From assembly GCA_033442325.1 (NCBI GenBank), contig JAWQFM010000011.1:1825584-1865926 (forward strand): DNA of 40,343 nucleotides, in the 5' to 3' direction. The translations under genes were made by a program, and so were the position numbers. Under the pieces are notes generated by a model. It saw only the letters and a list, made by a program, of their open reading frames with translations. It did not search any database and was not told the DNA's origin. Positions 1-40,343 of the stretch are shown here, in pieces (position 1 is the first letter of the stretch; every line of letters begins with the position of its first letter). The stretch comes from Salpingoeca rosetta. Taxonomy: Eukaryota > Protista > Choanoflagellata.

Positions 1-1699
1 GTTTGACCTGTGCCATCTCCGCCCAACAACAGACCCCAGATGCCGCCCCAACGCCATTGTGCCCATTGTTGTTCCACCAGCAACACCTCCCGCAGAAGCG
101 CACAAGCTTGACGACTACGATGTCACTGCGTTGCCGAACGTACCTGACATCATCTGCCAAGCATTTTGATATGGCAAAGAAGATGATGGAGGCTGCAGCG
201 TTGTCTTCTTTTGTCTTGGACTGCTTAATCCATCTGGCATAATCGCGGTGGTGCTGGACGCATTCTGCTTCATCACACAGGCCATCCGCGAGACACGGTG
301 CAGATGACAACAGCACCACCAGGTGACAAGGATGGCAACCAAGTGCAGCTGATACTGGAGGGACTTGCTTGAAGGACTGGTGCGAGGCGTTCAAGTACAG
401 CAGCAGCAACAACAACAACACCGTGGAGCGTGGCCCGCTTCGTGTGTCTCCTTTGCCCTGCAGCACCCTGACACACAGTGGTGGCTGGTGGATGACTGCG
501 CCCTTGTTGTTGTTGGTGCAGGCCACCTTGCACTTGGTTGTTTGGCTGCACTGCAAGTAACACCATACAATATGGCTGTTGTCTTGAGCAGTGCCGTGTC
601 TCTGTTTCTGCTTTCCTCTCTTGCTTGGATGTGCGTGTTGGTGTTGCGTGTGTGCCCGTGTGAGGGTTGCTGTCGTTTCTTCATGTCTTGGCTCTGTCCC
701 ACTGTACTGTTGGGAAACGATTGAACATGCAAGGTGAAATCACCACAACACGGCAATCAGCAACCAACCACACAACACTGACAAGGGAGAGTGGCAGAGC
801 AGAGAGACAGCAAGAAGGAAGGCAGGGAGGAAGGAAATTGAGTATGCACGGCGTGCATGTGAACAAACAGCCAACGCAATGGCAACAACAGTGACACATC
901 ATCAAACACCGCATGACACACTGCAACGCTGCTCTGTCGATGGTCGACCTGCAGGAAGAAAGAGATGCACGCGTGCACCAGCCACGACGCGGTGGCTCTT
1001 CAGATGGGAAGTGATTTGATTGGCAGCCGTCTCGCCATCGCCGTCATCGATGTGCGCACATGCAATTGCGCAGCCAACCACAAAGGGAGGGTGACTGCGT
1101 GCCGTGCAACCCCACATACATCCACCTTCTTCTTCATTGCTATTGCCTCGCATTGCAGCAACTGCTGCTGCCAGCCATGGCACCAACAATAGCCAGCACA
1201 TGCGTGCCCACCAGAAGCACAGTGCCCACTTCATTGCCGTTGCTGGAACTAGTGAGGAATGCAAACACAATCACCACCACCACCTCATCAGCTGTCGTTG
1301 CTGTTGCAATGGCGTGCACTCCTACCACAACCATCAACACTGCTGGCGTCTCCTCCAACAACGCCGTGGTGGTCCAAGAGCCAACTGCATCAGATGCCTT
1401 GAGCTCGTTGCTGTCGTTGGTGGTGGTGGTGGCAGCAGCAGTGTTTGGATGATGAAGATGATGTGGGAGGTGAAGGTGGCATGTGCTGGCAGCACGCGAT
1501 CACAGCAGGTGCAATGATGGTGGCTGTTGTTGCTGTCCTGGTGGAGGAATGCGGCGTCCACGTGAACTGGCAAGCGTGCGTGCGTGTGAGGCCCCCAGCA
1601 GTTGGTGTGCGATGGGTGGGATCGCGTGTGCATGCGTGCACCCAAAGGGACGAGTCGTCCAGGACACGTCGGCCTCGCACGGCGATGCGGTGGAGCCCA

Positions 1700-4592
1700 T
1701 GACGGTGACGTCGCCAGAGACGGATCGGCTGAAGAGGAGCGCGTAAAGTCCTCGTTGAGGGAGGCGACAGTGGCGATGATGGGCCCTGGCGCAGGTCGAT
1801 GCGCAGAATGAATCTGCGACGCGTCCTGCGTCGTGGTTGATGGACTGCACCAGCGCGGCCTCAAACGCCCCGCGGTGCGACAGCCTGCCGGCAAGGACGT
1901 TGAACTTGGCGTCAAAGACGAGCGAGACAGAGTACGCGGGCACGCACGCACGGTGGGAGCACCTCAAACTGCTCCACTGATGGTGGTGCAGAGGCGGTCC
2001 GTCGTGGCCGTGGGCGTCGACACCTCGTACTCTGTGTGCTGGCACGAGCGCACGCGCTGGCACTCGCGGTCGTTGACCAGCGACGGCGCAACGAGCTCGT
2101 ACTCGCTGGACAGACACTGCATCCACGGCGAGCAGATGCGGTTCTGCGTGGGCATGAGCGGGCGCGAGATGAACGTGTTGTTGTTGGGGCATATGCGGGC
2201 CCATCTGGCACTCACGGTCCGTGCTGATGGTGGGTGCGGCCGTCTCAAACGAGCCAGGCTCGCAGGGCGACACACGCGCGTGGAGAAGTCCGTGTTGCTG
2301 TCGCGGTAGAACAGGGCCTCGATGCAGCGGCGGCACTGGCGGTCGGTGAAGATGGTGGGGCGCACCACCTCCTCGTAGCCGAGGTCGCACTCCGTCACAG
2401 GCGTGCAATCGCGCTGGCCAGAGAGGGCGGCAAAGTCCACGCCAGCCTGGCACGGCATGCACGGCGTGCTGGCGTTGTGGCGGTCCAGGTCGACGGTGCC
2501 GGCCGGGCACAGGAATTGCTTGCAGGAGCCGATGGAGCCCGCAGGCACATAGTGGCCGTAAAGGCACGGCTGGCAGGCGGTGAGCGGGTTGCGGTCGTGG
2601 TCGGTGGTGCCGATGGGGCATGGCTCGCACTTGGTGTTGGAGGTGGAGGTGGGGGCGCGGGTGCGCTGCTCGCCAGGGCCGCACTTGGTGATGAGGTGGC
2701 ACAGGCGGTGCGCTCGTACTCCGTCGGCAGATTGCACTGGGTCAGGTCGCGGCAGATGCGGTCCGTGGTCGGCGTGGCAGGGAACAGCTCAAACTGGTCC
2801 TGGTCGCACACGTCGAGCGTCGTGCACTCTGTGTCGTTGGTGGCGGTGCATGGCGCGCTGGTACTGCTCGTCAGAGCACGTGCCGCACTGCTGGCACGAC
2901 ACGTCATTCTCGCGAGTCGCAGGCGCGCAGGATGTATGTGTTTGGGGGAGCACGCGGAGCAGCCGGCGCACTGCACGTCCTCCAGCGCAGAGCAGGCGCG
3001 AATCTCGTAGCGGTCACTAGAGCACCCGGAGCACTCCAGCGTGCACTCGCGGTCGGAGTCGAGCGTGGGCACCTGGCTCTGGAAGGTGCCAAACTCGCAC
3101 TTGCTCACGGCCATGCGTGGAAATGTACTCTGAGGCAGCGCAACGCGTCACGGGCACGCACGTGTCCTGGACGCACTTGCGGCAGAGGCGGTCGTGCTGG
3201 CGTGTGGGTTTGCATAGCGAATCTCTTCCTCATCTCGCGAATCTCTTCCTCATCTGGACTGCACTGCGTGACGGGGCAGCACGACTCGGCCTGGCCGTTG
3301 ACGGGCTTGAAGGTGGCGCCAAGCTCGCACTGGCCGCACACGCGGTTGCTCGTGGGGGTGGGCTCGGCCGTCTCCTCCTCGCCGGCATCGCACGTGGTGA
3401 CGGGGAGGCAGGGCACGCCCTGGCTGGCCAGAGACAGCCTTGTACGTGCCCTCCAGGACACTCGTCGCAGACACGCAGTCGCTGATGAGGAGCGTCATGG
3501 CTTGCACCTCCTCAAACCCGGACGCGCAGTCTGTGACGTCGTTGCACGGGGTGGCAGGGTCGCTGTCGTGGTGGTCGTGGGTGCTGGCGTGGCAGGTGAA
3601 GCTGGAGCAGGAGCCGTGGGAGCCCGCCTCCGTGTAGTGGCCAGCGCACATCTGGCAACCCGTGGAGCCGTCGCTGTCCGCGTCGATGGGGCCGGCCGGG
3701 CAGTCGCGGTACACGCCGTCCGAGGAGCGGGTTGGCGCGGAGACCTCCTCCTGGCCGCACTCGCACTCCTCAATGGGCTCGCATTTGCTGCCGCCAATGG
3801 ACGGGGAGAACTCCGTCACGCCGTCGCACGGACAACAGTTGGCCGAATCGGCGTCGTAGACAAGGATGAAGCCTGTGCTGCACTCGCACGTGTCTGTGCA
3901 GCCTGGGCAGGAGCGGCGTGCCTCGTCGGCATCCATCTGGCGAATGGTGTTGCGGATGCCATCATCGCCCTGGCTGGAGCAGCACACGTCCAGTACAACG
4001 TCGAGCTGCTCGTCCGTGGGCCAGGCGCACACCATCTCCTCAAACAGCTGCGTGATGAGGTTGCAGGTGAGCGTGTCGCAGGAGCAGAGGCGGTCTGTGG
4101 TGAGCGTGGGCGGGATGGTCTCGCTGAAGGGCTCCTCGCACACGCTGGTGGGGAAGCACGAGGCGCGGTCTGACAGCGGCTGGTACTCCATGCCGAGGGT
4201 GCAGCTCACGCACGGTCGCGCACGGCGTTGCCAGAGACAGACGGACTCCTTCTGGCCAGGCTTGCACTCGGTCCAGGGAGAGCAGACGGCGTCGGAGGAC
4301 GCGGAGCATGAGGTGGAGGCCCAAGTGCCCATGCCGCACGTGGTGCATGGCACGCAGCGGTGGTCCTTGGCGTAGTAGCCAGTCGGGAGGGCAATGGGCA
4401 ATGCGCGACTGGTGAGATTGCCGTCGCAGAGGTTGAGGCAGTTGGTGGCGTCTGGTGGAATGGCATTCGGCACACGCGTGGAATGGCATTCAGCACACCC
4501 GCTGGCCGAGCTCATACTCGCCATCGGGGCACTTGCTGATGCAGCGGCCGTTACTGGAGGGTTGAATCCGCAGATCGTGCACTCATCGATGC
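1700..4592 (-). pseudogene. Degenerate gene for a TNFR-like Cys-rich repeat surface protein (repeats ending PT-x-T-x-DR-x-C), followed by a non-repeat segment
   Basis: The repeats are split among several minus-strand ORFs in different frames (3250..5043, 3105..3461, 2395..3114, 1964..2737), e.g. 'CDLGYEEVVRPTIFTDRQCRRC', 'CDAGEEETAEPTPTSNRVCGQC', 'CEEPFSETIPPTLTTDRLC'. Splice acceptor ccag|GCATCGATGAG at 4592. Many frameshifts. The 3' boundary is approximate. Confidence 0.75.
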
Positions 4593-4804
4593 CTGGAGGG
4601 GTGTGTGTGTGTGTGTGTGTGTGTGGAGGAGAGGATGGTGTGAGAGGCAATGACAACACTGTTGGGAGGTGTTGAGGAAACAAACACTGCTTCATCATCT
4701 TCAAGGTCACAACACTGACAAGAGACTTTGAGGACAAGCGCGCGCACACACACACACACACATGCACACACATACACACACACACACACACAAAGACAAC
4801 ATAC

Positions 4805-5330
4805 CGTTGGCCCGTGATGAAGCTATCCTTGAGGACCCGCCGCACGGTGTTGTTGTGCACTGTGTGGATTGTTGTGTGGTTGTGCTGCACAGCCTGCTCC
4901 AAGTAGCCGTTTGTGGTAAAGCATGTCTCCCCGAGCTCCATATCTGCGCCACCGCTCAGCGTCTTCGCGACAGCATCGACAGGGTCGTGGGAGTACTTGT
5001 TGGCGTTGACCATGTTTGCAAATTGCACAGCAGTCTGTTCCAATCATCACCATGTCACGCTTCCACTGCCCGCCCACGACGTCGTTGAGCAGCATGTTGT
5101 TCGCACACCAGGGCACGCCGTTGATGCTGGCGCACGAGCACATGGCAGTGATTGCCCGCGCGTGTACTGCACATGAGACACATGGCAGAGGGGAGCGGGA
5201 TGAAGATGAGGAGGTGGGAGGTGAGGAAGATGGCACAGGTCTGGTGGCGTGGTCGAACTAACAAGAAATGTTGATTGGAAGTACACACACACACACACAC
5301 ACAGACACACACACAGACACAGACACACGC

Positions 5331-5419
<89 letters not shown>

Positions 5420-6094
5420 TACACGCATACCTCGGTGTCTCAGAGGTCAAAGGTGGAGATGTTCCCGTTGAATGCCATGCGGCTTGTCTCGACCGAGGCC
5501 GCGTCAAAGTGCTTGGGACCCAAAATCGCAATGGAGCGGTGACAGCAGTGTAAATGACACGTCCACCACCAAGTGTGCATATGAAACAGCGTCGCTGACA
5601 CGGTTGTGGGCAATTGCACACACGCACGTGTGTGAGGTTGGATGCGTGTGCGTACCTGCTGTCATTTTCTTGTACTTCTTGTCTGTGCCGTCCTGGCAGC
5701 CGGTGACGTCAGCAGCAGCGCACTCACCGCTCAAGCACGGGTCTCAGAGGTTGAGAGGGGTGCAGTGAAGGCGAGTGGGCGGGCCTGCAAAGTGAGTGAG
5801 TGAGTGTGTGGGTGTGTGCGAAGGGGTGTTGGGGCAATGCGTGGAACTGTTGTCGAGTGATCGCACGGGTGTGATATGTGAACTAGCGTCAGCAACACGT
5901 GATGAAGGGGGCACCTGTGCCTGTGAGTCCGATCTTCTGCAAGACGCTGCCGCCCCTGTGCCAGTTGAGATTGTTGAAGGCGCGCATCTCCGTGGATACG
6001 ACCTGGAAGCGAAGAACCGGTAGGGGAATGGGGACGAGGAGGGAGGGAATGAACGACAGGAGCTCTGATCAAGGAGAAGAAGACGACATAGCAG

Positions 6095-6176
<82 letters not shown>

Positions 6177-6967
6177 GGTTGAAGGCTGCGCCAAGACCTG
6201 TGGGGCCAATGAAGGTTGTGGCACACATGTCCTGGCTGATGATGCACGCAAAGGCAACGGCCGTGTTCGTCTCCACCAGATACAGATACGGCGGGATATC
6301 AAGCCTGCATCCATGCACACACACATGTGCGAGCATGAAGAGGGAGGTGGTGTTGCTGTGTGAGCAGTGGTGGTGGCGGTTGATGTGGTTGTGGCACGAA
6401 GAAGTGAGGAGGGAAACACAAGCAGACAGAGTCACAAGTCACTGCGTGGGCTGAATGTCCTTTCTCACCTCTTGACACCAAAGTCAAGGAAGGCGCATGG
6501 ACTGGTGACGGGATCAGGGCCAATGAGACCGGCCTTCTCCTGAAGACTGAGGCGTCCAATGAGGTCGTCGAGGCGGGCACCGATGGACAGACTCGTGTTG
6601 CAGAACGGCAACTCCCTCATCGATGCAGACAGGCACGCATGGCCTGACGAGGCAAGGTGCAACAGCAGCCACGTATGAGCCGAGAGAGAGTGTGTGTGTT
6701 GTGTTGTGTTGTGTGTGTGTGTGTGTGTGCTGGAATCACCTGTGGGATCGGGTTTGCCGGAACAGTTTGCCCGGATTGATGTTCATGCGATTGGCTGCTC
6801 TGCACATCTCGGTTGACACCCCCGTGCATGGCTCGTTGCAGTCGGAGGAAGGCTGGATAAAAGTGTGTGTGTTGGGTGGGGGTGGGGGGAGTGTGAATGC
6901 TGGTCGCATACATTAATGCATGCACACACACTCATACACACACAGATACACACACAGATACACACAG

Positions 6968-7003
<36 letters not shown>

Positions 7004-7298
7004 ACACACAGACAGACACACACACACACACCGCCGAGACTGCGCGGTGGAATTCAGCTTGGGTGTTCGCAGAAGATGCATTGGTAGGCATCCTCAACGG
7101 CGCTGAGGGAAAAGTTGAAGGTGTAGCAGAGCGTGGCACACGCCTCACGCGTCATGGACGTCTGCGCCATGTTGCCAGCAAACGCAAACGTCTTGATTGT
7201 CAGCGCGGTGTGTGTGAGTGTGTGCGAGTGTGTGTGGAGGGGGGGGGGTGTTGGTAGGTGAGAGCAGCGATGGGACGAGGGGATGGCGACGCAACTCG

Positions 7299-7390
<92 letters not shown>

Positions 7391-7487
7391 CTTGATCTTG
7401 GAGGTTGGTGCATTGGACTTGAGCTTGGACGACGCTCACAGCCACTGCCACCAACCACAGCAGCGCTGTCACTGCCGTTGCACGCAT
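4805..7487 (-). pseudogene. Degenerate secreted WSC-domain + glycoside hydrolase family 3 (beta-xylosidase-like) gene, lacking the GH3 C-terminal domain
   Basis: ATG at 7487 with signal peptide MRATAVTALLWLVAVAVSVVQA. WSC-like Cys pattern: '[26 protein letters not shown]' and '[16 protein letters not shown]'. GH3 motifs: 'PFCNTSLSIGARLDDLIGRLSLQEK', 'ATTFIGPTGLGAAFNR', 'VVSTEMRAFNN', 'KHF', 'MCSCASINGVPWCAN', nucleophile-region 'TDCCAI', 'GGADMELG'. In-frame TGA at 5442-5440 (FDL*DT) and a frameshift just after TDCCAI (~5020). Confidence 0.8.
5283..5417. repeat. (CA)n microsatellite, representative of the dozens of intronic CA/TG tracts in the window
   Basis: Long CA run next to a GT donor. 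Similar tracts at ~6099, 7301, 15054, 27003, 29393, 30905 and 32700. Confidence 0.9.
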
Positions 7488-7561
7488 TCTTGTCTTCTTG
7501 TCTTCTTCCCCACAAAACACAAACACAAACAGAATTGTGCCGAGTCAGCACTTTCTACTTT

Positions 7562-7919
7562 TGTTAGAGAGTTGGGAGAACTCACTAAGATTTATGGTGT
7601 TCTGGGAGAAGCCCAGCAGGAACAAAGGAATTGTCTCATCACGAGACTTACGAGCCTACACGTCAAGTGACCAGAATGGTTTGGTTCACTCATGGTCATA
7701 CACGTCGGAGACCAAGTGAATGTGTGATTTACCCTGCCATGAGCGAACTGATACTGTGTTGCGTATTCATTCTTCCAACCAGTGTATTCCCTACCACAAC
7801 TCGTACGGCAATAGCTTTCTGCCCCAACCAATACAAACCATCGACTACAGCGATCACGATCATTGTCACACACACACCTACAACGTGAGGAGGGACACAC
7901 TGCATATTTCACGTTGACA
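7562..7919 (+). repeat. 5' LTR (358 bp)
   Basis: TGTTAGAGAG...ACGTTGACA. Three LTR-internal ORFs translate identically to those in the 3' copy (offset 4789). Confidence 0.97.
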
Positions 7920-7931
7920 GATTATGAGACC
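7920..7931 (+). promoter_or_regulatory. Primer-binding site GATTATGAGAC(C), half-tRNA (anticodon-arm) type, tRNA-Met
   Basis: Abuts the 5' LTR. Reverse complement (G)GTCTCATAATC is a CAT-anticodon stem-loop sequence of elongator tRNA-Met type. Confidence 0.75.
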
Positions 7932-8039
7932 CAACAACAACAGCAGCACAAAGACCTCAACAGCTCTGATCCTGAAGTGAGTGGGTTGGAAGAAACAAGG
8001 ACAGTCCCAAAAGAAAACACACACACGCACACCACCAAG

Positions 8040-11000
8040 ATGGCACACCGAGAGGAGGGTCGGCATATGATCCCAGTACTTGACGGAAACAAGGTCTCGT
8101 ACAGCTGGTGGAGCATGAGGATGAGACACTTCTTGAAGAGAAAGAAGGTCTGGGGTGTGGTGGATCCCGACTCGGAGGAGACGGATGAGGTGAAGAACTC
8201 AGATGCCTACCTGTGGATCACAGAGTATCTCACCGGGTTCCCAATGAAATTGGTGCACAAGCTCAAAGGGGATGAGGACGAGAACGCAAGAGCAGCGTGG
8301 AAGACACTGGCAAAGATGTACGAGAGAAAGGACAAGGTGGCAATGGTTGAGGCGAAGATCAAGATGTTCAACAGACAATGGGAGCGAGATGACACTGTGG
8401 AATCCTTTGTGAACGACTTCATGGAGACGCACGAGAACATGACGAGAGCAGGTGGAGACATGAGTGAGGAAGATCTCATCCAGCTCATCATCGTGCGCCT
8501 ACCAGAGAAGTACAGAGGGGTTAAGACGGTGTTGAGGCTGACCAAAGACCTGACGATCCAAGACATGATGCATGCCCTCAAGAGCGAAGAAGACATGACG
8601 AGCCTGAACGACCAGAGAGCAGGGCATGTGAAAGAGAGAGTAGCGAAGGTGTATGAGAAACCCAGAAGAGACAGCAAGCCAAAAGGAAGAAAAGAGGAAA
8701 GACGATGCTTCTTCTGCAACAAACCAGGCCATCTGAAGAGAGATTGTCGAGAATGGAAACGAGAAAGACAGAAGAAGTTCAAGGGACCACGACAGCACAG
8801 TGGCGAGAAGATGTTCAGTCTGCGAGAAGAAGAAGAGATGCTATGCAGCATTCGGGAAGAGGTTCGCAGCACACGCACGGACACGAAAGCAACTCAAGGT
8901 GCATGGTTACTGGATTCGGGAGCAAGCCGACACGTCACCAGCTTCAGAGAAGACCTGACGGACGTGAAAGAAACAGACACAGCAGTGACGGTGGCAGATG
9001 GCCGAACGGTGAAAGCTCTCGGACAAGGAACAGCACACATTCACACCAGCGCAGGTCGGGTGGTGTTGAGTGATGTGTTGTTGATGCCGGAAGGATTCGA
9101 GAGAATCATCAGCCAAAGAAGAGTGGTGCAAAGAGGACATCAAGTGCGCAGCAACAAAGACGGTGATATGGAGATCAAGTTCAGCAATGGAAAGAAACTC
9201 ACTCTCAGTACTATCGGAGGCATGAGCTACTTGATCGATGACGAGCACGAAGTGGTGAAAGTCCTCAGCAGCACGTCAAAGACCGCGTTGCAGGAGCTGC
9301 ACGAACTGTTCGCACACAGAGACAGCAAGAAGATACGAGAAAATGTGTGTGACACATGCTTGAAGAGCAAGATGAAGAGAAAGAGCATGCCACAGCACTC
9401 TGGCAGAGACAACCAGCAATACAAGAAGGGGCAGATGTTAGTGGCAGACATTGCAGGCCCCTACCCCACCTCACTCCATGGAGGCAGATATGCCCTTGTC
9501 ATGAAGGAGGTGAGGACGGGGTTCGTAATGGTGGGAGTGATGGAGAACAAAGGAGAAGCAGCAGAGGTGGCAACGCGTTTGATCCTAGCGGCACCGAGAC
9601 AGCTAGGAGTGGGAAAAGGATCAACGATTAAGACGGATAACGAAAGAGTCTTTACATCCACAGCATTTTCACACGCAATGTATGCCCTGAACATCACCAC
9701 GGCCACCTCAGCACCATACACTCCTGAAAGGAATGGCGACGCAGAGCGTACCATACAAACGCTCAACAACATGGCACGTGCCATGTTGCAGGCGGCATCA
9801 CTGGGTGAAGAGTTCTGGGCGGCAGCGCTGCGATACGCGGCGTACCTGAACAACTTCCTGGGGCCGTTCCGCAACATCTTCGGCAGAAACCCTCCAATGA
9901 CGCATTTACAGCAATTTGGTGTAACAGCTTATGTGAGGAACGAAGCCAGAAAGTCGAAGATGGCACCAAGGACAACAGAAGCAATCTATGTGGGGTATGA
10001 TGAACGCTCAAGAAGCCACCTTCTGTGGGAGCCAGGTAACAGACGCCTCACCCGATCCATCCACGTCAAGTTTTTGACAATGGATGAGTCGCGAGTGAGA
10101 GCTATCGTGCCTCTCTCCACACCAGCACCTACATTCACATCAGCACCTACACCCAAAAGAACCACATCAGCCTTACCTCATGTCAAGAAAGGAGCTAAGA
10201 CAGCACCTAAAGTAGCGACAGCACCCAACGCGGAAGTGGCGACACCGAAAACGAGAGCCACGAAGAAAAGGGGACATGGGAAGGCACCAAGGTCGATGAG
10301 AAAGGAGACAGCATTGGGTGAAACATCAGCAGCAGGCAAAACGACAGAATCCTCATCCGCAGCTGGAGAAGAGACAACAACATTTGACGCACCAATCACC
10401 GACACAACGGTGACACGTACAACAGCACCCTCAACCAGCAACGTGATACCTGAGGAACGCAACAGCGTTGAGGGGGAGGGTCGGATGACAGTAACCAGAA
10501 GTATCCCAGCATTCACCGCAGCTCCGCGCCGGTCCGCAAGGATCAAAGAGAGGCAGAAGGGCGAAGAAGTGAAAGCGGTGAAAGTGAAGAAAGGATGGGA
10601 AGAAGCGGTCGCAGAAGAGATGAGCAGTCTTGAACGCCATGATGTGTGGGATGAAGCAGTTGAGGGGGAGTATGACGTGAAGCCATTGAACACGAGGTTT
10701 GTGTACGCAACAAAAGGAGATGGGCGCAGAAAGGCACGGTTGGTGGTGATGGGGAACATGGAACCAGACGGAAACAACGGCAAGAGCAACTACTCACCCA
10801 CAGCATCCAGAACAACAACACTTACTTTCCTGGCCCTCAACAGAGCTCGGGTGGTCCGCCAGCTGGACATCAAGACAGCATTCCTACACGCACCCATACA
10901 GAGCAAGAAGCCGGTGTTGGTGAGAGGACCGGATGGTAAGGTGTACAGACTCAAGAGGGCGTTGTATGGTCTGAGGAGGAGCCCGCAAGACTTCAACAAG

Positions 11001-21294: not shown

Positions 21295-24200
21295 TAGTAC
21301 TCATTCACACGCACGTACACGCATGTACACATGCATACCAACACACCACAGCAGACATTGGCTGTGGGGTGGTTGCACTGACGTGTGTCTCACATGAATC
21401 AATCTCACAACTCAAATGTGCGTGTGTGCGTGTGCGTGGCTGCAGGCGGGCGTGTGCGGTTTCCCCAACCGAATCCCCTTCCTCCTTTCCCAACCAATCG
21501 CCTTTGCTCTGTGTTGTCATCATCATCAGCCTTCCCCATGTGATGTGGAGTTGTTGAGGCGTGATCGAGACAGCGGCCAACACAGGTATTTCAGCAGTGG
21601 TGGATGTGGTGGTGATATCGTGTGTTTGCTTGCTTGCTCGCTTGGATGCTTGCTTCGTTGGTCTTGTGTGTATCTGGTTCACCCGCCTACATCATGCTGT
21701 ATATTCCCATGCGTGGTCCCTTGTGTCCCTCCTTTCATGTCCTCACCATCACCGGTCATTGTTGTTCGTCTCTGGTTGGTTTCTCCTTGCCTCACAGGCA
21801 TACACGCAGGCAGGCATGCAAGCTTGTGCTGCTGCTGGTGCTGCTGTGATGTTGGCCGTGCGTGTGCATGTGCGCTGTGCACCGTGTTTGGGGCTGTACC
21901 GATGAGGACAAGGAAGGACACGGCCCGTGCCCGCCACTCTTCCCCCTTCATCTCCCCTTTCTGCTCCATCAGCGATGACGATGGTGGCCGCGGCATGTGA
22001 TTGCGGTTCCCTTGTTTGGGCTTTGCTGTGGCACATCGGCTGGCTGGCTGGCTGGCTGCAGCAAGCACAGGTGAGGATGATCGTTGGCGGTTGGTTGGTT
22101 GGTTGGTGGGCTATATTGTGTGGAGTCGTGGGAAGCAGGGGAAGGATGGAAGTAACACGGTGGTGGTGGTGATGGTGGTGCGACGTGGGAGTGCAGAGCG
22201 AAAGGAGGGAGAGGGAGGGGAAGGGATGGAGGGCGATGATGTTGGTTGGGGGATGGGGGTGCGCTTACACATGCACGTGAAATCGTCTGGTGGTAATATC
22301 ACATGACAATGACACACACATCAGCGGCTCATTCCTTTTCTGTTTGTGATTGTGTGATTGTGCTGATGACTGCAGCAGGCAACACACTGCGGTGATGCTG
22401 GATTGGGTGGGCTGGGGTTGACTGGCCATCGTGTCGTGTCGCCCATTTCTCTCTCTCCCTCCCTTGCTCATCTCAACTGGGAACACACACAGCGATGTGT
22501 GCGTGTACATGCGTGTGCATCGCCATCAACCACACCGACAGCGACACGATGCACGAGGTGAGGGCACGCAATGCTGTGTGTGTTTGGTGGAAGGGGGTTG
22601 AGGGGAAGTTGGGAGGAAGGCGTTCATCATGGCCATCATCACCACCACGGCTGTGCACCTGGTCATGTGACCGTGCATTTGGGGGATGGAGATGGGGAGA
22701 GAGATGCTGTCGTTGTTGTGGTTGTGGTGGTTGTGGTCGCATTGCTGTGTATGAGTGTGCATGGTGGTGCACCATCTCACTCTGCAATGCCATGTGTGTG
22801 TGTGTGACTGCAGATGTGCGTGCGTGTGCGCATATGTCAGGCAGATGCGTTGATCGACGACGAGGTGTGTGTGTGTGTGTGTGTGGTTGACCTTTGTGTT
22901 CTTGTTCCATCACAACACAACGCACACAACCAACCACATCATCATCATTCCACCTCGTGTGTTGTTGTTGTCCACTCATGCATGGCATGCTCACACCCAC
23001 CCCTCCCCTTGCTTCTTCTCCTTCTTCCTCCTCCCTGCTGCTGCCACCCCTTCCACTGTTTCCCTCCAACCCCTTTTTCACACACACAGAGGAACCCATC
23101 TGCATCCAAGACACACCCACATCCACACGCATGCCACGCCATGGCGAGCTGTGCCACCTCAACCAACCCAACCCAACCCAGGCCAAGGAAGAGGAGGAGG
23201 GAAAGCACGGACACAAGACGTGGGGCTCCCAACAGATGTGTGTGCGTGTGTTGATGGACGGTGTTCTCCTTCCCCCCCCCCTCCATCGCCTCGCCTCTTG
23301 CTTTCATGGCGATCTGGCTAGGTGGCTGTTGCCCCCTCCCCTTGTTTGTTTTCTCTTCCAGCCTTTGTGGCTGTTGGTTGTCTGTTATGACTGTGAGAAG
23401 GAGGAGGAGGAGGAGGAGGAAGCGAAGAAGAGAGGAGGTGAGGGGATGCATGCTGTCCACAGCTGTGTGTGTGTGTGTGCGTGTGTGCGTTTGGTTCTTC
23501 TTCTTTTCCATCCCCCCTTTCTTCTCCCCTTCTCTTCTCCGTTCCCCTCCTCAGCCTGCAAGGCCTGTGAACCTGCGTTGCATTCACGCACACAGTGCTG
23601 TTCCCCCTTCTTCTTCTCCTTCTTCTTCTCCTTCTTGTCTCATTGAAACCAACCAACTCAATCAACCAAGCCAAGCAAGCAAGTGAGCAAGTCCGCCCTT
23701 CAACAAGCAAACGCAGAAAGCAAACAGCAGTTGCCGCACAAACGCAGGAGTGGGCGATTATTTGTGGCATCTTCCACAAATCGCCCAAACACGAACCAAC
23801 AAGACCAAACACACACAACAGAGCAACAGGCGAAACGCGAATCAAGGTGCGTGCGTGTGTGGAGTGAGTGGGAGGTGGTGGCTTGCGTTGTTCGTGTGCG
23901 TGGCTGGCGCAGGGTTGGTGGAGAGGAGGGAGAGGGTGCGCGTTGAGACGGGCACTCACTGGCGGTCCTGTTGTGGGTGGTCTCGTTTGGTTCCATGGAC
24001 TGTGTGGGGTGTGGTGGGTGATGTTGTGATGGTGCGCAGGTGCAAGCAGAGAACACGCACAGCAGCGACCACACCATGGATGTGTGCAGGGCCAAAGGCA
24101 TGCAAGGCGTTGCCCACGGTCAGTGAGGCTGACATATGTGCTGCACAGGCCCATGCCACGCTGGCACCGTGAGTTTGGGTGAGTTCTGTCAATTGGTTTG

Positions 24201-25199
24201 ACTGCTGTGTGGGTGCGTGTGATTGTGTATGTGAAGGAGGGAGAGTGGGACGTGGCTGTGGTGGGTGTTGTGACCTCACACGCTCTCCTGCTGCTGTGGA
24301 TGCATTTGGCTCACACGCACAGACACACACACACACAGAGGGATGATGGGCTGCATCGACCCACACACATGAGTGTGTGAACACACACACACACACACGC
24401 ACGCTGACAGGCAGTCTGATGCCACCTCACGGTGCGTTGCACTTGCATGTGCGTGACTGTGACTGTGTGTATGTCGTTCATGCTGTGTCTGCTTGTGATT
24501 CACACTGTGTGTGTGTGTGTATGTGTGGCTGCTTGCTTCCCTCTGTCTCACATACCTGTGTGTGTTTGGATGGTGACACACACACACACACACAGTGAGT
24601 GAGTGGGTGTGCAGGCACACATCCTCACACACAGCCAAGGCAGGCAGGCAAGGCAGGGCAAGGCATACTCTTCCTTCTCTCCTCTGCTGCCATCACCACT
24701 ACTGCATGGATGGTCCAGTGGATGCAAGGGGTGTTGGATGATGCTGGCTGGCTGATNNNNNNNNNNNNNNNNNNNNNNNNNNNNNNNNNNNNNNNNNNNN
24801 NNNNNNNNNNNNNNNNNNNNNNNNNNNNNNNNNNNNNNNNNNNNNNNNNNNNNNNNTTGTGAGTGTGGCGGTGGAGCAAAGGAAGCAGAAGCGCTAACAT
24901 TGCAGGCAGTAGCACGCATGCGCGAAGAGAGAAGGTAAAGTGGGAAGAGGAGAAGGCGATTGCAGCGAGCTTCTTATGCACCTGATCATATCGCTGCTGG
25001 AGGCGAGAGAGGAAGCGCAGGTGATGTCTGAGAGTGAATCCAAGAAGCGAGGCGATGCTGCTGAATGAAGTGGAGTGGCGTGGAGTGAAGTGGGGCGACA
25101 GAGCGGTGTGTGAATGAAGGTGTGTGAGTGATGGTGTGGATTGATAAAGGGTCGATTGCAGGTGCGTGCAGGCATGGTGGGTGAAGCAGTGACGCAGCG

Positions 25200-25980
25200 C
25201 TGAGTGAGTGGAGGAGTGTTGTCAAGTGAACAAGGTGGAAGCAAGGGAAGTTGTGGGTACTTGCAAGCAACACGCACAGAGCAAGCAAGCGTACTCACGA
25301 GTGTCTGCAGCGAGCATTGGGGTGTAGTGGAGTGAATCCAATGCAAACAGGGGAAGTTGTGAGTGGTTGCGAGTGAGTAGACGGGTGTAGTGGAGTGAAT
25401 CCAATGCAAGCAGGAGAAGTTGTGAGTGCCTGCGAGTAAGTAGACGGATGTAGTGAAGTGAATCCAATGCAAGCAGGAGATGTTGTGAGTGCTCGCGAGT
25501 GAGTAGAGGGATGTGGTGGAGTGAATCCAATGCAAGCAGGAGAAGTTGCGAGTGCTCGCGAGTGAGTAGAGGGATGTGGTGGAGTGAATCCAATGCAAGC
25601 AGGAGAAGTTGCGAGTGCTCGCGAGTGAGTAGAGGGATGTGGTGGAGTGAATCCAANNNNNNNNNNNNNNNNNNNNNNNNNNNNNNNNNNNNNNNNNNNN
25701 NNNNNNNNNNNNNNNNNNNNNNNNNNNNNNNNNNNNNNNNNNNNNNNNNNNNNNNNAGTAACACAGTAAGTTGACGGATGTAGTGGAGTGGATCCAATGC
25801 AAGCAGGAGAAGTTACCAATGCTTGCGAGTCACACATCAGTGAGTACACGGATGTGGTGGAGTGAATCCAATGGAAGCAGGAGATGTTGTGAGTGCTTGC
25901 GAGTCGTACAACAGTGAGTAGAGGATTGTTGTGGAGTGAATCCAACGCATGTAGGAGAAGCTACGAGTACCTTCGAGCAA
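25200..25980. repeat. 63-bp tandem minisatellite, about 10 visible copies, interrupted by an assembly gap
   Basis: Unit GAGTAGAGGGATGTGGTGGAGTGAATCCAATGCAAGCAGGAGAAGTTGCGAGTGCTCGCGAGT at 25501 and 25564. Copies diverge toward both edges. Gap at 25657-25756. Confidence 0.92.
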
Positions 25981-27002
25981 CACAGTAACACTGCACAATC
26001 GCATGCAAGTGTGTCTGCCGTGAGCAGAGGATCGCTACTCGTCCATTCCATTTCAATTAGAAACACGTTCCCGTGCCTGCAGGCAACATCTACACACACA
26101 CGCATGCATACAGACGTGCACACGTGTCCCTTGCGCTGCACCTCGTCGTTCTCTGCCTACTTGCTTGTCTCTTGTGCAATCACATGGAAACGAATCCATC
26201 CTCGCTGCTCTACTCCGCAGTTCCTCTGCTTTGCTCCTTCTTGCTTCAGCGATGCGTGCCTGCAGGCAAGTAGAAGTGCGCACAGTGCAGTGTGCTCGCA
26301 CACACGTGTGCCTGCAAGCCAGCTACGTGGTCTTGTGCCTGTTGCTGCAGCTCATGGCATGGTGCAGTGACGTTTGCTCGTCTGCTCACTTGATCACCGG
26401 AGTAGGGAGACTGGCGCAGTGAAGTCAAAAAGCGGGTGCAGAAAAAGTGCGATCATGTGATGAAAAAAGCCCCAAGCTGTGACGAGTAGTGTCTGAACAC
26501 TGCGTCGCGACGCACCAGTGCAGCTGCAGCATGCAGCGTACGCAAGCGCAGCAAATTGCATGCAAGCATTGGTTGGTCACGGGCCAGGGGAATTTGGGGT
26601 ATGAGCAATGTGAAGAATCTTGATGCAGTGAAGCTGTGCGCACTTGCTAGATCCAGTCACAAATCTAGATCTAGCAGAGTCACTGAATCTAGATTGCGGT
26701 GCCTGCAGGCAAAGTGCAGGGTTAGGGCAGCGATTCAAACAGCCTGCCGCTTCGATGGATTTGCATAACTTGAGGGGAAGGATGCAAATGAGCCAGACAA
26801 AAAAAGGAAAAGAGAGGCAAAGGCAAAGACCCGCTTGAATAGAAGCGCAGCAAAGAGCAAGGGAATGGCGCTGAACAGGATTGCTTCGGGCCCAAAAACC
26901 GGNNNNNNNNNNNNNNNNNNNNNNNNNNNNNNNNNNNNNNNNNNNNNNNNNNNNNNNNNNNNNNNNNNNNNNNNNNNNNNNNNNNNNNNNNNNNNNNNNN
27001 NN

Positions 27003-27111
<109 letters not shown>

Positions 27112-27249
27112 CGGGGGTGTAAGACGGGAGGAAAAAAAACACACACACACACACATTCGCCAATGCATCATCTGACTCATTGCAGCATGTGCATGGCAAA
27201 AGTGGTACTCTCAACCATGCCACAGCCACAAAACCGGTTCGAAGAGCAC

Positions 27250-29418
27250 CTTTGTAGCAGGAGCGAAGTGGCTGCTTGGCGCCAAGGGTCGACTCCAGCT
27301 GACGCGAGAGCTCGGCTGTATCGATGCGAAGCGCAGACACGCGTGCGGATTGGGAGGACAGCGTGCGAAGGTCGTGGCGGCCCTGATGTGGTGCAAGGCG
27401 CGGGGAAGAGTGCAATGGGCAGTGGTGAAGGTGGGATAGACACATCACATGCGTGCGTGTGTGTGTGGGTGAGTGGGTGCGTCTGCGAGCTGTCAACCTT
27501 GCACTGCAACCTAGGTAGAATTGGACACCACTGCGATTGTGTTAGCGTGCCACGCACCTTGTCCAGCAGCATGGAGAGAAATGCATCTGCTGTGTTGGAT
27601 TTCACTTGTGGCGCATCAAAGTCGCCGCCAGGGAATTGCAACAGCAGCACCTGCTCATGGGCGCCACAAACAAACAAACGGTGTCAGGGACGGGGAGCAA
27701 GACCACGAATCCTTTCTCCCTCCACTTCAGCACACACAAACGCGCCACATGTTCCCTTTCTCGCCCCTGAACTAACACACGCAAGCACACGTGCGCACCT
27801 CCAAGCTCTGGGCTCCCTTTGTCATGAGCAGTTTCCCCGACGCATCGCGTGCGTAACGCGTGACGAAGCAGTGAAATGTGGGATTTGGTCCCCAGCGTTT
27901 CAAAACGCCGCGGCCAGCAATGCCTGTCCGTCCGCACGGGTTTCTTTGACGAGGGTAGATCCAAACCAATCAAGCAGCACGTAAGTGAGTGAGTGTGCGT
28001 TGCAAACCCCTCTCTGTATGTCCCTTTCCCTCCTCCCCTCCTCCTGTCTCACAAGTCCTGGCTCTCCTCCTTGCCTCTCGTGCCTCCTTTTCCATCGTGC
28101 GAGCGCAACTCACAGCGGGCGGTTGTTGAAGACGACATATGTTCCGGCGACACTTCGTCGATCAACGCCGTCCTCCGCTGCAATGCCGCTCGCATTGAAC
28201 CTGAAAACACACACACACACACACGGGGTACGGGGGTGCACTGTGAGATACCAGTGTGCACACAAACACACAACCACAAACACAAACACAAACACACAAA
28301 CACACAAACACACAAACACACAAACACAAACACACAAACACACAAACACACAATTCAAACACCAGGCATACCCAACACAACGTCACACAAACATGGAGCG
28401 CTAGAACTGGAGATGATTGCAAGCTCAAAAGTGAAACAACTCATTTTGAAATGATTTCCAACCTGATGGAAGATGGGTCCTGCGGATCCGCGTCCCCAGC
28501 TGAAAGGACAGCTGTTGCCGTGTAGTCGGCAGGCTGGTATGACACATCGTTTTCCAGCCAGCTTCGCTGCAACACGGCACCTTTGATCACACCGGGCACG
28601 TTTGCATACAGTGACCGCTGTGATGCGTGACCCGTGCTGGTGTCCGGCGTCGGCGATGTATGTGTGTTGTCAGCGTTGCTCCTCCCGGCGCGAAGGTGGT
28701 CGCCACCATCATCACTGTCACCATCATCACCACCATCATCACCGTCGTCGTGAATGTCTGCGAACCCCCTGTATTCGTCGGTGCTGTCTCCGCGTGTGAT
28801 GCTTGCACGCGCCCTCGTTTCACGCGTCGTACTCCTGCCGATGGTCATGGTGGTGGCAGTGGTGGTGGTGTTGGTACTGCTGCTCATGCTGTTGTTGGCG
28901 ACAATGGTGATGTACGCATCCTCTGCCTCTCGTGCCACCACATCAACGGTTGGAGAAAAGGAGCGAGGTGGCGGTGGGGTGCTGGTCCTGTGGCGCTGGT
29001 CCCTGCGCAACCCACGCCCCTCATGCCGTTGCTGCTGGCTGTCATGATGGTGTCTCTCACCACCATCGCCACCATCGCCACCACTGTTGCCACTGGTGTT
29101 GCCAGGCACCTTGTCGTGTGTCGGAGACACGACAACGGGCGTGATGGTGGAGAATGATCGCCCACTGCCTGCGCGCTGCGGGAGTGGAGAGCCGCAATAT
29201 GGGTTATTGCGGTGCTGCACGGGGGGATTTCGTGGCGAGCGAACAACTGGGCTTAAGCGACCAGCCGTGTCCACAACCGTCACCGCCCGCGCCCACTGAG
29301 CGATTGAGTGGTCGGTTAATGGTGATGAGAAGGGAGTGAGCAGGGAGGAAAGGATGGGCAACTGATGACACGGTAAGCACGCGCACATCCTCACACACAC
29401 ACACACGCGCACACACAT

Positions 29419-29501
<83 letters not shown>

Positions 29502-29739
29502 CACACACACCCCACCCCCCTACATACACACACCCAAACTCACCCTGACGCGTTTCGCCTTTGCAGGAACCGGGCTTGAGGGCGGCTTGATGCTGCTGCG
29601 GCCTGGCTTGTCTGCGGATGCACGGAAATGAAGAGTGAGTGGTGACAATGGTAGCAATGGTGATGGCAATACGGTGAGTAAAGACTTGGAAAGAACGAGC
29701 TCAAGGGGTGGGATGGCGTGAGACCAACAAGAGTACAGA

Positions 29740-29787
<48 letters not shown>

Positions 29788-30903
29788 ACACACACACACC
29801 GCAACACAATGCACAAAAATCTCAGCCACAGCCACGCTGCCACTCTCGTCACAAGTTGTTGACGCCACGCATCGTGCATGCCGGCTGTCGTACGTCTGAG
29901 GAGGAGGCCAGGATCACTCCACGTGCGACCATCGCGCCGCTGGCTTGCTTGGAGACGGTGGGGGTGGGGTGGATGTTGGCTGTGACGATGGTGGTGGTGG
30001 TGGCTGTGGCGGTGGTGGACGGGCGATTGTCGATGATCAGGCTTGCGAGATGACAGTGGGGATGATGGTGGGGATGATGCGAGCAAGGACAGCGACTGTG
30101 CACGGCGAATGTGAATGCTATCGTGCAACCTCCTGCGCCCAAGTGTCGGTGAGTCTACGGAGACGCGTTCAGAGACGGCCCGCTGCGCCAAATGCGTTTG
30201 AGGCTGACTGCCCACTCGCGTCGGTAGCGGTGAGCCCCTGTATCGCGACTGATGCTGCCGTTGCTGCTGTTGTGGAGGCGGTGAGTGCTGTTGTTGCTGT
30301 TGTGGAGGCGGTGAGTGCTGTTGTTGCTGTTGTGGAGGTGGTGAGTGCTGTTGTTGCCACAATGTAGACGACGGTGGCGACGGGGAAAGTGCGCTGCCAC
30401 CCACGTCGTGACTCATCTGGAAACGCGTCAGAACAACGCCTTCGCTGGGCTGCGGCTGTTGTTGTTGGTGGTGCTGGTGGTGGTGGTGGTGCTGGTGGTG
30501 GTGGTGGTGGTGGTGGTGGTGGCGACGACCCAGTCTTGAAATGTCCGTGTCACTGGACGACAGGCCCGGAATGGGATCGCGGAGGGCGAAACGTCCATGC
30601 AACGTGGACGCGCTGACGTCATACGATGCATGCGACGATGACGATGCAAGACCTTCATCATAATCCTCATCATCATCACCCTCATCATCATCATCGTCGT
30701 TGTCGTTGTTGTTGTCATCATTATCGCCATTGTCACCGCCGTAGCCACGCTTGTACGTGCTGTCGTCAGCACCAACGCTGCCATTGTAGTTGTAGGTGGA
30801 CGCTGCGTGTTGGTCTTGGGTGCCGTGTTGCCTCAACGCAGCGCTGTTGTCCTCCGTTGTGGATTCAGACAGTAACGCCTCGTCCCCAAACCCAAACGAC
30901 GAG

Positions 30904-30941
<38 letters not shown>

Positions 30942-30962
30942 ATGTGTGTGTGCATGTGCGTG

Positions 30963-31001
<39 letters not shown>

Positions 31002-32003
31002 GTGCGTGTGTGCGTGTGTGCGTGTGTGCGTGTGTGTGCGTGTGTGCGTGTGTAAGGTACGCGGTTCACACGCCATAAACCAGTAAAGCAAACATATAAC
31101 ACGCGCTCACTGCTTCCTCAGATGACCAAACCACGACAGGACAACAACCGTACTTCTTCGAGTGCTTCGCCGCTGGCCCCAATTCCTCAAGCAGCGCTCG
31201 GAACTGGGATGTGTCGCCCTCGACAACACCGGCCAGGTGGTCGTCGTTGCTGTTGCTGTGCAGTGCTGCATCTGCAATTCGCGCGTCGTTCTCTGCACGC
31301 ACACGCGCCATCAGATCCTCCTGCGATGACAGCATTGGGGGGGATGGTGGTGGTGGTGGTGATGATATGAGTGTAAACATGGGATTAGCAAGGTGGTGTG
31401 TTGATGGGACCAAACATGGTGTGGAGTTAAAATCGCGGGAACGACATGTGCAACCAAACACACAAGCAGCACACATCAACACAAGCAGCAATACAGCACA
31501 CACAGTAAAGTCCCTCACACACACACACATGCACACACAGACAAACACACACACACACACATCCACGCACACACAGACACACACACCTCGTAATCGTCTG
31601 TCTTTGCCGCCTTCGAGGCGAGAGATTGGAACACCGTCTCCCGCTTTGCGTTCTTTGAGCGAATGGCGATGGCACGGAGTTGAATATCACGCGCCTGCTT
31701 ACTGATGCCCTCTTTCGTCGTGTCTGCATACTCCTGCACAACCACCTGCTGAAACGGGTCATCGTGTGTACGATCACCACTGTGGTGCGTTGTCTTCGGC
31801 TCCTCAATATACCGCCCAATCGTGCCCCGCACATCACGCCGCTTCCCGTGCGTCGTGCGCGACGGGTCTGGCGACGACGGTGATGGTGTCAGTGCTGATG
31901 ATAATGATGATGCTGGTGGTACTGGTGGCGCTGGTGGTGTGGGTGTCGCTGCTTCCGTGTCGCTGTGCGCGTGTTCATGTGCCGATGGCGGTGGCGACAT
32001 CAT
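27250..32003 (-). CDS. Long low-complexity (His/Gln/Ser/Asp-rich) protein with a C-terminal NUDT9-homology (ADP-ribose pyrophosphatase-like) domain; 3' end probably lost in the gap at 26903-27002
   Basis: Phase-consistent GT-AG model: 32003-31587, 31320-31154, 30903-29894 (donor uncertain), 29611-29544, 29295-28463, 28200-28114, 27943-27799, 27650-27558, 27382-27250. Spliced C-terminus: [104 protein letters not shown]...LRSCYKG, colinear with NUDT9/TRPM2 NUDT9-H. The start codon is uncertain; upstream exons are possible near 32556-32584 or in the gap. Confidence 0.8.
30250..30360 (-). repeat. 30-bp coding tandem repeat (QQQQQHSPPP x3)
   Basis: Three near-identical copies of TGTTGTGGAGGCGGTGAGTGCTGTTGTTGC on the plus strand. 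Confidence 0.85.
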
Positions 32004-32116
32004 GGACGACGGGTGGCGGGACTGTGCCAGCGCTGGATGAGGTGTTTTAACCATGCAGAGGAGGTTGGTAAATGGGGCAAGTGTGAACACCCGTGTGTGT
32101 TGTGTGCGTGTGTGTG

Positions 32117-32175
<59 letters not shown>

Positions 32176-32697
32176 NNNNNNNNNNNNNNNNNNNNNNNNN
32201 NNNNNNNNNNNNNNNNNNNNNNNNNNNNNNNNNNNNNNNNNNNNNNNNNNNNNNNNNNNNNNNNNNNNNNNNNNNTCGTTGTTATGCTTTCTCTGCTGTG
32301 TTCACTTCATTTATTGCACCCCGCTGTTCATACGTCGTTTGTTACCCCATAAGTGTTCTTTTCTTTGTCAGCACTGGCTACTTGGTGCATTGTTACACAC
32401 ACACACACACACACACACTAACACACACACACACACACACACACACTAACCCATGCACACACGCGCGCGTGCGCGCCTCCTTCTTCTCCCCCTCCATCTC
32501 TCTGCTCCCTCTCATGTCACATGCTGGGTTGTCCAAGCAAGTAATCGTCGCTCACTTTGCGTTCATTGGCGCCTTGCTGGTCATTGCGTTTCCTTGATGT
32601 TGCTTGTGATGAACTTTGACATGAGCTGAACCAAAAGGCGAGCAAGTCACATGGGGCTTACAGAGACAGAGAGAGGGGGAAGAGAAAGCATGCGTCA

Positions 32698-32776
<79 letters not shown>

Positions 32777-32920
32777 CCATCAAGTGTTGGCGATTGGTTG
32801 GCATTTTCCATAACTTTCGGCGATCGACCGCCAGCGACAACACCCAAGCAGCTCTTTGCACGCACTCTGTCTGGTTGTCGCACTCCCACACCAACAGATA
32901 TACCTCAGCACCAGGCAAAG

Positions 32921-34044
32921 ATGTCGAGCCAAGATGCGGCGCCAGCCCCGCAGTTCAAGAAGAAGAAGAGAAGGGGCAACCTCAAGAAGAGGGAGAAAGC
33001 CAGCATGGATGACATTCTGAAGGCAGACGAAGACGTCGCGTGAGTCTCACTTGGAATCAACTGTAGCACAATCGTTGCGACTCTCGTTGAACAGCATTCT
33101 CGGCCTCACTCGCAATATGCTCATTCACTTCCAACGCGCGTGCGTGCGCTGGTGGTTGCTTGACGCTCTAGGGAGAAGATCGAGGCAGCCCTCGAGGAAC
33201 AGAAGCTGAGAAGTCGGGAGCAGGGCATCAGGTATGACGACAAATTCGACATGCGTTGCCCATCTGATTGAATGCATGCATGCTGCGCGTCACCCTCGTG
33301 TTCGAGCGGACAAACAGATCCTGTCGCTGTTGATGATCCATCTTGTTCGCGGCTTTCTCTCATGTAATCACCCCCTCTTCCTCTGTGGACACAACCAGTG
33401 CCGAGGAATTGGCCAAGCGTGACGAGGAAATTGACGAGGAGGTGAGCCGATTGCTTGATACCCTATTCCCCCAAAGTGTGTGCCGGCATCCCAAGGAATC
33501 GCTGCAATTTGCTGTGGCTGTGCCTTGTTTCTCATACGTACATGTGCGGTACCGACGCTGTTGGGTTTTGTAGGAAGAGCAGCTGATTCAGTACGGTCTT
33601 CAAACAAAGAAGAGCAAGACTTCAGGGTATGTGCACCTTGTACACTTACGCGTGTGTGTGTGTGCGTGTGTGTTTGGTCATCAACCACCAGCTTTGAGGA
33701 CCTATCAGCAGTACACGCACACACGTGCACACATACGTACACACGCACACACGTGCACACATACGTACACACGCACACACGTGCATGCATACACCCACAT
33801 CCTTTTCGCCGGCTCATAGCCATCGTTGAACTTTTCCCCTAATTATGAACCTGCAGCGGTGCGGACGATGATGCCATGAAAGGAATTGAAAAGGCATTCG
33901 CAGAAGAGACTGGCCGGCTCGACAGAGACAAGGAAATGTAAGCTGGAGGACATGTGTGTCTGTGTCTATGGGTGAGCATGTGAATGTGCACCGTTGCACA
34001 TGTGTCTCGATCACACAAGCCACGTGTTGATGTATCAATCTTAC

Positions 34045-34112
<68 letters not shown>

Positions 34113-34340
34113 ACGCCACCAGGCTGCAGTACATCAAGGAGAAGCTGCAAGAGAGTGAAGGAAAAAAACCGACCGGCAAGCAGACGAGCAAATATGAGCA
34201 GATGATGGCGTCGCTGTACAAAGTCCCGGAACGGCTGCAGGTCCGCATGCGCTGTGTTGTGGCGTATTGTGTTTGTGAGTGTTGCATGTTGTGTTGCATG
34301 TTTTGTTGTGAACTGTGCTGTGGGTACATGTGGGTGCGAA

Positions 34341-34385
<45 letters not shown>

Positions 34386-35614
34386 TGTGTGCGCGCGCAC
34401 GCCTTGCGATGTATGCTCTTGTTGCCCCTCCCCCAGCCCCCATCCACTCAACAGTGCAACCGCGCCTGCAAACAACAGGAAGAGAAGCAGGAGGAGGAAG
34501 TGGAACGTGGCATGCTGTCCAGCGCGGTTCTGCAGGGTATTCCTGAAGGTGCGAACACCTCCATCATGTGCAACACTGACCCCACCTCTCCTCCTCTATC
34601 CCTCCTTACCGCCCTGCCTGCACAGCTTGTGATATGTCTGCAATCATCAAAACACGCACACACACACACACCTGAGCCCTGCGTCCCCTGCCCTCACCTC
34701 TTCGTATACACATGCGTCTGCAATGCTGCTTGCGCTGCAGTGAGTCTTGGCATTGATGAGAAGATCAAGAACATTGAGGAAACGGAGAGAGCGAAGGCCT
34801 CCATCCATCGCTCCAGATCAGACAAATTGTATGCCCTTCACCTGTGCACTGTGTGTGTGTGTGTGTGCCGATGCGGTATTGTGGCACGGTTGCTGCCAAC
34901 ACATGCAGTTATACATCTGACGCGTGTGTGTATGCGTGTGCCAATCTTTAGTACGAAGGTGCTCGGGCTGAGAAAGGTCGACTCAACGCTCAACTACGCA
35001 AACGCGCGATGTAAGCATGTGTAAGAGTGTACATGTGTGCATCAACGCCTTCATTTACACAGTCGCACACGTGCAACCACACTCACACACGCACACACGC
35101 ACGCACGCACGCACGCACACACGCCACGCTCACATACAATCTTCCCCCACCCTACCTCCCTTCCCCCCCCCCCTGGTTCTGTCATGTCGCTGCTGCAGTT
35201 GACGCAATGGGTGCGCGGCGGCGTCAGGAGGATGCAGGGGAGCTGTTTGACCGGGCGCAACAGCAAGCGTTTGACCAAGGTATCACGGAGTCACTCGCCG
35301 TCAAGCCCGAACGCGAGCAAGAGGCAGCACGCAGGAGACAGCGCAGGTCCGTGTCCTCAACTTGGCAGACGTGTATGTGTGTGTGTCTGTGTGTCTGTGT
35401 GTCTGTGTCCGTGTGTGCGTGTCTCTGCCTGTGTCTCTGTGTCTCTGGGTGCTTCTTCTCGAGATTGCTGTCATCATCCGAGCCACACCATAGCTCAACA
35501 CTGCACCCTCCCCCTCCCCCCAACCTACCACCACCACGATTCAACAGGGACGATGGCCTGTCGTCGGATGATCGCGCGTTCAATGCGTACAGACGCAGAT
35601 TCAAGCGATACTGA
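32921..35614 (+). CDS. C9orf78: Splicing factor C9orf78 / Tls1 (Hep_59 family) homolog, multi-exon
   Basis: Spliced peptides in order: FKKKKRRGNLKKR, EEQKLRSREQGI-SAEELAK, AFAEETGRLDRDKEM-LQYIKEKL, LYKVPERL, GMLSSAVLQGIPE-VSLGIDEKIKNIEETERAK, C-terminal SSDDRAFNAYRRRF. Canonical GT-AG introns. Confidence 0.88.
34044..34111. repeat. (CAT)n microsatellite in a C9orf78 intron
   Basis: Pure CAT run just upstream of an acceptor site. Confidence 0.9.
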
Positions 35615-35639
35615 ACCCCTTGCGCTCGCACAGGTGCCA

Positions 35640-35678
<39 letters not shown>

Positions 35679-35959
35679 TGTCTGAGTCGGTGTAAACAAA
35701 CATGTATGCACTTATCAGTGCTTATGTATACATTCTACAGCGCTGGACAAGTAGGCATCAGTAACCATCGCCCCGAGATCTCTCTAACAAAAAATATGAG
35801 GGATATAAACATATACATCTAACACTCCAAAGTGGTGCAACCGCATGAAAGTCTCGACANNNNNNNNNNNNNNNNNNNNNNNNNNNNNNNNNNNNNNNNN
35901 NNNNNNNNNNNNNNNNNNNNNNNNNNNNNNNNNNNNNNNNNNNNNNNNNNNNNNNNNNN

Positions 35960-36003
<44 letters not shown>

Positions 36004-36160
36004 CTCTCTCCCTTTCACACACACACATACACACACGCACGCACACACTCACACACATACACACACACACATACACACACGCACGCACGCACACACACAC
36101 ATACACACACGCACGCACGCACGCACGCACGCACACACTTACACACTCACTGCAACCAGC

Positions 36161-37029
36161 ATGTTCAAGCCTGGTGACCACATTAGCAAAGATGAGCAGA
36201 AAGCGTACTACGATGACCTTCGCAAACAGCACGAATGGGAATGCGAGACGTTCAACAAGGCACAGGATTGTCACATGCTGGCAGAGTTCTACCAGACGGT
36301 GGACGGCAACTACAAGAAGGCAGCAGCGTGGTACAAGACGCTGTGTGACGAGCGAGACTACTCACGCAGCTGCTCGTTTTTCGGCACGTGCCTCCTTGCT
36401 GGCCGAGGTACGAGCATGGAGTCCAGTGCTTCTGTGTCCGTATGTGTTTGCAATGTCTACGTCTGTGTCTGCATCTGTGCTTGTATCCGTGTTCTTTTGT
36501 TTATTGCGCGGGACAGTGGTTGCGTCCTCGCGGCTGCGCCTGCAGCAGCGCGGTGATTGTTAACGTGAACCATTTCATTCACACACACACACACACGCAC
36601 ACGCTGTTTGAATGAAGGAACGGACAAGGACCCAAAGGCTGCGTTTGACTATTTCAAGAAAGGATGTGCCCTGGGCAGCGTGGAGGGCTGCCACAACGCA
36701 GGTGCGACACAGGCAACGCCACCTGTCACCGCTTTCCATTTCCACGCCAATACGCAAGTGCATTGTCACAAGCACTGCCACGACACCACCGACGTTCTCA
36801 CAGCTGCTGTCGCGTGCCGTGGGTGTGCCTGCAGGCATGATGTTGCGGAGTACAAAGTACGCAGAGGCGGGCGTGAAGCCAGATGGCAACGGTGCGATAT
36901 CTTACTTCAAGAAGGCGTGTGATCAGGGCTTCCGGAACGGTTGTTTCATGCTCAGCGTCGTCTACCTCAGAGGTGTGAATGCTGCGATGTCTATCTGTCT
37001 GTGGCTGTGTCTGTGTCTGTGTCTATCTG

Positions 37030-37071
<42 letters not shown>

Positions 37072-37241
37072 TGTGTCTGTGTCTGTGTCTGTGTCGGTGT
37101 GTCTGTGTCGGTGTGTCTGTGTATGTGTGTGCGCATGTGTGCCGGTTCTTCTCTTCGCGGGTCCATGCATGTCTGTTTGTGGCTTGGCTGTGTTTTCTGT
37201 TCGTTTTCCCCATCTCAGCCGACTCGTTTCTCCACCACTTG

Positions 37242-37314
<73 letters not shown>

Positions 37315-37791
37315 CTAACAACACCTGTTTTCCGTGTTCCTGGTGGCATCCTCCCGTGCGGCCTTGTAGGAGAGGCCGGCGCAAAGAAGGACATGCCCCA
37401 AGCGCTCAAGTATGCCAAGAAGGCATGTGACCTTCAGCACACCTGGGGCTGCATCAACGCCGTCAAGATGCTCGAAACAGGTGTGTGTGTGTGTGTGTAT
37501 GTACGTGTGTCGTGAGTGTATATGTGCCGTATGTGTGTGTCTGTGTCTGTGTATGTACGTGTGTCGTGTGTGTGTGTGTGTGTGTGTGTGTCTGTGTGTG
37601 TATGGCTGAGGATACGCTTTTGCCTCGTGACAACTCTCTTTGCCACCGCCCTTTGAAGTTCTTATGTGTATCTCTCGGTGTAACTGGCTGTGATCACAGG
37701 GGATGGTGTGCCGAAAGATGTAGAGGAAGCGAAACGGCTGAGGAAACGCGCGCAGGAACTCGTGGAGGGCGAGGGCGGCAACGTGATGTGA
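36161..37791 (+). CDS. COA7: Sel1-like repeat protein, cytochrome c oxidase assembly factor 7 (COA7/SELRC1) homolog
   Basis: Exons 36161-36407, 36618-36701, 36835-36972, 37370-37480, 37700-37791. Cys-paired Sel1-like repeats: [86 protein letters not shown]. Confidence 0.82.
37242..37315. repeat. (ACA)n microsatellite in a COA7 intron
   Basis: Pure ACA run. Confidence 0.9.
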
Positions 37792-37880
37792 CGTGGCGTG
37801 ATGTGTCTGCAGCTGCTGTTGCTATGGTGGTGGTGGTGGCGTGCTGCTGGTGCTGCGCAGTGAGAGGGAATGTGTGTGTG

Positions 37881-37922
<42 letters not shown>

Positions 37923-38812
37923 TGGTGGTGCTGCAATGATGAACCAGCGCAGTGAGAGGGAATGTGTGTGTGGGGGGGGGGGGGTGTGGGGGGTGTGCGA
38001 GGGAGAGAGACAGACAGAGACACAAAGAGACACAGAGACAGAGACAGAGAGCACGCACAACAACAACAACAACAACAACAGCAGCAGCAGCAGCAGCAGC
38101 AACAGCATCCATCCATCCACTTGCGCGCAGTTTGCATGTATATTTCGGTGCCTCGAATTTTATCATTAAACGCATTTAGCAAGCGCGAAGTTTTCGTCAG
38201 GTCGGTGCGAAACCTTGGAATGGGTTGGAATGCACACTCGCCATTCCATCCAACGCACCCTCGCGTCAAACCTCTCGTCGGACCTCACGCACCCCCGACC
38301 ATTCCTTGAGCCTGACGAGACAGCCGCCAGCCAGACAGTTTACCCACTCAGCCGCGTGAGCAGCAGCCCTCACCACCCACCACCCACCAGCCATCCTCTG
38401 TTGTTGCAGCAGCATCCGCCATTTGCCTTGCTTCGTGCTGCGTTCCTGGCGTGTCTTCATACGCATCCCGCACACCGCGCGTACAGAACTAGAGCATATC
38501 CCTCCTTGCTCACCCGTACCCGTGCAACCAAGACCGAGCCCAAGAGACCCTGCAAACAGACAGGCAGGTCTAACGACAACCACCTGACCACAGCAAGCAG
38601 GCAAGAGAAAGACAACGAAGGCACAGCAACAAGGCACCCATCCACCCATCCATCCAGCACGAGCACACACCCGCACGCACGCACGAACACACCACAAACG
38701 AACAGCCGACCGACCGACTAACTTGGAGTCCAACAAGCACGGTCACAACCAGCAGAAGAACAAAGGGCGCTCTTGCCGCTCTTCTCTTGTGTGAGCGCCT
38801 CGACCAGACATC

Positions 38813-40227
38813 ATGGTTGGCGGGGAGCGCAGGCGGAGCAGCAGCCAGGTGTTCTCTGCTGCTCTTGGGCTGTTAGAGAAGGGATCAACACAGGAGTTTC
38901 TGGTGGCGACGCGTATGCTTGTCACCGTCATCCACAACCTCTGCAAGAACCCAAACAGCGACAAGTATCGCAAACTCAAAACTACAAGCGAGGTGCGTCG
39001 ATGCTTGTTTGTATATGCGGATGGATGTAAGTGTACGCGAGTATGTTAGTATTTGTGTGTGTGTGTGTGTGTGTGTGTGTGAGTGTGTGTGTGTAAGAGG
39101 GTGTGTAGATAGAGATATGTGCGTGGTTGTTTGTGTGCATGGGCATCGTGGTATGCTCAAAGGGCTTACAGAGCCGTGGTGATGGTGATGATGAAACGGT
39201 GCGTGCCTCACTCTCTCACTCGTTTGCTCGTTTCTACATGCACATGTATCCAACACCAACACGCTCGCAGATTATTCAACAAATCTTGGCCATTCCCTTC
39301 ACGCATGACTGCCTCATCGCATGCAACTTTGTCAAGCATGTCAGTGAAAGCAGCCCTGCTTCTCTGCCACACCCGCCTGCATGCATGCACGTTCCTCAAC
39401 CTCAGCTGCAGCCGTGACGCAGATTTTGCTGTCCCCCCGATATCATACGTTTGCCACTCGCGTGAACGCACAAGCACGCTCAACACAGAGTGTCTGTACT
39501 CATCCACCGTCACTCACATTCATCCACCGCACTATTCCTTTTCCTTCCAACAGGACAAGTATTACAAGCTGCAAGGAGACATCGACGTGAAAGACCTTCA
39601 CGCCTGTATGGACCTTCTCATCGAAGGTGTGTGGGTATGTGGGTGGGTGTGGGTGTCTGTCTCTCTGTCTGTCCCTCTGTCTCTGTCTGTCCCTCTGTCT
39701 CTGTCTGTCTCTGTCTCTCTGTCTCTCTGTCCCTCTGTGTGCGGGTATGACATCATTTATGTCTTTGATTTATAATCTTGTGTGCGATGCGCTTCATGCT
39801 CTGAAATGTGGTTAATCGGACTAACCATTTCTTTCCTTCCCTCACCCCCCCCCCCCCACACATACACGTTGTTGCAGCCCGAAAGAGGAAAGGCGTGATG
39901 GAGGCGTGGGAGGTGTTCCCGTCCGATCTTGAGCTTGGCGATAAGATTGGCAGCGGCAAGTTTGGAGCCGTGTTTGAAGGTCTATGGAACGGCCACAAGG
40001 TGGCCATCAAGACCATGAAACGCGCCACCCAGGACGGCATGCGCGATTTCGAACGCGAGGCAGAAGTGATGCGCACACTCAAGCATCCAAACGTCCTAAA
40101 CTTGCTTGGCGTTGTGCTGACGCAGCAGCCAGCGCTCATTGTGCTTGAGCTGATGGGGGCCAGCTTCCTCTCCCTGCTCACAAAATGCGAGCTCACAGAC
40201 AAGGACATCCTCGACTGCGCCATGCAG
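38813..40227 (+). CDS. PUB-domain protein kinase (tyrosine kinase / TKL type), 5' part; continues beyond the window
   Basis: Exons 38813-38992, 39271-39339, 39554-39626, 39878-40227 splice in frame. N-terminal PUB-like segment ATRMLVTVIHNLCKNPNSDKYRKLKTTSE-IIQQILAIPFTHDCLIACNF, then kinase N-lobe WEVFPSDLELGDKIGSGKFGAVFEGLWNGHKVAIKT..DFEREAEVMRTLKHPNVLNLLGV..QQPALIVLELM. Confidence 0.85.
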
Positions 40228-40343
40228 GTGTGTAGCGTGTGTGAATGTGCGTTAACGTGTATGTCTGTGTCGGTGTGGTTGTGTGTTTGTGTGCTTTTGT
40301 GTCTGTGTTCGTGTGTCTGTGTTTGTGCTTGTGTATATGTCTG

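What the first reader, a model, noticed from the sequence alone, without database searches (positions are those of the whole stretch)
38813..40227. PUB domain fused to a tyrosine-kinase-like domain: candidate dedicated p97/VCP kinase
Seen: four exons splice in frame, joining an N-terminal PUB-like domain (HNLCKNPNSDKYRKL...CLIACNF; the usual GF is NF here) to a TK-type kinase N-lobe. The ORF track misses the kinase exon. Established: PUB domains (PNGase, HOIP, UBXN6) bind the Tyr-containing C-terminal motif of p97/VCP, and phosphorylating that tyrosine abolishes binding. I do not know of a PUB + tyrosine kinase architecture in animals. Inference: the kinase could dock on the unphosphorylated p97 tail, phosphorylate it and release itself, linking pTyr signalling to p97 cofactor exchange. 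The catalytic loop lies outside the window, so TK versus TKL is not settled.
Basis: partly seen in the sequence, partly recalled or inferred. Interest (0 to 1): 0.78.

Follow-up and report, generated by a model that had tools for sequence, protein, structure and literature searches.

The report
PUB-tyrosine kinase-RA gene, split by assembly
This is the front end of a real, expressed Salpingoeca rosetta gene that joins a PUB domain to a true tyrosine kinase and a Ras-association domain; the fusion is unusual, but it belongs to a small choanoflagellate family, and nothing shows that it targets p97.

Summary
The spliced product passes the Pfam PUB threshold and folds like the PNGase PUB domain.

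The gene runs on past the contig end. Exon 5 lies 630 kb away on the same contig, behind a (GT)n run, so the assembly is broken inside intron 4. The full model has 14 exons and 1533 codons: PUB, tyrosine kinase, RA domain, then a disordered tail of about 1000 residues. The reference annotation splits it into two half-kinase proteins.

TK versus TKL is settled as TK (HCDIACRN, DFGLAR, FPIRWTAPE; nearest solved relatives are Abl and Src).

The architecture is not unique. An ortholog in another choanoflagellate is also PUB-TK-RA. A paralog family is PUB-TK-SH2-TIR, the published "Kinase TIRs". This scan already found that paralog on other DNA of this genome. InterPro tables from 2013 list PUB plus kinase for both S. 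rosetta genes, but I found no paper that discusses it.

The p97-kinase idea remains untested. The host p97 does end in DEDLYS. However, two of the five canonical tail-binding residues are replaced (Tyr to Val, as in SPATA2, which binds no such motif, and Asn to Ser).

The parts
38600..38812 (+). 5' untranslated region (the transcript contig starts about 170 nt further upstream, near 38430)
   Evidence: X4 record 1 and X7 record 4 cover it. ATG 38813 is the first start codon after an in-frame stop.
38813..38992 (+). Exon 1, 60 codons: N-terminus and first half of the PUB domain (helix A, NP loop, KYRKLKTTS)
   Evidence: Pfam PUB E 2.6e-6 on this exon alone; donor GT; junction seen in X4 and X7.
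38993..39270 (+). Intron 1 (GT..AG, holds a (TG)n run)
   Evidence: Skipped in RNA contigs of two runs; tandem repeat 39054-39106.
39271..39339 (+). Exon 2, 23 codons: middle of the PUB domain (..CLIACNF..)
   Evidence: aligns with PNGase ..ECLFEMGF...
39340..39553 (+). Intron 2 (GT..AG)
   Evidence: Joint 39339->39554 in X4 and X7.
39554..39626 (+). Exon 3, 24 codons plus 1 base: last strands and last helix of the PUB domain
   Evidence: model helix 95-111.
39627..39877 (+). Intron 3 (GT..AG, TGTC-type repeat)
   Evidence: X4 record 1 pieces 633-703 and 704-1057 abut across it; repeat.
39878..40227 (+). Exon 4: short basic linker, LEAWEVF motif and kinase N-lobe (GSGKFG, VAIK, helix-C Glu, hinge)
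   Evidence: Pfam PK_Tyr_Ser-Thr E 5.9e-20. RNA contigs continue from 40227 into exon 5, which lies elsewhere.
40228..40343 (+). Start of intron 4: GT donor, then GT-rich repeat running into the contig end. The rest of the gene (exons 5-14) is at G000:C11:1236135-1241936.
   Evidence: Contig ends at the window end; repeats; exon 5 found at C11:1236137 behind a (GT)n run.

Best explanation
The finding is the first four exons of one 14-exon, 1533-codon gene of Salpingoeca rosetta. The gene encodes a soluble (non-receptor) tyrosine kinase. Its parts in order are: an N-terminal PUB domain (about residues 10-111); a short basic linker; a Src/Abl-like kinase domain with every catalytic residue, but HCD in place of HRD and no activation-loop tyrosine; a Ras-association (ubiquitin-fold) domain; and a disordered Ser/Asp/Arg/Pro-rich tail of about 1000 residues.

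Shown: the splicing of exons 1-5, the domain identities, the TK type, and membership of a small choanoflagellate-restricted PUB-TK family. That family's other branch is the PUB-TK-SH2-TIR 'Kinase TIR' proteins.

Inferred: the PUB domain works as a docking module. Its peptide pocket is conserved within the family but rebuilt (Val39, His41, Asn42, Pro47, Tyr52, Arg53, Thr57, Ser/Asn59, beside a basic KYRK patch). It would hold an acidic, unphosphorylated tyrosine-type motif or another partner and so bring the kinase to its substrate. Phosphorylation of the docked motif or of neighbouring copies would then release the kinase. The RA domain would add a small-GTPase input. The tail would offer proline and tyrosine docking sites.

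The ligand is unknown. The p97 tail is one candidate, but the rebuilt pocket argues that it is not the canonical or only one.
For: One mRNA. Exon model: GT..AG at all 13 introns, no internal stop, 1533 codons. Exons 5-14 are identical to database protein P0267 after its first 3 residues. Orthologs P0154 and P0005 are colinear across the break.

PUB: Pfam 37.1 bits against a threshold of 34.3. PNGase PUB structures match at E 1e-6 over residues 9-107. The AlphaFold model has pLDDT 81 and matches PNGase PUB at TM 0.83, rmsd 1.8 A, followed by UBXD1, SPATA2 and HOIP PUB.

TK type: HCDIACRN, DFGLAR, FPIRWTAPE, SFGVLFWE, CW..DPEERP. The nearest named proteins are FRK, SRK2, Fer and Fes at 37-39% identity. 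The ortholog's best solved relatives are the Src-Abl ancestor, ABL1, Fyn and EphA2.

RA: 32.4 bits against a threshold of 21 in P0267 and 28.7 in ortholog P0154. No transmembrane segment.

Family: nine proteins share the N-terminal domain. The invariant or near-invariant positions cluster at the pocket region.
Against: No binding or kinase activity has been measured. The pocket reading rests on alignment to PNGase and UBXD1, not on a structure of this protein. Exons 6-14 are supported by the annotated protein, by orthologs and by splice signals; I did not see reads laid on them. The family profile found no member outside choanoflagellate-type sources, but the searches were limited by word sharing and length windows, so absence elsewhere is not proven.
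Confidence: 0.5

Rival explanations
1. One reading: a dedicated p97/Cdc48 kinase. The PUB domain docks on the unphosphorylated C-terminal tail of the p97 hexamer. The kinase phosphorylates the penultimate tyrosine of that tail or of neighbouring tails. This releases the kinase itself and blocks other PUB and PUL cofactors.
For: The S. rosetta p97 gene ends in ...AEDDEDLYS, a canonical acidic Leu-Tyr tail. Asn42, Tyr52 and Lys56 of the pocket are kept, along with a basic KYRKLK patch. Position 59 is Ser or Asn in all nine relatives, both of which can form hydrogen bonds. Tyrosine phosphorylation of the tail abolishes PUB binding in PNGase, HOIP and UBXD1 (PMC6995525, PMC4017264).
Against: The first pocket Tyr (PNGase Y38) is Val in eight of nine family members. 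The same change occurs in SPATA2, which binds no such motif (PMC6995525). The cornerstone Asn (PNGase N58, HOIP N102) is Ser here, while the three ordinary PUB genes of the same genome keep Asn. Lys56 is not conserved in the paralogs.
Confidence: 0.22
2. The PUB domain is an internal regulator, not a substrate recruiter. It packs on the adjacent kinase lobe, or binds the protein's own ubiquitin-fold RA domain or a tail motif, and keeps the kinase off until a signal such as Ras/Rap-GTP on the RA domain opens it. This would be comparable to SH3-SH2 clamps in Src and Abl.
For: The linker between PUB and kinase is only about 15 residues. It carries the conserved LEAWE(L/V)F motif with invariant Trp118 and Phe121. 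PNGase PUB has a second face that binds ubiquitin or the HR23 ubiquitin-like domain (cited in PMC4017264), and RA domains have a ubiquitin fold. The non-RD catalytic loop and the lack of an activation-loop Tyr suggest control by something other than loop phosphorylation.
Against: The paralog branch has SH2-TIR in place of RA but keeps the same PUB features, so an RA-specific clamp cannot explain family-wide conservation. No conserved C-terminal tyrosine motif is shared by family members.
Confidence: 0.15
3. The PUB-like domain is a structural relic that no longer binds anything, kept only as a folded N-terminal cap.
For: Two canonical pocket residues are lost. Most relatives score below the Pfam threshold (24-33 bits).
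Against: Positions around the former pocket (His41, Pro47, Thr57 invariant; Val39, Asn42, Tyr52, Arg53, Ser/Asn59 nearly so) are the best conserved of the domain. This holds across proteins only 24-40% identical overall.
Confidence: 0.08
4. The PUB exons and the kinase C-lobe exons belong to two separate genes, and the joined RNA contigs are assembly chimeras or rare trans-spliced products.
For: In the assembly the two halves lie 630 kb apart, in the wrong order for cis-splicing. The reference annotation lists them as two proteins.
Against: The join is exon to exon at a GT donor and an AG acceptor, with no repeat in the RNA. It is seen in runs from 2011 and 2024. Each half alone is half a kinase domain (Pfam positions 1-104 and 109-258 of 258). 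Orthologs from other species carry both halves in one protein. The contig ends in a GT-rich repeat, and exon 5 follows a (GT)n run.
Confidence: 0.02

Closest known systems
S. rosetta PTSG_01646 / P0152 and its orthologs (PUB-TK-SH2-TIR; the 'Kinase TIR' class of Richter et al., bioRxiv 10.1101/211789)
   Same: It has the same N-terminal PUB-like domain with Val, His-Asn and TTS features, the same LEAWELF linker, and the same HCD-type tyrosine kinase domain (41% identity in the N-lobe). It is choanoflagellate-restricted and soluble.
   Different: After the kinase it carries SH2 and TIR domains. This gene instead carries an RA domain and a 1000-residue disordered tail, with no SH2 or TIR. The published description of the class does not mention PUB.
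P0154, a 1285-aa protein from a choanoflagellate transcriptome (EukProt)
   Same: It has the same PUB-TK-RA order. It is colinear with every exon up to the RA domain, with 44% identity in PUB, 57-77% in the kinase exons and 52% in RA. It is the likely ortholog.
   Different: Its tail is not alignable. It keeps Asn at the cornerstone position where this protein has Ser.
PUB domains of PNGase/NGLY1 and UBXD1/UBXN6 (p97 cofactors)
   Same: The fold matches (TM 0.83, rmsd 1.8 A to 2hpj and 2hpl), the proteins align over their full length, and Asn, the second Tyr and the basic residue of the pocket are kept.
   Different: Those proteins carry the complete YxxN(x)9Y and K/RxxN motifs and are fused to a glycanase or to UBX, not to a kinase. 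Here the first Tyr is Val and the last Asn is Ser (PMC6995525).
SPATA2 PUB domain
   Same: It is a PUB fold in which the first pocket Tyr is replaced by Val. It shows that a PUB domain can change partner: it binds the CYLD USP domain and no PIM (PMC6995525; fold match).
   Different: SPATA2 has N- and C-terminal extensions and no enzyme domain. The sequence similarity here is closer to PNGase.
Animal cytoplasmic tyrosine kinases (Abl, Src family, FRK, Fer/Fes)
   Same: The kinase-domain motifs match, and the WE motif lies ahead of strand 1. Identity is 37-39%, and these are the best solved relatives.
   Different: Those use SH3-SH2 or F-BAR-SH2 modules and an HRD loop with activation-loop Tyr. 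This one uses PUB and RA, has HCD, and has no loop Tyr.

Membership tests
PUB domain (Pfam PF09409) | Profile match at or above the curated gathering score | tested here: met
   P0001 scores 37.1 bits against 34.3, over residues 27-85. Exon 1 alone scores 27.7 bits.
PUB domain (Pfam PF09409) | PUB fold (helical bundle plus small three-stranded sheet) | tested here: met
   AlphaFold model with pLDDT 81.4. Foldseek probability 1.00, TM 0.83 and rmsd 1.8 A to the PNGase PUB domain. UBXD1, SPATA2 and HOIP PUB come next.
PIM-binding (p97-tail-binding) PUB domains | YxxN(x)9Y core of the tyrosine pocket | tested here: not met
   Aligned residues are Val39, Asn42 and Tyr52. The first Tyr is missing here and in 9 of 9 relatives. 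The motif is defined in PMC6995525.
PIM-binding (p97-tail-binding) PUB domains | K/RxxN motif that holds the peptide backbone or C-terminal carboxylate (the 'cornerstone' Asn) | tested here: not met
   Lys56 is kept but the Asn is Ser59. Two relatives keep Asn. The other PUB genes of this genome keep Asn.
PIM-binding (p97-tail-binding) PUB domains | Measured binding to the p97 C-terminal peptide, lost on Tyr phosphorylation | not testable with these tools
   This needs a binding assay. The host tail ...DEDLYS exists.
Tyrosine kinase group (TK) of eukaryotic protein kinases | Catalytic loop of the D-[LI]-A-x-R-N type (TKL and Ser/Thr kinases have D-x-K-x-x-N) | tested here: met
   The loop reads LHCDIACRNVLV in exon 6. 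The Arg of HRD is Cys across the family.
Tyrosine kinase group (TK) of eukaryotic protein kinases | P+1 loop P-[IV]-[KR]-W-[TM]-A-P-E and other TK subdomain motifs | tested here: met
   FPIRWTAPE, DFGLAR, SDVWSFGVLFWE and CW..DPEERP are present.
Tyrosine kinase group (TK) of eukaryotic protein kinases | Closest relatives are established tyrosine kinases | tested here: met
   FRK, SRK2, Fer and Fes at 37-39% identity. The Src-Abl ancestor, ABL1, Fyn and EphA2 top the solved structures for the ortholog.
Tyrosine kinase group (TK) of eukaryotic protein kinases | Tyrosine phosphotransfer activity | not testable with these tools
   All catalytic residues are present (VAIK Lys, helix-C Glu, loop Asp and Asn, DFG). 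Activity is inferred only.
'Kinase TIR' class (Richter et al.) | A TIR domain in the same soluble protein as the kinase | tested here: not met
   No TIR or SH2 is found in exons 5-14 or in P0267. This gene is a sister branch, not a member.
Ras-association (RA) domain, PF00788 | Profile match above the gathering score | tested here: met
   P0267 scores 32.4 bits against 21, over residues 214-283. Ortholog P0154 scores 28.7 bits.

The most novel reading that the evidence does not exclude
PUB-TK proteins may be 'read-then-write' enzymes for PUB-interacting tyrosine motifs. The PUB domain would recognise the unphosphorylated motif (the Cdc48/p97 tail or another PIM). The fused kinase would phosphorylate it, on the same or a neighbouring subunit. 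The product could then no longer bind any PUB domain. In the paralog branch a fused SH2 would read the product. That would make tyrosine phosphorylation a built-in switch of p97 cofactor exchange, or of another PUB-dependent complex, in the sister group of animals.
Probability: 0.2. Interest if true: 0.8.

Novelty: new variant of a known kind. Interest (0 to 1): 0.45.

Why it matters
PUB domains are known only as adaptors in the ubiquitin and p97 system. Their binding is switched off when a tyrosine in the partner is phosphorylated. No dedicated kinase for that switch is known.

A natural fusion of a PUB domain to a tyrosine kinase, conserved across several choanoflagellates, is a direct lead to such a link. 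It can be tested in S. rosetta, where genome editing is in use (PMC11984502).

There are also practical results. Two annotated 'half-kinase' genes of the reference genome turn out to be one gene, one of them misnamed a serine/threonine kinase. An assembly error at a (GT)n run is located. The published Kinase TIR class gains a sister branch and a shared, previously undiscussed N-terminal domain.

Tried and rejected
1. Complex prediction of the PUB domain (P0001 residues 1-112) with the 33-residue S. rosetta p97 tail. The verdict was 'no answer': the score was 0.41 but one control scored 0.24. It counts neither for nor against binding.

2. Word search with only the PUB part of the paralog-type protein P0036. 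It found only the query itself, so it gave no information on distribution.

3. A local profile of the family's PUB region run against all 266 proteins fetched. Only the nine training proteins matched, so no new members were found.

4. ESM Atlas look-alikes of the PUB part. It returned only ordinary PUB clusters (with UBA, UBX, PNGase, PPPDE, WLM or VHL partners) and none with a kinase. The Atlas holds only clusters of 50 or more members, so this does not show absence.

5. Raw RNA runs X17 and X18 gave 0 and 1 reads. They are not a test of expression.

6. Fetching DNA downstream of the window failed because the contig ends there.

7. The metagenome contig of the 91% relative P0003 is only 799 bp, too short to show the true layout of intron 4.

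8. Manning et al. 2008 (M. brevicollis kinome) is not held in the library. I therefore could not check whether that paper names this family.

9. A search for an acidic Leu/Met-Tyr motif in the protein's own tail found none with the pattern I used.

10. The joined step was left out. I did not build, search or fold the joined 1533-residue protein. Exons were searched one by one by reference. The only spliced sequences used were the database's own proteins P0001 and P0267.

Full report
**Where and what.** The window is G000:C11:1825584-1865926 of a 55.4-Mb genome, and contig C11 ends at the last base of the window. The genome is Salpingoeca rosetta. The annotated S. rosetta protein P0152 maps to contig C5 with exon cores 100% identical, and the size fits the published 55-Mb genome (PMC4054682).

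**The observation.** They are 38813-38992, 39271-39339, 39554-39626 and 39878-40227, with GT..AG at each intron and one open frame. I laid four public runs on 38600-40343. A 4678-nt contig of a 2024 run (X4, depth 378) covers all four exons and skips exactly the three introns. A 2011 run (X7) shows junctions 1 and 2 independently. Both contigs run on past 40227 into 30 letters that are not in the window. These letters read ...VAAGLEYVHH, the kinase E-helix.

**The rest of the gene.** That 30-mer occurs once in the genome, at C11:1236137 on the same strand. This is 630 kb before the window, directly behind a (GT)n run. The window itself ends in a GT-rich repeat. Such an order cannot be cis-spliced as assembled, so the assembly is most likely broken or misjoined inside intron 4.

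From that point I read ten more exons:
- L004 5636-5669, 5935-6059, 6309-6382, 6519-6588, 6788-6922, 7186-7259, 7384-7537, 7680-7758 and 7954-8115
- L006 115-3134, followed by the stop codon

All introns are GT..AG, no exon has an internal stop, and the total is 1533 codons. The model is confirmed by a database protein. P0267 (1312 aa, named 'serine/threonine protein kinase [Salpingoeca rosetta]') equals exons 5-14 exactly, after three residues (MHQ) taken from the end of intron 4. The first half exists in the database as P0001 (224 aa), which is exons 1-4.

So the reference annotation holds two half-kinases. P0001 covers Pfam kinase positions 1-104 and P0267 covers 109-258 of 258. Orthologs from other species carry both halves in one chain and are colinear with every exon.

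The joined 1533-residue protein was not built, searched or folded.

**Domains.**
- *PUB.* P0001 scores 37.1 bits against the Pfam threshold of 34.3. phmmer finds the solved PNGase PUB domains at E 1e-6 over residues 9-107. An AlphaFold model built on nine family sequences has pLDDT 81.4. Its best structural matches are PNGase PUB (TM 0.83, rmsd 1.8 A), then UBXD1, SPATA2 and HOIP PUB.
- *Kinase.* The motifs are GSGKFG, VAIK, helix-C Glu, LHCDIACRNVLV, DFGLAR, FPIRWTAPE, SFGVLFWE and CW..DPEERP. The A-x-R-N loop and the PIRWTAPE loop are tyrosine-kinase marks. The nearest named proteins are FRK, SRK2, Fer and Fes at 37-39% identity. The ortholog's best solved relatives are the Src-Abl ancestor, ABL1, Fyn and EphA2. 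TK versus TKL is therefore settled as TK.
- *Unusual kinase features.* It has HCD in place of HRD, across the whole family, and no tyrosine in the activation loop.
- *RA.* P0267 scores 32.4 bits against a threshold of 21.
- *Last exon.* Its 1006 residues have no Pfam match. They are rich in Ser, Asp, Arg and Pro, with proline runs and nine tyrosines, several in acidic context.
- *Topology.* There is no membrane segment.

**Relatives.** A full scan of 1.84 billion representatives with exon 4, plus a word search with a relative, gave a small set of proteins with the same N-terminal domain.
- P0154 (1285 aa) is PUB-TK-RA, the likely ortholog.
- P0152 (S. rosetta PTSG_01646), P0036, P0153, P0134, P0100 and P0033 are (PUB-)TK-SH2-TIR.
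- P0056 and P0099 are shorter or partial.
- Where a source is on record (six of them), it is choanoflagellate-type transcriptomes (five, EukProt) or S. rosetta (one). One comes from the 'merc' collection without a name, and two have no recorded source.

The next best hits are ordinary animal Src, FRK and Fer kinases without PUB. The SH2-TIR branch matches the 'Kinase TIR' class named by Richter et al. (bioRxiv 10.1101/211789), whose text does not mention PUB. This scan had already reported that paralog on another piece of this genome (finding s1-432434). My Pfam scan of P0152 agrees with it.

**Earlier annotation and literature.** The supplementary InterPro tables of the 2013 genome paper list 'PUB domain' together with kinase entries for two genes.
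- PTSG_01646 is 2664 nt, which equals P0152.
- PTSG_11483 has kinase and ATP-site entries but no active-site entry. This fits the truncated P0001. The identification is by inference, because only two loci in the genome have PUB beside a kinase.

In those tables PTSG_11483 sits in the 'Attach and Swim' gene sets. Its counts are 13, 84, 167 and 102 in thecate and swimming samples, against 1, 4, 5 and 1 in rosette and chain colonies.

Six full-text searches and the holozoan tyrosine-kinome paper (PMC8662651) gave no discussion of a PUB-kinase fusion.

**The p97 hypothesis.** PNGase, HOIP and UBXD1 PUB domains bind the p97 tail, and Tyr805 phosphorylation abolishes binding (PMC4017264, PMC6995525). 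The S. rosetta p97 gene (C5:1985354-1988760) ends in ...AEDDEDLYS.

The pocket, however, is not canonical. Published work defines it as YxxN(x)9Y plus K/RxxN. The residues are PNGase Y38, N41, Y51, R55, N58 and UBXD1 Y181, N184, Y194, K198, N201. Mutation of the core residues strongly impairs binding, and HOIP N102 is the 'cornerstone'. Here the aligned residues are Val39, Asn42, Tyr52, Lys56 and Ser59.

Across the nine relatives:
- The first Tyr is never present (Val in eight, Ala in one).
- Position 59 is Ser in seven and Asn in two.
- Lys56 varies.

SPATA2, whose PUB domain has the same Tyr-to-Val change, binds no such motif and instead binds CYLD. The three ordinary PUB genes of this genome keep the Asn.

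On the other side, the best conserved positions of the family domain all lie around the former pocket. These are His41, Pro47 and Thr57 (invariant) and Val39, Asn42, Tyr52, Arg53 and Ser/Asn59 (nearly so). A basic patch is also kept beside them. This speaks for a working pocket that still takes a polar or acidic peptide. A complex prediction gave no verdict and is not used as evidence.

**Reading.** The gene, its splicing, its domains and its TK type are shown. That the PUB domain docks the kinase to a partner through a rebuilt pocket is inference. That the partner is p97 is possible, at about one in five, but unsupported. An internal regulatory role is a serious rival, because the linker is very short and conserved and the loop is non-RD.

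**Verdict.** This is a new architectural variant (PUB-TK-RA) within a choanoflagellate PUB-TK family. One branch of that family is published, and the PUB part has only been machine-annotated. Interest is moderate: the fusion is a good, testable lead for a link between tyrosine phosphorylation and PUB-dependent complexes, but no function is shown.

Noticed in passing
window 40228-40343 and G000:C11:1236000-1236140 (L004 5510-5635): Assembly break or misjoin inside intron 4. The contig ends in a GT-rich repeat. The next exon lies 630 kb upstream on the same contig and strand, right after a (GT)n run. That run also abuts the 5' end of an unrelated minus-strand gene (ATG near L004 5509).
   Followed up: partly
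P0001 (window exons 1-4) and P0267 (G000:C11:1236126-1241936): The reference annotation holds this gene as two proteins. One is a 224-aa fragment. The other is a 1312-aa 'serine/threonine protein kinase' that starts with three residues read from intron sequence. Each has only half a kinase domain, and the name of the second is wrong as to kinase type.
   Followed up: yes
window 7863-12020 (+): An open frame of 1385 codons with copia-type gag, zinc knuckle, integrase and RVT_2 reverse transcriptase domains. It is a Ty1/copia-like LTR retrotransposon. I observed it only.
   Followed up: no
window 3253-5043 (-): A 597-codon open frame with a weak TNFR/NGFR cysteine-rich repeat match (27.6 bits, just under the threshold).
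   Followed up: no
L024 (ENA metagenome assembly ERZ17086692, 799-bp contig): An environmental contig encodes a protein 91% identical to exons 3-4 and has the same exon 4 / intron 4 border. A close relative of S. rosetta carrying this gene is therefore present in a metagenome.
   Followed up: partly
Fairclough et al. 2013 supplementary tables (PMC4054682), gene PTSG_11483: The gene model that most likely equals exons 1-4 is listed among genes up in thecate and swimming solitary cells. Its read counts are 13-167, against 1-5 in rosette and chain colonies.
   Followed up: partly
G000:C5:1985354-1988760 (L021): The S. rosetta p97/Cdc48 gene. Its last exon encodes ...AEDDEDLYS, a tail with a penultimate tyrosine as in yeast and animals.
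   Followed up: yes
G000:C17:317316, C14:947037-947330, C7:1471051-1471439: Three further PUB-domain loci with no adjacent kinase-domain match. All keep the KYRR..(K/L)(E/A)N motif with the cornerstone Asn. I did not work out which genes they belong to.
   Followed up: partly
Family alignment A1, columns for P0001 residues 112-125: The linker motif (R/K)K..(V/L)LEAWE(L/V)F, with invariant Trp118 and Phe121, sits between PUB and kinase in all nine relatives. It recalls the WE motif ahead of strand 1 in Src and Abl and may couple the two domains.
   Followed up: no
P0036, P0134, P0100, P0033 (paralog branch), about 50-90 residues after the kinase domain: A conserved aromatic motif, (L/M)(G/T)PF(S/T)(F/Y)F, lies between the kinase and the SH2 domain in the SH2-TIR branch. 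Its role is unknown.
   Followed up: no
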